Positions 1-13,754 of a stretch of 13,754 bases of DNA are shown here, piece by piece. A program made the translations under genes and the position numbers. The stretch comes from a virus (lineage: Duplodnaviria; Heunggongvirae; Uroviricota; Caudoviricetes). Location of the stretch: IMG/VR virus record IMGVR_UViG_2534682222_000011; one strand, written 5' to 3'. Every line of letters begins with the position of its first letter. Positions within the stretch are counted from its first letter, which is position 1. Below the pieces are notes generated by a model. That model did not search any database, was not told the DNA's origin, and was given only the letters and a program-made list of their open reading frames with translations.

Positions 1-192
1 AGATCTACTTTAGCAAGCCAAAATGTCACGAAGTTATCTGATGACATAACTTATCCTTGATAATTATTGTATGGATAGATTATCCAGAAATTTGCGAACT
101 GAGTCGGTCATTTTTTTTTTGTGTGCGCGTGATGTAATAAAGGTTCAGGAATATACTGTCAGTTTACTGAAAAACTGGCAACAGAGGCGGTT

Positions 193-420
193 ATGAGCGA
201 GAGTTACGAGTTCTCAGCAGGTTGTTTTTTGAAGCTATCAATATCTTCAGGGTATTTCACTATCAAAATTCAGGGAGATCTCCCCGCTCGTGCAGCTAGT
301 GCCATCTTGGCAGATGATGTCGAGCAGGTTTTATCTCAACTAGACAAATGTTTTCAGCTGAGTAATAGGCAACGAGAAGGGATCGTTAAGTATCTTATGT
401 CGAAGGGGATGCAGCCTTGA
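193..420 (+). CDS. hypothetical small protein (75 aa)
   Basis: ATG-initiated ORF; its TGA stop (418-420) overlaps the ATG (420-422) of the next ORF, suggesting translational coupling. No recognisable motif. Confidence 0.4.
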   Translation: MSESYEFSAGCFLKLSISSGYFTIKIQGDLPARAASAILADDVEQVLSQLDKCFQLSNRQREGIVKYLMSKGMQP

Positions 421-878
421 TGACTTGGATCACCCAAACAGATAACTGGACAGGGATCGCGGCGTGGGCGGGTTTTGCTTTGTCCGTATTTCAATTACTA
501 AAATCCAGAACATCGCTAAGGCTTTATCTCGGATGTGATCAGCACGAGGACAGGATATACGTTTCGAACATAAGCGCACACGATGTAACGTTGAGTGCAG
601 CCGGTGTGGTAACAGCCAGTGGACGCCTTAGAATGTTATCCGACGAATATTCGGACGAGAACATGATCACACCGATGCTGCCAAAAAGATTGAAAGCACG
701 AGACGAAATGGTCTTGAACGTGCCATTCATAAATAAGGCTCATCACAACAAAGTGCATCATCGTGGCGGGGTTTATATCAAAACATCTGACGGCAAGATG
801 TTCAGTGATGTTTGTTGGATCAAACGCCAATGGTGGTGGTTACTGTCTGTAATACTACGAGACACAAAGCGATACTAA
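420..878 (+). CDS. hypothetical membrane-anchored protein (152 aa)
   Basis: N-terminal hydrophobic stretch WTGIAAWAGFALSVFQLL fits a single TM helix or signal anchor. ATG at 420 preferred over the TTG at 417 used by the ORF track. Confidence 0.45.
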   Translation: MTWITQTDNWTGIAAWAGFALSVFQLLKSRTSLRLYLGCDQHEDRIYVSNISAHDVTLSAAGVVTASGRLRMLSDEYSDENMITPMLPKRLKARDEMVLNVPFINKAHHNKVHHRGGVYIKTSDGKMFSDVCWIKRQWWWLLSVILRDTKRY

Positions 879-968
879 GTTGATTGATAGTCCGAGGTGA
901 TGTTCTGCCCAGCGTAGTTGCTGGGTGATACACCTTCAATGATTCTTGTTAGTGTGTAGGGGGGGGGC

Positions 969-1187
969 ATGTTGGATTTTAAAGCTGAGTTTGTTGGCGG
1001 CAGCCATAGCGGCGAGGTTATATCACCGATGTCCGAGGTAGAACTTAATAAACTAGGGTATAGAGTCCATTTACGTGGTGCCCCCTCTGGCGATGAAATG
1101 CCTGTACACGTTGTTGTACCTATTGAATGGTCAGCGGATGAAGCACACAGAGCCATAATGCAGCGCTGGGGTAAACGCAGACGGTAG
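969..1187 (+). CDS. hypothetical protein (72 aa)
   Basis: ORF with balanced charged composition, directly preceded by a G9 homopolymer (959-967). The competing antisense ORF 875-1198 is S/T/P-rich low-complexity and judged less likely. Confidence 0.3.
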   Translation: MLDFKAEFVGGSHSGEVISPMSEVELNKLGYRVHLRGAPSGDEMPVHVVVPIEWSADEAHRAIMQRWGKRRR

Positions 1188-1904
1188 ATGTCGCGCATTT
1201 CTCTTAAACTGGCTGCTGTGTTTGGTGCTAATTATCCATGCAAAGTGGCCTAAGCTACGTGGAAGAATGATCAGTTTCGCATTATTTGGTTCAAGGAGGG
1301 CTCCCCCACAGCCTCACTCTCTGAATGCAAAACAGCCCCACAATCCCACTGTTAAAAGTCCCAGCTTGAAAATTGCACGCTTATGGTTGCCCCTCCCTCA
1401 ACTCTATAGCTCGCCCGCGCCCCCGTGTGCATGTGCGTGCCCGCGCGTCAGGGGTCGCTGAGAAACCCTAAGATTTTGCTCATCCGAGACAAGCATTACA
1501 GGAGCGTGCTACTGAGCGAGATGCTGGCTGATTGCTGTTGCTGAATAACCGTGTGGGACGAGTGCTGCGATCATCTGCCTTTCACTGTGTATCTGTACAT
1601 CCCTCTAAAACGATCTGTATCGCTCTGTGCTGCGTTCTGTGCTTCCAATGTGTGATTCAATGCCTTTGTGATTTCGAGATCGTGGCGGTGCCGTGCTGAT
1701 CTGCTGCGTGCGCTCTACGCTGTGTTCGCTGGATGTGCCGGGGAATGCTGCTGTGGGGCGGTGCCAGTCTCTTTCGGGTATACCTGATAAAGACATAGAC
1801 ACACTGTCTCATTTGACTATCTATAAAACTCTATTGACTACACATTATTGATGTGATCTCTTATAGGTCTTGCTGTGATATTTCATTGAGACTTAGGGGG
1901 AAGC

Positions 1905-2537
1905 ATGGCACACAATGCGCTTATCTATTGCCGCGCCAGTACATCAGAGCAACACGCAGACCGGGCGCTGGGCTTGCTGCGAGAGTTCGCCAGTGATCGG
2001 GGCTGGCCTGTACGGGCGGAGTACATCGAGAACGCCAGCGGTGCGAGGCTGGCGCGTCCTGAACTAATGCGCTTGCTGGATGATGCGCAGGCCGGAGAGG
2101 TCTTGCTTGTCGAGAGCATCGACAGGCTAAGCCGCCTTACGCAAAAGGAATGGGCGACACTGAAACAGAGGATTCAGGATAAGGGACTGGTGATCGTTGC
2201 CGTTGACCTGCCAACCTCATGGCAACTACTGAACGATACGGCGTCAGAGCTTACAGAGGGCATCCTGAGAGCTGTTAACGCAATGCTGATTGATATCCTC
2301 GCTACGATGGCACGAGTGGACTACGAGACACGCAGAGCACGCCAAGCGCAGGGCATCAAGCGTGCCAAAGCCGAGGGGAAATATAACGGGAAGTCTAAGG
2401 ATGAGAGCGCCCGTGAAACTGTCCGCGCTATGCTTACCGTTGGGAATAAACCAGAGCACATCATGAAAGCTGCCGGGATAAGCCGGGCAACGTTCTACCG
2501 TATCAAACGTGAGCTGTCCGCCAGCGTTACAGAGTGA
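1905..2537 (+). CDS. serine recombinase, resolvase/invertase family (210 aa)
   Basis: N-terminal catalytic motif LIYCRASTSEQ (Y-x-R-x-S-T-x-x-Q, presumed nucleophile Ser), SG...R...GEVLLVESIDRLSR core, and C-terminal helix-turn-helix (ISRATFYRIKRE), as in small serine recombinases. Purine-rich SD-like GGGGGAAG precedes the ATG. Confidence 0.9.
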   Translation: MAHNALIYCRASTSEQHADRALGLLREFASDRGWPVRAEYIENASGARLARPELMRLLDDAQAGEVLLVESIDRLSRLTQKEWATLKQRIQDKGLVIVAVDLPTSWQLLNDTASELTEGILRAVNAMLIDILATMARVDYETRRARQAQGIKRAKAEGKYNGKSKDESARETVRAMLTVGNKPEHIMKAAGISRATFYRIKRELSASVTE

Positions 2538-2953
2538 TGACCTACAGTCTGATGAGATGCCAGCACTGGCCGTTACTGGGCTGTGGGTGATGGATGGCCT
2601 ACAGCTTTTGTATTGATATCAGATATTTATGTTATGCCTAATCTCGTAATGGTATGATTTATAATGTATTTCCGTATTACTTGCGGCTCTTGATATGAAG
2701 AGATGGCGGGGCTTTAGCCGTGCCAGACGATGAGTATCAAGATCAGATTGTGAATGTGATTTATCACTGAACAATTCGAGGGATGGGGCAGGGGAAGGGA
2801 TCAAAGGCTGTGTTGTCCAATCACTCAGCTAGATTTGAAGCAGGGCAACACCTTCGTTTTACCTTTAAAGTTGCATTTAAAATACATGTACAGAAAAGGG
2901 TTCTTCCCTTTCATCCCTTCTCCTAATCAGTGTTATCGCTTTTCGCTCTACAC

Positions 2954-3023
2954 TGGCTGCGCTTCTCGCTATGCTCCAGCCCGCTCCATCGCCTTTGGCT
3001 CATTCCCGGCCTTCGCCCGCTGT
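2954..3023 (+). repeat. scrambled tRNA-Gly 3'-half-like fragments (possible decayed att scar / left junction)
   Basis: Contains GCTCTACA, CCCGCTCCA, ATTCCC and a 12-nt exact match CCTTCGCCCGCT to the tRNA-derived att at 13224-13251, same orientation but out of order. Confidence 0.3.
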
Positions 3024-3080
3024 GATGCTCGGCCCTCCACGCAACCGTGCTTGCCAGGCAGTCAACGCGGCGGGGATAGA

Positions 3081-3113
3081 GTAGTGGTACGGTACTATAT
3101 TGGGATATGGTAC
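3081..3113 (+). repeat. GGTAC direct repeats (candidate integrase arm-type sites)
   Basis: GGTAC at 3086-3090, 3091-3095 and 3109-3113. The reverse-complement motif ([C/G]TACC) is clustered at 13152-13182 next to the integrase start. Confidence 0.25.
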
Positions 3114-3288
3114 TCACAATGCCGCTTATAACCCCTTACATCCCAGCATCCCAACAAACCTACTGAAAGTTATCAGCAAATCATTCATCAAGTCAGACAG
3201 GGCAAGGCTTACAAAGGTGTTGATTAAAAAATAATCAAATTAGAGTTTCTACTGTGGCAAAACGAACACCACTCGCTTGTGCATACGT

Positions 3289-3354
3289 AGTGACCTACAT
3301 GAAAGTCACTACTAAAGAGGGACAGAACATTCAACGTCACTGCTGACATGAAAT
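3289..3354 (+). promoter_or_regulatory. operator-like repeats upstream of helicase gene
   Basis: Dyad AGTGAC-N10-GTCACT (3289-3310) and direct repeat ACATGAAA (3297-3304 and 3347-3354), in the non-coding leader 75-140 bp upstream of the 3428 start. Confidence 0.3.
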
Positions 3355-3427
3355 TCTCTCTACGGGCAGCTCGGCGCTGCCGTCCTGCGCCTCGTTCTAA
3401 ACTCACCTTAATTTTGGAGATTTCACC

Positions 3428-5272
3428 ATGCCAACGAACCTACGCCGTTTGCTTGCGCAGGCTGCCGACGCTGACCCGCTCAATACCGCAAACGCAGATG
3501 TACAGCAAATGGTCGCTGACGGGATTGTTATTCGGCGTTCCAAGATATGCCCGATAAAGCATAAACCCGTTAAGGCGGCATACAACACGAAGACCGAAGA
3601 GTTTTATTACAATGCTGATGGCTCCGCTATGACCCTGCGGGAATGGCGAGCGCTGCATGGTGTTCAACCGAAGAAGCAAAAACAGCGCTCTGACACGGGG
3701 TTGCGGCAAGTCATCCAGCCCGGTGACGCAATTCATTGCCGACGCGCTGAGATAGAAATGTGGCTCAACAAGAAGCCTGCTCGGTATGCTGACCCGCTGC
3801 CGCCTGATTTTCCCGGTGTTCGCGTAGATGATGCCGCATTGAAACCGCGCGAGCACGCCGTTTCGGCATCGACAACCGGGCAGAATGCTTTTCTCAAAGC
3901 CTGCCGCGAGTTCCTGATTTGTGATGAGAAGACTATACACCGCATCAACAGGGGCATGAATAAACTGGAAGCGATGCGCAATTCAGATTTCAAACGCTAC
4001 GGGGACTCAGCGGAGTTTCGTCAATTGTGGTGTGGAGAGTCGAAACCTACCGAGGATAAATTTAACAGTACAAATCATCATTGTGACCCAAACGGCTTGG
4101 CAGTGTCGCCGTCTGTGCCGTCACTGAATACAGCCTCTTATGAGTTTCGCCCGCTGGTTCGCTGTGACCGAAACGCACGCGTTAGCCTGTTGCCACCCGA
4201 TGGGCTGGAGTGGAGGCCGGGGCAGTTGTCTGTTGCTGATGCGATCTTCTCCCGTGGTAGTGATGTGCTGGCCGTTCTGCCTACGGGTTATGGCAAGACC
4301 GCCGCCTTCGCTTATCCATTGATTTATGAGTCCCGCGCTGGCGTTGGCCTGTCTGTAATCGTGGTTCCCACTAATACCCTAAAGCGCCAGATTCTCCGCC
4401 AGTTGCGGGATGCTGGCGTTCACGCTGTGGCATTCGGTGACAAGTTGCCGAGGCACCGCAACGCTCAACAACTCGCGGGGCTGGCTGCCGGGGCGTTCCG
4501 TGTTGCTGTCGTTTCACCTGAGCATCTTGTTCTGTCGAGTCAGGTCTTCGCGGCGCTGATGGCTTACGGCGTTGATCGTTTTATCATCGACGAAGCGCAC
4601 ACGGTTAAAGACTGGGATTTCCGACCCGCTTACGAGGCCATGCAGCACTCGCTACAACATGCCTTTCTTTCGGCTCAACGCTGCGTATTTACGGCTACGC
4701 TGCTACGCGAAAATGAGCGCAGTTTAATGGCGTCGCTTGGCTGCCGTGGTGATTACGTAACATTCCGTGCTGATGTTGCTCGCGAAAATATCCAGTTGAC
4801 GACAGTCAGACAGTGCCGCGAACGTTTCCGAGCGGCTATTGGTCTGGTCGAGGCTCTGCCGAAAGAAGAGAAGACGCTCATTCTCGTCAATGACCTTAAG
4901 ACGTTGCGGGCGTACCTGAAACTCTTAGGCGACCGGGCGCGCCCATATCACTCGAAGACGATGCACTTGAGTAACGAAGAACGCCACGCAAACGCTGAGT
5001 GGTTTGCCACTACGCCGGGCGCAATTCTGATTGCTACTAAAGCCTTCGGGCTGGGGGCTGATGTGCCAGACATTCGCAACGTCATCGTTACATATATTCC
5101 TGATGACCTGCCTGACCTCATTCAGATGATTGGACGAGCCGGGCGCGATGGTCAACCTGCCCGCGCGTTTCTGCTGTGGTCATCGCTGGCGCTGGATGCT
5201 GCGCCTGATGAGCTTGCTTACTTCTACCGCCCTGAAAACTGCAACTGGCAGTACATCGCTAAATACCTCTGA
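3428..5272 (+). CDS. SF2 DEAH-box helicase, RecQ-like core, with ~270-aa N-terminal extension (614 aa)
   Basis: Helicase motifs in order: LPTGYGKT (I/Walker A), VVPTNTL (Ia), IIDEAH (II), FTATL (III), LIATKAFGLGADV (V), QMIGRAGRDGQ (VI, RecQ-type). N-terminal part has an excisionase/AlpA-like winged-helix signature (TLREWRALHGV ... GDAIHCRRAEIEMWL). GGAG RBS 10 nt upstream of the ATG. Confidence 0.9.
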   Translation: MPTNLRRLLAQAADADPLNTANADVQQMVADGIVIRRSKICPIKHKPVKAAYNTKTEEFYYNADGSAMTLREWRALHGVQPKKQKQRSDTGLRQVIQPGDAIHCRRAEIEMWLNKKPARYADPLPPDFPGVRVDDAALKPREHAVSASTTGQNAFLKACREFLICDEKTIHRINRGMNKLEAMRNSDFKRYGDSAEFRQLWCGESKPTEDKFNSTNHHCDPNGLAVSPSVPSLNTASYEFRPLVRCDRNARVSLLPPDGLEWRPGQLSVADAIFSRGSDVLAVLPTGYGKTAAFAYPLIYESRAGVGLSVIVVPTNTLKRQILRQLRDAGVHAVAFGDKLPRHRNAQQLAGLAAGAFRVAVVSPEHLVLSSQVFAALMAYGVDRFIIDEAHTVKDWDFRPAYEAMQHSLQHAFLSAQRCVFTATLLRENERSLMASLGCRGDYVTFRADVARENIQLTTVRQCRERFRAAIGLVEALPKEEKTLILVNDLKTLRAYLKLLGDRARPYHSKTMHLSNEERHANAEWFATTPGAILIATKAFGLGADVPDIRNVIVTYIPDDLPDLIQMIGRAGRDGQPARAFLLWSSLALDAAPDELAYFYRPENCNWQYIAKYL

Positions 5273-5310
5273 GTCGAAAGGCTCCCCCTCATTCTCTGGA
5301 GTTAATCCAT

Positions 5311-5748
5311 ATGCCTGTTACCGAACATGCGCAGCGTCGTGCTACGCGTGCGGATGCGCTCGTCACCGCACAACTTGCCTTCGCCCTGAACGGATATTCC
5401 TTCGATGGGTTAGCTGAGCGCCACCGCCAGACTCTTAATCGTGCGGCCATCTTGCGCCAAGCTGGTACGCCGCTACAGCGGTATTGCCTGCTCAATCACT
5501 GTGAGCCTTGGGAATGTCTGGCCGCTGTGCTGAATAGATTCCGACGCCGGGAGGATGGCGCTCGTCTTTGGCCGACCTATCGCATGGCTCGTGAGGTCTT
5601 TAATGGGACTGTTCACCCTGCCAACAAGACGCGCGACGAGATATTTCAATCTGTGCAGCGTCGCCTCTTTTTACCAAAACCAGTACACGCCGAAGTAATC
5701 CAGTACCTGCGCGTAATGGGGCTGACAGGAGTTAATCCGCATGACTAA
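5311..5748 (+). CDS. hypothetical protein (145 aa)
   Basis: ORF with GGAG RBS about 10 nt upstream; first in a chain of overlapping, translationally coupled ORFs. Confidence 0.6.
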   Translation: MPVTEHAQRRATRADALVTAQLAFALNGYSFDGLAERHRQTLNRAAILRQAGTPLQRYCLLNHCEPWECLAAVLNRFRRREDGARLWPTYRMAREVFNGTVHPANKTRDEIFQSVQRRLFLPKPVHAEVIQYLRVMGLTGVNPHD

Positions 5749-5947
5749 AACCGAGTTTGAAAATGAAACGTGGCGAATGAAAGGCTTGCTTCTTGGGGCG
5801 CTAATCCGCCGCCTTGAGGAAGACAAGGCTGGTGAGTCGCGCATGGCCGCAGCGGAGTTATCCAGTGCGGTCAACTTCCTTAAGGCCAATGCCGTAGAAG
5901 CGCCGGACACGTCATTTAACCGTGTATTTGAGGATGACGAGCAATGA
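5741..5947 (+). CDS. hypothetical protein (68 aa)
   Basis: Start overlaps the end of the upstream ORF by 8 nt; GGAG RBS with the same spacing as the upstream gene; acidic C-terminus. Confidence 0.5.
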   Translation: MTKTEFENETWRMKGLLLGALIRRLEEDKAGESRMAAAELSSAVNFLKANAVEAPDTSFNRVFEDDEQ

Positions 5948-6120
5948 CACCCGCAGAGTTTAGAGCATGGTTTGCAACCCTGCCGCCGAACTATCAGAGC
6001 GCAGCACGAGCCATGTATGAAAGCGCCCGCAAGACGGGAACACACACCGCTTCCAGCCTGCTACTCATTCGCACGCTGATTGAAGATCAAATCAATTTCG
6101 ATGGAGACTTTACCTTATGA
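5944..6120 (+). CDS. hypothetical protein (58 aa), not in supplied ORF track
   Basis: Hand-translated: ATG at 5944 overlaps the upstream TGA (ATGA); uninterrupted to TGA at 6118-6120, which overlaps the next ATG at 6117 (ATGA). Fits the coupled-operon pattern. Confidence 0.4.
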   Translation: MTPAEFRAWFATLPPNYQSAARAMYESARKTGTHTASSLLLIRTLIEDQINFDGDFTL

Positions 6121-6680
6121 CAGTTCTGAGCCTGACCGATATCCAGCGCATCAATACCCTCGTTAAGCGCGACCTTCGCAATGTGGAAGAGGTAGTCGCT
6201 GCAACCGGATTTGACCCGGAGGACGTTGACGCGGTGCTGCGCGGCGTTTATGTAGCCGACCTTGCCAACCAGTGGAGGGATGAAGCCGCTATTACGCTGG
6301 AGGAATACAACGCCATCCGTAAGCGCTGGAAACCGGGGCGCGGCCACTGGGACACTGCACATGCCATTGCACGCGATTTTCTAATTCGGCCTGAAACTGT
6401 GCTGGCTATCGTCCATTCCCGCTTTAGCAACGCCCACACCCACCCGATGCCGAAAGCAGTTAAAGCAAAGCCTGAGAAACCGCAGACGATGCGCCGCCTG
6501 TTGAGCGCCGACCTCGATCAGATGCACAAGCTGGAGCGCTTCGGCTGGAAACAAACCGAGATCGCTGGGGAGCTTGGGATCTCTGCTGAGGCTGTTGCTC
6601 ATGTCCTGCGCCTGATGCGTAGCAAGTGGTCTTATCCAGATATTTTGGAAGACGTTAACACGCGATTCGGGGCTAAGTGA
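6117..6680 (+). CDS. hypothetical DNA-binding protein with C-terminal HTH (187 aa)
   Basis: C-terminal segment WKQTEIAGELGISAEAVAHVLRLM resembles a helix-turn-helix; start overlaps upstream stop. Confidence 0.65.
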   Translation: MTVLSLTDIQRINTLVKRDLRNVEEVVAATGFDPEDVDAVLRGVYVADLANQWRDEAAITLEEYNAIRKRWKPGRGHWDTAHAIARDFLIRPETVLAIVHSRFSNAHTHPMPKAVKAKPEKPQTMRRLLSADLDQMHKLERFGWKQTEIAGELGISAEAVAHVLRLMRSKWSYPDILEDVNTRFGAK

Positions 6681-6913
6681 TGGCAGAGAACGAACCGCTG
6701 CACCCTGCCGTTAACCCTGATCTCTATGTGAACCTTGACGAACAGCGCGAGGGATACGCCCCGTTTGAATCACGCGGCTGGGATGTGCTGACACAGAACC
6801 TGTCCGGGGAAGGGCGAACTGATCCCGGCCAAGCACCAAACCAGAATCCAAGGCAGCGACCGCGTGGCTCCGTTGGCGAGCGACGTTGGTTGCGTCGTCA
6901 TGGCCTTATCTAA
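6680..6913 (+). CDS. hypothetical protein (77 aa)
   Basis: ATG at 6680 overlaps the upstream TGA (TGATG); the ORF track's GTG at 6677 is less likely. Basic, Pro/Arg-rich C-terminus. Confidence 0.45.
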   Translation: MAENEPLHPAVNPDLYVNLDEQREGYAPFESRGWDVLTQNLSGEGRTDPGQAPNQNPRQRPRGSVGERRWLRRHGLI

Positions 6914-6927
6914 CTGAGGATTATTTC

Positions 6928-7167
6928 ATGAGCACCATTATTTTAATGGAGCCACGCCGCGCGGCTGATTGCGGGCAACAACTGAAATTCATTGCCGAAG
7001 CCTTGAATCTTCGTCAAATCGATTTGGCTCATGTGTACCAGATCGACAGACAAGATCTCGGCAAAGCGTACCACGGACAGAAGATGATTCCTGCCCGATG
7101 CGTACACGCGCACATGCTTTTACTTGAACTGGCACATCGCCGAGTTACATCACAAGAGGTTGCATAA
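6928..7167 (+). CDS. hypothetical protein (79 aa), possible small HTH regulator
   Basis: ATG at 6928 with GAGGA RBS 7 nt upstream, preferred over the TTG at 6886. Segment LNLRQIDLAHVYQIDRQDLGK is HTH-like. Confidence 0.45.
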   Translation: MSTIILMEPRRAADCGQQLKFIAEALNLRQIDLAHVYQIDRQDLGKAYHGQKMIPARCVHAHMLLLELAHRRVTSQEVA

Positions 7168-7169
7168 TC

Positions 7170-7856
7170 ATGGCTGACCAGAATGTTAATCCGTACCTTT
7201 CGGGCGCTGATACTGCGCCGCAGCAATCGCCGTACATGGCCGCACCTGTAGGCGCTGACAACGGCGCTAGCAGATTCGACCAGACAACACCTGATGCTGA
7301 TTTCCTGAAAACGCAGCCAGCGAACATTAATCAAAGCTGGAACGAAAGTAACTTTGCCAACCAGCAAGACCAGCAGATTGATGTTGCTGCGCAAGTGGGC
7401 GACACGCTGCAATTACAGGATGGCACTACTGTTGAGTTGACTCCTGAACTTCATGGGCTGATGGGGCAGTTTCACCAGTCTGTCGAAAGCCAGCTAGGGC
7501 AGGGGACAGTTGACGCGATGTTGCAGTACGCTGGCACGCTCGACGCCGGGACGCAATCAACCCTTGAACGGATGGTTATGTCTGGCGACCCTGCGCAGAT
7601 GCAGCGGGCGGTTCATTATCTGCAAGAGCGTATGGTCGCAGGCACTGCGACTGGTTATGTCCCATCACAGGGGAACCCATACGGCCAGCCTGCCTCGCAA
7701 CCTGTTGGTATGTCTCATGCTGAGTTTATTGCAGCGTATGATCAGCTTTCGCAGTGGGCGCAGCAATCAGGGTATGGCCCCGGCCATCGCCAGTACGACG
7801 ATCAATACCGCGCTCTGGTTGCGCAGCGCTCCGCTGGCAAACGCGCTGGCCGTTAA
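7170..7856 (+). CDS. hypothetical Gln/Ala-rich acidic protein (228 aa)
   Basis: AAGAGG RBS 10 nt upstream of ATG. Q-rich, acidic, low-complexity composition of the kind seen in scaffold or decoration-type proteins, but no diagnostic motif. Confidence 0.65.
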   Translation: MADQNVNPYLSGADTAPQQSPYMAAPVGADNGASRFDQTTPDADFLKTQPANINQSWNESNFANQQDQQIDVAAQVGDTLQLQDGTTVELTPELHGLMGQFHQSVESQLGQGTVDAMLQYAGTLDAGTQSTLERMVMSGDPAQMQRAVHYLQERMVAGTATGYVPSQGNPYGQPASQPVGMSHAEFIAAYDQLSQWAQQSGYGPGHRQYDDQYRALVAQRSAGKRAGR

Positions 7857-7916
7857 GCAATCGCCTGTCCTGTCTTCCCCACGTCTTAACCTTACGTTTT
7901 AGAGCCTGAATCGCGT

Positions 7917-7936
7917 TGTACATCGCCAGATGTACA
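7917..7936. promoter_or_regulatory. TGTACA-N8-TGTACA palindromic repeat pair (candidate activator/operator site)
   Basis: TGTACATCGCCAGATGTACA lies in the 160-bp intergenic gap between the 228-aa and 115-aa genes. Confidence 0.3.
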
Positions 7937-8015
7937 TTCGTATACCTGCACCTGTAAAACGCGAAATTACCTCTCAAACACCACACATAAACCCACTTTG
8001 CATTGAGATCTGACA

Positions 8016-8363
8016 ATGACCTTACTGACACCTGAAAACGTGGCAGCGGCTAGGGCTGCCCGTAGCGCGAGGATTGAACACTGGAAAGCCAACGCCAGCC
8101 AGCTTAAGCAGGACTTTGCTGACGAAGCGCACTGGCGGCGGCTCGCCTCACGCTTCGGCGTGCGTATGCCCTCGGCGTATGTTCCCGGCTCCGAGCTGCG
8201 ATTGCTGCGCCGGGCGGCCAAACGCGCGGGCATCTCTGGTGCTGATATGCGCGATGCTTTTGGTGGGGGCGTTGCGCACCTGCACGAGCTTAATCCCCAT
8301 TGGCCTGCCTTCGCGCTTATCGGCCTGATTCTTGAGATCGCGGCTGAAAAAGCTGCTGCCTGA
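8016..8363 (+). CDS. hypothetical protein (115 aa)
   Basis: ORF after an intergenic gap; Ala/Arg-rich; weak RBS. No recognisable motif. Confidence 0.55.
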   Translation: MTLLTPENVAAARAARSARIEHWKANASQLKQDFADEAHWRRLASRFGVRMPSAYVPGSELRLLRRAAKRAGISGADMRDAFGGGVAHLHELNPHWPAFALIGLILEIAAEKAAA

Positions 8364-8431
8364 TTCATCCCATTCTCTTTTCCCCTTTTCCATAAATCGC
8401 GCTGGCTAACGCTGGCGCGGGAGCTATTTCT

Positions 8432-9427
8432 ATGACTGACAATGTTTATACCCCTGACCAATTCCGCCCGCACTGGGGCGGTGTAGATGCTGACAACGAC
8501 ATTCACATTGAAGCGTATGACCGGGACGTTCAGACCCGCCTTGAGGCAAAGAGCGTGTTTCTCGCCGAGGGGCTGAGCACATACAAGCCGCTGAAAAACA
8601 GTAATCAGTATCGTGTAGACCGCCTGAGCGGAGATCTGGAGGTGAAGGGCAGAACCGCAGGGCAATCGCTGGAGCCTACCGCCGTTAAGTCGGACAAGCT
8701 GATTATCTCTGTGGATACGCTGAGCTATATCCGCATCCCGATTGACTATCAAGACGACTGGACAGCGCCCACCTTTCGCGCAGAGCTGAGCCGCAACATG
8801 GGGACAGCCCATGCAAAGTTCTACGACGAAGCGCACACTATCCAGCTAATCAAAGCGACTGACTTTGTACCGCCGCCTACGTTGCAACCAACGTTTAACC
8901 CGCTGACGGATAATGTTGTCTCGCTCGACCTGACAACGGGGAGCGAAGAGGATGCGGCTAACGAACTGGTTCACGCTATTAAAGCTGCTGTTAATCGATT
9001 CCTAACTGAAAAAGATATTCCGGTGGCGGAGCTGTGCCTTCTCATCGACCCAGCTTGGTTCAGCATCCTGATGGAACATAAGAAGTTGATGAACGTCCGT
9101 TACAGCCGGGATAGTGGCAATGATTACGCATGGCGTCGCGTTGGCTATGTCGCTGGGGTGCGAGTTATTGAGCTGAACAGTTACCCGCAGGAAGCCATTA
9201 CCGCGCATGAACTGGGCGCTGATTATGATGTGACCGCAGGGGAAGCGCTGACACGGGCGACGCTGTTCCGGCCTGCGTCTGTACTTGTGACAGTCGAAGC
9301 GCAGAGCGTTATCAATCGCCAGTGGGATGATGAACGCGAAATGACAATGGTGATGGACTCATATCGCCTGTTCAATGTTGGGCTGCGCCGCCCTGACTGC
9401 GTTATAAATTTCCGACAAGCTGCATAA
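8432..9427 (+). CDS. hypothetical protein (331 aa), possibly structural/morphogenetic
   Basis: GGGAG RBS 8 nt upstream of ATG. Largest protein of the late-region-like block; no catalytic motif seen; role inferred from context only. Confidence 0.7.
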   Translation: MTDNVYTPDQFRPHWGGVDADNDIHIEAYDRDVQTRLEAKSVFLAEGLSTYKPLKNSNQYRVDRLSGDLEVKGRTAGQSLEPTAVKSDKLIISVDTLSYIRIPIDYQDDWTAPTFRAELSRNMGTAHAKFYDEAHTIQLIKATDFVPPPTLQPTFNPLTDNVVSLDLTTGSEEDAANELVHAIKAAVNRFLTEKDIPVAELCLLIDPAWFSILMEHKKLMNVRYSRDSGNDYAWRRVGYVAGVRVIELNSYPQEAITAHELGADYDVTAGEALTRATLFRPASVLVTVEAQSVINRQWDDEREMTMVMDSYRLFNVGLRRPDCVINFRQAA

Positions 9428-9443
9428 CAAAAGGGGCCGAGCC

Positions 9444-9971
9444 ATGAATATTGATGCTTATGCCCCGGAGCTGTTGCGCTCTTTGTTTCGGTACGATGCG
9501 AAGACTGGCCGCCTGTTCCATGCAGTAGACCGGATCGGAGCCAACAAGCGGATTTACGCTAAAGCCGGGGAACTGGCCGACACGGTAACGGACAGCGCCG
9601 GATATAGGCGCGTATCTGTCCGCATCAATGGCAAATCTCATGCGCTATACGCCCACCGTGTCGCCTTCATCATTGCTAATGACGGTATCCCTGCCGGGAT
9701 GCAAATCGACCATATCAACGCGGTACGCGATGACAACCGCCTTATCAATCTCCGCACGGTTACGCCACAAGAGAACCAGCACAATTACCGCAAAGCCAAG
9801 GGTTATAGCCACCATGCCTGCTCTGGCAGATGGGAGGCTTACATTCGCGTTGGTGGTGTTCGCCATCACCTCGGCTTATTCACTACCGAAGCGGCGGCGC
9901 GTGCTGCGTACCTGAAAGCTAAAGCCAGATACCATCCGTCAACGCCAGCCGATTTATTGCAGGCTGCCTAA
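9444..9971 (+). CDS. HNH endonuclease with C-terminal AP2-type DNA-binding domain (175 aa)
   Basis: HNH_3-like motif (YRRVSVRINGKSHALYAHRVAFIIANDGIPAGMQIDHINAVRDDNRLINLRTVTPQENQHN) followed by AP2-like GRWEAYIRVGGVRHHLGLFTTEAAARAAY. AAGGGG RBS upstream. Confidence 0.85.
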   Translation: MNIDAYAPELLRSLFRYDAKTGRLFHAVDRIGANKRIYAKAGELADTVTDSAGYRRVSVRINGKSHALYAHRVAFIIANDGIPAGMQIDHINAVRDDNRLINLRTVTPQENQHNYRKAKGYSHHACSGRWEAYIRVGGVRHHLGLFTTEAAARAAYLKAKARYHPSTPADLLQAA

Positions 9972-9989
9972 TCCTCGGAGGTTCCATTA

Positions 9990-10415
9990 ATGGCTGATGA
10001 AAAGCCGATTAGAGCGCTGGCAGATGATGACCCGCGCCGCCAGCGGTACGCTGAACTGTTGGCGCAGGCTGGCCGCATGACTATTCCACGGCTGCATCCG
10101 GGCGATGCTAACAGTGTTATGAGTCAGCTTGCGACAATGCTCGGAGCACCTGTCCCGATAGTAGGTGCTATGACTGAGCACGCCGCTGCATGGCGTGCCT
10201 GTCTTCTGGAGCAAGGGCTTGGTGATCTTCTGGATGGCTTGAGTAAGCAGGTGCTGACCATCTTCTTTCTGCTCTGCTGGAGAGACAGCGCCTTGCGATT
10301 GGCGGGTAAGCAAAAGGAACGGTTTGCAGCGGCCAGCGAGGGTTTGACCATTGAGCAATACCGGGCAATGCACCCGGCTTACAGAGAGGATAAAGAAAAT
10401 GATAACCACGATTAA
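9990..10415 (+). CDS. hypothetical protein (141 aa); position suggests a small-terminase-like or packaging-redirection protein
   Basis: Strong GGAGG RBS 8 nt upstream. Functional guess rests only on its place directly downstream of the HNH endonuclease. Confidence 0.6.
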   Translation: MADEKPIRALADDDPRRQRYAELLAQAGRMTIPRLHPGDANSVMSQLATMLGAPVPIVGAMTEHAAAWRACLLEQGLGDLLDGLSKQVLTIFFLLCWRDSALRLAGKQKERFAAASEGLTIEQYRAMHPAYREDKENDNHD

Positions 10416-10698
10416 ATTAAGGTGGCGGTACATCGAGCCGCCACCAATGACTGGCGCACTCGCTGACCTGAAACAGTGGGTAATGGATACCGGAGAGCCT
10501 GAGCTTGAAGCTAAATTTCGTAAGCTGCTGGGGCTGATGCGCCGCAATGGTATCAGTGACGAACGTGTTAATGCGATGGCCGCCGAGCTTTATGCTCTGG
10601 TATGCCAACGCCAGCGCGAAGAATACGAAGCCTGCAAACGGGCTGCATCTGACAGTGGAGGCTTTGAATCATGGTTACACGGACAGACCAACTACTAA
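10399..10698 (+). CDS. hypothetical protein (99 aa)
   Basis: ATG at 10399 preceded by GAGAGGA RBS and overlapping the upstream stop region; preferred over the in-frame ATG at 10351, which lies 65 nt inside the upstream gene. Confidence 0.55.
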   Translation: MITTIKLRWRYIEPPPMTGALADLKQWVMDTGEPELEAKFRKLLGLMRRNGISDERVNAMAAELYALVCQRQREEYEACKRAASDSGGFESWLHGQTNY

Positions 10699-11108
10699 GA
10701 AAAGCGATGCGAGGCTATCTGGAATATCTCGGCAACATGCCGCTAGCGGAACGCATTAAAAATTCTGCTGCGTTCGATGATGTGTATCACTTCCTGTTGA
10801 ATGGTTCAGGACGGCTGGAGTTGCGCCGCGCTGATGTGGCCGCTGTCCGTGTCTTCCTGTGGAATTATCAATACCGACGCTGCGCGGTGACAGCTAAGCC
10901 GCTACGCCTCGCGTCTGCTGTATTGGATCACTGTCACCGAACTGGACGTGTGCGCGCTGTGGTTCATCGTTCGGCCAATGCAGCGGAAGGTGGTTATTAT
11001 GTGGGAAATTTGTGCGGACTCTCACGAAGTAGCATGTTAAGCATGCTACCTGCCTACCGCCGACAATACAAGGGGTTGGGCGTTATTTATCCAAGACAAC
11101 ATGCGTGA
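10671..11108 (+). CDS. hypothetical protein (145 aa)
   Basis: GGAGG RBS 9 nt upstream of ATG; overlaps upstream ORF by 28 nt. Confidence 0.55.
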   Translation: MVTRTDQLLRKAMRGYLEYLGNMPLAERIKNSAAFDDVYHFLLNGSGRLELRRADVAAVRVFLWNYQYRRCAVTAKPLRLASAVLDHCHRTGRVRAVVHRSANAAEGGYYVGNLCGLSRSSMLSMLPAYRRQYKGLGVIYPRQHA

Positions 11109-11186
11109 TGAGATTATTTCTTTTATTTTCATTCGGTTATGTGTTGTTGTGGCTGCCTTGTTACTTGCCTATATTTAAAACAATTC

Positions 11187-11225
11187 TTGACGGATTGACG
11201 TAGATTGCGTAGGCTGAGCATAAAA
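11187..11225 (+). promoter_or_regulatory. putative sigma70-type promoter for the two-gene cassette
   Basis: Tandem TTGACG hexamers (11187-11192 and 11195-11200) with candidate -10 elements TAGGCT (17-bp spacer from the first) or CATAAA (18-bp spacer from the second), in an AT-rich intergenic region. Which pair is used is unresolved. Confidence 0.35.
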
Positions 11226-11309
11226 CAGTTTCCTAATATGTCTCCAAACTGAGCTTCAACTTGAGAATACTTCGTTCCTACATCTCCCTTGAAGGGGTAG
11301 GAGGATAAT

Positions 11310-11519
11310 ATGAACTTTGATATGCGTACAAACCAAAATTGTGCATCGTTTTTTAACCCAGCAACCAAGGCGTTTGTCGTCGTTGATTCGTTTGACAACT
11401 ACGAATTCGATGTGCGTGCTGGTACTTTATCACGCACTGAATTTGTAGGCACCATCACAGCTTCAAACGATGAAGAGTTGAACAAGAAATTAGCTGAGAT
11501 CACGGCTGCACACATATGA
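11310..11519 (+). CDS. hypothetical small protein (69 aa), cassette gene A
   Basis: Very strong RBS (AGGAGG, 5-nt spacer); AT-rich codon usage unlike the upstream block; stop overlaps next start (ATGA). Confidence 0.6.
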   Translation: MNFDMRTNQNCASFFNPATKAFVVVDSFDNYEFDVRAGTLSRTEFVGTITASNDEELNKKLAEITAAHI

Positions 11520-11890
11520 TAACTCAACAGCAGATTGATGATTTAGTTGCAGATATTAACGATATCTTGGAAGAAGATAGAGCCAAGCTAAAGATGTCAT
11601 TTCATTTTGCTGTTGATAGACTTAATGATCCGCGTAATAAACCTCCAATCACGTTAGCTGAGTTGAGAGTGATTTTTACAAATTTCATTGGACAACACTT
11701 GCAGACAATTCTAGGCAAAGATGAGGGATTTTCCTTCACTATCAAGTGTCAGAAATCTGGTATTGCTATACCGTGCGCTATAGAGCATGAACTTGATATC
11801 GGTGCAAAGTGGGTAGTTCAGCAAGTGATCACCATCATGCGGAATCCGCAGTTTAACGCGTATCATGGTGATGTCATCTTTGATGTTTAA
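11516..11890 (+). CDS. hypothetical protein (124 aa), cassette gene B
   Basis: Translationally coupled to gene A; followed by a canonical intrinsic terminator. Confidence 0.65.
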   Translation: MITQQQIDDLVADINDILEEDRAKLKMSFHFAVDRLNDPRNKPPITLAELRVIFTNFIGQHLQTILGKDEGFSFTIKCQKSGIAIPCAIEHELDIGAKWVVQQVITIMRNPQFNAYHGDVIFDV

Positions 11891-11893
11891 AAG

Positions 11894-11916
11894 AAAGGCG
11901 CTATAGCGCCTTTTTT
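11894..11916. terminator. rho-independent terminator, plausibly bidirectional
   Basis: Hairpin AAAGGCGC-TATA-GCGCCTTT followed by a T6 run on the plus strand; the complement reads hairpin plus TTTCTTTT. Abuts the integrase stop codon. Confidence 0.7.
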
Positions 11917-13135
11917 ATAAACACGGATAACTGACCAACTCCACATACTCCCATAGTTCTTTCATCCCTGCTCCCTTGCTATATGTCCTGAAAGCTTCCG
12001 TTTTAGCTTTTTGTTCGGTATGCCCGGTTATTGCCCCTATGCGCTGTTCTGGTACTCCTGCTCTGTCTAAGCAAGTAATAAAGTGACCACGCAGGGAGTG
12101 GAAGCATTGGCGATCTGTAGCCGCTGACAGCACGCGACGGCGTAGCCGTGTAAATGCCTGCGAGTACCACGGGCCACGCTTACCGTCGGCACGTTTAATC
12201 TTGTTCGATTGGGGGAGCAGGTATTCACCGTTGTTCTGCGCAAGGTATTTATCAACGATGCTGATTAACAGCGAGTGTATGGGGACGTGCCTTACACCCG
12301 CTTTAGTTTTAGATTTGCTGACGTAGAAGCAGCGTACCCCTTCAACTTTGATAATCTCAACTCGTTTGATGCTGGCGATTTCGTCGAGACGCATACCGGA
12401 ATACAAACCGATTATGATTACGTCTCGTATCTCGCTACCTGCCTCTTTTATTAATGCCTGTAGCTGGTGTAGTTCAAAAGGTTGATAACTTTCGTTCGTC
12501 TGGCGGGCTTCCAGATTGTGGCCGTGAAAGGGATTATCAGGGGCGATATTGTCATATTTACGCCGGGCGAAGTCATACAGCGTCCCTAAGCAGGTTAACC
12601 AGTTTTGCAGCGTCTGGCGGGAAAACTTATCTTGGTTCGCTTCCAGAAAGTCAGAGACGAGCCGCCGCCCGATTCCATTTATTGTAATGGTTGGGCGTTT
12701 TATTGAATTAGTAAATGCCGATACAGCGCGAACTGATTTACTCAGCGTGGAATAAGAGCGCCGATCTTTGTATTGCTCTGCATATTCTTTACTGACATCT
12801 GTCAATTTTGGTGATGCTGGTTTTCCCCGCTCTGCTGGAATAGTTGCGGGTGTGGTAATGCTGCTGGATACCCCCGCCAGCAAGTGAAGATCTGTTACAG
12901 CGGAATGAATCCGGGTAATGGGGTTATCCGGTTTCATCATGAGCTGTAGCTTACGGAACTCTAATAAATATTGGTCACGGAAAATGCGAGCTTGCATGAT
13001 GTCCCGTGTGCCTGTCGATTTCTTGAGCGAGCGCCGCCCGTTCCAGAGGTGGCGCATGTAGACCGGAATATAGATTTGAAAGATGAATATCCCATCTTTG
13101 TTTGCATAAAGATAAGAAGTCTTCTTGATTGGCAT
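11915..13135 (-). CDS. int: tyrosine site-specific integrase (406 aa)
   Basis: C-terminal catalytic region with HSLRGHF (box II-like) and a downstream Tyr (RTYSKG). ATG at 13135 with AAGG RBS preferred over the TTG at 13165 used by the ORF track. Adjacent to the tRNA-derived att. Confidence 0.9.
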   Translation of the reverse strand: MPIKKTSYLYANKDGIFIFQIYIPVYMRHLWNGRRSLKKSTGTRDIMQARIFRDQYLLEFRKLQLMMKPDNPITRIHSAVTDLHLLAGVSSSITTPATIPAERGKPASPKLTDVSKEYAEQYKDRRSYSTLSKSVRAVSAFTNSIKRPTITINGIGRRLVSDFLEANQDKFSRQTLQNWLTCLGTLYDFARRKYDNIAPDNPFHGHNLEARQTNESYQPFELHQLQALIKEAGSEIRDVIIIGLYSGMRLDEIASIKRVEIIKVEGVRCFYVSKSKTKAGVRHVPIHSLLISIVDKYLAQNNGEYLLPQSNKIKRADGKRGPWYSQAFTRLRRRVLSAATDRQCFHSLRGHFITCLDRAGVPEQRIGAITGHTEQKAKTEAFRTYSKGAGMKELWEYVELVSYPCL

Positions 13136-13151
13136 GGTAATTACCTTGTAA

Positions 13152-13182
13152 TCTACCGCTACCAACTACCGGGATAAGTACC
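13152..13182 (-). repeat. clustered (C/G)TACC(G/A) repeats between int start and att (candidate arm-type sites)
   Basis: CTACCG, CTACCA, CTACCG and GTACCG within 31 bp; mirror the GGTAC repeats at 3086-3113. Confidence 0.3.
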
Positions 13183-13223
13183 GCGATTACTTATTTTGGT
13201 TCACAATTCATAGGGTTAGCAAA

Positions 13224-13251
13224 GAGGGTTCGATTCCCTTCGCCCGCTCCA
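13224..13251 (+). repeat. att site: 3' terminal 28 nt of a tRNA-Gly gene (T-arm, acceptor 3' strand, CCA)
   Basis: GAGGGTTCGATTCCCTTCGCCCGCTCCA has a T-stem/loop (GAGGG-TTCGATT-CCCTT), 7-nt acceptor strand CGCCCGC, discriminator T and CCA. It matches the 3' end of E. coli glyU as I recall it. No 5' half is present upstream. Confidence 0.7.
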
Positions 13252-13484
13252 ATTTATCTTCACCTCATCAATCTGCCATTTTTGCTGTATCTGATTTTCT
13301 ATATTATCTTAATTCAATCGCTTCAGACTTTTCGCAATCGCCGTAATATTTCCCCATTTTGTTGTAAATAAAAAGCGTTTACGCAATGCAATCCTTTTGT
13401 AACAACCCAGGTAAAACACCTTATTTTCAAGTTGTTAAATAAGTGGTTATCTACGCTTTTAACAAACGATTGATGGAATATTTT

Positions 13485-13634
13485 ATGAAAGGGAAATCTG
13501 CATTAACTCTTCTGCTCGCTGGTATATTTTCGTGCGGCACATGCCAGGCGACAGGGGCAGAAGTGACGAGTGAATCTGTATTTAACATTCTTAATTCCAC
13601 GGGGCAGCAACAGATAAAAGTTATTTATCGTTAA
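13485..13634 (+). CDS. small secreted protein/lipoprotein-like peptide (49 aa) in the chromosomal flank
   Basis: N-terminal signal-peptide-like MKGKSALTLLLAGIFSCGTCQA; lies outside the att site in AT-rich flank. Start at 13485 chosen over upstream in-frame ATGs. Confidence 0.4.
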   Translation: MKGKSALTLLLAGIFSCGTCQATGAEVTSESVFNILNSTGQQQIKVIYR

Positions 13635-13754
13635 ATCCAGATAAGTACCCTAATTATCGTCTTCTGATTCACTCAGCCAAATTAAAAAATGAAATAAAGA
13701 GCCACTATACCAAAGACGAAATTCAAGGGTTGTTAACATTAACAGAAAACACGG

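Follow-up and report, generated by a model that had tools for sequence, protein, structure and literature searches.

The overlapping genes ORF1 and ORF2, at positions 193 to 878 of the window (the whole 13,754-nucleotide stretch of DNA analyzed here), are hotspot cargo by position, since they lie inside an att-bounded element in a slot whose content varies over the same core. We give an even chance to the reading that they form an anti-phage operon of two genes, carried as cargo by a phage satellite in its variable slot distal to the integrase, which would shield the lysogen, and with it the satellite, from other phages. Candidate defence cassettes in satellite hotspots are well known as a kind, and the proteins of this one are new to described families. 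No homology to any validated defence protein was found in PADLOC, Pfam, NCBIfam, PHROGs or PDB.

ORF1 (193-420, plus strand; ATG at 193, TGA at 418-420) encodes a predicted soluble protein of 75 aa with a pI of 6.1, and ORF2 (420-878, plus strand; ATG at 420, TAA at 876-878) encodes a protein of 152 aa with a pI of 9.5. Stop and start meet in the sequence TTGATG (417-422, plus strand), which combines TTG at 417-419, TGA at 418-420 and ATG at 420-422. A sequence-only reading of this DNA had described a 75-aa and a 152-aa gene sharing TGATG, and both the overlap and the bicistron proved genuine. The TTG at 417, one codon 5' of the ATG, is a second possible start, and the junction thus appears to give ORF2 two coupled starts. 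In relatives the homologous ORF2 start is TTG or GTG and overlaps the ORF1 stop as TTGA or GTGA, so the true ORF2 start may be at 417, which would yield 153 aa. The divergent intergenic region upstream (48-192) contains the T10 homopolymer noticed earlier at 111-120 and the ORF1 Shine-Dalgarno sequence GAGG at 184-187, 5 nt ahead of the ATG. The length of the T-run was T9, T10, T11 or T12 among near-identical islands, and the promoter scan returned a single weak promoter-like match at 41-70. The G+C content was 0.44 for ORF1 and 0.455 for ORF2 versus 0.54 across positions 1900-11100 (core), in agreement with the earlier remark that the pair is AT-richer than the main element.

The exact ORF1 protein was present on 635 public contigs and the exact ORF2 protein on 638, named "hypothetical protein" everywhere. 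The pair with an NTGA overlap was recovered in 15 fetched loci from E. coli, Raoultella, Citrobacter, Serratia and Brenneria together with one virus-collection contig, the overlap taking the form GTGA in Raoultella and TTGA in Serratia and Brenneria and being kept in E. coli and Citrobacter as well. An ORF2 homologue of 151-153 aa followed ORF1 in every fetched locus with a full-length ORF1 (15/15). Because the stop/start overlap is conserved, ORF1 and ORF2 are probably made together. The close clusters of ORF2 numbered 28, with identities of 65-93%, all from Enterobacterales; a scan of genome contigs placed ORF2 in just 3 species. The ORF1 family comprised 22 clusters in the profile search, mostly of 75 aa, with 37-56% identity across genera, and all its source-named clusters were from Enterobacterales. 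Pairwise Nei-Gojobori estimates of dN/dS were 0.06-0.13 for ORF2 and 0.30-0.43 for ORF1, and amino-acid change was 2-5 times greater in ORF1 than in ORF2. By these estimates both genes appear to be real and under purifying selection. The possibility that ORF1 is a spurious ORF was considered, as the first word-indexed search gave three near-identical matches only. This result reflected the word-index limit of that search and was overturned by conserved 75-aa ORFs in other genera, a common N-terminus (MSE.YEF..GCF..VS..S.YF) being found in Raoultella, Citrobacter, Serratia, Brenneria and a second E. coli island type.

Searches for known families were negative. ORF1, ORF2 and the downstream ORF3 had no match in Pfam, NCBIfam or PHROGs, and none in PADLOC-DB v2.0.0 at E <= 1, where the 29 members of the ORF2 family were likewise without a match at E <= 1. 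PDB sequence searches with the ORF1, ORF2 and 259-aa protein profiles and with a 182-aa protein (the last two are described below) returned nothing significant. No phage record was matched by tblastn with ORF2, no cultured-phage record encoding the ORF2 family, and megablast of positions 1-1300 against plasmids and phages gave no match. On these searches, the ORF1 and ORF2 proteins would fall in no described family.

The window was 99.9% identical to E. coli NZ_LR536431.1, where it adjoins the tRNA-Gly gene glyU. The attR site (13224-13251, plus strand), just outside the integrase gene, directly repeats 28 bp from the 3' end of glyU and exactly matches positions 13809-13836 of locus L001; the intact tRNA-Gly is found about 1.2 kb to the left of position 1. 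The island bounded by these att sites measures about 14.4 kb, with the pair inside it at the integrase-distal end. Its tyrosine integrase gene (11915-13165, minus strand) matched phrog_1 (E 9e-36) and is annotated as an integrase in NZ_LR536431.1. The island further encodes a serine recombinase (1905-2537), a DEAD-box helicase (3428-5272), a scaffold-like protein (7170-7856), a major head protein of phrog_267 (8432-9427), an HNH endonuclease (9444-9971) and an Endonuclease-VII-like protein (10671-11108), and no terminase or portal gene was seen in it. With a capsid gene and the others listed, and neither terminase nor portal, the island looks like a tRNA-integrating, capsid-encoding phage satellite. 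The same layout was found in a Raoultella island located between tRNA-Thr and a 33-bp repeat.

The pair had previously been placed at the left edge, but it is not at the edge of the element: the element runs about 1.2 kb further left to tRNA-Gly and includes a conserved divergent gene for a 259-aa protein that is cut by the window edge. The 5' end of this gene occupies positions 1-47 on the minus strand; the reverse complement of this segment is MSSDNFVTFWLAKVD, the N-terminus of WP_023063078.1. The gene matched phrog_19541 (function unknown, E 2e-76), had no Pfam match and none in PADLOC at E <= 0.1, and tblastn of the protein against phages found nothing despite the PHROG match. The 259-aa protein is 72-74% identical in Raoultella and Citrobacter, where its gene is also divergent from ORF1; in Serratia and Brenneria other genes stand in its place. 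The cassette may include this gene as a third component.

The variable slot extends from the tRNA to a 44-bp motif at 1359-1402, which is common to all sister satellites and marks the right border of the cargo; it was found by BLASTN of window positions 1-3500 against the sister loci L002, L011, L032 and L033. The slot contents differ in L002, L032 and L033 and the core, in the order recombinase-helicase-capsid-HNH-integrase, is shared. In E. coli A16 the same slot of a same-core sister carries a defence system, a type II restriction-modification system consisting of a type II methyltransferase and an XcyI-family endonuclease (PADLOC, 477 and 681 bits), and in strain WP8-S17-ESBL-12 PADLOC recognized a DUF3800/PDC-M04A gene, a candidate defence system. 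In E2348/69 the slot is occupied by an ORF2 homologue that lacks a RefSeq annotation (protein identity about 93%) and by genes for a 182-aa protein and a 253-aa membrane protein; the membrane protein was rejected as an ORF2 relative (hhalign probability below 1%). Judged by these gene contents, the slot appears to be a variable cargo hotspot and demonstrably carries defence systems. Variable cargo hotspots with defence systems have been described for P4, P2 and PICIs (PMC9122126, PMC13586616).

The capsid gene, at a threshold of at least 80% nucleotide identity, was found in 59 of 5426 complete E. coli genomes and ORF2 in 14, with only 5 genomes on both hit lists. ORF2 as a core satellite gene was rejected on these counts and on the sister islands with other cargo. 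The argument from the hotspot is one of guilt by association, as such slots carry non-defence cargo too. The earlier guess that the pair is an abortive-infection or defence module fits the context, with type II restriction-modification and PDC-M04A in sister slots and RAZR/PD-T7-4 next to an ORF2 homologue in Ewingella, in a differently arranged island of the wider family; against it, PADLOC, Pfam, NCBIfam, PHROGs and PDB were all negative. If the pair defends, the tRNA-proximal slot of this capsid-encoding satellite family would be a defence hotspot worth mining, as are those of P4, P2 and PICIs.

The predicted structure of ORF2 contains no recognizable enzyme fold. AlphaFold2 run on an alignment of 29 sequences gave a model with a pLDDT of 75 and a pTM of 0.61, comprising a helix at residues 3-28, a beta-sandwich at 33-129 and a second helix at 133-151. 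A model from a shallow alignment of 22 ORF2 sequences had reached a pLDDT of 52 and was discarded; the value rose to 75 when remote relatives were added. The hydrophobic part of the first helix covers residues 10-27 (nt 447-500, plus strand) according to hydrophobicity and the model, the sandwich is Ig-like (nt 516-806, plus strand), and the C-terminal helix (nt 816-872, plus strand; KRQWWWLLSVILRDTKR) is rich in Arg and Trp. The sequence-only reading had assigned one N-terminal hydrophobic helix to the protein. That helix is present, at residues 10-27; it is only marginally hydrophobic, with a KD19 maximum of 1.15 and a summed Hessa-scale dG of about +2.7 kcal/mol, and the C-terminal helix had been missed. 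With so marginal a helix, insertion of this ORF2 into the membrane is uncertain. A clear membrane-spanning segment occupies the same position in several remote relatives (KD19 2.1-2.8), and ORF2 is probably a non-enzymatic, membrane-anchored protein. Most of the 29 family members have an acidic or neutral N-tail and a charge of +1 to +4 on the 10 residues that follow the helix. Under the positive-inside rule, such a pattern suggests that the N-terminus is outside and the C-terminus inside, which would leave the sandwich in the cytoplasm.

A profile search with the ORF2 family through 1.84 billion representative proteins returned only 25 relatives at E <= 0.001, most of them of 140-180 aa and alike in architecture. 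Conserved positions in the family are N50, S52, H54, G62, G68, R94, G125 and R136, and the recurring motifs are R-T/N-S after the helix and RRxWWW at the C-terminus. A fold search of BFVD with ORF2 gave weak matches only, to uncharacterised phage proteins. The best structural matches were archaeal type IV pilins/archaellins and FlaF/FlaG, with TM-scores below 0.5. Unlike type IV pilins and archaellins, ORF2 has neither a class III signal peptide nor a prepilin-peptidase site at its N-terminus (MTWITQTDNWTG), and the G/A-F/M-x-x-x-E motif is missing from this end of the protein (MTWITQTDNWTGIAAW). It also differs from archaeal pilins and FlaF/FlaG in the additional Arg/Trp-rich C-terminal helix and in its bacterial mobile-element setting. 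On the model, the likeness would be a resemblance of fold only.

Four remote relatives of ORF2 were checked, from Azotobacter, Pseudomonas (two) and Paraburkholderia; the others are metagenomic. In a P2-like prophage, one remote relative lies directly against the portal gene gpQ, on the side where the P2 old/tin hotspot is located (PMC9122126). Another is located 45 bp after a gene with an AbiTii domain (PADLOC E 5e-43) in a prophage-like region. Both neighbourhoods count in favour of the anti-phage reading. The relative in Paraburkholderia sits in a run of small genes beside a DUF5677 gene in a mobile-element-like setting, and a further one lies within a small-gene run on the P. syringae conjugative plasmid pHelA; the conjugative-plasmid and Paraburkholderia contexts are not specifically defensive. 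No ORF1-like partner was found in those remote-relative contexts whose upstream region was read or gene-called. Viral contigs searched with three remote ORF2 relatives gave no match.

If the pair is anti-phage cargo, ORF2 would be a single-pass inner-membrane protein with a cytoplasmic Ig-like sandwich as its binding platform and an Arg/Trp-rich helix at the C-terminus, placed on or within the membrane. ORF2 would be the acting part, either perturbing the membrane after infection through the Arg/Trp helix (abortive infection) or blocking the entry of phage DNA (superinfection exclusion); we somewhat favour abortive infection over exclusion. ORF1 would be an acidic cytoplasmic partner that binds the basic ORF2 and tunes or gates it as a sensor, a specificity subunit or a brake, and ORF2 may not strictly need it. 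Gene coupling and opposite charge, and only these, point to an interaction of the two proteins. The faster evolution of ORF1 is what one would expect if it were a sensor, a brake or a specificity subunit, and ORF1 is probably a partner or modulator of ORF2. Should the pair defend, a protein family covered by no Pfam, PADLOC, PHROG or NCBIfam model would join the defence catalogue, one that occurs on hundreds of contigs of E. coli and other Enterobacterales and in the reference pathogen strain E2348/69. The proposed ORF2 design, a membrane helix, an Ig-like domain and an Arg/Trp helix with no enzyme, would then be unusual for an effector or exclusion protein. If the pair is not defensive, it is ordinary hypothetical cargo.

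The occurrence of ORF2 without ORF1 bears on the main alternative, in which the pair is a type II-like toxin-antitoxin (addiction) module, ORF2 being a membrane toxin and ORF1 a labile co-translated antitoxin that together stabilise the island. BLASTN identity between the window and E2348/69 (92% DNA) spanned exactly 417-874, and that with Kosakonia (95.5%) spanned 417-1402, comprising ORF2, the hairpin behind it, ORF3 and the 44-bp motif. Both matches begin at 417, which places the left breakpoint at the ORF2 start. Upstream of ORF2 both strains carry the gene for the 182-aa protein, which is unrelated to ORF1. In the 90%-identity cluster of ORF2, the members from Enterobacter hormaechei and Dickeya are 156 and 178 aa long, which suggests a different N-terminus. 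The pair does move between non-identical islands, as the sequence-only reading had asked of unrelated ones, with ORF1 always followed by ORF2; the reverse did not hold, since ORF2 is not always preceded by ORF1. An addiction module is consistent with a small acidic gene that comes first and joins a larger basic gene through an NTGA overlap, with an upstream gene evolving 2-5 times faster than the downstream one, and with the location on a mobile element. However, ORF2 at about 93% (E2348/69) and 97% (Kosakonia) protein identity exists without ORF1, with the breakpoint exactly at its start, and remote ORF2 relatives lack an ORF1-like neighbour, so that the earlier proposal of a toxin/immunity pair is unlikely in its strict form. 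Moreover, ORF1 has no HTH, RHH or AbrB domain in Pfam or NCBIfam and no sequence match in PDB. In GCA_045581885 an IS5 element interrupts ORF1 (window 296-299) and ORF2 is intact, which is weak evidence against such a module because the insertion is probably polar. We regard the toxin-antitoxin explanation as unlikely.

A function in the life cycle of the satellite, for example a membrane protein manipulating lysis, entry or induction of the helper phage on behalf of the satellite, is in our view improbable. It would agree with the presence of a Phage_cap_E-type capsid gene in the same island as ORF2 in all nine Enterobacterales loci with a called gene table (9/9). Against it, the satellites with a close capsid that were inspected (L032 and L033) hold other cargo in the slot, the capsid and ORF2 hit lists overlap in so few genomes, and the places where ORF2 relatives are found include a conjugative plasmid of Pseudomonas, a P2-like prophage and the neighbourhood of an AbiTii gene.

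It is just as improbable, in our estimate, that ORF2 is a shared membrane module, a common anchor or effector serving any upstream gene (ORF1, the 182-aa protein, a RAZR-like HEPN protein or AbiTii) in a combinatorial two-component system. Homologues of ORF2 do follow four different co-directional upstream neighbours at short gaps, and the breakpoint coincides exactly with the ORF2 start. In Ewingella the ORF2 homologue comes directly after a RAZR/PD-T7-4 gene (PADLOC E 2e-94, full length), in an island that is arranged differently and belongs to the wider family. In addition, the string RNITVH in the 182-aa protein fits the HEPN Rx4-6H motif as defined (PMC3710099). RAZR is nevertheless a single-gene HEPN RNase abortive-infection system, and cloning that one gene is enough for defence (PMC13017515). 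An overlap with ORF2 is seen for ORF1 only, the other upstream neighbours being separated by gaps of about 45-80 bp, and few contexts were compared. Searches of Pfam, PADLOC and PDB with the 182-aa protein found no match, and BLASTP rejected this protein as a relative of RAZR/DUF4145. A bolder version, which we hold to be quite doubtful, is that the ORF2 family represents a novel type of anti-phage effector with one membrane pass and an Ig fold, carried by satellites, prophages and plasmids, acting through an Arg/Trp-rich membrane-active helix and recombined exactly at the start codon behind interchangeable partners (ORF1, the 182-aa Rx4H protein, RAZR-like HEPN and AbiTii) in a "sensor-swap" architecture.

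Least probable among the alternatives is cargo of unrelated or no adaptive function, for instance a decaying remnant or a membrane protein with effects on host physiology, which would suit a very small family devoid of functional homology of any kind and runs against the strong purifying selection on ORF2 across genera, the maintained overlap and the presence of the pair on hundreds of contigs.

The anti-phage reading was also compared with known systems. Hotspots of P4, P2 and PICIs hold two-gene cassettes with a transmembrane partner, such as HAD-hydrolase + TM and RT-nitrilase + TM (Rousset et al. 2022, PMC9122126). Like these cassettes, the pair is a small operon located in a satellite's variable slot, and one of its products is a short membrane protein lacking an enzyme domain; other defence systems occupy that slot in neighbour islands that share the core. 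It differs in having no enzymatic partner (ORF1 has 75 aa and no domain), in being PADLOC negative and in that its host satellite is not of the P4 type. A PICI "HEPN + TM" system was reportedly described by Fillol-Salom et al. in 2022 and would be relevant mainly to the E2348/69 arrangement of the 182-aa RNITVH protein and ORF2.

RexA/RexB of phage lambda is likewise two-gene cargo for a soluble and an inner-membrane protein. It combines a cytoplasmic sensor with a membrane effector and causes abortive infection, loss of membrane potential being the presumed mode of action of such systems. RexA is 279 aa long, and RexB contains four membrane helices. In contrast, ORF2 has one helix and an Ig-like domain, its partner has only 75 aa, and homology was undetected. 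The superinfection-exclusion proteins lactococcal Sie2009, T4 Imm and HK97 gp15 are small, non-enzymatic and membrane-anchored, lie at the ends of integrated elements and are often encoded by single genes. Remote ORF2 relatives are single genes as well, whereas ORF2 shows no PHROGs homology to these proteins and its predicted domain is cytoplasmic. To our knowledge, Sie2009, T4 Imm and HK97 gp15 have no coupled small partner.

Type II toxin-antitoxin systems share with the pair the gene order, the 4-base overlap, an acidic small and a basic larger protein and a faster-evolving first gene, but ORF2 occurs without ORF1, which is itself without a DNA-binding domain, and ORF2 is without a toxin fold. 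With regard to AbiT (AbiTi + AbiTii) of Lactococcus, ORF2 and its family have no AbiTi match and an AbiTii gene is absent from the window. CBASS/Pycsar systems with transmembrane effectors (e.g. Cap15) differ in that the slot neighbours of ORF2 (the 259-aa gene, ORF1 and ORF3) match no cyclase or other domain.

Downstream of the pair, the stem-loop that had been reported at 908-925 is present on the plus strand between ORF2 and ORF3; its arms, CCCAGC/GCTGGG, enclose a loop of 6 nt and continue into a longer stem. This structure was rejected as a canonical intrinsic terminator, since it has no U-tail, was not called by the terminator scan and had a folding z-score of -1.35, no better than shuffled sequence. 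The hairpin is kept alongside ORF2-ORF3 in Kosakonia. ORF3 (969-1187, plus strand) encodes 72 aa without family matches and accompanies ORF2 in Kosakonia; it was rejected as a relative of ORF1 (hhalign probability below 1%). The gene is preceded by a run of nine G residues at 959-967, which is G6, G8 or G9 in relatives.

The gene pair under study, ORF1 (193-420) and ORF2 (ending at 878), is carried by a satellite-like host element of approximately 14.4 kb that is integrated at tRNA-Gly, its part from the serine recombinase gene to attR lying at 1905-13251 of the window. The island codes for a major head protein of its own (8432-9427) and a scaffold-like protein (7170-7856), as well as an HNH nuclease, an EndoVII-like nuclease, a DEAD helicase, a serine recombinase and a tyrosine integrase. 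Neither a terminase gene nor a portal gene was seen in it. Related islands occupy leuX, thrW and glyU in several genera, and the island capsid gene was present in 59 of the 5426 complete E. coli genomes.

The variable slot, the integrase-distal cargo region, is delimited on its right by a 44-bp motif (1359-1402) that was common to all the sister satellites examined (loci L002, L011, L032 and L033). To the left of the recombinase, this motif was the sole sequence that the four loci had in common, and it could be a recombination site or a regulatory site. Between the motif and ORF2, past the hairpin that lies 3' of ORF2, is ORF3 (969-1187), which encodes a protein of 72 aa without any family match. 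In Kosakonia arachidis, ORF3 was co-inherited with ORF2 at 95.5% DNA identity; in E. coli E2348/69, ORF2 was not followed by ORF3. The ORF2 homologue of this reference EPEC strain (NC_011601.1) was intact at approximately 11998-12459 of L002, where RefSeq annotation is absent (the match being given as 'none'). Its upstream neighbour (L002 11371-11919) encodes a 182-aa protein in which RNITVH fits the HEPN Rx4-6H motif, and no match to this protein was found in Pfam, PADLOC or PDB.

Closely related islands differed by strain-level rearrangements and in homopolymer length. ORF1 was interrupted by IS5 at window position 296-299 in GCA_045581885. The E. coli sequence NZ_LR536431.1 was missing 549 bp (window 2492-3040), a segment into which the 3' end of the recombinase gene falls; its attR side was replaced by IS1 beyond window position 13124. 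Two homopolymers varied among near-identical islands: the T-run at 111-120, in the divergent promoter region, was T9, T10, T11 or T12, and the G-run directly 5' of the ORF3 ATG (959-967) was G6, G8 or G9. These length differences could come from slipped-strand events that vary expression, or they could be errors of assembly.

The island DEAD-box helicase (3428-5272) matched the PADLOC model PDLC02858 'DpdF' with 888 bits over the full model. No dpd genes were detected among about 18 window ORFs scanned against profile libraries, five of which were scanned against PADLOC. This satellite helicase may itself have been the source of PDLC02858, and use of the model could produce false Dpd calls. 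In the Serratia marcescens satellite, the core contains a DUF4062 gene and, after it, a DUF2971 gene (L009 14721-16576), the latter matching the PADLOC candidate PDC-S31 (E 7e-43). The DUF4062-DUF2971 locus is possibly a second defence locus in these islands.

Follow-up and report, generated by a model that had tools for sequence, protein, structure and literature searches.

A non-coding tract upstream of a small serine recombinase gene copies the terminal-repeat junction of T7-like (Bonnellvirus) phages, and the ~13-kb island that carries it is therefore probably a satellite packaged by a virulent phage, with positions 1360 to about 1760 as its version of the concatemer junction of a T7-like Bonnellvirus podophage helper. 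The island, integrated at tRNA-Gly, is the window of this report, which is the whole stretch of DNA that was analysed (13,754 nucleotides). A Bonnellvirus-like capsid, a phage match at the junction only, and an A-poor phage repeat written in the same short words are the grounds for reading 1360 to ~1760 as a packaging or end-forming signal. More tentatively, at somewhat less than an even chance, such islands would constitute a new family of Enterobacteria satellites living on virulent Bonnellvirus podophages, with a junction mimic, an Autographiviridae-type capsid of their own, and, bordering the repeat on its inner side, a recombinase that circularises or monomerises the DNA for integration. 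A literature search found no published description of an Autographiviridae satellite.

Junction block and terminal-repeat-like tract

The features of the junction are as follows.
1360–1397, plus strand: junction block ("block A", CCCAGCTTGAAAATTGCACGCTTATGGTTGCCCCTCCC), homologue of the phage sequence directly left of the direct terminal repeat (DTR)
1398–1760, plus strand: terminal-repeat-like tract, with phage-repeat homology to 1437 and a putative right end at about 1745–1765, maybe as early as ~1510
1500–1765, plus strand: A-poor, TGCTG/CTGTG-rich stretch, most extreme at 1620–1780 (A = 0.09)

Among 50,697 phage records searched with blastn, window 1360–1437 matches Bonnellvirus-type phages only (E 2e-8), and the match always lies between the endolysin gene and the first early gene, in the gap that follows the last late gene. 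Block A of the island relatives is 80–96% identical to that of the phages, and an alignment of seven islands and five phages (A1) contains 31 invariant columns. T7 itself shows no sequence similarity. The annotated 259-bp DTR of phage J8-65 (1–259 = 40723–40981) starts directly after ...GGGCCTCCC, i.e., after ...CCTCCC, and its island counterpart reads ...GCCCCTCCC|TCAAC at window 1390–1402, which places the corresponding position at 1398. By alignment to this annotation, the left end of the packaged satellite DNA is predicted at 1398 (TCAAC...). Block A is, judged from its sequence, a candidate terminase recognition or cleavage signal. No right-boundary motif common to all tract types was found.

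The junction has the same orientation in island and phage, with the following genes on the same strand, and its island subtypes co-vary with the phage subtypes. The junctions of the window and of relative L002 resemble those of altidsur and megetsur (up to 95.6% over 45 nt), and that of L009 resembles J8-65, Lidtsur and forsur. In addition, L002 and L003 carry a further 180–230 bp, 86–92% identical to the phage post-repeat region, 3' of the recombinase gene. Bonnellvirus phages have TATCTGTCTCTTTT located 10–27 nt right of the repeat, and this motif resembles the T7 class II signal, which sits at the concatemer junction (10.1101/2021.01.11.426313). The pause-like motif is gone from the window via a 20-bp deletion, and a CACTATAG-type motif is found in the phage and in L002 and L003 and is absent from the window. 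As a phage-polymerase promoter motif, TCCCACTGTTAAAAG (1344–1358) was rejected since altidsur has no copy of it, and a search for repeated 10–12-mers as phage promoters found none.

The earlier note had described an almost A-free, CTGTG/GCTGC-rich sequence within a ~700-bp non-coding tract upstream of the recombinase gene, and the counts bear this out. The fraction of A is 0.093 across 1620–1780, and the lowest-A 160-nt segment of the whole 13.7 kb begins at 1620 (0.0875, against a mean of 0.24 and sd of 0.05). TGCTG, GTGCT, CTGTG, and GCTGC are the top 5-mers of 1500–1765. The ORF-free gap spans ~717 bp from the stop of the ORF at 969–1187 to the recombinase ATG at 1905, and 1188–1904 holds only short, mechanical ORFs (79, 55, 65, 51, and 52 aa). 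A second A-poor tract, rich in C and T, lies 3' of the recombinase gene at 2900–3060 (A 0.106).

A is also scarce in the phage DTR and in the next ~270 bp (0.02–0.12), which use the same words as the island tract, and the phage minimum of A (0.025) sits in the region corresponding to the A-poor stretch. The 4-mer cosine between 1500–1765 and altidsur 10251–10560 is 0.735 on the same strand and 0.077 on the opposite strand, compared with 0.415 ± 0.074 (maximum 0.676) for other phage windows and 0.483 ± 0.063 for mononucleotide shuffles; the same-strand value exceeds all the background windows and all the shuffles. In its interior, the island tract shows little homology to known phages (41 nt at 75%, E 0.006–0.49), with a weak collinear patch between window 1682–1722 and altidsur 10395–10435. 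A 17-mer from the A-poor interior, used to search IMG/VR for a donor phage, gave chance matches only. When the opening 67 nt of the repeat-like tract were folded as DNA in islands and phages, a GC hairpin reached significance in altidsur and forsur alone (z about −2); the window fold is no better than shuffles, and a conserved hairpin at the start of the tract is not claimed.

The A-poor composition is seen 5' of the recombinase gene in all ten genomic relatives, including sequence that cannot be aligned, and may have been inherited from the phage repeat. It is largely missing in 13 of 45 loci, which are those with a shorter tract, so it may be dispensable filler; partial loss is seen in L010 and L035-type loci. 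With most of it absent from some relatives, the composition does not appear to be needed in itself.

The island and its capsid gene

Three features place the island and point to its helper.
11915–13165, minus strand: tyrosine integrase (Pfam Phage_integrase, 5.9e-10)
13224–13251, plus strand: attR, a 28-nt copy of the tRNA-Gly 3' end and right island boundary, identified by an exact 28-nt repeat of the tRNA-Gly end in L001 and by a T-arm match in an Rfam search
8432–9427, plus strand: major capsid protein homologue, Autographiviridae type (PHROG 267, 2.8e-67), which identifies the helper lineage

As in known satellites, an integrase and att sites bound a small element, and the putative cis-acting packaging signal is related to that of the helper. 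Island relatives are also found at tRNA-Leu. The assembly GCA_900450495.1 is 100% identical to window 831–8531, and E. coli E2348/69 is another candidate carrier of the island. The recombinase gene lies inside the island, between the tRNA-Gly attachment site and attR (13224–13251), and is near-universal in the island family, which contradicts the earlier view that it stands outside the main element. In tblastn, the capsid protein aligns with its altidsur counterpart at 57% identity (1.85e-121). The best phage matches of the island protein are Bonnellvirus (57.7%), followed by phiKMV-like phages at 42% or less, and all 759 phage records among the capsid matches listed look Autographiviridae-type.

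Scans of the island ORFs against PHROG and Pfam detected nothing beyond the capsid, a weak scaffold match, an HNH protein, endonuclease VII, a helicase, and the integrase. No terminase, portal, protease, head-tail connector, or tail gene was found on the island in these scans, whose coverage of small ORFs was not exhaustive, and full helper dependence is assumed for this reason. Matches to P4-type alpha primase-helicase, sid/psu/delta, and P2-type cos were absent as well, and AlpA and Pri-Rep genes were not found.

The junction block was located at 45 loci in several genera. Where enough sequence is available, nearly all of them carry a small serine recombinase gene at the inner edge of the tract, starting 313–547 nt downstream of the block. 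The recombinases in this slot belong to at least three lineages, of which type B is 25% identical to type A and type B' is 47% identical to type B. Deletion derivatives of the island are common. Deletion variants adjoining the recombinase gene were considered as site-specific products and rejected, since each either arose through microhomology or falls within another gene; in L001, a 5-nt microhomology served for the deletion in place of the recombinase site. The sole match in a plasmid collection was a mislabelled chromosome, and scans of IMG/VR and metagenomes for packaged linear forms returned contigs that are chromosomal or fragmentary and without terminal repeats.

The serine recombinase and its candidate sites

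The recombinase region contains the following features.
1905–2537, plus strand: small serine recombinase, type A, 210 aa, assigned by Pfam, PHROG and catalytic motif
1767–1794, no strand: site I, an imperfect 28-bp palindrome (GTCTCTTTCGGGTA/TACCTGATAAAGAC, centre GGTATACC), candidate crossover site
1806–1842, no strand: further half-sites GTCTCATTTGACTA ... AACTCTATTGAC, candidate accessory site and auto-repression operator
1834–1904, plus strand: promoter region and RBS as read from the sequence (−35 TTGACT at 1834–1839, no canonical −10, AGGGGGAA at 1895–1902)
2538–3096, no strand: conserved non-coding region 3' of the recombinase gene, 85–95% identical across islands

The recombinase, recognised in the earlier note from its catalytic motif, is borne out by the profile searches. 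Residues 5–160 match PF00239 Resolvase (6.8e-25), and residues 171–203 match PF02796 HTH_7 (E 6.3e-5), the latter borderline with 23.5 bits against a cut-off of 23.8. The motif YCRASTSEQ with Ser12 and a DRLSR motif are present. An N-terminal catalytic domain, a C-terminal HTH, and a length of 210 aa (about 180–210 expected) fit the definition of a small serine recombinase. PHROG 125, DNA invertase, is the PHROG match (3e-40), and among solved structures the closest are those of Sin resolvase (2r0q, 1.8e-12) and gamma-delta resolvase (3.6e-8).

The sites directly 5' of the gene form a res-like arrangement of one clear palindrome (1767–1794) and one or two further half-site pairs (1806–1842). 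The latter overlap the −35 TTGACT, and a clustered third half-site was detected. In relatives, the half-site pair is a clean inverted repeat, CAATAGGGTT-N6-AACCCTATTGAC, overlapping TTGACA, and relatives outside satellites have TTGACA-N16-TATCAT; a sigma-70 consensus scan of 1834–1904 gave no site. The res-like module is conserved 5' of type-A recombinases in satellite and non-satellite contexts, and moves with the gene into unrelated contexts. Recombinases of 64–69% identity (L011–L019) have defence-like or chromosomal neighbours, which are uninformative on function. No transposase, the usual partner in Tn3-family systems, was found in the window, and the neighbours of the recombinase gene are island genes. 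The conserved region 2538–3096 contains an inverted repeat (2790–2807/2907–2924) and the A-poor, C/T-rich sequence at 2900–3060, and its RNA fold has z = −2.35.

Allowing up to 3 mismatches, the 13.7-kb window has no second copy of the site; the only other match (4375) is at chance level, and phage altidsur lacks the site. Without another copy in the window or the helper phage, inversion is disfavoured, and so is recombination with the helper genome. Two copies would be present only in multimers or in repeat-ended DNA.

Proposed life cycle

Upon helper infection, the excised and replicated island would be cut by the helper terminase at the junction mimic. It would then be packaged as ~13-kb linear DNA with terminal repeats, possibly into small capsids built with the island capsid protein. 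The recombinase gene would be the first gene behind the entering left end, and the enzyme most likely makes a monomeric circle, which the tyrosine integrase can insert, out of incoming satellite DNA that is repeat-ended or multimeric. Such a reaction would be akin to cyclisation by P1 Cre-loxP or to the resolution of plasmid multimers. It probably also represses its own promoter. A role in cyclising or resolving satellite DNA is thus the one suggested for it, and such a circularising or monomerising step would account for the presence of unrelated recombinases in one and the same slot. Wild-type resolvase-type enzymes (Tn3/gamma-delta) normally need supercoiled substrates, which argues against cyclisation of linear DNA. 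To our knowledge, this step has no counterpart in known satellites.

Alternative explanations

The phage-like tract may instead be a functionless fossil of recombination with a T7-like phage that is now drifting, next to a recombinase that is a neighbouring cargo or maintenance gene. The tract interior is indeed highly variable in sequence and in length (184–416 nt between the conserved flanks), its A-poor part is missing at 13 of the 45 loci, and many island copies are deletion derivatives. However, the junction block is conserved at 80–96% over 45 loci of several genera with subtypes that follow those of the phages, and its position and orientation relative to the recombinase and helicase genes are fixed. 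Moreover, the second phage-end fragment of L002 and L003 is kept at 86–92%, whereas the capsid gene is only 69% identical to its phage counterpart at the DNA level, and drift is therefore unlikely. It is decidedly improbable that the tract is the replication origin of the island, at which a RecQ/DpdF-like helicase or the helper replication machinery would act and its strand-asymmetric composition would serve unwinding or priming. T7-like phages are generally known to have secondary origins near their genome ends, the island helicase is encoded 1.5 kb downstream, and the strand asymmetry is strong; yet iterons are lacking apart from weak three-copy 20-mers of 75–80% identity, the tract is G+C-rich without an AT-rich unwinding element, and it is variable and partly dispensable. 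The better-conserved non-coding region at 2538–3096 would be the stronger candidate for an origin.

Two further readings, both raised in the earlier note, deserve hardly any weight. According to one, the A-poor stretch holds a recombinase target for inversion or deletion, such as a hix/gix-like switch or a res pair, and the palindromic site with further half-sites just 5' of the gene and the "DNA invertase" label of the best PHROG match are in its favour. A res-like site does exist, but at or beyond the 3' edge of the A-poor stretch (1767–1842) and outside it; being single-copy in the window, it defines no invertible or deletable segment, with no inverted or direct partner flanking any segment. 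Inverted variants of the recombinase region were not seen among the relatives, and the L001 deletion has the microhomology origin given above. The other reading, a structured non-coding RNA or a decayed protein gene, is very improbable even though the gene-free gap is long and type-2 relatives have a minus-strand hairpin, capped by a UUCG loop, in which L002 and L008 differ by compensatory changes. An Rfam covariance-model search of the whole window at E ≤ 1 found no match in the tract, folding of 1280–1800 on both strands is no better than shuffles (z +0.68 and −0.09), and the same holds in the window for the opening 67 nt of the repeat-like tract. Indels between close relatives are large and mostly not multiples of three, and no ORF in the tract is conserved among relatives, which speaks against a decayed gene in what is the counterpart of the Bonnellvirus terminal-repeat region.

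Comparison with known systems

P4 and PICIs: The integrative island, at about one third of the helper genome size, resembles P4, whose cos is copied from helper P2, and the cos/pac PICIs. It also shares with them a helper-homologous cis packaging sequence and capsid-related functions, and probably a reliance on the helper for the remaining virion parts. In contrast, its helper would be a virulent T7-like podophage, and its signal is a DTR junction, not cos or headful pac. It also has its own major capsid gene, and the Sid/Psu/Delta and AlpA/Pri-Rep genes of those elements were not found.

cf-PICIs: These elements of Enterobacteria are likewise chromosomal islands with an HK97-fold major capsid, a scaffold-like protein and an HNH nuclease. 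They additionally carry genes for terminase subunits, portal, protease, and head-tail connectors, none of which was detected in the present island, and need the helper for tails only. The capsid here is, moreover, of the Autographiviridae type.

PLE: The PLE of Vibrio cholerae, directed against lytic ICP1, is a satellite of a strictly virulent phage with a serine recombinase, as the present island appears to be. However, the PLE enzyme is a large serine integrase for excision and integration, whereas the present island integrates into a tRNA gene by means of a tyrosine integrase, and its serine enzyme is of the resolvase type, 210 aa long, and encoded beside a putative packaging signal.

T7 concatemer junction: This junction consists of the terminal repeat, the flanking pac, and the class II ATCTGTT pause site. 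By analogy, a single repeat copy with conserved flanks would suffice for the cutting and packaging of a circular or concatemeric replicon. Chung and Hinkle reportedly observed in 1990 that T7 packages plasmids carrying its concatemer junction; the present case differs in being a natural chromosomal element instead of an engineered plasmid.

Tn3, gamma-delta, and Sin resolvases: The N-terminal catalytic domain, the C-terminal HTH, and the inverted half-site cluster directly 5' of the gene, overlapping its own promoter, are shared with these resolvases and their res sites, even though the sequence similarity is distant (E 1e-12 to 1e-8). Unlike them, the recombinase here is accompanied by no transposase or plasmid backbone, has one site per element, and is set in a phage-end mimic.

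Hin, Gin, Cin, and Pin: In contrast to these invertase switches, there are no two inverted crossover sites flanking a segment.

P1 Cre-loxP: The likeness is one of function only, namely, an early site-specific recombinase that circularises an injected linear genome with repeated ends. Cre is a tyrosine recombinase, whereas the present enzyme is resolvase-type and such enzymes usually depend on supercoiling.

Significance

Known Gram-negative satellites (P4-like, PICI, and cf-PICI) exploit temperate cos or headful phages, and PLE exploits lytic ICP1. If the proposal is true, a widespread island of E. coli and Enterobacter has copied the junction and the capsid of a T7-like lytic phage, and satellite biology reaches the Autographiviridae. 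Phage therapy makes heavy use of this family, whose members could be blocked by such islands or could spread them. The island would also offer a natural system for the recognition of concatemer junctions by T7-type terminases. The tight, lineage-independent link between recombinase and repeat points to an undescribed step in which repeat-ended DNA is established as a circle. The tract explains spurious "hypothetical protein" calls at phage genome ends. As a separate observation, a model for a defence system, PADLOC DpdF, seems to include the island helicase, an overlap that may cause mis-annotation.

Homology of the tract to the phage terminal-repeat junction

The A-depleted, CTG/GTG-rich non-coding stretch that the earlier note described upstream of the recombinase is confirmed. 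The gap of ~717 bp between the ORF at 969-1187 and the ATG at 1905 contains only short mechanical ORFs, and A makes up 9.3% of 1620-1780. Among all 160-nt windows of the 13,754 bases, the one starting at 1620 is the poorest in A (0.0875 vs a mean of 0.24, sd 0.05), and the top words of the stretch are TGCTG, GTGCT, CTGTG, and GCTGC.

A sensitive search of 1200-1904 against 50,697 phage records matches eight records only, all from Bonnellvirus-group phages, the presumed helpers; those with a taxonomy line belong to the T7-like Autographiviridae. The match is limited to 1360-1437 (77-80% identity, E 2e-8) and always falls in the interval that separates endolysin, the last late gene, from SAMase, the first early gene. 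In the type species J8-65, the annotated 259-bp direct terminal repeat (1-259 = 40723-40981) starts with TCGACCCGAAGG directly after CCCGGCTTGAAAATTGACTATTTGTGCGTGGGCCTCCC. At the same place the island has CCCAGCTTGAAAATTGCACGCTTATGGTTGCCCCTCCC followed by TCAACTC, the equivalent T being 1398. The junction block (1360-1397) has 31 invariant columns in an alignment of seven islands and five phages. Moreover, island subtypes track phage subtypes: island L002 is 95.6% identical to phage altidsur over 45 nt, and the junction of island L009 is the J8-65/Lidtsur/forsur version.

The phage terminal repeat and ~270 bp beyond it contain 2-12% A, and A in the altidsur genome reaches its minimum (0.025) at 10340. 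This region shares the words of the island; after it come an AT-rich segment and three strong sigma-70 early promoters. The 4-mer cosine of window 1500-1765 with altidsur 10251-10560 on the same strand is 0.735, vs 0.415 +/- 0.074 (max 0.676) for other phage windows, 0.483 +/- 0.063 (max 0.668) for mononucleotide shuffles, and 0.077 for the opposite strand. The best phage-tract-like island windows by 4-mer profile fall exactly at 1426-1576, and a weak collinear patch pairs 1682-1722 with altidsur 10395-10435, close to the end of the phage repeat. Phage A-poverty, shared words, 4-mer likeness, and the collinear patch together indicate, at the level of sequence, that the A-poor stretch is the island counterpart of the helper terminal-repeat region.

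Several deposited Bonnellvirus genomes call hypothetical proteins in their A-poor terminal-repeat region (L031 1435-1842, L032 881-1396, L033 1005-1553, and L034 845-1592). These calls are probably spurious because many indels separate the phages here.

In islands L002 and L003, the gap that follows the recombinase contains an extra 180-230 bp with 86-92% identity to the post-repeat region of altidsur (10556-10778), so the recombinase module is enclosed by a mimic of the left phage end. This second fragment has been lost from the window. The fragment lies between recombinase and helicase (L002 9468-9694; L003 about 8108-8286) and includes the motif ATCACTATAGACACTTTCAT, which recurs inverted just after the altidsur RNA polymerase gene (31228).

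Layout and gene content of the island

The island is ~13 kb long and adjoins a tRNA gene in E. coli NZ_LR536431, a near-copy that is 100% identical except for a 549-bp deletion, and in other relatives. Variable cargo comes first, then a gap free of genes, the recombinase, another such gap, a DEAD/DEAH helicase, and small ORFs; these are followed by a protein of 331 aa, an HNH nuclease, an endonuclease VII-like protein, and a tyrosine integrase encoded on the opposite strand. This tRNA-side layout and attR indicate that the recombinase lies inside the element, counter to the earlier suggestion that it was outside, possibly in an older remnant.

Table. Sites in the window.
1767-1794: imperfect 28-bp palindrome GTCTCTTTCGGGTA/TACCTGATAAAGAC, directly upstream of the recombinase gene
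1806-1819 and about 1826-1842: further half-sites, overlapping the -35 TTGACT at 1834-1839
13224-13251: attR, 28 nt that match the 3' end of tRNA-Gly exactly

PHROG 267 (2.8e-67) identifies the 331-aa protein (8432-9427) as a major capsid protein. Its identity to Bonnellvirus capsids is 57% (1.85e-121); the next-best phages are phiKMV-like podophages at 42% or less. Judged by these identities, the capsid is an independent link of the island to the same phages as the tract.

The segment from the tRNA attachment site to the junction block (window 1-1187; equivalents in islands L002-L010) is wholly different between islands, containing DUF3800, unknown ORFs, and IS elements, and looks like a cargo or defence hotspot. 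The window ORFs 193-420, 417-878, and 969-1187 have no match in Pfam or PADLOC.

The gene-free block 2538-3096 is 85-95% identical across islands, a conservation equal to that of genes. Within it are an inverted repeat of 18 nt (2790-2807/2907-2924), another A-poor tract that is rich in C/T (2900-3060, A 0.106), and a ~90-nt unit that is tandemly duplicated in islands L004 and L028; the RNA fold z is -2.35 on the + strand. The block is possibly an origin or a regulatory RNA.

The helicase (3428-5272) matches the PADLOC model PDLC02858 'DpdF' over its full length (2.7e-268), and NCBIfam DpdF and RecQ weakly. This satellite helicase may have served to build the PADLOC model, in which case such islands could be annotated as Dpd defence. 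Upstream of the helicase, 3287-3330 holds a palindrome GTAGTGACCTACA/TGAAAGTCACTAC and then TCACTACTAAAGAGGGACA, which bears a loose likeness to the promoter core of T3/T7-type phage polymerases; no counterpart was found in altidsur.

The recombinase, its site, and its slot

The serine recombinase gene recognized in the earlier note is borne out. The gene at 1905-2537 encodes an intact small serine recombinase (Pfam Resolvase 6.8e-25, HTH_7 6.3e-5) with YCRASTSEQ and DRLSR motifs; its PHROG match is 'DNA invertase' (3e-40), and among solved structures it is closest to Sin resolvase (1.8e-12) and gamma-delta resolvase. Recombinases that are 64-69% identical and lie in unrelated chromosomal and defence-island surroundings have the same arrangement of sites, in the cleaner form CAATAGGGTT-N6-AACCCTATTGACA followed by a good extended -10. 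A res or inversion site had been suspected in the A-poor tract. The putative res-like site does exist, as the recombinase's own site at 1767-1842, but it is not part of the A-poor stretch; it is probably an auto-repressed promoter as well.

To the right of the terminal repeat, altidsur has the motif GGGTATCTGTCTCTTTT (about 10462-10490). It resembles ATCTGTT, which is the class II pause signal of T7 and is located at that phage's concatemer junction (10.1101/2021.01.11.426313). In L002-type islands the altidsur motif coincides in part with the left arm of the recombinase site (GTATCTGTCTCGTTTGGGTATACC), and it shares TATCTGTCTC with the left site arm in islands L002, L004, L007, and L028, just upstream of GGGTATACC. 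A 20-bp deletion has removed this pause-like motif from the window.

The junction block occurs in 10 genomes and 34 metagenome contigs, which with the window make 45 loci. A small serine recombinase starts 313-547 nt downstream of the block in almost all of them with enough sequence, and the swap point between recombinase types is ~20 nt upstream of the palindrome.

Table. Recombinase types in the slot.
Type A: as in the window, 80-100% identity
Type B: 25% identical to A; own repeated GGTGTCATCAAT and TGCTACC motifs; loci L035, L036, L038, L040, L048, L073, L081
Type B': 47% identical to B; loci L059, L106, L133, L135

Types B and B' are unrelated to the window enzyme, each with its own repeated, putative binding motifs, and the pattern is that of non-orthologous replacement. 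That the slot is kept while its occupant changes points to a functional tie between this class of recombinase and the terminal-repeat mimic.

Proposed mechanism and alternatives

It is rather probable that the tract mimics the helper-phage terminal-repeat junction and acts as a packaging signal; its partner is best read as a companion recombinase module. From the observed homologies, positions, and conserved synteny we infer the following course. Once the helper infects, the island would be excised and replicated, and its junction mimic would be cleaved by the helper terminase. DNA of ~13 kb with repeated ends, roughly a third of the 42-kb helper genome in length, would then be packaged into small capsids made with the island's own capsid protein. 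T7 DNA enters left end first, and the left end of the island would do the same; all island genes except the integrase are read rightwards from this end, the recombinase being the first. Since linear T7-like DNA would need circularisation before integration, the most economical role of the recombinase would be to yield a monomeric circle. Provided that the repeat extends to 1794, the enzyme could recombine the copies of its site that the two terminal repeats would carry, a somewhat unlikely route; resolution of multimers is about equally doubtful. Resolvase-type enzymes usually need supercoiled substrates, which counts against terminal-repeat recombination, as does the uncertain right boundary of the repeat.

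The functional guesses of the earlier note were mostly wrong. A structured RNA in the tract is rejected, as a covariance-model search of Rfam gave no match and folding energies equal those of shuffles on both strands. A decayed gene is likewise rejected: indels among relatives (1, 2, 8, 12, 14, 19, 20, 22, and 99 nt) are mostly not multiples of three, and the relatives have no conserved ORF there. Recombinase-type sites occur only once in the window, confined to 1767-1842, which speaks against an inversion or deletion switch. The tract could also be a replication origin, but it has neither iterons nor an AT-rich element, and the conserved 2538-3096 block is the better candidate. That the tract is a fossil agrees with its variable interior (184-416 nt between the conserved flanks) and with the 13 of 45 loci that have no strongly A-poor stretch; from these, the A-poor composition is probably a legacy of descent and not a requirement. 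Against the fossil reading stands the junction block, which is kept at 80-96% across genera.

Relation to known systems

The island has a putative helper-derived packaging site in common with P4/P2 and follows the same overall logic as PICIs, but it lacks Sid, Psu, and alpha and is thus not P4-like. Like cf-PICIs it has its own capsid gene, whereas PHROG and Pfam scans of its ORFs gave no terminase, portal, or connectors, so it is not a cf-PICI. A virulent helper and a serine recombinase recall PLE; in contrast, the recombinase here is small rather than large and integration is by a tyrosine integrase, so the island is not PLE-like. The site architecture resembles Tn3/Sin res, yet without a transposase or a second site the island qualifies neither as a transposon resolution system nor as an invertase switch. 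In a full-text search of an incomplete body of literature, no paper describing a satellite of Autographiviridae or Bonnellvirus came up. The island appears to be a variant of the phage satellites whose packaging is a prediction; the finding itself is real.

Distribution and derivatives

The island family is not rare. Among 5,426 complete E. coli genomes, the recombinase is present in 147, the tract start in 109, and capsid DNA in 59; E2348/69 is among the carriers of the family, and the exact capsid protein is recorded in 1,114 blocks of the assembly collection. Several genomes have deletion derivatives, with 2492-3040 gone in island L001, 4273-7170 in L156 and L159, and 3801-8279 in L161. The L001 deletion takes the recombinase C-terminus and the conserved downstream block; it arose through a 5-nt microhomology (GCAAC) and so is not site-specific. 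The order is rearranged in the short IMG/VR contigs L025 and L026, which bring together integrase, endonuclease VII, part of 8004-8078, and the junction block; these contigs may be miniaturised or scrambled relatives.

Follow-up and report, generated by a model that had tools for sequence, protein, structure and literature searches.

The stretch of DNA analysed here (13,754 bases, hereafter the window) spans the greater part of an integrative island about 14 kb long. E. coli NZ_LR536431 carries a copy of this island beside tRNA-Gly that is byte-identical apart from a single deletion of 549 bases and an IS1 element inserted at the integrase end. Relatives of the island are found in 56 of 5,426 complete E. 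coli genomes, at tRNA-Gly or tRNA-Leu, as well as in Kluyvera, Kosakonia and Enterobacter, and the gene order is kept across the 12 loci compared (Table 1). The gene at 3428, which encodes a RecQ-family helicase, is the first of a compact run of co-oriented genes that extends to 11108, the end of the endonuclease VII gene. The helicase also matched the NCBIfam RecQ subfamily model, with a score below the cut-off. One PADLOC model for DpdF matched it with 888 bits, but we rejected this assignment, as the NCBIfam DpdF model gave 128 against a cut-off of 550; no other dpd genes were found among the scanned island proteins or in the annotations of the relatives. Across the islands, the cargo at both ends is variable and includes TIR-domain genes, restriction-modification genes and a toxin gene.

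The leader of the helicase gene had originally been placed just inside the left end of the element, which proved to be wrong. The right end is the attR site, which reproduces exactly the end of the tRNA-Gly gene at locus L001. The identical island of NZ_LR536431 has attL, formed by the tRNA-Gly gene itself, about 1.2 kb leftward of window position 1. A tRNA scan detected no tRNA genes within the window. Because attL lies beyond the left edge of the window, the left cargo genes and the serine recombinase belong inside the element, and the positions of attL and attR mean that the helicase leader is not close to any element end.

Table 1. Features of the window, from left to right along the island.
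Feature	Position	Strand	Remarks
Variable cargo	left part of island, before serine recombinase		
Serine recombinase	1905-2537		
Long noncoding region	2538-3427		
Conserved noncoding block	2565-3096	+	separate feature, upstream of the array
Motif copy c0, TACTATATTGGGATATG	3093-3109	+	core and downstream half only; upstream AATGAAGGC half of relatives missing
Second dyad, TTGATTA AAAAA TAATCAA	3220-3238		A-rich centre; directly upstream of c1
Motif copy c1, AATTAGAGTTTCTACTGTGGCAAA	3238-3261	+	conserved GG at 3256-3257
First dyad, GTAGTGAC, 10 bases, GTCACTAC	3287-3294 and 3305-3312		perfect 8-bp arms
Octamer ACATGAAA	3297-3304 and 3346-3353		sole two occurrences in the whole window
Motif copy c2, CATGAAAGTCACTACTAAAGAGGG	3298-3321	+	strongest copy; holds first octamer and right arm of first dyad
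Motif copy c3, CATGAAATTCTCTCTACGGGCAGC	3347-3370	+	degenerate; nearest the gene; holds second octamer; GGG at 3364-3366
Potential G+C-rich hairpin, GGCAGC (3365-3370) with GCTGCC (3376-3381)	3364-3391	+	predicted 5' end of the c3 transcript
Ribosome-binding site GGAG (3416-3419) and helicase start codon (3428-3430)	3416-3430	+	
RecQ-family DEAD/DEAH helicase	3428-5272	+	Pfam DEAD and Helicase_C
TerS-like protein	5741-5947		among the small genes after the helicase
Scaffold-like protein	7170-7856		
Major capsid protein	8432-9427		phrog_267, E 3e-67
HNH endonuclease	9444-9971		
Endonuclease VII	10671-11108		
Variable cargo	between endonuclease VII and integrase		
Tyrosine integrase	11915-13165	-	adjoins attR
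attR, right island end	13224-13251	+	28-base copy of the tRNA-Gly 3' end

The initial annotation singled out the leader for a dyad and an 8-bp direct repeat. Both are present, with small corrections: the arms of the dyad, described as 6 bp long, are in fact 8 bp, and the two copies of the octamer start 49 rather than 50 bases apart. To gauge chance we made 1000 shuffles of 3120-3427 that preserve dinucleotide composition. Perfect dyads turned up in 63% of them when arms of 6 bp or more were counted and in 6.3% when 8 bp or more were required; 28% had a direct repeat of 8 bp or more within 100 bases. Taken alone, therefore, neither the dyad nor the octamer repeat rises above chance.

The leader had also been read as a control region for induction of the element. 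A role in induction is likely, and the repeats do matter, but an operator mechanism finds no support. On the operator explanation, the dyad at 3287-3312 or the one at 3220-3238 would bind an HTH repressor encoded by the island and hold the helicase operon off. The perfect 8-bp arms of the first dyad would suit such a site, as would the second dyad, whose 7-bp arms are perfect in the window and extend to 8 bp with a matching, compensating change in relative L010 (CATGGTTA AAAAA TAACCATG); the protein of 6117-6680 gives weak HTH matches. Shuffles of this region alone, however, yield an 8-bp dyad at the frequency given above, and the first dyad is missing from 10 of the 11 relatives, the exception being L006, where a similar left arm is present and complementarity is 6/8. 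The arms of the second dyad reach 5 bp at most in the other ten islands, and the mean for this dyad is no higher than that of random segments. Thus neither dyad behaves as a conserved or co-varying element. Moreover, no divergently transcribed regulator gene adjoins the leader, and the small HTH proteins have no link to it. Together, these observations make an operator very improbable.

What is conserved in the related islands is a longer, degenerate motif of which the flagged repeats are parts. The two octamers form the 5' ends of copies c2 and c3, and the core of c2 doubles as the right arm of the dyad. Conservation in related islands, proposed at the outset as a check, thus fails for the dyad but holds for this motif, which is kept in position in 12 islands. 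We found it by an expectation-maximisation search of the 500 bases upstream of the helicase start at the 12 loci. Its consensus, AATGAAAGTGACTACTAAGGAG, spans 20-24 bases. The window has three full copies and one cut-down copy, all directed at the helicase gene. Using a matrix trained on the islands and a second one built from phage sites only (see below), c2 scored 26.3 and 18.1 bits, respectively, and c1 21.3 and 11.0 bits; c3 scored 10.6 bits with a 30-base matrix. Each copy has counterparts among the relatives: CTACTGTGG is common to c1 and the same-position copies in L002, L006, L008, L010 and L011, and c3 aligns with the gene-proximal copy CATGAAAACCTCTATAAGGGCAGA of L004, L005 and L009, of which L007 has a one-base variant beginning CACGAAAA. 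The truncated c0 aligns with full copies in L010 (AATGAAGGCTACTATATTGGGATATG) and in L002 and L008 (AATGAAAGCTACTATATCGGGATA). Between the conserved noncoding block and the c0 counterpart, relatives have about 150-700 bases that are missing from the window, and c0 apparently lost its 5' half in a deletion that joined it to the block. The window copies are weaker than those of some relatives, c0 being cut down, c1 having ATT for ATG and c3 being degenerate.

Across the 12 leaders we counted 46 copies of the motif, every one on the strand of the helicase gene. Their offsets from the helicase start are conserved, at about -94/-97, -142, -200 and -285 to -330, and each of the 11 related islands (from E. 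coli, Kluyvera, Kosakonia and Enterobacter) has 3-5 copies at matching offsets. The sequence between the copies is mosaic: by BLAST, 3097-3411 varies in length among relatives, in contrast to 2534-3096, where identity is 84-89%, and a multiple alignment shows patches of conservation within the mosaic part. The motif is also largely restricted to the leader. When both strands of the loci (14-25 kb) were scanned, a single site of at least 14 bits lay outside it, a 15.0-bit minus-strand match in L003, and shuffled windows gave 0.06 matches of at least 14 bits per window; a few matches of 10-14 bits occur elsewhere in the islands. Four islands have a minus-strand, leftward-directed copy just upstream of the array. 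Conservation within the motif is highest at A5, CTA (12-14) and GG (19-20). Within each island the copies mix several core classes, for example GCTAC, GTGAC and GTATC, and copies at the same offset in different islands differ in class. Other searches were less informative: Tandem Repeats Finder reported no repeats in a long relative leader, a similarity search of leader DNA against phages gave no meaningful match (the motif is too short for BLAST), and a scan of IMG/VR with ATGAAAGTNNCTNNTAAGG returned 93 stretches that were mostly ordinary gene starts. One contig from that scan, the 43-kb L034, carries a pair of identical 24-base copies; when it was compared with the polymerase, DNA polymerase and head genes of Lidtsur, no homology was seen.

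Many copies include an ATG at motif positions 2-4 (21 of 46), and the units beginning ATGAAA could in principle open short upstream reading frames or extend the helicase at its N-terminus (MKVTTKEGQ...). The copies at -141 and -93/-96 share the reading frame of the helicase start, this frame runs without a stop into the gene in L002, L003, L008, L011 and L012, and two of the phage sites described below overlap coding sequence in frame. Against this, 25 of the 46 copies have no ATG and 21 no start codon of any kind, and stops or frameshifts separate the motif from the helicase start in 7 of the 12 islands. The ATGs of the motif have no ribosome-binding site, whereas the GGAG and the ATG at 3428 are invariant, as are TGGAG and ATGCCAA in all aligned islands. 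Finally, the information content of the motif shows no codon periodicity. A coding role for these units is extremely improbable.

Other features of the leader and the adjoining block were also analysed. A sigma-70 scan of the leader found two weak sites, against 1.5 expected. The region 3364-3430, which includes the potential hairpin, folds at -16.9 kcal/mol, and L004 has GGCAGA/TCTGCC in the same place, a compensated change; RNAalifold did not find a consensus structure for the 5' untranslated region across all variants. The conserved noncoding block upstream of the array is 84-98% identical over four genera and has no codon periodicity. Its consensus fold has an energy of -98 kcal/mol with 7 compensatory pairs, and fold z-scores of -3.7 on the plus strand and -2.3 on the minus strand. 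Rfam gave no match, either for the whole window at the gathering threshold or for 2450-3500 at E-values up to 1. A tract rich in A/T and about 100 bases long precedes the first motif copy in L003-L007, L009, L011 and L012 and is absent from the window, L002, L008 and L010.

The major capsid protein of the island pointed to a group of phages in which to look for the motif. This protein has no Pfam match, and its best relatives, at 56-58% identity, belong to Bonnellvirus phages of Escherichia, Kosakonia, Pantoea and Cronobacter; identity to the capsid protein of Pantoea phage LIMEzero is 51%. We scanned six phage genomes (Kc261, ROV85, J8-65, smaasur, Lidtsur and LIMEzero) with a matrix built from island leaders only. 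In Kc261, ROV85, J8-65 and smaasur there were exactly five sites of at least 11 bits each and no others. Lidtsur has four sites by this matrix, and a fifth with a one-base indel; LIMEzero has three. Scores of phage sites reached 28.9 bits. An exact-repeat search of the Lidtsur genome did not reveal the phage sites; the position matrix alone found them.

We then built a matrix in the opposite direction, from 14 sites of three phages, with Kc261, ROV85 and smaasur excluded. This phage-only matrix gave five matches of at least 14 bits in each of the three excluded genomes, against 0.3-0.45 in shuffles. Applied to the islands, it showed a 35-fold enrichment in the leaders (5.3 vs 0.15 matches per kb), and every score of at least 14 bits fell within the leader region. 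Individual island copies also match phage sites closely. One copy in L006 is identical over 22 bases to Lidtsur 20015-20036, c2 of the window matches a site of Pantoea phage ROV85 at 17 of 20 bases, and other island copies match phage sites at 16-18 of 20; the 99th percentile is 11 of 20, both for random 20-mers of the window and for the null of the wider comparison.

Across the six phages the five sites are syntenic: one lies near the left end on the opposite strand, and the others lie in the intergenic gap preceding the primase-helicase (replication) module, in the gap that directly follows the RNA polymerase gene, at the beginning of the next gene but one, and within an internal-virion-protein gene. 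The motif thus recurs in phages that encode a single-subunit polymerase, placed and oriented in a way that fits transcription units. It also has the architecture expected of a promoter for such a polymerase, with an A/T-rich 5' part, a specificity core, six A/T-rich bases and GG. Some copies include AGGTGAC, the core of the SP6 promoter.

If the core sets specificity, it should vary with the polymerase. The phages have different versions of the core: GTAAC or GTATC in J8-65 and smaasur, GCTAC in Kc261, GTGAC in ROV85 and GCAAGC in LIMEzero. Kc261 and ROV85, whose cores differ, have polymerases that are 89.9% identical overall but only ~70% identical in the segment aligned to the T7 specificity loop, in a comparison of six polymerases with a T7 fragment as reference. 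In the same comparison, J8-65 and smaasur have identical loops and identical motifs. The core GTCAC of c2 was found in no sampled phage.

Promoters mapped in related phages offer a further comparison. ONT-cappable-seq of LUZ19 identified four phage-specific promoters, a pair immediately following the polymerase gene, a third in the structural region and a fourth antisense (PMC10914365), and in vitro transcription with 5'-RACE located strong promoters of KP34 at 475, 22197 (just after the polymerase gene) and 33721 (PMC6834552). The five-site layout in Bonnellvirus agrees with the mapped LUZ19 promoters and partly with those of KP34, through the site after the polymerase gene; in each case there are few copies per genome. 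The KP34 promoter, T(A/G)ATGTTACAGGAGTA, and the LUZ19 promoter, GgtTATGTCACacACAnnGG, are, like the island motif, asymmetric and about 16-20 bases long, although their sequences cannot be aligned with it in detail. The LUZ19 motif and most island copies end in GG, and for its test the KP34 promoter was followed by an added GGG. In the GenBank record of LIMEzero, two motif sites, TTTAAAGGCAATCACTAAGG and TATAAAGGCAAGCACTATGA, are labelled 'putative phage specific promoter', and both are members of the island motif. From position, architecture and this analogy, the five phage sites are probably promoters. The predicted promoters of the island differ from those of the phages in being chromosomal and without a polymerase gene of their own, and in forming tandem arrays of 3-5 copies within ~400 bases that span several specificity classes.

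The motif might instead mark site-specific single-strand nicks, as occur in phiKMV-like phages and phage tf, cut by a nicking enzyme of the phage or of the island, which encodes an HNH endonuclease. Its core, CTA-CT...GG, resembles the phiKMV nick consensus CGACxxxxxCCTA/CTCCGG, and c1 (CTACTGTGG) resembles the tf consensus TACT/RTGMC (PMC3517423). Of the phiKMV sequence, however, the motif has CTACT..GG only, and the full consensus is absent. Published nick sites are confined to one strand and in LUZ19 lie at 3.1, 6.8, 14.4 and 24.8 kb, distinct from the promoter motif (PMC3604761, PMC10914365), whereas each of our phages has one copy on the opposite strand and the Bonnellvirus sites follow the promoter layout. 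We give nick sites little likelihood.

Direct, co-oriented repeats immediately before a helicase gene also recall a replication origin, which was part of the original reading of this leader. Origins of PICIs and SaPIs consist of iterons beside a rep gene, and those of T7 of phage promoters with an A/T-rich region. Like SaPI and PICI origins, the array places direct repeats beside the helicase gene of an integrative, phage-related island, and the A/T-rich tract of several relatives precedes the first copy; the copies would then be iterons to which the helicase, through its N-terminal domain, or some other protein of the island binds. In SaPIs and PICIs, however, iterons are short and near-identical, flank an A/T-rich region and are bound by the element's own initiator. 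The copies within one island are instead divergent and of different core classes, their spacing is irregular (45-60 and 130-190 bases) rather than that of regular, near-identical repeats, and the same motif stands at five dispersed, syntenic sites in helper-type phages that have no homologue of the island helicase. Another parallel is the primary origin of T7, in which tandem phage-polymerase promoters (phi1.1A and phi1.1B) likewise precede replication genes; its A/T-rich segment has a counterpart in island relatives but none in the window copy. An origin, whether of iterons or in this promoter-primed variant, is an unlikely account of the repeats, although a transcription-primed origin of the T7 style is possible.

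We consider it likely that the leader is a co-oriented, promoter-like array for the single-subunit RNA polymerase of phiKMV-like phages (Bonnellvirus and relatives) and that it serves to induce a satellite-like island. The island in E. coli would probably switch on only upon infection by such a phage. In an uninfected cell, the long rightward run, comprising the helicase, TerS-like protein, scaffold-like protein, major capsid protein, HNH endonuclease and endonuclease VII genes, would be largely silent, since the leader has no convincing host sigma-70 promoter. A suitable infecting phage would make its own RNA polymerase in the middle phase of infection. This polymerase would start near the conserved GG of the copies, at about 3256, 3317-3321 and 3364-3366, and then read through the entire run. 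A transcript from c3 would begin GGGCAGCUCGGCGCUGCC and could form the hairpin at its 5' end. Because different core classes correspond to different phage species, a single island may be able to answer several helpers through its array, and the mixing of classes would fit selection for such a response.

Several traits of the island are those of a phage satellite: a tyrosine integrase, a tRNA-linked attR, a major head protein, and scaffold-like and TerS-like proteins. Searches of the island proteins against Pfam, PHROG and NCBIfam yielded no AlpA or Pri-Rep (PICI), no Psu, Sid, Delta or alpha primase (P4), and no full head module with portal and protease (cfPICI). In place of these hallmarks the island has a RecQ-like helicase, a serine recombinase, an HNH endonuclease and endonuclease VII. 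Lacking the hallmark genes, it fits none of the P4-like, PICI, cfPICI and PLE groups, and in the limited literature that we searched, neither this island family nor any satellite with helper-polymerase promoters is described. It is possible, if somewhat short of probable, that these islands are a previously undescribed family of Enterobacteriaceae satellites of virulent phiKMV-like podophages, whose lytic programme is wired to the T7-type polymerase of the helper through an array of several specificities that acts as a broad-range infection sensor. The array might, under the same reading, also soak up helper polymerase and interfere with the phage, or serve as a transcription-primed origin.

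Known bacterial satellites sense their helpers in other ways: SaPIs and PICIs by protein-mediated derepression, P4 through transcription factors of the helper, and PLE by helper-triggered excision. The nearest parallels to the proposed arrangement place parasite genes behind promoters that are read only by the transcription machinery of the helper, as in P4 with P2 (the Ogr/Delta-dependent late promoters) and in the virophages Sputnik and mavirus, and in all of these, as proposed here, helper infection is the induction signal. In P4, however, the helper's transcription factor acts on the host polymerase, whereas the island would be read by the helper's own T7-type polymerase. The virophages are eukaryotic; the proposed helper here is a virulent podophage.

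If this interpretation is correct, promoters readable only by the polymerase of the helper would provide a simple and leak-proof induction switch, a bacterial counterpart of the virophages with their giant-virus late promoters. As by-products, the arrays would offer a natural catalogue of candidate promoter variants for phage polymerases of a group that is poorly characterised, and the phage sites would supply predicted promoters for Bonnellvirus phages, whose relatives' promoters have so far been hard to find. The islands would then represent an unrecognised satellite family of strictly virulent phages of the T7 supergroup in E. coli, Enterobacter, Kluyvera and Kosakonia, with relevance for phage therapy and for the biology of defence islands.

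Across four genera, the conserved noncoding block neighbouring the helicase gene (Table) retains 84–98% DNA identity, which exceeds the 76–81% identity of the helicase protein itself in several relatives. Substitutions within the block show no codon periodicity (74/73/73), and its consensus fold on the plus strand has an energy of –98 kcal/mol with seven compensatory pairs. The z-score of this fold is –3.7 on the plus strand versus –2.3 on the minus strand, and searching the block against Rfam produced no match. We consider the block a candidate structured RNA or, alternatively, a candidate packaging or origin element. Most of it has been lost from the E. coli copy of the island in NZ_LR536431, which is otherwise identical and carries a clean 549-base deletion (at 12001–12005 of locus L001, equivalent to 2492–3040 in the window). 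The junction has an overlap of about five bases, and the recombinase reading frame is fused there with sequence that lies downstream.

Features of the island and of the viral contig L034
Feature	Location	Strand	Description
Conserved noncoding block	window 2565–3096		~530 bases long, flanked by the recombinase gene and the promoter-like array
Dyad	window 3220–3238		TTGATTA AAAAA TAATCAA, immediately 5' of motif copy c1
attR	window 13224–13251		28 bases that repeat the tRNA-Gly 3' end exactly, directly after the integrase gene
TATGAAAGTCACTATTAAGGAACT copies in L034	8230–8253, 9155–9178	minus	

Four of the related islands (L004, at 12513, L005, L007 and L009) have an additional copy of the motif on the minus strand, about 385 bases upstream of the helicase start; this copy, which the window lacks, lies upstream of the promoter-like array and is directed into the conserved noncoding block. 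It is reminiscent of the antisense site that the phages carry near their left end. At the position of the dyad, one relative (L010) has CATGGTTA AAAAA TAACCATG, with both arms altered together, and the remaining islands keep the A-rich sequence of the dyad and not its symmetry. In L002, L003, L008, L011 and L012, an ATG within a motif copy, 93–141 bases upstream of the helicase start, begins a stop-free frame that continues into the helicase coding sequence (MMVTTKKDRLPHSRRFHPTPHSKLTLISGDFTMPT..., for instance). This frame is broken in the window and in six other islands.

Coding sequence also meets the motif in the phages, where two of the five sites per genome overlap genes (20014 and 33127 in L013, 19869 and 32979 in L014, 20740 and 33866 in L015). 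One falls on the start codon of a gene (for a GNAT or Rac-like protein in Lidtsur) that follows the small post-polymerase gene, and the other lies in frame within an internal-virion-protein gene. A 43-kb viral contig, IMGVR_UViG_3300025000_000194 (L034), contains TATGAAAGTCACTATTAAGGAACT twice, in identical copies 925 bases apart whose core belongs to the GTCAC class, as in motif copy c2 of the window. Of the Lidtsur genes compared with the fetched stretch of this contig (polymerase, DNA polymerase and head genes), none had a homologue there.

Among the island proteins, a 68-residue product (window 5741–5947) resembles the phage J8-65 small terminase subunit, with 45% identity in a stretch of 40 residues (E 0.001), a sequence match that hints at redirection of packaging. 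The helicase (3428–5272) scores 888 bits over residues 111–614 against the PADLOC model PDLC02858, named DpdF, and only 128 against NCBIfam DpdF, far under the cut-off of 550. The scanned island proteins and the annotations of relatives yielded no further dpd genes, and automatic defence-system calls may give the helicase gene the wrong label.

The left end of the island lies beyond the window. Comparison of the core flanks in L002–L006 (window equivalents 1–1900 and 11110–11900) revealed cargo that differs by strain at both ends, including TIR-domain proteins, restriction-modification genes, DUF3800, a YafO toxin and a cytosine methyltransferase; in the same comparison, the serine recombinase is swapped for alleles of only 25–35% identity. 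The island family resembles a vehicle for defence genes.

What the first reader, a model, noticed from the sequence alone, without database searches (positions are those of the whole stretch)
3428..5272. RecQ-like SF2 helicase fused to an unusual N-terminal region with an excisionase/AlpA-like DNA-binding signature
The C-terminal ~340 aa carry a full ordered set of DEAH/RecQ-type motifs. The ~270-aa N-terminal region has no motif I recognise apart from a winged-helix-like segment ending GDAIHCRRAEIEMWL. No primase or SF3/D5-type helicase is seen anywhere in the element. This could be an origin-binding replication initiator of an unusual type for a satellite, or a helicase-based effector.
Basis: partly seen in the sequence, partly recalled or inferred. 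Interest (0 to 1): 0.6.

Follow-up and report, generated by a model that had tools for sequence, protein, structure and literature searches.

The report
RecQ-like helicase of a podophage-satellite-like island
This gene encodes a RecQ-type DNA helicase joined to a family-specific N-terminal region with a faint AlpA-like DNA-binding signature, and it is the only replication-type enzyme in a seemingly undescribed Enterobacteriaceae island that carries T7-group capsid genes, so it is probably the island's own DNA-unwinding or initiation factor.

Summary
ORF 3428-5272 (+) encodes 614 aa with a good RBS. Residues 261-585 carry every RecQ-type SF2 motif, but the RecQ zinc, winged-helix and HRDC modules are absent. 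Residues 1-260 match nothing outside this protein family in Pfam, PDB or 1.84 billion representative proteins.

Profile-profile comparison aligns residues ~90-148 with AlpA; the core match is RRAEIEMWLNKKPARY against ARATIYDWLNPKSPRY (P about 1e-3). A 32%-identical sister clade gives the same register. Structure prediction was too poor to confirm a fold.

The gene is the first large gene of a strictly syntenic operon in 11-13 kb tRNA-integrated islands of E. coli (including EPEC E2348/69), Enterobacter, Kluyvera, Kosakonia and Trabulsiella. These islands carry an Autographiviridae-type major capsid, scaffold-like and T7 gp18-like small-terminase genes, HNH and EndoVII-like nucleases, a serine recombinase and a tyrosine integrase. 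No primase, polymerase or SF3/SF4 helicase is present.

Best reading (about 0.4): a site-binding SF2 helicase that lets the excised satellite be replicated. This is untested. Rivals are a recombination/concatemer-processing helicase, a helper-interference effector, and an AlpA-like regulator. I classify it as a new variant of a known kind.

The parts
3428..5272 (+). Helicase gene, 614 aa (WP_001142870.1 in NZ_LR536431.1)
3416..3419 (+). GGAG ribosome-binding site, 8 nt before the ATG. TGGAGATTTCACCATGCC, or a close variant of it, is kept in main-clade relatives.
3428..4207 (+). N-terminal region, aa 1-260. It is family-specific (orphan) and conserved at protein level down to 32% identity, with 40 invariant columns.
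3518..3667 (+). aa 31-80. This is the only confidently modelled part of the N-terminus (beta-hairpin plus helix, pLDDT 80-88). No fold match was found.
3698..3871 (+). aa 91-148: AlpA-like helix-turn-helix candidate. The core match is aa 100-125, DAIHCRRAEIEMWLNKKPARYADPLP, against AlpA 17-42.
4211..5152 (+). RecQ-type SF2 motor, motif 0 through motif VI (aa 262-575). The catalytic residues checked (K290, D388, E389, H391, Q566, R570) are invariant in 55 family members.
5153..5269 (+). Short conserved C-terminal tail (aa 576-614) in place of the RecQ Zn/WH/HRDC modules. Invariant residues include W584, Y600, N606 and W607.
3234..3333 (+). Two ~30-40-nt direct repeats in the leader (3234-3273 and 3294-3333, cores TACTGTGG and TACTAAAG). 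Weaker copies have cores at 3098 and 3161. They belong to a motif found only on the + strand and only upstream of this operon in all related elements.
3220..3238 (.). Inverted repeat TTGATTA-AAAAA-TAATCAA. It overlaps a sigma-70-like promoter match (3208-3235). The palindrome is kept with different arm sequences in relatives.
1905..2537 (+). Serine recombinase (resolvase type), conserved left neighbour of the leader
5311..5748 (+). Conserved 145-aa protein directly downstream of the helicase; no family match
5741..5947 (+). 68-aa T7 gp18-like small-terminase candidate
   Evidence: phrog_891, E 0.004; Lidtsur gp48, E 0.008; PF11123, E 3e-4
6117..6680 (+). 187-aa protein with a C-terminal HTH (weak ParB-HTH/HTH_23 matches)
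7170..7856 (+). Scaffold-like protein
   Evidence: (phrog_1018, E 5e-5)
8432..9427 (+). Major capsid protein, 57% identical to Bonnellvirus (Autographiviridae) capsids
9444..9971 (+). HNH endonuclease
10671..11108 (+). Endonuclease VII-like protein
11915..13165 (-). Tyrosine integrase at the end of the island distal to the tRNA

Best explanation
The gene encodes a DNA-binding SF2 helicase that serves the island's own DNA replication. The proposed sequence is as follows. After a helper podophage (Autographiviridae type) infects, or the operon is otherwise switched on, the helicase is made first. Its family-specific N-terminal region, which contains a degenerate AlpA-type helix-turn-helix, positions it on the element's DNA. 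The leader repeats are the obvious candidate site. The RecQ-type motor then uses ATP to open or unwind the duplex, so that a replisome the island does not encode (the helper's primase-helicase and polymerase, or the host's) can copy the excised element for packaging into capsids built from the island's own capsid and scaffold proteins.

Shown: the architecture, the intact motor, the orphan but conserved N-terminus, the weak AlpA-like signal, strict synteny as a core gene, the absence of any other replication gene, and direct repeats upstream of the operon.

Inferred: satellite lifestyle, site-specific binding, and a role in replication.
For: - Motor intact and RecQ-like. The catalytic residues checked (K290, D388, E389, H391, Q566, R570) are invariant across 55 homologues of 43-92% identity.
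- N-terminus conserved as protein across two clades that are 32% identical, so it is functional. Its only similarity anywhere is to AlpA's recognition helix and loop, and the sister clade reproduces that register.
- Core gene. It occupies the same position in all 11 related loci from 5 genera.
- The island carries an Autographiviridae-type capsid, scaffold-like and gp18-like TerS genes plus an integrase, and sits at tRNA genes. Only the flanks vary, with defence cargo such as an XcyI restriction-modification system, YafO and AbiTii. This is the anatomy of a phage satellite.
- No primase, polymerase or SF3/SF4 helicase is found among the window ORFs.
- Oriented ~30-nt direct repeats occur only upstream of this operon. 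There are 8 PWM-scoring copies (about 9-11 counting degenerate ones), most 33-41 nt apart, in L004, 4 in L006, and 2-4 in the main clade.
- From established knowledge: satellite initiators (SaPI Rep, PLE RepA) and herpesvirus UL9, itself an SF2 helicase, combine a site-specific DNA-binding domain with or next to a helicase function.
Against: - No biochemical or genetic data exist.
- The AlpA similarity is short and weak (hhalign probability 7-22% on the whole N-terminus). The Pfam AlpA and HTH_17 models do not hit.
- In this window the repeats are not significant when scored with a matrix built only from the divergent clade (8.3 bits against a shuffle maximum averaging 10.1). TRF and the repeat finder see no iteron array.
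- The leader type follows the resolvase module, not the helicase. There is a recombination breakpoint about 20 nt before the ATG.
- In the divergent clade the repeats lie 1.2-1.9 kb upstream, separated from the helicase by other genes. This fits operon promoters as well as an origin.
- RecQ-type SF2 helicases are not known replication initiators in bacteria.
- T7-group helpers bring their own primase-helicase and RNA-polymerase-primed origins, so a satellite may not need a helicase to replicate.
Confidence: 0.4

Rival explanations
1. Recombination or DNA-processing helicase. Like cellular RecQ or T4 UvsW, it would unwind forks, D-loops or R-loops. It would work with the island's HNH and EndoVII-like nucleases to make or resolve the branched, concatemeric DNA that a T7-type terminase packages, or to drive recombination-dependent replication. 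The N-terminus would target DNA structures or partner proteins rather than a sequence.
For: - The closest relatives of the motor are RecQ helicases.
- The operon also encodes EndoVII-like and HNH nucleases and a gp18-like TerS.
- Bonnellvirus and other Autographiviridae encode EndoVII and exonuclease for the same purpose.
- No significant iterons are found in this window.
- The helicase and the leader recombine independently.
Against: - It lacks the Zn, WH and HRDC modules that RecQ uses for structure-specific DNA recognition.
- The N-terminal similarity, weak as it is, is to a sequence-specific HTH family.
- This role would still leave the element with no way of its own to start replication.
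Confidence: 0.22
2. Helper-interference or defence effector. On this reading it is a genotoxic or phage-targeting RecQ-like helicase comparable to RqlH/PsyrT, or to the helicases of Dpd-type systems. It would act against the helper or competing phages, not for element replication.
For: - PADLOC DpdF model PDLC02858 covers residues 111-614 at E 2.7e-268, and PsyrT matches the core at 5.7e-39.
- These islands carry defence cargo: an XcyI restriction-modification system, YafO and AbiTii.
- RecQ-like RqlH is described as genotoxic unless restrained by RqlI (reference cited in PMC9122126).
Against: - NCBIfam DpdF scores 128.5 against a cutoff of 550.
- A real DpdF (P0095, 832 aa) sits next to DpdG, whereas no dpd or PsyrA-like neighbour exists here. 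Eight window ORFs, including the gene directly downstream, were scanned against PADLOC and none matched.
- PDLC02858 matches from M111 to the end over its full length, so it looks as if it was built from this very family rather than from Dpd loci.
- The gene is in the invariant core operon, not in the variable cargo hotspots at the island ends.
Confidence: 0.15
3. AlpA-like regulator or excision factor fused to a motor. The N-terminal HTH would act as the island's missing AlpA/Xis-type activator or recombination directionality factor, and the helicase would remodel the bound DNA or protein complex.
For: - The only similarity of the N-terminus is to AlpA.
- No separate AlpA, Xis or other excisionase gene is recognisable among the ORFs.
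- In CP4-57, alpA sits directly upstream of the island's DUF3987 (primase/helicase-type) gene yfjI. A fusion of the two functions is therefore plausible.
Against: - The HTH signal is weak.
- Several small conserved ORFs of unknown function (5944-6120, 6677-6913, 6886-7167) could be the excisionase.
- 350 residues of strictly conserved ATPase are hard to explain for a pure regulator.
Confidence: 0.1

Closest known systems
RecQ family catalytic core (E. coli RecQ 1OYW, Cronobacter RecQ 4TMU)
   Same: Two RecA-like lobes with motif 0 (WRPGQ), DEAH, the aromatic-rich loop W..FRP.Y, and motifs III-VI. About 30% identity over residues 261-585.
   Different: It has no RecQ zinc-binding, winged-helix (RQC) or HRDC module and ends 39 residues after motif VI. 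It has a 260-aa orphan N-terminus. It scores 136 against the 219.8 cutoff of TIGR00614.
RqlH/PsyrT (RecQ-like helicase toxin of the RqlHI/PsyrTA pair)
   Same: A RecQ-like motor carried on mobile DNA of E. coli. The PADLOC PsyrT model matches the core.
   Different: The match is core-only (residues 261-585). There is no PsyrA/RqlI-like partner next to it. It sits in a capsid-encoding operon.
DpdF of the 7-deazaguanine Dpd modification/restriction system
   Same: Related SF2 core. One PADLOC 'DpdF' sub-model (PDLC02858) matches end to end.
   Different: It fails the curated NCBIfam DpdF cutoff (128.5 against 550). Genuine DpdF is about 830 aa and is followed by DpdG. No dpd genes are present here.
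AlpA (CP4-57 b2624; Pfam PF05930, MerR-type winged HTH)
   Same: Local profile similarity of residues ~90-148 to AlpA 10-62, including R..I..WLN.K..RY and an L/F-P pair. The register is the same in two clades.
   Different: There is no Pfam hit. The conserved G-W...E.EI..W of the AlpA wing and third helix is not kept. The segment is embedded in a 260-aa region instead of being a 70-aa stand-alone protein.
Satellite replication initiators: SaPI/PICI Rep and PLE RepA (own knowledge)
   Same: It is the only replication-type gene of an integrative, phage-dependent island. It combines a DNA-binding part with or next to unwinding activity. Direct repeats lie nearby.
   Different: Those use SF3-type helicases or a RepA_N-like origin binder. 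This is an SF2 RecQ-type motor. No homology was detected.
Herpesvirus UL9 origin-binding protein (own knowledge)
   Same: An SF2 helicase joined to a sequence-specific DNA-binding domain that opens a viral origin. This is the functional precedent for an SF2 initiator.
   Different: The domain order is reversed (DNA-binding domain C-terminal in UL9). It is a eukaryotic virus. No sequence relation was tested or expected.

Membership tests
RecQ family (TIGR00614 / TIGR01389) | SF2 core with RecQ motif 0 and the aromatic-rich loop after DEAH | tested here: met
   WRPGQ 262-266, DEAH 388-391, DWDFRPAY 395-402; aligned to RecQ 4tmu
RecQ family (TIGR00614 / TIGR01389) | RecQ C-terminal region: zinc-binding subdomain (PF16124) and RQC winged helix (PF09382) | tested here: not met
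   There are no such Pfam hits. The precomputed domain lists of family members lack them, while true RecQ hits carry them. The protein ends at 614 with one Cys in the tail.
RecQ family (TIGR00614 / TIGR01389) | Score above the curated family cutoff | tested here: not met
   136.3 against 219.8 (TIGR00614); 146.8 against 640.2 (TIGR01389)
DpdF / Dpd system | Score above the curated DpdF cutoff (NF041063) | tested here: not met
   128.5 against 550. The PADLOC sub-model PDLC02858 hit appears to be a model of this very family.
DpdF / Dpd system | Neighbouring dpd genes (DpdG and others) | tested here: not met
   No PADLOC Dpd hits in the eight window ORFs scanned, including the downstream gene. 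A genuine DpdF locus shows DpdG adjacent.
PsyrTA / RqlHI toxin-antitoxin | Adjacent PsyrA/RqlI partner gene | tested here: not met
   Downstream ORF 5311-5748 has no PsyrA hit and no Pfam or PHROG family.
AlpA / Phage_AlpA (PF05930), HTH_17 | Match to the family HMM | tested here: not met
   No Pfam hit at E<=10 on four N-terminal fragments
AlpA / Phage_AlpA (PF05930), HTH_17 | Profile-level similarity over the HTH and wing | tested here: inconclusive
   hhalign score 26.1, P 1e-3, probability 22%. Sixty column shuffles gave mean 12.8 and maximum 21. The divergent clade gives the same register at P 0.017. phrog_66 scores E 0.034.
AlpA / Phage_AlpA (PF05930), HTH_17 | Winged-helix fold | tested here: inconclusive
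   AlphaFold pLDDT is about 50 in residues 90-150. A helix is predicted at 106-113 only. There are no fold matches.
PICI/SaPI-type Rep initiator | SF3 (or primase-helicase) motor | tested here: not met
   The motor is SF2 DEAD/Helicase_C.
PICI/SaPI-type Rep initiator | Iteron-bearing origin next to the gene, bound by the protein | tested here: inconclusive
   Oriented direct repeats lie upstream of the operon in all elements. They are weak in this window, and binding cannot be tested here.
Phage satellite (general) | Integrase plus a subset of phage morphogenesis genes, with no full virion or replication module | tested here: met
   Tyr integrase, MCP, scaffold-like and TerS-like genes are present. 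None of the window ORFs scanned matches a portal, tail, large terminase or polymerase.
Phage satellite (general) | Helper-dependent induction, packaging and transfer | not testable with these tools
   This needs infection experiments. No helper was identified; the Lidtsur capsid is only 57% identical.
   No family, PDB or fold match. No conserved Cys/His cluster or DxD-type motif appears among the invariant columns. The low model confidence limits this test.

The most novel reading that the evidence does not exclude
The island family is a previously undescribed class of capsid-encoding satellites of virulent T7-group (Autographiviridae) phages. This protein is its initiator: a bacterial mobile-element counterpart of herpesvirus UL9, in which an SF2 RecQ-type helicase is targeted by an AlpA-derived HTH to oriented repeats at the head of the operon. 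It would open the origin for a hijacked phage replisome, and the same HTH might double as the missing excision or activation factor.
Probability: 0.25. Interest if true: 0.8.

Novelty: new variant of a known kind. Interest (0 to 1): 0.55.

Why it matters
- Known satellites (P4, PICI/cfPICI, PLE, PICMI) replicate with primase-helicase, SF3 Rep or RepA-type initiators. A RecQ-type SF2 helicase as the sole replication-type gene would be a different solution.
- It would also be a rare case of an SF2 helicase used as a site-directed initiator outside herpesviruses.
- The host element appears to be an unreported island family with a T7-group capsid, scaffold and small terminase. It is present in about 1% of complete E. 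coli genomes, including the laboratory EPEC strain E2348/69, so the question can be tested directly.
- If the gene is instead an interference effector, it would add a RecQ-like member to satellite-borne anti-phage functions.
- It also flags that PADLOC's DpdF sub-model PDLC02858 probably describes this family rather than Dpd.

Tried and rejected
2. Remote homology of the N-terminus. I tried exhaustive phmmer on 1.84e9 representatives, a profile search of the 5.8e9 database, PDB sequences and Pfam fragments. Only own-family fragments came back. P0117 is a repeat-protein artefact.
4. Classical iterons. TRF and the repeat finder found none in the window.
5. Phage-RNA-polymerase promoter idea for the leader repeats. 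The motif is absent from Bonnellvirus Lidtsur, and no repeated promoter is recognisable there. Two IMG/VR pattern scans gave only single chance hits. A BLAST hit in Pectobacterium phage PP1 turned out to be a Shine-Dalgarno region. The idea is neither supported nor excluded.
6. Hin-like invertible promoter switch (resolvase plus leader). No flanking inverted repeats were found.
7. Dpd and PsyrTA membership are rejected on neighbours and cutoffs.
8. Literature. Seven searches found no description of this element or protein.
9. The search for related loci with the 9-sequence N-terminal alignment failed for lack of a conserved stretch. A 6-sequence alignment worked.
Full report
**The observation.**
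The window carries an uninterrupted ORF at 3428-5272 on the + strand (614 aa). An in-frame stop lies at 3398, so ATG 3428 is the first possible start, and GGAG sits 8 nt upstream. The window corresponds to E. coli NZ_LR536431.1, where the gene is annotated only as 'DEAD/DEAH box helicase'. That record differs from the window by a 554-bp deletion between the resolvase gene and the helicase leader.

The C-terminal 350 residues contain, in order, RecQ motif 0 (WRPGQ 262-266), Walker A (285-291), Ia, DEAH (388-391), the RecQ-type aromatic loop (395-402), III, V and VI (566-575). Pfam reports DEAD (2.2e-22) and Helicase_C (1.7e-14). The best solved relatives are RecQ catalytic cores (4tmu at 7e-31, 1oyw; residues 261-585 only). 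The quoted string GDAIHCRRAEIEMWL is at residues 99-113. The description is accurate.

**What the motor is, and is not.**
The best NCBIfam models are recQ, recQ_fam and DpdF, but all fall far below their curated cutoffs (146.8/640, 136.3/219.8 and 128.5/550). The protein stops 39 residues after motif VI. It lacks the RecQ zinc-binding, RQC winged-helix and HRDC domains that the more distant true RecQ hits carry.

One PADLOC 'DpdF' sub-model (PDLC02858) matches residues 111-614 end to end at E 2.7e-268. I read that as a model built from this family with a start called at M111, for two reasons. A genuine DpdF (P0095, 832 aa) is followed by DpdG. Here none of the eight window ORFs scanned against PADLOC, including the gene directly downstream, matches a Dpd or PsyrA model. 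The motor is therefore RecQ-like but is not a member of RecQ proper, Dpd or PsyrTA.

**The N-terminal 260 residues.**
They are conserved as protein. Family members range from 92% down to 43% identity overall. The N-terminus is 32% identical between the two clades, with 40 invariant columns. Outside the family there is nothing:
- no Pfam hit at E<=10;
- no PDB sequence hit;
- only own-family fragments among 1.84 billion representatives searched exhaustively and in a profile search.

**Testing the AlpA/excisionase idea.**
- PHROG 66 ('excisionase and transcriptional regulator') matches residues 36-118 at E 0.034.
- I built an AlpA (PF05930) alignment from E. coli AlpA and 24 homologues and compared profiles. 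The best local alignment pairs helicase 100-125 (DAIHCRRAEIEMWLNKKPARYADPLP) with AlpA 17-42 (QKTGMARATIYDWLNPKSPRYDATFP), that is, AlpA's recognition helix and the following loop. It scores 26.1, P 1e-3.
- Sixty column-shuffled AlpA profiles gave mean 12.8, sd 2.2 and maximum 21.0.
- Extended, the alignment spans helicase ~90-148 and AlpA 10-62.
- The divergent clade alone (YLAGTPVKY / WLNGMSTDY in place of WLNKKPARY) picks the same register (P 0.017).

So an AlpA-like HTH is plausible at ~90-148 but not established. The rest of the N-terminus remains orphan.

**Context.**
The helicase is a core gene of a conserved island. The same gene order recurs in 11 related loci from E. coli, Enterobacter, Kluyvera, Kosakonia and Trabulsiella, including the 43%-identity clade (L006 is an incomplete 9.4-kb contig that ends before the capsid gene):
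- serine recombinase;
- leader;
- helicase;
- a 145-aa protein;
- a 68-aa protein;
- a 58-aa protein;
- a 187-aa HTH protein;
- two small ORFs;
- a scaffold-like protein;
- major capsid protein;
- HNH;
- two ORFs;
- an EndoVII-like protein;
- variable cargo;
- tyrosine integrase.

The islands sit at tRNA-Gly or tRNA-Leu. The capsid is 57% identical to those of Bonnellvirus coliphages (Autographiviridae), and its family is shared with phiKMV-like, KP34-like and Friunavirus-type phages. The 68-aa protein gives three weak but concordant matches to T7 gp18-type small terminases. The ends of the island carry changing defence cargo: an XcyI restriction-modification system, YafO and AbiTii.

None of the window ORFs scanned matches a portal, tail, large terminase, polymerase, primase or SF3/SF4 helicase. 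This is the anatomy of a phage satellite, most likely of a T7-group podophage. I found no paper describing it. About 1.1% of complete E. coli genomes (60 of 5426) carry one copy, among them EPEC E2348/69.

**The leader.**
Standard repeat finders see nothing significant in 3080-3427. Comparison across elements, however, reveals an oriented ~30-nt motif, roughly TGAArGT-(3-4 nt)-TACTAAGG-aGAG...AAC. It occurs only on the + strand and only upstream of this operon:
- 8 copies above the PWM threshold (about 9-11 counting degenerate ones), most spaced 33-41 nt apart, in L004;
- 4 copies in L006;
- 2-4 copies in main-clade leaders, including 3234-3273 and 3294-3333 here.

A matrix built only from L004 does not reach significance in the window (8.3 bits against a shuffle maximum averaging 10.1), although the leader copies are the top or near-top hits in most loci. 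The repeats could be iterons, regulator sites or helper-RNA-polymerase promoters, and I could not discriminate between these.

Two facts temper the 'N-terminus binds the leader' idea. First, leader type follows the resolvase module rather than the helicase, with a recombination breakpoint about 20 nt before the ATG. Second, in the divergent clade the array lies 1.2-1.9 kb upstream of the helicase, beyond other genes.

**Mechanism.**
The best-supported reading is a DNA-targeted SF2 helicase that enables replication of the excised island by a borrowed replisome (confidence about 0.4). The grounds are:
- it is the only replication-type enzyme in the island;
- it is the first gene expressed in the operon;
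- its motor is intact;
- its conserved N-terminus has an HTH-like signal;
- oriented repeats lie nearby.

By analogy it resembles SaPI Rep, PLE RepA and the SF2 origin-binding helicase UL9 of herpesviruses (established knowledge, not tested here).

The rivals are:
- a RecQ/UvsW-like processing helicase acting with the island's HNH and EndoVII-like nucleases on concatemers or recombination intermediates (0.22);
- a helper-interference or defence effector of the RqlH/PsyrT kind (0.15);
- an AlpA-like activator or excision factor fused to a motor (0.10).

None is excluded by computation. The experiments listed under next steps separate them.

**Verdict.**
The helicase is a new variant of a known kind: a RecQ-like core with an orphan, possibly AlpA-derived, N-terminus. 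It sits in what appears to be an undescribed satellite-like island family with T7-group capsid genes. Interest is moderate to good (0.55). Most of the potential lies in the element and in the possibility of an SF2 initiator.

Noticed in passing
window 1905-13165 (whole island); L002, L004, L008-L015, L147: This is a conserved 11-13 kb tRNA-integrated island family in Enterobacteriaceae. It carries an Autographiviridae-type major capsid (57% to Bonnellvirus), scaffold-like and T7 gp18-like small-terminase genes, HNH and EndoVII-like nucleases, a Ser recombinase and a Tyr integrase. It looks like an undescribed satellite of virulent podophages. It is present in 60 of 5426 complete E. coli genomes, including EPEC E2348/69 at tRNA-Leu.
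   Followed up: partly
L004 8423-8850; L006 3163-3391; window 3234-3333: An oriented ~30-nt direct-repeat motif (TGAArGT...TACTAAGG.GAG...AAC) occurs only upstream of the operon. L004 has 8 copies above the PWM threshold (about 9-11 counting degenerate ones), most 33-41 nt apart. Whether these are iterons, operator sites or helper-RNAP promoters is undecided.
   Followed up: partly
window 3220-3238: The inverted repeat TTGATTA-AAAAA-TAATCAA overlaps a sigma-70-like promoter match. In relatives the palindrome is kept with different arm sequences (for example CATGGTTA/TAACCATG in L010), which suggests an operator or hairpin under selection.
   Followed up: no
window ~3406-3412: There is a recombination breakpoint about 20 nt upstream of the helicase ATG. 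The leader and resolvase module (two types, 26-34% identical) assort independently of the helicase-to-EndoVII module.
   Followed up: partly
window 2484-3037 versus L001: The otherwise identical copy in NZ_LR536431.1 has a 554-bp deletion between short repeats (GGGATAAGCCGGGCAAC...). It removes the resolvase C-terminus and part of the intergenic region.
   Followed up: yes
window 5741-5947: A 68-aa ORF gives three weak, concordant hits to T7 gp18-type small terminase (PF11123 3e-4, phrog_891 0.004, Lidtsur gp48 0.008). This is a possible packaging-redirection factor.
   Followed up: partly
window 193-1187 and 11310-11890; L002 7730-9627 and 20009-20482; L147 18889-19791: Variable cargo slots lie at both island ends. 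In relatives they hold defence or toxin genes (an XcyI restriction-modification system, YafO toxin, AbiTii). In this window they hold unannotated ORFs, two of which match PHROG families of unknown function (phrog_14630, phrog_14518).
   Followed up: no
window 5298-5324 and 5728-5754: Two near-identical translation-initiation regions (GGAGTTAATCC[AG][TC]ATG) precede ORFs 5311 and 5741.
   Followed up: no
P0070 (protein cluster, E. coli): A 1057-aa protein joins half of this helicase to phage tail-collar and tail-fibre domains. It is probably a rearrangement or an assembly or annotation artefact.
   Followed up: no
PADLOC model PDLC02858: The 'DpdF' sub-model matches this family end to end from M111 (E 2.7e-268), although the loci have no dpd genes. 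The model probably mislabels this helicase family.
   Followed up: partly

Follow-up and report, generated by a model that had tools for sequence, protein, structure and literature searches.

Several described phage satellites share features with the chromosomal island analyzed here. Capsid-forming PICIs (cf-PICIs) steal only tails and carry the PICI int-alpA-pri/rep module (bioRxiv 10.1101/2022.09.08.507074). Like the island, the prototype cf-PICI EcCIEDL933 is an element of about 15 kb in an Enterobacteriaceae chromosome, with its own capsid, HNH endonuclease, and small terminase (in the island, a protein resembling one). A helper phage supplies its other virion parts, as one would for the island. 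In contrast to cf-PICIs, the island lacks a protease, in whose place it has a scaffolding protein, and also lacks portal, connectors, and large terminase. It also has a RecQ-like helicase, a serine recombinase, and a capsid protein of the T7/phiKMV lineage, and carries a terminal-repeat junction instead of a cos site. P4, the satellite of P2, resembles the island by its integration in a tRNA gene, its size of about 0.35 of the helper genome, its copy of the helper packaging site, and its reliance, which we infer for the island, on helper terminase, portal, and tail. However, P4 has no capsid gene, and its external scaffold, Sid, reshapes the P2 coat protein; its alpha primase-helicase, delta, psu, and cos site were not detected in the island. 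SaPIs and classical PICIs are likewise phage dependent, with an integrase and packaging redirection of the small-terminase type, and some encode scaffold-like size determinants (CpmB). Unlike the island, they rely on capsid protein from their helpers, which are temperate siphoviruses that package by pac or cos. Their Stl/AlpA regulation and Pri-Rep replication modules were not found in the island.

Vibrio cholerae PLE is a satellite of a virulent phage, ICP1, and makes small capsids by means of its own scaffold, TcaP (PMC10945586). It shares with the island a satellite-encoded scaffold and a strictly virulent helper, the latter predicted from sequence for the island. PLE differs in that it steals the helper coat protein and has an integrase of the large serine type and an initiator of the RepA_N type; the two have no homologous genes. 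The phages of the genus Bonnellvirus (J8-65, Lidtsur, altidsur, Kc261, and ROV85) have in common with the island the capsid protein, the C-terminal domain of the scaffold, the N-terminal half of the small terminase, an endonuclease VII motif, and the concatemer-junction sequence. In contrast to the island, they are complete virulent phages of 40.8–42.5 kb without an integrase, and the island has no equivalent of their genes for RNA and DNA polymerases, portal, tube, core, fibre, and large terminase. We consider it probable, at roughly 70%, that the locus is a 14.4-kb integrated satellite parasitising virulent Bonnellvirus-like (T7/phiKMV-type, Autographiviridae) phages. Profile searches and comparison with the cf-PICI paper place it neither with P4-type satellites nor with the described cf-PICIs, in agreement with a first-pass annotation of this DNA.

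Extent and distribution of the island

The window (the whole stretch analyzed, 13,754 nucleotides) contains most of the island, which spans 14.4 kb of an Escherichia coli chromosome from the glyU tRNA gene to attR. The attL site (6809–6836 of locus L001) is the 3' end of tRNA-Gly, and attR (13224–13251, + strand) repeats this glyU end exactly over 28 bp. A tyrosine integrase is encoded at 11915–13165 on the − strand (PF00589, E = 6e-10; phrog_1, E = 9e-36). The 5.8 kb from 5311 to 11108, first reported as the element, are only its middle. Variable cargo occupies both ends. On the left (1–1358, +), it includes small genes at 193–420, 417–878, and 969–1187, and extends about 1.2 kb outside the window, up to attL in glyU. 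These genes gave no matches in PADLOC, Pfam, and PHROG searches and are absent from relatives, except for 417–878, which is present in E2348/69. The right cargo (11310–11890, +) consists of two genes encoding 69 and 124 aa (the latter phrog_14518). Neither is found in relatives, where this slot is filled by TIR/ThsB-like or restriction–modification genes; in all, the defence-type cargo at the ends of relatives comprises TIR and ThsB_TIR proteins, a restriction–modification pair, and DUF3800. Although the cargo varies, the att-to-att length stays within 14,414–15,158 bp. No excisionase, repressor, origin, or promoter for a helper RNA polymerase was identified in the island.

Relatives were found in 59 of 5,426 complete E. 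coli genomes, that of EPEC E2348/69 among them, and in Enterobacter, Kosakonia, Trabulsiella, Kluyvera, Cronobacter, and Citrobacter. They occupy two tRNA sites. Several lie in leuX, the site used by P4 itself, and their integrase differs (37–38% identity). A core of 13 genes, in the same order and with intact frames, is present at more than 14 loci in several genera and at both tRNA sites. Gene order is kept even in a divergent lineage, L102, whose core proteins are just 33–60% identical. None of the relatives with genes compared or listed has a portal, large terminase, or tail gene. Virome or particle-derived contigs of the element were not found, the two IMG/VR entries being predicted prophage or chromosomal contigs. 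An island-specific motif had no match among viral contigs, and Logan contigs of island length simply terminate in att repeats.

Some copies are degraded. About 90 E. coli genomes outside the 59 with the capsid block contain the junction motif described below (at least 80% coverage). The one inspected carries a left-end remnant, with the motif and the recombinase gene and without core genes; if it is typical, the element decays frequently. The copy in NZ_LR536431 has a 549-bp deletion and an adjoining IS1. At least one truncated remnant, the perhaps similar further genomes, this deletion, and the phage origin of the capsid, scaffold, small-terminase-like, endonuclease VII, and HNH genes could all be accounted for by a temperate Autographiviridae-like prophage in decay that has shed its genes for portal, terminase, polymerase, and tail and no longer moves in particles. 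We judge this very improbable: the ordered core is intact across genera and tRNA sites, every core gene has a dN/dS of 0.07–0.26, and size is constant at 14.4–15.2 kb. Moreover, tblastn with the Lidtsur proteins gave no sign of portal, tail, or polymerase pseudogenes; the helicase, the recombinase, and eight core proteins have no Bonnellvirus counterpart; and the capsid protein shares 92–97% identity within the family but just 57% with any phage capsid.

The gene array and its head proteins

The genes between 5311 and 11108 form an array on one strand encoding proteins of 145, 68, 58, 187, 78, 79/93, 228, 115, 331, 175, 141, 99/115, and 145 aa, with start/stop overlaps of 4–8 bp between many of them. 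The RefSeq annotation of the identical E. coli locus gives the same genes. Because the 13 conserved core genes are all under purifying selection, they are not chance ORFs, and the overlapping same-strand array noted in the first-pass annotation is real. The absence of large terminase, portal, and tail genes was also borne out: by ORF size, motifs, and Pfam and PHROG profiles, the window lacks genes for a portal, a large terminase, an internal core, or a tail, and only its RecQ-like helicase and integrase exceed 331 aa. The same profiles did recover a capsid, a scaffold, and a small-terminase-like protein. The description of the block as late-type small genes is therefore incomplete, and a capsid-forming signature, which that annotation did not recognise, is present.

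The 331-aa protein (8432–9427, +) is a major capsid protein of the Autographiviridae type with the HK97 fold (phrog_267, E = 2.8e-67). It matches the Autographiviridae chains 23sf, 8eld, and 8vb0 (phiM1) of the PDB with E-values of 5e-78 to 2e-61, and among 759 phage records its best matches are E. coli Bonnellvirus capsids (56–58% identity). Its dN/dS among islands is 0.074. Portal and tube genes adjoin the related capsid gene in all phage contigs that have one. The 228-aa protein (7170–7856, +; phrog_1018, E = 5e-5) is a shortened head scaffolding protein. It measures 225–231 aa in islands versus 280–411 aa in phages, a consistent reduction of 20–45%. Profile–profile comparison with phage scaffolds gave a probability of 97.7% (E = 2e-12) over the C-terminal 100 aa, and the motif at its extreme C-terminus is common to them. 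The 68-aa protein (5741–5947, +) resembles, from its sequence profile, a truncated small terminase, similar to the N-terminal half of the T7 gp18 type (PF11123; phrog_891, E = 0.004). Five of five divergent members match PF11123 with E-values of about 3e-4, under the gathering cutoff, and hhalign against the Lidtsur small terminase gave a probability of 79% (E = 1.5e-5).

The island/helper size ratio, 0.34–0.37 for Bonnellvirus genomes of 40.8–42.5 kb, agrees with the value of about 0.35 for P4/P2 and SaPI1/80alpha, where T=4 and T=7 capsids are opposed. This ratio and the short scaffold are the two features from which we predict that the capsids are probably small. Alternatively, about three genome copies per head might be packaged in full-size helper or mixed capsids, with the island capsid and scaffold outcompeting or modifying helper assembly without forming a small shell. 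This reading modifies the main explanation and does not truly compete with it, and we regard it as doubtful. Three island lengths (about 43.2–45.5 kb) come near the helper genome size, and T7 is said to package plasmids with its concatemer junction as genome-length concatemers. However, these lengths exceed the helper genome by 2–7%, to which the terminal repeat is added, and the scaffold is consistently shorter than those of phages. In addition, the well-studied satellites with a ratio of 0.35 all make T=4 shells, to our knowledge.

Other array genes, all on the + strand, are less readily interpreted, and no function could be assigned to eight conserved core proteins. The 145-aa protein at 5311–5748 (66–94% identity among relatives, dN/dS 0.17) had no matches in family searches. 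Proteins of 58 aa (5944–6120), 79 aa (6928–7167), and 99 aa (10399–10698) are conserved, as is one of 78 aa with a GTG start (6677–6913; 85–99% identity, dN/dS 0.16). A helical protein of 141 aa (9990–10415) is highly conserved and confined to these islands. It matches 42 protein clusters, all labelled "hypothetical", whose named-organism sources are all Enterobacteriaceae, and its AlphaFold model is poor (pLDDT 60). The 187-aa protein (6117–6680), kept in all relatives including L102, has a C-terminal helix-turn-helix with weak matches to HTH_ParB, HTH_23, and sigma-70 r3/r4 at aa 139–176; possible roles are those of a DNA-binding regulator and of a protein that binds the packaging site. The gene for the 115-aa protein (8016–8363; phrog_21723) occupies a variable slot and is present in some relatives only.

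Two array genes encode nucleases. The 175-aa product of 9444–9971 (+) is an HNH_3 endonuclease of the homing type (Pfam E = 1e-13; phrog_99, E = 3.5e-48). Of its initial assignment as HNH-AP2, the AP2 part is marginal, at 14.4 bits versus a cutoff of 33.3. Its homologues adjoin capsid genes in Autographiviridae (locus L050); the L102 gene is located upstream of that for the helicase. The last gene (10671–11108, +), taken initially for a small protein gene, encodes an endonuclease VII-type junction-resolving nuclease (PF02945, E = 2.8e-6; phrog_423, E = 2.5e-15), with a motif in common with Lidtsur endonuclease VII.

The concatemer-junction motif and its surroundings

Positions 1359–1445 (+) mimic a Bonnellvirus concatemer junction, a pac-like site. 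They align across the exact left boundary of the annotated 259-bp terminal repeat of J8-65 and also match Lidtsur 40868–40953. J8-65 and five other Bonnellvirus phages align, the same set as the best capsid matches. When the whole window was compared with the whole Lidtsur genome by blastn, only the capsid gene and this motif (E = 1.8e-6) were found. Local alignment scores are 52–55, against 21 ± 3 for shuffled sequences. The motif has a sharp left edge in 10 of 10 aligned relatives, and L102 shares no non-coding DNA with the island except this motif (77% identity) and the att core. Terminase is predicted to cut at 1397/1398 (..CCTCCC^TCAAC..), yielding the left genome end. The adjacent GC-rich GTGCTGCG-type stretch (1398–1770, +, the right limit being a guess) is similar to the phage terminal repeat in composition and by its CCCCCGTG box and may be its counterpart in the satellite. 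As no repeat boundary could be fixed in the island, we infer this from similarity.

A small serine recombinase of the resolvase/invertase family is encoded at 1905–2537 (+; Pfam Resolvase, E = 6.8e-25; phrog_125, E = 3e-40). Its slot is always occupied in relatives, with alleles just 26–97% identical, and it may act in multimer resolution or circularisation of injected DNA. The region 2551–3096, about 90% identical across genera and almost invariant from ca. 2676 to 2820, is kept in 7–10 of 10 relatives; it is missing from L102 and deleted in the NZ_LR536431 copy. Relatives differ by single-base indels, and the region is therefore non-coding. It had no Rfam match and may serve as an origin or in regulation. 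The gene at 3428–5272 (+) encodes a RecQ-like superfamily-2 helicase of 614 aa (Pfam DEAD, E = 2e-22; Helicase_C, E = 2e-14), kept in all relatives. Residues 261–585 match RecQ in the PDB (7e-31) and follow a unique N-terminal extension of 260 aa. This helicase presumably serves replication or concatemer formation.

A junction mimic beside head-protein homologues could also act as a decoy. The locus would then be an unpackaged integrative defence island, spreading by other means, whose homologues of capsid, scaffold, and small terminase would poison the assembly of Bonnellvirus heads and whose mimic would titrate terminase, by abortive infection or interference. The defence-type cargo of relatives fits this reading, phage DNA could be a target of the HNH and endonuclease VII enzymes, and known satellites do interfere with their helpers. 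Nevertheless, we find it unlikely. A decoy has no need of a complete, strongly conserved capsid protein and a scaffold with an intact coat-binding C-terminus. Neither the tight size of 14.4–15.2 kb nor the conservation of the nucleotides at the cut position, in lineages whose proteins have diverged to 33–60% identity, would be explained, and we saw no conjugation or mobilisation genes to explain the spread across genera.

A candidate satellite of virulent T7-like phages

As the island has its own coat protein, scaffold, and copy of the helper cut site while the rest is missing, the portal, packaging motor, and tail are most likely taken from a Bonnellvirus-like helper. The parasitism proposed in the first-pass annotation gains strong support from the missing genes, the junction mimic, and a candidate helper genus that can be named, although its reasoning was partly wrong. 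In the model that we propose, Bonnellvirus infection would lead to excision of the island and its amplification into concatemers by the helicase and helper or host replication proteins, with endonuclease VII debranching the DNA. The capsid protein and short scaffold would assemble upon the helper portal into capsids that are probably small (T=4) and fitted to about 15 kb. The helper large terminase, possibly redirected by the small-terminase-like protein, would recognise the junction mimic, cut at 1397/1398, and package unit-length island DNA, and helper core, tail tube, and fibres would complete the particle. In the next cell, the DNA would circularise and then integrate in a tRNA gene. As by-products, one would expect helper interference and variable end slots that carry defence genes. 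The literature searched contained no satellite of this kind. On the best reading, these islands would represent a new family of satellites of virulent T7-like phages.

Gene content of the array

Region 5311-11108 of the window is exactly what the first-pass annotation had described, an array of partly overlapping genes on the same strand, and the same genes are annotated by RefSeq in the E. coli chromosome NZ_LR536431. The reported lack of genes for a large terminase, a portal, or tail proteins was also borne out: no ORF has such a size or such motifs, and the only large ORFs in the window encode a helicase (614 aa) and an integrase (416 aa). Searches with Pfam and PHROG profiles recovered no complete set of structural and packaging homologs in the element. 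The annotation recognized no capsid-forming island signatures and missed a major capsid protein of 331 aa, a scaffold of 228 aa, and a 68-aa protein similar to small terminases.

By homology, the 331-aa protein is a major capsid protein of the Autographiviridae type. It matches phrog_267 (E 2.8e-67) and, over residues 1-330, the PDB capsids 23sf, 8eld, and 8vb0 (E 5e-78 to 2e-61), the last being the capsid chain of Pectobacterium phage phiM1. The 228-aa protein is a scaffolding protein. In profile comparisons, the island scaffolds align with phage scaffolds over the C-terminal coat-binding region (97.7% probability, E 2e-12); they are 225-231 aa long, compared with 280-411 aa in phages. The 68-aa protein resembles the small terminase of the T7 gp18 type: it matches positions 12-48 of the 79 positions of PF11123 with 21.1 bits, below the gathering cutoff of 27.5. 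This subthreshold match is present in all five divergent members examined (5/5), and hhalign gives a probability of 79%. The protein might act as a terminase specificity subunit, a role for which the support is weaker.

Profiles of ten proteins from the core and slots, of which eight have no known function, were compared with all 55 proteins of the T7-like phage Lidtsur. The comparison recovered the scaffold, the small terminase, and, weakly, a match of the 145-aa protein, and nothing else. In this last case the 145-aa protein (5311-5748) pairs with gp51 (Lidtsur positions 39251-39442), a 63-aa protein whose gene lies between the terminase and lysis genes; the similarity is too weak for interpretation (an hhalign probability of 63% across 29 columns and a tblastn match of 44% across 34 aa). 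For the 141-aa protein, the AlphaFold2 model (pLDDT 60) was of insufficient quality for a fold search.

Of the HNH-AP2 endonuclease reported in the array (175 aa), the HNH_3 domain is solid and the AP2 domain only marginal. Small genes do follow it, but the last gene of the block, counted previously among three small proteins, encodes an endonuclease VII. The island HNH is similar to homing endonucleases encoded next to capsid genes in Autographiviridae. In one such phage contig from IMG/VR, an HNH gene separates the scaffold gene from the capsid gene (L050, positions 2539-2970), and its product is 40% identical to the island HNH. This fits an origin of the island HNH from a capsid-associated homing endonuclease; that it may cut helper DNA is speculation. 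Between the scaffold and capsid genes, the islands have a variable slot (8016-8363), which in some relatives holds a 115-aa gene (phrog_21723, E 1e-52) and in others an unrelated 137-aa gene.

Island boundaries and relatives

The island, 14,414 bp in length, is inserted at the glyU tRNA-Gly gene. The 3' end of glyU forms attL, some 1.2 kb to the left of the window, and is repeated exactly over 28 bp at attR (13224-13251). The latter adjoins the tyrosine integrase gene (11915-13165, minus strand), which is located at the far end of the island and is convergent with the operon. Upstream of the block are variable cargo, a small serine recombinase of the resolvase type (210 aa), and a RecQ-like helicase (614 aa, 3428-5272) with a unique 260-aa N-terminus. 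PADLOC assigned this helicase to DpdF (submodel PDLC02858, 888 bits, full model length). We rejected a Dpd (7-deazaguanine DNA modification) defense system because neither DpdA/B/C nor any other dpd gene is present, and we regard the match as a submodel artifact. PDLC02858 was probably built from the helicases of these very islands, and defense-finder tools may therefore mislabel them.

The recombinase and helicase genes are separated by a conserved region of about 550 bp (2551-3096). It is about 90% identical across genera, with a nearly invariant stretch at about 2676-2820, and is more conserved than many flanking genes. Single-base indels exclude coding. It has no Rfam match, is missing from the divergent Enterobacter hormaechei lineage (L102), and may serve as an origin or in regulation. 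Across the window, an Rfam scan (E up to 1) retrieved nothing except the tRNA-like att core, and scans for sigma-70 promoters and terminators gave results at or below chance.

The window is 100% identical to NZ_LR536431 over the aligned parts, which represent 91% of its length. The NZ_LR536431 copy has lost 549 bp (window 2492-3040), and with them the C-terminus of the recombinase and the greater part of the conserved noncoding region; it also carries an IS1A inserted at window position 13124, within the integrase reading frame at its 5' end. The window therefore represents the intact version of the island, from another genome or assembly. The glyU locus (window 13252-13754; positions 20856-23693 of L003, the locus of a relative) adjoins the degenerate ETT2 type III secretion region. 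In one relative this flank contains ygeQ and pseudogenized type III secretion genes; in NZ_LR536431 the island and IS1 occupy the place expected for ETT2. Over 5,200 E. coli genomes have matches to only part of the window, presumably to this chromosomal flank.

By megablast, islands related to the block were found in 59 of 5,426 complete E. coli genomes. Enteropathogenic E. coli (EPEC) E2348/69 carries a related island at leuX (NC_011601, about 4,847,340-4,862,400) with a different integrase. Searches based on the capsid protein extended the family to Enterobacter, Kosakonia, Trabulsiella, and Kluyvera, and homologs of the 141-aa protein added Cronobacter, Citrobacter, Phytobacter, and Klebsiella michiganensis. 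We compared conservation across 10-12 loci. The core is syntenic, in the order helicase, 145, 68, 58, 187, 78, and 79 aa, scaffold, variable slot, capsid, HNH, 141 and 99 aa, and endonuclease VII. Each core gene is under purifying selection (dN/dS 0.07-0.26), and the capsid proteins are 92-97% identical within the island family. The recombinase and HNH alleles, slot gene, end cargo, and integrase type vary as a mosaic. Size is constrained, at 14.4-15.2 kb in the eight islands whose length could be read from both att ends or from the whole contig. In L102, the core proteins are only 33-60% identical and the gene order is kept; portal and large terminase genes are absent from this locus as well.

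The variable end slots of the relatives carry defense-type or accessory cargo: TIR and ThsB_TIR proteins, an NmeDI-like endonuclease with a DNA methylase, DUF3800, Rap1a, and a pRha-domain protein. These slots correspond to positions 114-1058 and 11999-12613 of L101, 11528-13679 of L104, 1-381 of L100, and 2427-3068 of L102. The cargo in the window (193-1187 and 11310-11890) has no recognizable function.

The junction motif and candidate helper phages

The decisive observation for the helper link is a 44-bp noncoding motif (1359-1402), which marks a sharp limit to conservation on the left side in every relative aligned. The same motif is present in Lidtsur, in the intergenic region after the endolysin gene. 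In phage J8-65, which has annotated terminal repeats of 259 bp, it directly abuts the repeat. The J8-65 junction reads ...CCCGGCTTGAAAATTG-N17-CCTCCC^TCGACC..., where ^ is the physical left end of the genome, and the island junction reads TCCCAGCTTGAAAATTG-N18-CCTCCC^TCAACTC..., followed by a CCCCCGTG box common to the island and J8-65. On the basis of this alignment with the J8-65 genome end, the terminase cut is predicted between positions 1397 and 1398.

The statistics support homology between the motif and the phage junction. Local alignment scores are 52-55, compared with 21 +/- 3 for shuffled sequence, and an alignment spanning the junction includes ten islands and six Bonnellvirus phages. 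A blastn comparison of the whole window with the whole Lidtsur genome returned only the capsid gene and the motif (E 1.8e-6 for the motif). The only noncoding DNA conserved between the two island lineages is this motif and the att core. A query with the variable middle of the motif (TTGCACGCTTATGGTTGC) misleadingly gave no phage counterpart; the match emerged from the intergenic regions of Lidtsur. We also considered the sequence following the motif as a res-like site and rejected this possibility, as it does not covary with the recombinase allele. The motif is present in 147 E. coli genomes, compared with 59 carrying the capsid block, that is, in about 90 more. The one example of these that we inspected (NZ_AP022811, 5,128,295-5,135,000) is a leuX remnant in which cargo, motif, and recombinase are kept, the core from helicase to endonuclease is wholly lost, and a truncated integrase and IS debris follow.

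Among 50,697 phage records, the best capsid matches (56-58% identity) are Bonnellvirus phages of E. coli and other Enterobacteriaceae, including Lidtsur, forsur, J8-65, altidsur, Kc261, and ROV85. These candidate helpers are virulent Autographiviridae of 41-42.5 kb. The scaffold comparison is in agreement with this link. Repeat finding in Lidtsur and reading of its intergenic regions gave no convincing consensus for helper RNA-polymerase promoters. The island is not a known phage, as the whole window had no megablast match in the same 50,697 records. Capsid relatives of 10-16 kb in IMG/VR were rejected as packaged satellites, since all are pieces of genuine phage genomes in which portal and tube genes are present, and Logan contigs of island length (14.5-15.2 kb) were rejected as excised forms, since their ends are the att repeats. 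No particle-derived contig of the island was found in IMG/VR or the viral contigs searched.

A candidate satellite of T7-like phages

Portal, large terminase, core, and tail genes are absent from the window and from every relative examined, and the island is therefore unable to form particles alone. It is an integrated element, with a tyrosine integrase and att repeats, and carries a helper-type packaging signal in the form of the junction mimic (1359-1445). We estimate the probability that it is a satellite at roughly 70%. An Autographiviridae phage or prophage was rejected: the single-subunit RNA polymerase, DNA polymerase, portal, tail tubes A and B, internal core, and large terminase are lacking, whether intact or decayed, and among 18 Lidtsur proteins searched by tblastn against the island loci the capsid protein was the only match.

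The island is satellite-like yet fits none of the described families considered. In line with the first-pass annotation, which recognized no P4-type signatures, it is not of the P4 type: no island protein has a Pfam, PHROG, or NCBIfam match to the alpha primase-helicase, sid, delta, or psu. Capsid-forming PICIs (cf-PICIs) are defined by their own portal, maturation protease, head-tail connectors, large terminase, HNH, and small terminase, with an int-alpA-pri/rep module (bioRxiv 10.1101/2022.09.08.507074). In contrast, the island has no Pfam or PHROG match to the portal, protease, or connectors and no portal-sized ORF; it encodes the HNH and a small-terminase-like protein without the large terminase; and it has no AlpA, primase, or Rep match, its replication candidate being the RecQ-like helicase. 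The regulation and replication modules of classical PICIs and SaPIs are also missing. PLEs, known from a Vibrio/ICP1 context, have a large serine integrase, RepA_N, and TcaP, and share no genes with the island, which uses a tyrosine recombinase as integrase, has no RepA_N match, and encodes a serine recombinase only of the 210-aa resolvase type. Our coverage of the literature, which is incomplete, revealed no Autographiviridae satellite that carries a capsid gene of its own; an earlier description is possible.

The evidence is best read as a new family of satellites that encode a capsid protein and a scaffold, exploit virulent T7-like coliphages, and are marked by a helper-type terminal-repeat junction. 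In the proposed cycle, Bonnellvirus infection would trigger excision and amplification of the island, whose coat and short scaffold would assemble on the portal of the helper. Guided perhaps by the small-terminase-like protein, the terminase of the helper would cut at the junction mimic and fill the head with one island unit, and helper core and tail proteins would complete the particle. The island/helper length ratio is 0.34-0.37. Small capsids are predicted with moderate confidence, at about even odds, because P4/P2 and SaPI1/80alpha have the same ratio and form T=4 rather than T=7 heads; alternatively, three island copies might share one full-size head. We also give even odds to the complete proposal, namely an undescribed family, with this island as its first example, that would follow an intermediate strategy: its own coat and short scaffold would build T=4 heads, portal, core, large terminase, and tail would be stolen from the helper, and packaging would depend on the nucleotide-level junction mimic.

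The finding is real and of more interest than the first-pass annotation had stated. Known satellites follow one of two strategies: P4, SaPIs, and PLE steal the coat protein of the helper, and cf-PICIs bring a full kit for head formation and packaging and take only tails. An island bringing only a coat, a scaffold, and a small-terminase fragment would represent a third strategy. Its coat and scaffold would have to fit a foreign portal, motor, and podovirus tail, which raises the questions of portal-coat compatibility and capsid size control. The system is readily testable, with a relative in the reference EPEC strain E2348/69, candidate helpers isolated on E. coli K-12, and a predicted cut exact to the base. 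To our knowledge, no satellite of T7-like phages has previously been known in E. coli. T7-like phages serve as obligately lytic models and are frequent candidates for therapy, and satellite interference or gene transfer while they infect cells would therefore matter in practice. Under the complete proposal, defense cargo would be carried between Enterobacteriaceae in lytic infections, and a phage family widely used in therapy would be subject to interference.

Follow-up and report, generated by a model that had tools for sequence, protein, structure and literature searches.

A conserved chain of six small genes in enterobacterial islands, a putative packaging module of a satellite of T7-like phages

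In the SaPIs of Staphylococcus aureus, operon I carries terS, ppi, cpmA, cpmB and ptiA/B/M, and the C-terminal capsid-binding region of CpmB is common to the helper scaffold; in both PICIs and SaPIs, a divergent switch region adjoins the integrase. The cf-PICIs encode an int-alpA-primase module, capsid, protease, portal, head-tail connectors and TerS, sometimes also TerL, and borrow only tails (PMC13612085; bioRxiv 10.1101/2022.09.08.507074). The PLE of Vibrio cholerae, which exploits the virulent helper ICP1, manipulates the helper packaging motor and capsid assembly via small island-specific proteins (PMC10945586; bioRxiv 10.1101/2024.04.22.590561).

Here we analyze six successive small open reading frames (ORF1 to ORF6, collectively the chain) found in a 13,754-nt stretch of DNA, hereafter the window, whose features are collected in Table 1. 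For the most part, the chain probably serves helper exploitation and packaging in a putative satellite of T7-like (Bonnellvirus) phages, rather than acting as a master switch; one or two regulators may be comprised in it.

Table 1. Features of the island, with coordinates referring to the window
Feature	Position	Strand	Description
Terminal-repeat boundary copy	1360-1445	+	non-coding, ~85 nt; candidate packaging or cutting site
Small serine recombinase (resolvase/invertase)	1905-2537	+	PHROG phrog_125, E=3e-40
Structured non-coding block	2678-3100	+	between resolvase and helicase genes
Iteron-/operator-like direct repeats	3238-3380	+	upstream of helicase gene; includes 26-bp palindrome 3287-3312
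Helicase	3428-5272	+	614 aa, RecQ-like DEAD-box, 250-aa N-terminus without assignment; ends 38 nt 5' of ORF1
ORF1	5311-5748	+	145 aa, all-helical orphan; first gene 3' of helicase
ORF2	5741-5947	+	68 aa, putative truncated homologue of T7-type (gp18 family) small terminase
ORF3	5944-6120	+	58 aa, small orphan
ORF4	6117-6680	+	187 aa, DNA-binding-type, three predicted helical bundles, C-terminal one HTH (weak matches)
ORF5	6680-6913	+	77 aa, low-complexity orphan
ORF6	6928-7167	+	79 aa, two allelic types, HTH suspected only
ORF7	7170-7856	+	228 aa, short scaffold-like protein, same run as ORF6
Major capsid protein	8432-9427	+	Autographiviridae (Bonnellvirus) type; PHROG phrog_267, E=2.8e-67
HNH endonuclease	9444-9971	+	PHROG phrog_99, E=3.5e-48
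Endonuclease VII-like	10671-11108	+	PHROG phrog_423, E=2.5e-15
Tyrosine integrase	11915-13165	-	PHROG phrog_1, E=9e-36; RefSeq tyrosine-type recombinase/integrase

The chain belongs to a family of islands, 14.8-15.4 kb long and bounded by 31-32-nt att repeats at tRNA-Leu, whose length is about 0.36 of a 41-42.5-kb helper genome. The family was found in 59 of the 5426 complete E. coli genomes, as well as in Enterobacter, Cronobacter, Klebsiella, Kosakonia, Kluyvera, Trabulsiella and Citrobacter; no prior description of it was found in the literature searched, whose coverage was incomplete. Clinical Enterobacter, Cronobacter, Klebsiella and E. coli, O127:H6 strains included, are among the carriers, and the variable cargo slots of the islands hold defence genes. 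The window stops short of the tRNA end of its island. In L001, a near-identical E. coli copy of the same island, no attR was found, and IS1 adjoins the integrase both there and in the window, where the island copy may be immobile.

Reading of the sequence confirmed the six ORFs and lengths listed by the first-pass annotation, along with the 1- to 8-nt overlaps and the final gap that it had described. ORF1 and ORF2 overlap by 8 nt (ATGACTAA), ORF2 and ORF3, like ORF3 and ORF4, by 4 nt (ATGA), and ORF4 and ORF5 by 1 nt (TGATG); a GTG at 6677, as alternative start of ORF5, would give a 78-aa product and a 4-nt overlap with ORF4. ORF6 follows after a gap of 14 nt and has its own ribosome binding site, GAGGA, 7 nt 5' of its ATG. 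The members of the chain thus stand as annotated, but its end at 7167 does not, since ORF7 starts just 2 nt downstream; in all relatives this gap is 2-3 nt, and all gaps within the chain and into ORF7 are at most 18 nt. An SD-like GGAG, GAGG or GGGG box, found 7-11 nt before every ATG, is conserved, while the flanking codons vary. From the overlaps we infer translational coupling along the chain. A run of overlapping small genes is by itself ordinary phage-style gene packing.

All six ORFs are true members of the island core and belong to a single long operon, read in one direction, which comprises, in this order, the RecQ-like helicase, ORF1-6, the scaffold-like ORF7, a variable slot, capsid, HNH endonuclease, two genes without assignment and endonuclease VII. 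Promoter- and terminator-like sites, searched in the 2400-11400 region, which includes the chain, were not in excess over shuffled sequence.

Loss of reading frames in relatives, which according to the first-pass annotation would speak against the chain, was not found. Twelve related islands, drawn from five genera, retain each of the six ORFs at full length, in unchanged order and under purifying selection; their junctions measure -1, -4, -8 or -17 nt and their gaps 12-18 nt, an arrangement conserved far more than expected by chance. Even in L095, a distant metagenomic relative with 34-47% protein identity, the order helicase-ORF1-ORF2-ORF3-ORF4 is kept, with overlaps of 4, 4 and 20 nt. The chain is core, being present in every island, while the adjoining slots differ from one island to another.

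Median NG86 dN/dS values of the six ORFs range from 0.11 to 0.19 (0.14, 0.12, 0.18, 0.19, 0.16 and 0.11 for ORF1 to ORF6, respectively, with 0.13 for ORF7), and within the chain codon position 3 varies 2-4 times as much as positions 1 and 2. Exact copies of the chain proteins are found on 610 to more than 1000 contigs. Conservation of full length and junctions, dN/dS, codon periodicity, SD boxes and identical copies together indicate that these ORFs are real coding genes. This includes the 58-aa ORF3, which had been proposed in spite of falling below the threshold of the ORF list: it corresponds to RefSeq WP_000186530.1, is kept in 13 islands and in L095, and its exact sequence occurs on 610 contigs. 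Annotation of ORF5 is uneven: it is missing from the RefSeq annotation of L001 and L002 but present in that of L003-L005.

The genes surrounding the chain point to a specific phage group. The capsid protein shows 56-58% identity to its counterparts in Lidtsur, J8-65, Kc261 and their relatives, all virulent Bonnellvirus, and matches PDB entries down to E=5e-78. ORF7 is similar, in residues 114-227, to the head scaffolding proteins of PHROG phrog_1018 (E=5.4e-5), and its 126-227 region shares 31% identity with the C-terminal part of the scaffolding protein of Lidtsur (411 aa). Residues 71-107 of the endonuclease VII-like protein show 39% identity with the endonuclease of Lidtsur (E=5e-4). Overall, the island proteins are only 31-58% similar to known Bonnellvirus proteins. 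No genes for portal, large terminase, tail, DNA polymerase or RNA polymerase were found among the ORFs scanned with Pfam, PHROGs and NCBIfam, nor did PHROG or Pfam reveal in the island the P4-like genes psu, delta, sid and alpha primase.

A relation with the same phages is also found in non-coding DNA. The terminal-repeat boundary copy matches 14 of 50,697 phage records, all of Bonnellvirus type, with 71-80% identity and E down to 3e-9; in J8-65 the match crosses the left boundary of the right-hand terminal repeat, for which the annotation gives 40723-40981. Its core, GCTTGAAAA(A)TTG..CCTCCCTC(G/A)AC, is kept in 11 islands and 3 phages, and the element is single-copy both in the window and in Lidtsur.

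Integrase, att repeats, a size well below that of the helper genome and an incomplete set of virion genes, all features of a satellite, are present, together with a candidate cis packaging signal related to that of the helper, namely the boundary copy. The island may be said to have satellite features because this copy is accompanied by diverged helper-type capsid, small terminase and endonuclease, and by the C-terminus of a helper-type scaffold. The capsid, scaffold, small-terminase and endonuclease homologues, all of Autographiviridae type, could also be the remains of an integrated T7-like phage in decay, of which the ORFs would be early or middle genes that have been left over and no longer serve a mobile element; the lack of a detectable attR in L001 and the IS1 abutting the integrase fit such a history. 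We regard it as very improbable. The gene set, compact at 14.8-15.4 kb, is found again in at least five genera, inserted at various tRNA genes and with intact att repeats, all its genes are under purifying selection, and ORF1, 3, 4, 5 and 6 have no homologue in Lidtsur. Moreover, random decay would produce varying leftovers, whereas no copy keeps RNA polymerase, DNA polymerase, portal, tail or large terminase.

Within the chain, ORF2 resembles the small terminases of T7-type phages. Its match to Pfam PF11123 (DNA_Packaging_2; E=3.3e-4) scores 21.1 bits, under the 27.5-bit gathering cut-off, and the same match is precomputed for a few members of the ORF2 family; the match to the small terminases of PHROG phrog_891 has E=4e-3, and identity to the small terminase of phage Lidtsur is 47% across 30 aa. 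At the family level, hhalign aligns the ORF2 family with 51 Autographiviridae small terminases over ~44 columns (probability 94%, E=1.3e-7), and among 770 Lidtsur ORFs the sole good match of the ORF2 HMM is the small terminase (E=8e-6). Residues 12-55 of ORF2 align with residues 10-59 of the 101 of TerS, the conserved N-terminal core, with its AAELS..FLK.N motif, being retained. ORF2 ends ~40 residues short, and full-length coverage of a ~90-101-aa small terminase is not reached. Its sequence marks ORF2 as a truncated small-terminase homologue of T7 type and not as a regulator.

The first-pass annotation had seen HTH-like segments in two members of the chain, and had considered it probable that the regulatory circuitry of the element lies there. 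For ORF4, a structural model and weak profile matches speak in favour of an HTH. Its AlphaFold2 model (pLDDT 84) features three helical bundles (6-52, 61-99 and 130-184), with a disordered linker at 114-122, and in the window copy weak Pfam HTH matches, all below cut-off, fall at 139-176, the best one being HTH_ParB (19.7 versus a 22.6-bit cut-off). Among 62 members of the family, Sigma70_r4_2 is matched in 30, HTH_23 in 22 and HTH_38 in 12, with a best E of 5.7e-6. The Foldseek matches are uniformly weak and fall on multi-HTH proteins (sigma factors, Tc3 transposase, Mor and DNA-binding regions of phage homing endonucleases): none in the PDB has E<0.1, and the best viral structure (E=5e-4) has a TM-score of ~0.2. 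For ORF6, the HTH did not find confirmation: no Pfam match was detected in 10 family members, even at E<=10, nor any match in a PDB profile search, and hhalign comparison with the ORF4 HTH was not significant (probability 0.3%). Only some UniRef entries label it as 'XRE family transcriptional regulator'. ORF6 may be a small DNA-binding protein, for which the evidence is weak.

If ORF4 and ORF6 were ordinary regulators, the earlier regulatory reading could be partly right. They would form a repressor/activator pair, for example Cro/CI-like or with a sigma/Mor-like late activator, and their small neighbours would act as anti-repressors or excision controllers. The sigma-r4, HTH_23 and HTH_38 matches of ORF4, weak as they are, and its structural neighbours among sigma factors and Mor activators agree with this, as do the 'XRE family' label of ORF6, the existence of two allelic types of the latter, often seen in specificity determinants, and the repeats and palindrome upstream of the operon, which might be operators. 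Regulation as the main role of the chain is nonetheless unlikely. The relatives of ORF2 are terminases, no profile method detects an HTH in ORF6, a DNA-binding signature is lacking from four of the six proteins, and the allelic types of ORF6 do not follow the type of helicase or of junction-like element. Position also argues against it, as the chain lies in the middle of an operon, between helicase and scaffold/capsid genes, and not in a divergent switch region beside the integrase. The support for regulatory circuitry within the chain is weak.

Candidate control elements of the island are rather found outside the chain, upstream of the helicase gene. Two iteron-like repeats were located by scan, at 3240 and 3300 (about 60 nt apart), and visual inspection added a third candidate at ~3349 (49 nt further), with a consensus of roughly TGAAAGTnnCTAcTAAGGnAGAnAGAAC; the scan found no other instance in the window. 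In 11 of 12 scanned relatives (L008 is the exception), repeats of this family precede the helicase, or an extra ORF located before it. The structured block is 86-95% identical across islands and is not coding, because it contains 1-nt indels; RNAalifold predicts a hairpin with 3 compensatory pairs, and no Rfam match was found. A helper-type promoter was not found: Lidtsur intergenic regions contain no repeated motif, and the element shared with the island is single-copy in the phage.

One more conceivable role of the chain, or of its first half, is to assist the upstream RecQ-like helicase as a replication-accessory module that would supply a loader, an origin-binding protein or a substitute for primase, the similarity of ORF2 to terminases being a relic. 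The helicase matches Pfam DEAD (E=2e-22) and Helicase_C (E=2e-14), and its best PDB matches, with E as low as 7e-31, are RecQ and WRN. In favour of an accessory role, ORF1 begins 38 nt downstream of the helicase gene, ORF1-4 follow this gene even in L095, the upstream repeats could be bound by ORF4 if it is a multi-HTH protein, and no other primase or initiator is recognizable in the island. However, none of the ORFs matches a replication family in Pfam, PHROGs or NCBIfam, the only detectable relatives of ORF2 are small terminases, and origin recognition would more usually reside in the helicase's own N-terminal region. A replication module seems therefore improbable, more so than a regulatory one.

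The remaining proteins are orphans of the island family. ORF1, conserved in 13 islands, is confined to Enterobacteriaceae islands (92 matches), and a profile search of 1.84 billion representatives returned 14 proteins only; its all-helical AlphaFold2 model (pLDDT 71) has no better Foldseek match in the PDB than E=3, and the cysteines of its RYCLLNxCEPWEC motif are absent from L095. ORF3 has no family match; its PDB profile matches, to designed coiled coils and, marginally, to CdiI, were taken as compositional. ORF5, with neither family nor PDB matches, is among the most conserved of the six: protein identity in relatives is 84-100%, except for 63% in L005, its exact sequence is found on 661 contigs, and its basic C-terminus, RPRGSVGERR(W/Y)L, is invariant. 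ORF5 is constrained as protein and not as DNA, because dS is 0.53 and yet dN/dS is 0.16. Since ORF1, ORF3, ORF5 and ORF6 have no assignable fold or family, any 'hijack' label for them derives from their position.

On the preferred assumption that the chain mainly serves to exploit a helper, its operation may be outlined as follows. Stop/start overlaps and internal SD boxes would let ribosomes move from gene to gene, so that, after the operon has been turned on, the chain proteins would be synthesized jointly and in a set ratio. ORF2 would act with, or against, the helper terminase, directing packaging to the junction-like site of the island. The three HTH-type bundles of ORF4 would provide sequence-specific DNA binding, either to the packaging site or to the repeats upstream of the operon. 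At a guess from position and conservation only, ORF1, 3 and 5 would most likely bind assembly and replication proteins of the helper or of the island.

A bolder joint reading, tentative and with the odds somewhat against it, takes the six genes as the hijacking toolkit of an undescribed satellite family, living on virulent coliphages of the T7 supergroup (Bonnellvirus). ORF2 would be a C-terminally truncated terminase mimic, which recruits or poisons the helper large terminase, and ORF4 a three-HTH specificity factor, which aims the ORF2/terminase complex at the island's copy of the terminal-repeat junction. ORF1, 3, 5 and 6 would represent novel helper-protein inhibitors or adaptors, and the coupled scaffold-like ORF7 would build, with the island capsid protein, capsids sized for a ~15-kb genome.

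If the island is a satellite of T7-like virulent phages, it would offer a tractable E. coli system to study how T7-type terminases choose DNA, a poorly understood process, and the six small, strongly conserved proteins would be candidate inhibitors or adaptors of T7-like phage proteins. Being found in clinical strains with defence-gene cargo, the islands may also affect the outcome of phage therapy based on Autographiviridae.

Compared with the T7 gp18-type small terminase (PF11123), ORF2 shares the conserved N-terminal and central core, but at 68 aa, against ~90-101 aa, it lacks the C-terminal third and stays below the gathering threshold; furthermore, it is not located beside a large terminase gene, but in a chromosomal island. 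SaPI operon I offers a parallel for the chain as a whole: in both, we propose, small co-directional satellite genes combine a small terminase with capsid-size or scaffold factors and interference proteins of narrow distribution, and ORF7, like CpmB, shares a C-terminal region with the helper-type scaffold. No sequence similarity between the two was detected. SaPI helpers are temperate siphoviruses, whose capsid protein is used, whereas the island has its own T7-like capsid gene; the SaPI small terminase is full-length, whereas ORF2 is a truncated homologue; and operon I is controlled by LexA, while no LexA box or other control was identified in the island.

Like cf-PICIs, the island is a tRNA-integrated, ~15-kb enterobacterial element with its own capsid, HNH endonuclease and small-terminase-like protein. 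It differs from them in featuring a RecQ-like helicase and a serine recombinase, in the Autographiviridae type of its structural genes and in having a scaffold instead of a protease; Pfam, PHROG and NCBIfam scans of island ORFs revealed neither portal, protease and connectors nor the int-alpA-primase module. With PLE the island would share a strictly virulent helper, as well as small island-specific proteins acting on its packaging motor and capsid assembly. No homology between them was detected, and PLE differs in host, helper family and gene set, and has no major capsid protein of its own. If the island is indeed a satellite of T7-like virulent phages, it would represent a fifth enterobacterial kind, beside P4-like elements, PICIs, cf-PICIs and PLEs, and the first such satellite with a helper from the best-studied phage group.

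The lengths of the six ORFs of the chain and the way they adjoin each other, with overlaps of 8, 4, 4 and 1 nt and a last gap of 14 nt, were read from the sequence exactly as the first-pass annotation had described them. Two points had been missed: ORF5 has an alternative start, a GTG at 6677, and the run extends past ORF6, a further gene, ORF7, beginning 2 nt on. On the upstream side, a helicase gene (614 aa) stops 38 nt before ORF1. An 11-nt string, GGAGTTAATCC, is common to the starts of ORF1 and ORF2, being found 5' of each ATG (5294-5310 and 5724-5740); at these sites the relatives carry GGAG with other spacers. Taken as an arrangement of genes, the chain is nothing unusual.

Features of the island discussed in the text (window coordinates)
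Feature	Position	Strand	Length	Remark
Junction-like element	1360-1445			core 1364-1402; non-coding
Conserved block	2678-3100		~430 nt	resolvase to repeats
Direct repeats	3238-3380			5' of helicase gene
ORF1	5311-5748	+	145 aa	
ORF2	5741-5947	+	68 aa	
ORF3	5944-6120	+	58 aa	
ORF4	6117-6680	+	187 aa	
ORF5	6680-6913	+	77 aa	
ORF6	6928-7167	+	79 aa	
ORF7	7170-7856		228 aa	scaffold-like
Cargo slot 1	7857-8431			ORF 8016-8363
Major capsid protein	8432-9427		331 aa	56-58% identity to Bonnellvirus capsids, including Lidtsur, J8-65 and Kc261
Cargo slot 2	11109-11914			ORFs 11310-11519, 11516-11890

The chain region is 100% identical to a stretch of the E. coli chromosome NZ_LR536431, and 59 of 5426 complete genomes of this species carry related copies, at 77-84% nucleotide identity. 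Twelve relatives were compared, four from E. coli and eight from Enterobacter, Kosakonia, Kluyvera and Trabulsiella, and every ORF was found full-length, with the order kept, in all of them. The classes of junction are also kept (overlaps of 1, 4, 8 or 17 nt; gaps of 12-18 nt between ORF5 and ORF6 and of 2-3 nt between ORF6 and ORF7), as is a GGAG/GAGG-type box 7-11 nt 5' of each ATG, despite its sitting within the preceding gene. Median pairwise dN/dS values for ORF1 to ORF7 are 0.14, 0.12, 0.18, 0.19, 0.16, 0.11 and 0.13 (dS 0.15-0.96), and in each ORF, read in the called frame, codon position 3 varies 2-4 times as much as positions 1 and 2. In a distant metagenomic relative, L095, where identity falls to 40% for the helicase and 34-47% for ORF1-4, the order helicase-ORF1-ORF2-ORF3-ORF4 is still kept, with overlaps of 4, 4 and 20 nt. 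Loss of frame in the relatives was looked for and not found; from the intact ORFs, junctions, dN/dS values, periodicity, boxes and the L095 copy, all six small ORFs are therefore protein-coding, as had been proposed, and they belong to the core of the island family. Long antisense open stretches are present, but genes on the opposite strand were rejected, these stretches being inconsistent between islands and codon periodicity fitting the sense frames.

The 58-aa ORF3, claimed as a gene although missing from the supplied ORF track, is annotated by RefSeq. ORF5 was left out by RefSeq (PGAP) in the near-identical E. coli copy L001 (10481-10714) and in a second E. coli island, L002 (9305-9538), and is annotated in three other records; its omission is an annotation gap, as ORF5 is under purifying selection. 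Identical proteins are on record from 610 contigs for ORF3, 661 for ORF5 and at least 1000 for ORF6. Across all loci, each gene from ORF1 to ORF7 comes in two or three allelic types, shuffled between islands (the identity of ORF2, for example, is 94-98% for some islands and 72% for others), and some allele breakpoints fall within genes, a sign that islands of different genera often recombine. A relative of ORF4 and a member of the ORF6 cluster also occur, respectively, on an IMG/VR viral contig (IMGVR_UViG_3300011142_000025, 27.7 kb) and in a 'Caudoviricetes sp.' metagenome assembly (cluster member DAE65512.1); neither is evidence for packaging of the island.

Several genes lying beyond the chain have relatives in phages of the genus Bonnellvirus (virulent, T7-like Autographiviridae). 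ORF7 has matches among head-scaffolding proteins; over its last 100 residues, it shares 31% identity with the C-terminus of the Lidtsur phage scaffold, a protein of 411 aa. It is followed by the major capsid gene. Two nucleases come next, one of the HNH type and one resembling endonuclease VII, the second of which is related to a Lidtsur gene; the island also encodes two recombinases, namely a tyrosine integrase and a serine one, and a helicase of RecQ-like type. Among the ORFs scanned with Pfam, PHROGs and NCBIfam, none corresponded to portal, large terminase, tail or polymerase genes, and PADLOC defence-system models gave no significant match. Searched against phage records at the DNA level, neither the whole window nor the chain showed similarity; with Lidtsur, DNA-level matching is confined to the capsid gene and the junction-like element.

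This last element is 71-80% identical to a phage non-coding segment (E down to 3e-9); of 50,697 phage records, only 14 have the match, each of them of Bonnellvirus type. Its core, GCTTGAAAA(A)TTG...CCTCCCTC(G/A)AC, is kept in 11 islands and 3 phages, and both island and phage carry a single copy. In J8-65, a phage with defined ends, the match spans the left boundary of the right-hand terminal direct repeat, the place at which a terminase of the T7 type is expected to recognise and cut concatemers. This likeness makes the element a candidate site for packaging or cutting. In three relatives located at tRNA-Leu, next to ahr, intact att repeats of 31-32 nt were found (L003, 1958-1988/17358-17388; L004, 1337-1368/16140-16171; L005, 1232-1263/16611-16642), giving island sizes of 15.4, 14.8 and 15.4 kb, respectively, or close to 0.36 of the length of the phage genomes (41-42.5 kb). 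Taken together, the gene content, the size and the shared element are consistent with the island being a satellite of virulent, T7-like phages.

The copy in the window may have lost excision. An IS1A adjoins the integrase end (window ~13140-13754; L001 16941-17638); in L001 an attR repeat was looked for and not found, and a tRNA-Gly lies upstream of the window start. L001, otherwise near-identical, is without window positions 2492-3040 (549 bp), and with them lacks the resolvase gene's 3' end and the greater part of the conserved block; the window is therefore from another genome than this best database match. Two slots hold variable cargo, one between the scaffold-like and capsid genes, the other between the endonuclease VII and integrase genes. 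The second contains a restriction-modification pair in L003 (14126-15965), an AbiTii-domain gene in L005 (14276-15178) and, in the window, low-GC (41%) genes with no assigned function; the slots look like the defence hotspots of other satellites.

Hits of ORF2 to the T7 gp18 small-terminase family are weak but concordant (PF11123, E=3e-4, below the cut-off; phrog_891, E=4e-3). Alignment by hhalign of 28 ORF2 relatives with 51 Autographiviridae small terminases, taken from viral contigs, gave 94% probability (E=1.3e-7) over 44 columns, with the common motif AAELS..FLK.N, and when the ORF2 HMM was run against 770 Lidtsur ORFs, the small terminase was the sole good match (E=8e-6). ORF2 ends about 40 residues short of the end of the phage protein. 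Judging from these profiles, ORF2 is terminase-related; it is a relative of PF11123 but, truncated and scoring under the threshold, does not fully belong to that family.

ORF4 is probably of the HTH type. Its AlphaFold2 model (pLDDT 84) consists of three helical bundles separated by linkers, the C-terminal of which gives generic HTH matches in many family members; Foldseek returned weak matches only, all to multi-HTH DNA binders (such as sigma factors, Tc3 transposase, Mor and the DNA-binding arms of homing endonucleases). Wider homologue searches with ORF1, ORF2 and ORF4 retrieved island relatives alone, and these three families are restricted to Enterobacteriaceae islands. No correlation was visible between the allele types of ORF2, ORF4 or ORF6 and the two types of junction element.

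ORF1 is predicted as all-helical (pLDDT 71); Foldseek found no structural neighbour for the model, and a profile search of 1.84 billion representatives retrieved only 14 proteins, apparently its own family. A zinc-binding motif, CxxxxC..C, was discarded, the cysteines being gone in L095. Islands with a 629-aa helicase carry, immediately 5' of it, an extra 145-aa ORF that the window does not have (L002 5546-5983; also L005 and L006); it has no similarity to ORF1, and paralogy was rejected. For ORF3 and ORF5, no match was accepted in family-profile and PDB searches: a CdiI-like immunity protein proposed for ORF3 (E=0.004) ranked below designed coiled coils and was judged compositional. ORF5 is of low complexity, with a basic, invariant C-terminus. 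ORF6 contains an HTH-like pattern, yet no profile method tried detects it, and only some database labels call it 'XRE-like'. Of the two HTH-like members reported by the first-pass annotation, ORF4 thus probably stands; ORF6 is unproven.

The same annotation placed the regulatory circuitry of the element in the chain. The probable HTH of ORF4 agrees with some such function, but regulation is unlikely to be the main role, given the scaffold and capsid neighbours and the terminase-like ORF2. Better candidates for an origin or switch are the repeats and the conserved block upstream of the helicase gene. The former are direct repeats of about 28 nt, 50-60 nt apart, with a consensus of roughly TGAAAGTnnCTAcTAAGGnAGAnAGAAC; copies at 3240 and 3300 were found by scan and a weaker candidate, at ~3349, by eye, and a 26-bp palindrome lies at 3287-3312. 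The family recurs at the operon head in 11 of the 12 relatives scanned (L008 excepted) and nowhere else in the window; its members look like iterons or operators. The block, which sits after a TATAAT-like box, is 86-95% conserved, above the flanking genes, and is not coding, because it contains 1-nt indels. A hairpin with three compensatory base-pair changes is predicted at ~2689-2743, together with long-range pairing of 2790-2807 with 2907-2924. No Rfam family matched; the block could be a non-coding RNA, an origin or a recombination site.

Internal sigma-70 promoters and terminators in the chain were rejected: in a scan of 2400-11400, which takes in the chain, promoter-like and terminator-like sites are no more frequent than expected from shuffling. 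Induction through promoters for the helper RNA polymerase was also considered and rejected: no phage-type promoter could be derived, a repeat scan of Lidtsur finding no repeated motif and its intergenic regions having no 10-mer common to three or more, and the phage having but one copy of the element that it shares with the island, which is thus not a general promoter.

We consider it reasonably probable that the chain is part of a long coupled operon serving helper exploitation. Its genes would be expressed within this one operon, with coupled translation. ORF2 might divert the terminase of the helper, or block it, at the junction-like site of the island, ORF4 might give DNA specificity at that site or at the operon control region, and ORF7, with the island capsid protein, might assemble capsids for a genome of ~15 kb; for ORFs 1, 3, 5 and 6, the proposed part is that of adaptor, inhibitor or small regulator. 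The chain would then stand at the centre of what is probably a satellite of a new kind, living on T7-like coliphages.

A literature search found no paper on this island family, or on any Bonnellvirus satellite. The island is not of the P4-like type. Like cf-PICIs, it has capsid, HNH and small-terminase-like genes of its own, but it falls outside their definition, as no portal, protease, connectors or int-alpA-primase module were detected among the scanned ORFs; its structural genes are of the Autographiviridae type and include a scaffold. With PLE it shares a virulent helper, putative in the case of the island. Operon I of the SaPIs groups small genes for packaging, capsid size and interference, among them a satellite small terminase; although there is no sequence relationship between the two, this operon appears, by analogy, to be the closest likeness to the chain in its working.

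What the first reader, a model, noticed from the sequence alone, without database searches (positions are those of the whole stretch)
11110..11920. Self-contained AT-rich two-gene cassette between the last element gene and the integrase: candidate novel anti-phage or toxin-antitoxin cargo
A 69-aa and a 124-aa gene with an ATGA stop/start overlap sit in a visibly more AT-rich segment than the 3.4-11.1 kb block. They have their own promoter-like TTGACG-containing region, a near-consensus AGGAGG RBS and a perfect hairpin terminator. The position, just inside the integrase-proximal end, is where satellites and prophages are known to carry variable defence cargo. Neither protein shows a motif I recognise.
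Basis: partly seen in the sequence, partly recalled or inferred. Interest (0 to 1): 0.75.

Follow-up and report, generated by a model that had tools for sequence, protein, structure and literature searches.

The report
KreTA toxin-antitoxin in satellite defence slot
The two small genes are real and form a toxin-antitoxin pair, but it is the already published KreTA system (a RegB-like RNase toxin and its protein inhibitor), here carried as swappable cargo next to the integrase of a phage-satellite-like island.

Summary
A 69-aa gene (11310-11519) and a 124-aa gene (11516-11890) overlap by ATGA. They follow an AGGAGG ribosome-binding site and end at a strong hairpin terminator (-18 kcal/mol, z -5.8). 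Their segment has 39.6% GC against 54.8% for the element body. The promoter is only weakly supported.

The cassette is not novel. On a 100%-identical E. coli record the two proteins are RefSeq WP_001008346.1 and WP_000632671.1. Those exact accessions were cloned and tested as KreA and KreT in Sci Adv 2025 (PMC12487901). KreT was toxic, KreA rescued it in trans, and KreT selectively blocked translation. My structure searches independently gave T4 RegB as the best match for KreT and immunity-protein-like matches for KreA.

The "variable cargo slot" idea is confirmed. Among nine relatives inspected, drawn from 60 E. coli genomes that share the flanking genes, the slot is empty or holds AbiTii proteins, a YafO toxin, a methyltransferase pair or unknown genes. 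Only one of the 60 genomes has KreTA. The same cassette also sits next to the integrase of a different capsid-bearing element and in two Uetakevirus phages.

Not in that paper as far as I read it: KreT-like genes are common in marine phages without KreA, and also occur fused into large multidomain phage proteins. An anti-phage role remains untested.

The parts
10671..11108 (+). Last backbone gene of the element (EndoVII-like endonuclease); left flank of the cargo slot
   Evidence: Pfam Endonuclease_7 2.8e-06; phrog_423 2.5e-15. Homology with relatives of the element ends between 10993 and 11211.
11187..11224 (+). Promoter-like region: TTGACG twice (11187-11192, 11195-11200), near-direct repeat GATTGACGTA/GATTGCGTA, and weak -10 candidates TAGGCT (11210-11215) and CATAAA (11219-11224)
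   Evidence: Read from the sequence. TTGAC(G/A)-17 nt-TAGGCT is kept in the copy on a different element, L014. The site is not reported by the consensus scan. Homology with L014 starts sharply at 11196.
11297..11302 (+). Shine-Dalgarno AGGAGG of kreA
   Evidence: Sequence. An SD-like purine run is kept in all six cassette copies aligned.
11310..11519 (+). kreA, 69-aa antitoxin (= WP_001008346.1)
11516..11890 (+). kreT, 124-aa toxin (= WP_000632671.1), RegB/RelE-like putative endoribonuclease. It has no SD of its own and is probably translationally coupled through ATGA.
11891..11916 (.). Hairpin terminator between kreT and the convergent integrase gene, flanked by an A-run and a T-run (inferred bidirectional)
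   Evidence: RNA fold -18 kcal/mol, z -5.8. Four of the five other cassette copies inspected have a hairpin of different sequence plus a T-run at this place.
11915..13165 (-). Tyrosine integrase; right flank of the slot (the 406-aa version starts at 13135)
   Evidence: ORF. Annotated as a tyrosine-type recombinase. Pfam Phage_integrase on the same gene in L011-L020. Homology with relatives resumes at 11925-11954.

Best explanation
The cassette is the KreTA type II toxin-antitoxin system. kreT (124 aa) encodes a RegB/RelE-fold protein that blocks translation, most likely by cutting mRNA. kreA (69 aa), translated first from the same transcript, binds KreT and covers its active site. KreA is a small sheet-plus-helix inhibitor with no recognised DNA-binding domain, so it resembles an immunity protein more than a classical antitoxin. 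The pair travels as one module (about 11196-11916) with its own upstream region, ribosome-binding site and terminator. In this window it is the cargo in a variable slot between the last backbone gene and the integrase of a capsid-gene-bearing, satellite-like integrative element. In relatives that slot carries abortive-infection and other defence or TA genes. Shown by published experiment: toxicity, rescue in trans, and a selective block of methionine incorporation. Shown here: identity with the tested proteins, the fold matches, the conserved motif, the modular mobility and the slot variability. Inferred: RNase chemistry, direct KreA-KreT binding, and the biological role. I consider phage exclusion by abortive infection somewhat more likely than pure island stabilisation.
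Confidence: 0.9

Rival explanations
1. KreTA is mainly an addiction (post-segregational killing) module. It stabilises the satellite-like island or prophage in the chromosome and has no role against phages.
For: The pair is a validated TA. It sits next to the integrase, where loss by excision would be punished. It is found on at least three kinds of integrative element. It has no PADLOC match.
Against: The same slot in relatives holds AbiTii abortive-infection proteins and a likely restriction-modification pair. Those are defence genes, not stabilisers. The slot can be empty, so the cargo is dispensable for keeping the element.
Confidence: 0.3
2. KreT is used by the element itself, as T4 uses RegB. 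On induction it acts as a programmed endoribonuclease that shuts off host or helper-phage early mRNAs, and KreA acts as the timer. Toxicity on overexpression would then be a side effect.
For: The best structural match is RegB. KreT-like genes stand alone, without KreA, inside one-directional gene runs of large marine phage contigs that also carry ribonucleotide reductase and a T4-type spanin. The domain is also fused into large multidomain phage proteins.
Against: In Enterobacterales the gene is always paired with KreA, has its own terminator, and lies in a swappable slot rather than in the element's conserved programme. Only 1 of 60 related elements has it.
Confidence: 0.12
3. The two ORFs are ordinary small phage proteins of unknown structural or regulatory role. 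The AT-rich cassette look is incidental.
For: Both fall in PHROG families of unknown function and have no Pfam annotation.
Against: Published toxicity and neutralisation data exist for these exact proteins. The pair is strictly conserved. The RNase-like fold and invariant basic/His residues also argue against it.
Confidence: 0.02

Closest known systems
KreTA type II toxin-antitoxin system (Sci Adv 2025;11:eadz8560, PMC12487901)
   Same: Same proteins: the accessions WP_000632671.1 and WP_001008346.1 are annotated on the 100%-identical stretch. Same gene order and the same setting next to an integrase and a capsid gene.
   Different: Nothing differs in the cassette itself. Not found in the parts of that paper I read (its KreTA passages, via term searches): the variable-slot census, the copies in Uetakevirus phage genomes and PHROGs, the large KreA-less family in marine phages, and the conserved-residue list. 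The paper states that no sequence relatives exist in its viral database.
Bacteriophage T4 RegB endoribonuclease (PDB 2hx6)
   Different: There is no significant sequence similarity (hhalign probability 11.5%; no Pfam or PDB-sequence hit). RegB H68 has no His counterpart. RegB has no known inhibitor partner and works in a lytic programme. KreT's target and any S1 or ribosome dependence are unknown.
RelE/YoeB/HigB/YafQ ribosome-dependent mRNA interferase toxins (BECR fold)
   Different: KreT has an extra N-terminal helix, like RegB. KreA has no RHH, Phd/YefM or HTH DNA-binding domain, so the usual autoregulation by the antitoxin is not evident. No family profile matches.
Defence hotspots of phages and satellites (P2/P4 hotspots, Rousset et al. 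2022, PMC9122126)
   Same: A fixed position between conserved backbone genes, close to the integrase. It carries different defence or TA cargo in otherwise related elements.
   Different: The carrier is not P4-like, and is probably not cfPICI-like either (a comparison from memory, not tested). It has a DEAD-box helicase, a scaffold-like protein, a major head protein, HNH and EndoVII nucleases, and no recognisable portal or terminase. KreTA has not been shown to defend.
TriTu/TriX immunity proteins of Rhs ADP-ribosyltransferase toxins
   Different: The scores are weak, and many unrelated small alpha/beta proteins score alike. The cognate toxins are unrelated (ART versus RNase-like).

Membership tests
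KreTA toxin-antitoxin system | Proteins identical to the tested KreT (WP_000632671.1) and KreA (WP_001008346.1) | tested here: met
   The region is 100% identical in DNA to NZ_LR536431.1. The CDS there carry exactly these accessions. The accessions are quoted in the paper's methods.
KreTA toxin-antitoxin system | Conserved bicistronic kreA-kreT operon in prophage-like regions next to an integrase | tested here: met
   ATGA overlap. KreA directly precedes KreT in all 18 enterobacterial or phage loci, the window included. An integrase is adjacent in the window, L011-L020 and L030-32.
KreTA toxin-antitoxin system | Toxin arrests growth and the antitoxin neutralises it | not testable with these tools
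   Reported for these proteins in PMC12487901 (Fig. 6C and D, as described).
RegB / RelE-like (BECR-fold) endoribonucleases | Shared fold: helices packed on a four-stranded antiparallel sheet | tested here: met
RegB / RelE-like (BECR-fold) endoribonucleases | Counterpart of catalytic RegB His48 | tested here: inconclusive
   Invariant H30 aligns to H48 in hhalign, but the probability is 11.5%. The catalytic role of H48 is taken from PMC3014915.
RegB / RelE-like (BECR-fold) endoribonucleases | Counterpart of catalytic RegB His68 | tested here: not met
   H68 aligns to T55 of KreT. H68 is itself not conserved among the RegB homologues aligned here.
RegB / RelE-like (BECR-fold) endoribonucleases | Sequence-profile membership (Pfam or a PDB sequence) | tested here: not met
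   No Pfam hit for KreT or 26 homologues. No meaningful PDB sequence hit.
RegB / RelE-like (BECR-fold) endoribonucleases | Endonucleolytic RNA cleavage | not testable with these tools
   Only a translation block is reported.
Classical type II TA with a DNA-binding antitoxin | Antitoxin carries an RHH, HTH, AbrB or Phd-type DNA-binding domain | tested here: not met
Known anti-phage defence systems | Match to a curated defence model | tested here: not met
   PADLOC-DB v2: no family for either protein at E <= 1.
Known anti-phage defence systems | Located in a hotspot that carries known defence genes in related elements | tested here: met
   AbiTii, YafO, a methyltransferase pair, or empty.
Known anti-phage defence systems | Protects cells or populations from phage | not testable with these tools
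   No phage assay appears in PMC12487901 ('anti-phage' and 'abortive' occur 0 times).

The most novel reading that the evidence does not exclude
KreTA is an abortive-infection cargo of a previously unclassified family of capsid-gene-bearing satellites. That family has a defence hotspot between its EndoVII gene and its integrase. KreT is a domesticated member of a large, undescribed RegB-related family of phage early endoribonucleases. Lytic marine phages use this family without an inhibitor, and KreA evolved as the inhibitor that lets temperate elements carry it.
Probability: 0.4. Interest if true: 0.5.

Novelty: already known. Interest (0 to 1): 0.25.

Why it matters
That is a useful positive control for the scan, but it is not a discovery. 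What is left is modest. First, the slot between the EndoVII-like gene and the integrase of this element family behaves as a defence/TA hotspot and could be mined for further cargo, such as the 214-aa, 358-aa and DUF3606+92-aa occupants. Second, KreT links T4 RegB, long regarded as an orphan, to a family of hundreds of phage proteins. Third, whether KreTA defends against phages is still open.

Tried and rejected
- Pfam, PADLOC and PDB-sequence searches of both proteins and of a 27-member KreT alignment gave nothing meaningful.
- blastn of the cassette against phage genomes gave no match. tblastn found two Uetakevirus records.
- A KreA-linker-KreT fusion with a paired alignment was submitted to model the complex.
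- The hhalign comparison of KreT with RegB was too weak to claim homology.
- Rfam found no RNA family in the window, so there is no sign of an RNA antitoxin.
- The search for direct repeats marking the island ends found only chance-level pairs, so the att sites remain unidentified.
- The consensus scan found neither the + strand promoter nor the hairpin. The hairpin was confirmed by folding.
- Searches for the accessions of neighbouring element genes, and for 'RegB-like', found no papers.
- I first thought of a DUF4258-like toxin from the H..DR motif. I dropped it because no profile supports it and the fold match is to RegB/RelE.

Full report
**Observation.** The window has a 69-aa ORF at 11310-11519 and a 124-aa ORF at 11516-11890 on the + strand, overlapping by ATGA.
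- AGGAGG lies 7 nt before the first ATG. The second gene has no ribosome-binding site of its own, which fits translational coupling.
- GC is 0.396 for 11109-11914 and 0.548 for 3428-11108. This is the lowest 0.5% of 806-bp windows in the sequence.
- The hairpin AAAGGCGC-TATA-GCGCCTTT followed by a T-run (11894-11916) folds at -18 kcal/mol, z = -5.8 against shuffles.
- The hairpin lies between kreT and the convergent integrase gene, whose stop codon is inside the T-run.
- The consensus scan missed the hairpin and reported no + strand promoter. TTGACG occurs twice (11187-11200), but the -10 candidates are weak. The promoter is therefore plausible, not demonstrated.
- No tRNA is present in the window.

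**Identity.** Megablast found the 811-bp region at 100% identity in one of 5,426 complete E. coli genomes, NZ_LR536431.1.
- There the two CDS are annotated WP_001008346.1 (69 aa) and WP_000632671.1 (124 aa).
- A full-text search for these accessions led to 'The Viral AlphaFold Database...' (bioRxiv 10.1101/2025.05.14.653371; Sci Adv 2025;11:eadz8560, PMC12487901).
- Its methods state that kreT (WP_000632671.1) and kreA (WP_001008346.1) were cloned and tested.
- The paper reports four things:
  - KreT is toxic in E. coli BW25113.
  - KreA neutralises it in trans.
  - KreT selectively inhibits 3H-methionine incorporation.
  - KreA is predicted to cover a putative RNase site of KreT in a confident heterodimer model.
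- The cassette in this window is therefore the published KreTA system itself.

**Independent checks.** These were made before I found the paper.
- Pfam and PADLOC gave nothing for either protein. PHROGs placed them in two families of unknown function: phrog_14630 (3.6e-39) and phrog_14518 (4.1e-65).
- Foldseek against BFVD hit an annotated RegB homologue (E 1.8e-4, TM 0.64-0.71) and several longer phage proteins.
- An exhaustive profile search found 359 representative clusters.
- An alignment of 27 stand-alone members shows invariant H30, R35, N37, R40, N41, T106 and R109. The signature is S-x-HF-x(1,2)-DR-x-ND-x-RN-x-P-x-IT ... T(I/V)MR.
- Profile-profile comparison with a RegB alignment built here aligned only this motif. 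It placed H30/D34/R35 on RegB H48/D51/R52, at probability 11.5%.
- H48 is one of the two histidines reported as catalytic in RegB (PMC3014915). The other, H68, aligns to T55 and is not conserved among RegB homologues either.
- The RegB relation is thus supported by fold, is only hinted at by sequence, and is not a family membership.
- KreA modelled with high confidence (pLDDT 92.7) as a four-stranded sheet plus a C-terminal helix.

**Context and mobility.** The surrounding element encodes:

| Window coordinates | Product |
|---|---|
| 3428-5272 | DEAD-box helicase |
| 7170-7856 | scaffold-like protein |
| 8432-9427 | major head protein (phrog_267, 2.8e-67) |
| 9444-9971 | HNH endonuclease |
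| 10671-11108 | EndoVII-like endonuclease |
| 11915-13165 (minus strand) | tyrosine integrase |

. It looks like a capsid-gene-bearing phage satellite of a type I could not classify.

- The exact KreA protein is on record on hundreds of contigs.
- Eight of ten sampled places are this same island. Two (L014, L017) are a different element, with a Phage_cap_E capsid gene, a 714-aa protein and a different integrase. There the cassette again lies directly beside the integrase.
- Against L014, DNA identity jumps from 51% to 84% at window position 11196. It is 96% in kreA and 91% in kreT. This sets the left edge of the mobile module.
- Yersinia (L030-32) and Serratia (L029) carry diverged pairs in the same arrangement.
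- Two Uetakevirus phage records carry the pair downstream of an antirepressor-like gene.
- Five of the six copies inspected have a hairpin plus T-run after kreT, with differing sequences.

**The slot is variable.** The backbone flank (HNH to EndoVII) is found at 85-90% identity in 60 complete E. coli genomes, but only one has KreTA. Homology with these relatives ends at 10993-11211 and resumes at 11925-11954. Nine relatives were inspected:

| Locus | Slot content |
|---|---|
| L021 | empty |
| L022 | DUF3606 protein plus a 92-aa protein |
| L023; L024 (E2348/69) | AbiTii-domain proteins of 305 and 300 aa (Pfam 3e-38 and 4e-44; PADLOC AbiTii) |
| L025, L036 | YafO-family toxin |
| L037 | 358-aa protein plus a DNA cytosine methyltransferase |
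| L038, L039 | 214-aa unknown protein |

The pattern matches the hotspot concept described for P2/P4 (PMC9122126).

**Beyond the paper.** The paper states that KreT and KreA have no sequence relatives in its viral database. The following did not appear in the parts of the paper I read.
- The KreT domain is abundant in marine phage contigs of up to 143 kb. Examples carry ribonucleotide reductase and a T4-type spanin. There it is a stand-alone gene inside one-directional gene runs.
- In those contigs no KreA-like ORF lies within 4 kb (HMM search, E <= 1). In all 18 enterobacterial or phage loci, the window included, KreA directly precedes KreT.
- The domain also sits at the N- or C-terminus of 500-1,200-aa proteins. 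These combine it with cytidylyltransferase-like, zeta-toxin/AAA_33 kinase-like, DUF5824 and DUF3008 domains.
- One reading, which is inference only: a RegB-related phage endoribonuclease family is used unprotected by lytic phages, and temperate elements carry it together with an inhibitor.

**Mechanism and role.**
- Shown in the literature: toxicity, neutralisation and a translation block.
- Shown here: identity, fold, the conserved residues, strict pairing, modular mobility and the hotspot location.
- Inferred: mRNA cleavage by a His/Arg site, occlusion of that site by KreA, and the biological role.
- I rate abortive-infection or phage exclusion as somewhat more likely than pure stabilisation of the element, because the slot-mates are defence genes. 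No assay addresses this.
- A self-serving RegB-like regulatory role for the element is a minor alternative.

**Verdict.** The finding is real and well described, and its interpretation as TA cargo in a variable slot is right. The cassette is already known and experimentally characterised, so novelty is 'already known' and interest is low to moderate. The residual value lies in the hotspot, the wider KreT/RegB family and the untested defence role.

Noticed in passing
window 10993-11954; loci L021-L025, L036-L039: The slot between the EndoVII-like gene and the integrase behaves as a defence/TA hotspot. Among nine related E. coli elements inspected it is empty or holds AbiTii-domain proteins, a YafO toxin, a 358-aa protein plus a cytosine methyltransferase, a 214-aa unknown, or DUF3606 plus a 92-aa protein. 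The unknown occupants are candidates for new defence genes.
   Followed up: partly
window 3428-11108: The carrier element encodes a DEAD-box helicase, a scaffold-like protein, a major head protein (phrog_267), and HNH and EndoVII nucleases. It has no recognisable portal or terminase. It is a capsid-gene-bearing, satellite-like element that I could not assign to the P4, PICI or cfPICI types.
   Followed up: partly
loci L026-L028, L033-L035; proteins P0035, P0049, P0057, P0059, P0069, P0113: KreT-like domains are common in marine phage contigs as stand-alone genes without KreA. They are also fused to cytidylyltransferase-like, zeta-toxin/AAA_33, DUF5824 and DUF3008 domains in 500-1,200-aa proteins, which resemble multi-effector 'polyvalent' phage proteins.
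   Followed up: partly
window 11187-11212: TTGACG occurs twice, inside a near-direct repeat GATTGACGTA/GATTGCGTA just upstream of kreA. It could be an operator or overlapping -35 boxes. KreA has no evident DNA-binding domain, so what would bind here is unclear.
   Followed up: no
window 11297-11302: The kreA Shine-Dalgarno AGGAGG contains GGAG, the motif T4 RegB cuts in early-gene ribosome-binding sites. If KreT shares that specificity it could cut its own operon's mRNA. This is pure speculation.
   Followed up: no
window 11915-12286 versus L014 8606-8979: Nucleotide similarity with the different element L014 continues past the cassette into the 3' end of the integrase gene (about 72%) and then decays. 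This may reflect related integrases, or a recombination joint inside the integrase gene.
   Followed up: partly
window 1-3400: The left part of the window has low coding density. It holds a serine recombinase/resolvase gene (1905-2537) and a 153-aa ORF (417-878) with no family match. Some copies of the island lack the helicase-to-scaffold segment (L015, L020), which suggests internal deletions.
   Followed up: no
L001 16031-16728 (about window 13124 onwards): The only complete RefSeq E. coli genome with the cassette diverges from the window after about position 13124, where it has an IS1 insertion. The window therefore comes from a different strain carrying the same island. The island lies between tRNA-Gly and the yqeG/ETT2-remnant region, with the integrase at the end away from the tRNA.
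   Followed up: partly
window 11129-11398 (minus strand): An 89-aa minus-strand ORF overlaps the upstream region and the start of kreA. It was not compared with any library and is probably spurious.
   Followed up: no

Follow-up and report, generated by a model that had tools for sequence, protein, structure and literature searches.

The window analyzed here, meaning the whole stretch of DNA examined, is 13,754 nucleotides long, and the segment under study (13136–13251) lies near its right end, between the start of an integrase gene and chromosomal DNA that follows the displaced 3′ end of a tRNA gene. The features around this junction are as follows.

1–13223, no strand assigned: island body, delimited from the copy in NZ_LR536431.1, collinear loci, and gene content; its leftmost 1163 nt lie outside the window
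11915–13135, minus strand: tyrosine integrase gene (int), 406 aa, with its ATG at 13135, transcribed away from the core
13136–13223, no strand assigned: int-proximal att arm, 88 bp, bounded by the int ATG and the core; its proximal 70 bp (13136–13205) form a conserved noncoding block
13153–13162, plus strand: candidate arm-type site R1, CTACCGCTAC, of the TACCGCGA family and conserved in an L001-type relative
13166–13175, plus strand: candidate arm-type site R2, CTACCGGGAT, with one mismatch to TACCGCGAT
13178–13187, plus strand: candidate arm-type site R3, GTACCGCGAT, with no mismatch to the consensus
13224–13251, plus strand: attR core, a 28-nt direct repeat comprising the T stem-loop, the 3′ acceptor strand, and CCA of the displaced tRNA end
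13229–13241, plus strand: probable strand-exchange zone within the core, inferred (T-loop TTCGATT and 3′ T-stem)
13252–13754, no strand assigned: chromosomal flank downstream of glyU, with the start of ygeQ (a GH15-like gene), on the glyU-proximal side of the ETT2 region

The 28-nt sequence on the plus strand at 13224–13251, GAGGGTTCGATTCCCTTCGCCCGCTCCA, occurs a single time in the whole window, and shuffles give an expectation of 0 matches even with 3 mismatches allowed, placing it far beyond chance. It is identical at all 28 positions to the end of E. coli glyU, a 74-nt tRNA-Gly(CCC) gene that reads GCGGGCGTAGTTCAATGGTAGAACGAGAGCTTCCCAAGCTCTATAC and then the 28 nt of GAGGGTTCGATTCCCTTCGCCCGCTCCA, and the intact copies in loci L002, L003, and L015 finish with these 28 nt too. 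To the left, the core is preceded by gcaaa in the window and by tatac in the tRNA gene; to the right, it is followed by atttat in the window, where the chromosome begins, and by gccctt at attL, where the island begins. Because the adjoining bases differ on both sides among attL, attR, and attB, the repeat is exactly 28 nt long. An earlier interpretation of this DNA made from its letters alone (the sequence-only reading) had described the segment as the last 28 nt of a tRNA-Gly lacking a 5′ half, that is, an att repeat and not a tRNA gene, from which the integrase reads away. Each of these points holds: the glyU match is exact, the 46 nt upstream of the core bear no resemblance to the 5′ part of a tRNA, a normal glyU 3′ end and flank run from 13224, and int extends on the minus strand from its ATG at 13135 to 11915. 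The opposite possibility, that the 28 nt belong to an intact tRNA gene, was checked with ARAGORN and Rfam over the whole window, and neither a 5′ half nor a tRNA call was found.

We searched 5426 complete E. coli genomes for the empty site, and 5255 of them had a match to the right part of the window. Among the genomes listed, these matches start at window position 13224 (13221 in one genome) and show 99.4 to 100% identity. The chromosomal flank at 13252–13754 is 99.8 to 100% identical to the DNA that immediately follows intact glyU in E. coli strains lacking the island. In more than 5000 island-free E. coli genomes, the right part lies directly after intact glyU and runs into ygeQ, an arrangement that represents the empty site, and the break between island and chromosomal sequence in these genomes falls exactly at 13224; the two flanks are thus contiguous in the kind of island-free relative that the sequence-only reading had proposed for comparison. 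At the other end, loci L015, L016, L018, and L019 match window positions 2–4878 with 99.96 to 99.98% identity and carry an intact tRNA-Gly(CCC) on the same strand that ends 1163 nt to the left of window position 1, whereas L009–L014 match the window through its last base at an identity of at least 99.98%. Because L019 and L011 lie on one contig (GCA_045581885.1), both ends of the island are seen in one genome. The intact tRNA gene was expected to lie past the left edge of the window, with a 3′ end matching the fragment, and the collinear genomes bear this out, with intact glyU at attL agreeing at 28 of 28 positions.

The segment 13136–13251 is an attR junction, as shown by the displaced tRNA end, the adjoining intact int, the attL that matches it, and the empty site. 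Recombination rebuilt the tRNA gene at the left end (attL) and left the displaced original 3′ end at the right, followed by the old flank. From these comparisons, the right edge of this widespread island, which sits between glyU and the ETT2 region, falls exactly at 13223/13224, and its length, counted from where the left repeat ends to where the right one does, is 14,414 bp. The fuller reading, that this is the attR of a 14.4-kb int-bearing island in the 3′ end of glyU whose arm sites are bound by its own integrase, is in our judgment quite probable.

The junction resembles those of other islands and prophages integrated into tRNA genes at the T-loop, which likewise have a tyrosine integrase at one junction, the complete tRNA gene at one end with a fragment at the other, and a direct repeat that reproduces the 3′ end of that gene, starting at the T stem-loop and finishing with CCA. 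A preference for symmetric sublocations such as the T-loop has been described for integration into tRNA genes (bioRxiv 10.1101/2020.11.02.365908). Whereas the commoner layout has the tRNA gene followed by int in the same direction (PMC2951348), int here is found at the opposite end from the intact tRNA gene and diverges from the fragment, which is nothing unusual in principle. The glyU gene is known to adjoin the ETT2 type III secretion cluster, itself foreign DNA (PMC2808357; PMC4313913). ETT2, however, is fixed, lacks an integrase, and occurs in most strains, whereas the island described here is a separate, variably present, int-bearing insertion between glyU and ETT2. What is new are the exact boundaries of the island and the candidate arm sites; tRNA att repeats, the T-loop sublocation, and arm-type sites are already well known, and in other respects this is a textbook tRNA att junction that leaves the general picture unchanged.

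The body of the island (1–13223) resembles a phage satellite, though not one of any standard type, and encodes the following recognizable proteins in addition to the integrase.

1905–2537: resolvase
3428–5272: DEAD-box helicase
7170–7856: scaffold-like protein
8432–9427: major head protein, ≈57% identical to the capsids of 42-kb coliphages such as Lidtsur
9444–9971: HNH endonuclease
10671–11108: endonuclease VII-like protein

Neither a portal nor a large terminase was recognized in the island, and a search of the island DNA against 50,697 phage records gave no match. Window positions 4272–7171, which comprise part of the helicase gene and downstream ORFs, are absent from L012 and L018.

The integrase matches Pfam Phage_integrase (PF00589) over residues 223–375 with an E value of 5.6e-10, above the cut-off, and more weakly a SAM-like core-binding domain over residues 111–202. 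A further match to DUF6538 at residues 8–55 is weak (20.9 bits, below the curated cut-off of 27), and most homologs combine this family (PF20172) with PF00589. Among 30 homologs, R249, K274, H346, R349, and Y385 are invariant and H372 is nearly so, and, as judged from these catalytic residues, the protein is a tyrosine recombinase of the phage integrase family. The AlphaFold model has three parts with a disordered linker at residues 86–105, and residues 1–67 are predicted to form three strands and a long helix (pLDDT 86). In Foldseek, the model matches full-length λ Int best (structures 5j0n and 1z1b); λ Int has the same three-domain architecture, and its arm-binding domain resembles the N-terminal domain predicted here. 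The sequence identity to λ Int, however, is only 13 to 16%, and the N-terminal domain belongs with DUF6538 rather than with the λ Arm-DNA-bind family. We rejected assignment to the P4-like integrases, which have a DUF4102 (Arm-DNA-bind_3) N terminus, as no such Pfam match was obtained and the weak DUF6538 match stands in its place. P4-like (DUF4102) integrases are the commonest integrases of tRNA-linked islands. A literature search for DUF6538 found no published work. The exact integrase protein is recorded in 974 blocks of the assembly collection.

Between the integrase ATG and the core, the sequence-only reading had noted four (C/G)TACC(G/A) repeats within 31 bp as plausible arm-type sites. 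The four 6-mers are indeed present on the plus strand (CTACCG at 13153, CTACCA at 13159, CTACCG at 13166, and GTACCG at 13178), but taken alone they are within chance: in a window-wide test of the densest cluster, scored as some 4-mer reaching five copies within 45 bp, equal or larger clusters of 4-mers or 5-mers arose in ≈17% of dinucleotide shuffles, and for this reason we do not count the four 6-mers as evidence by themselves. The repeat unit turned out to be longer, giving three TACCGCGAT-like sites in this arm, and their interpretation as arm-type sites remains plausible.

We rebuilt attP from the 88-bp arm of the window and the first 200 bp after intact glyU, a stretch that is identical in L003, L015, L016, L018, and L019, and looked in it, with no motif set beforehand, for the family of similar words with the most members. 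The top family, TACCGCGA(T), has six 8-mer copies with at most one mismatch, all on one strand and three in each arm, and the 9-mer TACCGCGAT has five copies with at most one mismatch in the rebuilt arms. None of 300 shuffles of the arms reached 5 copies of an 8-mer or 4 copies of a 9-mer; the repeats are significant only with the other arm added and the longer consensus used. Repeated sites distinct from the core are therefore present on both sides of it, those of the other arm being taken from L003 and L015. The window copies start at 13154 (TACCGCTA), 13167 (TACCGGGAT), and 13179 (TACCGCGAT), 12 to 13 bp apart, and the other-arm copies lie at +56, +78, and +143 counted from the CCA of intact glyU (L003 4892, 4914, and 4979). 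The CTACCA at 13159–13164 overlaps the 3′ end of R1 and is probably incidental to that site. Elsewhere in the window, words with up to two mismatches to TACCGCGAT occur at ≈1.5 per kb per strand.

The copy at +143 sits inside a left-end block that is conserved in all integrase variants, and it may serve another purpose. This noncoding block, CGCTGGCGGTCGTTCCA...TACCGCGATAG..CAACA, occupies L003 4940–5010, ≈105 to 175 nt after the CCA of intact glyU, and is kept at the left end of 6 of the 6 islands compared despite their differing integrase N termini and int-proximal arms. The idea that it is a gene was rejected, as six-frame translation across five island types revealed no ORF that is open in all of them. 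A scan for the IHF consensus yielded a single hit, 20 nt inside the other arm and with one mismatch, which is too weak to use.

The int-proximal arm itself is strongly conserved in three loci, L004, L005, and L006, that were found without reference to the arm DNA. Positions 13136–13205 are identical at 70 of 70 sites in both L005 and L006 and at 69 of 70 in L004, whereas at the same loci int codons 1–100 agree at only 268 to 283 of 300 nucleotides and the 18 bp adjacent to the core at 14 to 17. The int coding DNA of relatives that keep the 70-bp block has diverged by 6 to 11%, and such conservation of noncoding DNA supports a function for the block.

Where relatives differ in the N-terminal domain, their arms differ as well, and every such arm has an NTAC(C/A) element of its own upstream of int. 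The arm of L007 reads caGGTACAGCC...GTACAAT, and GGTACAGCC recurs in the other arm of L007; a Klebsiella relative with an N terminus similar to that of L007 has caGGTACAGCG...GTACAAT; and the Enterobacter type carries CTACCA once in its int-proximal arm and twice in the other. The repeat-family test applied to the L001-type and L007-type arms was not significant. The L007 integrase (14871–16082) is a mosaic relative to that of the window (11915–13135), nearly identical in the catalytic half and divergent over the N-terminal ≈200 residues and the adjoining arm, which at the sequence level suggests exchange of a module made up of the N-terminal domain plus the arm. We tentatively propose that DUF6538 represents an uncharacterized class of arm-binding domain that recognizes TACCGCGAT-type sites and is swapped together with its arm. 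That such exchange takes place between islands sharing the catalytic half and the glyU core is a similarly speculative suggestion. If it does, a tandem stack of several related, satellite-like islands could form at a single tRNA gene with no cross-excision among them. Candidate sites are in any case now proposed for an integrase family with a DUF6538 N terminus.

A different reading accepts the junction as described and assigns the TACCG repeats to another protein, either an excisionase or directionality factor or a repressor of the int promoter. The first three copies are spaced 6 to 7 bp apart, resembling the blocks bound by the directionality factor at KplE1 attL (2-nt spacing), they lie directly upstream of the int start in the position of an operator, and strong conservation would suit any protein-binding function. 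Neither an excisionase-like nor a helix-turn-helix protein was recognized among the small ORFs, however, the former being sought with Pfam, PHROGs, and NCBIfam, and the 9-bp consensus recurs in the other arm, as expected of arm-type sites that flank a core. The integrase N-terminal domain is, moreover, predicted to have the right topology, and the arm motifs vary with its variants. On balance, we consider binding by another protein unlikely and retain the integrase as the candidate ligand of these sites.

Far less probable is a fossil site, an ancient insertion unable to excise and carrying a decaying integrase. Such a state does exist in NZ_LR536431.1, where a 100% identical copy of the island begins right after intact glyU and has lost its right end to IS1 at window position 13124, with attR and the integrase N terminus removed, and IS elements lie just past the end of the window in L009–L013. 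The window copy has perfectly matching 28-nt repeats and a full-length integrase that retains every catalytic residue, and nearly identical modules of integrase and arm are found beside differing flanks in several genera; the fossil state is thus true of the IS1-truncated copy and unlikely for that of the window. The deletion at IS1 in NZ_LR536431.1 takes in attR, the integrase start, and ETT2 up to yqeG, and the same island is also without ≈550 bp of the window (2491–3041). The sequence just past the last base of the window in L009–L013 contains a DDE transposase gene. The least credible reading, that the repeats have no function and that a short motif happens to cluster in AT-rich spacer DNA by chance, can draw on the nonsignificant window-wide test of the four 6-mers, but faces a block conserved at 69 to 70 of 70 positions beside coding DNA diverged by 6 to 11%, and six copies across both arms, a number that 0 of 300 shuffles attained.

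Integration would have proceeded from an island attP that itself contained the terminal 28 nt of the tRNA sequence. Strand exchange would take place at or just after the T-loop, within 13229–13241, with the catalytic and core-binding domains recognizing the two halves of the T-stem as inverted core-type sites. By analogy, the small domain at the integrase N terminus would bind three plus three TACCGCGAT-like sites in the same orientation in both arms, and bridging between arm and core could then give integration and excision their directionality, as in λ-type heterobivalent integrases. λ attP (P1, P2, and P′1–3) likewise has repeated noncore sites in both arms, but the target here is a tRNA gene and the sites are unrelated in sequence. 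In the λ map, the end of int faces the att site, whereas here its start does.

Because the candidate sites lie 17 to 52 nt upstream of the int ATG, arm binding probably also represses int, as in a characterized system. In KplE1 (CPS-53), integrated at argW in E. coli K-12, arm-type sites for IntS and sites for TorI lie between the tRNA att site and the start of int, where they overlap the int promoter and repress it in a negative autoregulatory loop, and the authors propose that most tRNA-linked integrase genes behave likewise (PMC2951348). By analogy, KplE1 provides the closest tested model for the probable role of the 88-bp arm. The two differ in that KplE1 int adjoins the intact tRNA gene (attL) whereas the int described here is at attR, in that the integrases belong to different families, and in that here no directionality factor was recognized and no promoter predicted. 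A promoter and terminator scan of 12900–13500 returned nothing, including any σ70-like promoter between the core and int, and manual reading of the minus strand gave no convincing −35/−10 pair. Because no promoter is predicted, the autoregulation step stays an analogy.

The same type of integrase (≈90 to 92% protein identity), together with the 88-bp arm and the core, is found beside different flanks in other hosts, namely Enterobacter bugandensis (L005), Rosenbergiella (L004), and four metagenome contigs. Because integrase, arm, and core abut different flanks, also in tandem arrays, we conclude that the element moves. In the tandem arrays at glyU (L004, L006, L008, and L028), islands are joined right end to left end; these are different int-bearing islands separated solely by a copy of the tRNA-end repeat (L004 511–538; L006 2119–2146 and 16678–16705; L008 3950–3971; L028). 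In L006, a satellite-like island is flanked on both sides by the same unrelated island. The tandem junctions (L004 and L028) do not prove a circle. A circular attP would read ...TTAGCAAA-28 nt-GCCCTTTAAAAGCC, and a search of IMG/VR for this attP or circular junction gave no match.

Related islands at glyU have repeats of 22, 23, 30, and 51 nt, all of which span the T-loop to CCA, and for this reason strand exchange is placed inside 13229–13251. A scan of metagenomes recovered six attR or tandem junctions and no attL. Two of the metagenome attR copies (L025 and L027), which have unrelated flanks, carry G13242A on the host side and probably come from hosts whose glyU differs at this position; the substitution suggests that exchange occurs to the left of 13242, at the T-loop or in the 3′ T-stem. 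With no attL among these junctions, G13242A gives a lead on the crossover point rather than a firm position.

Downstream of the junction, the ORF at 13443–13634 reaches a stop after 63 codons and corresponds to the start of ygeQ (GH15-like). Strain 2013C-4974 has an identical flank, with this gene annotated there as a frameshifted pseudogene.
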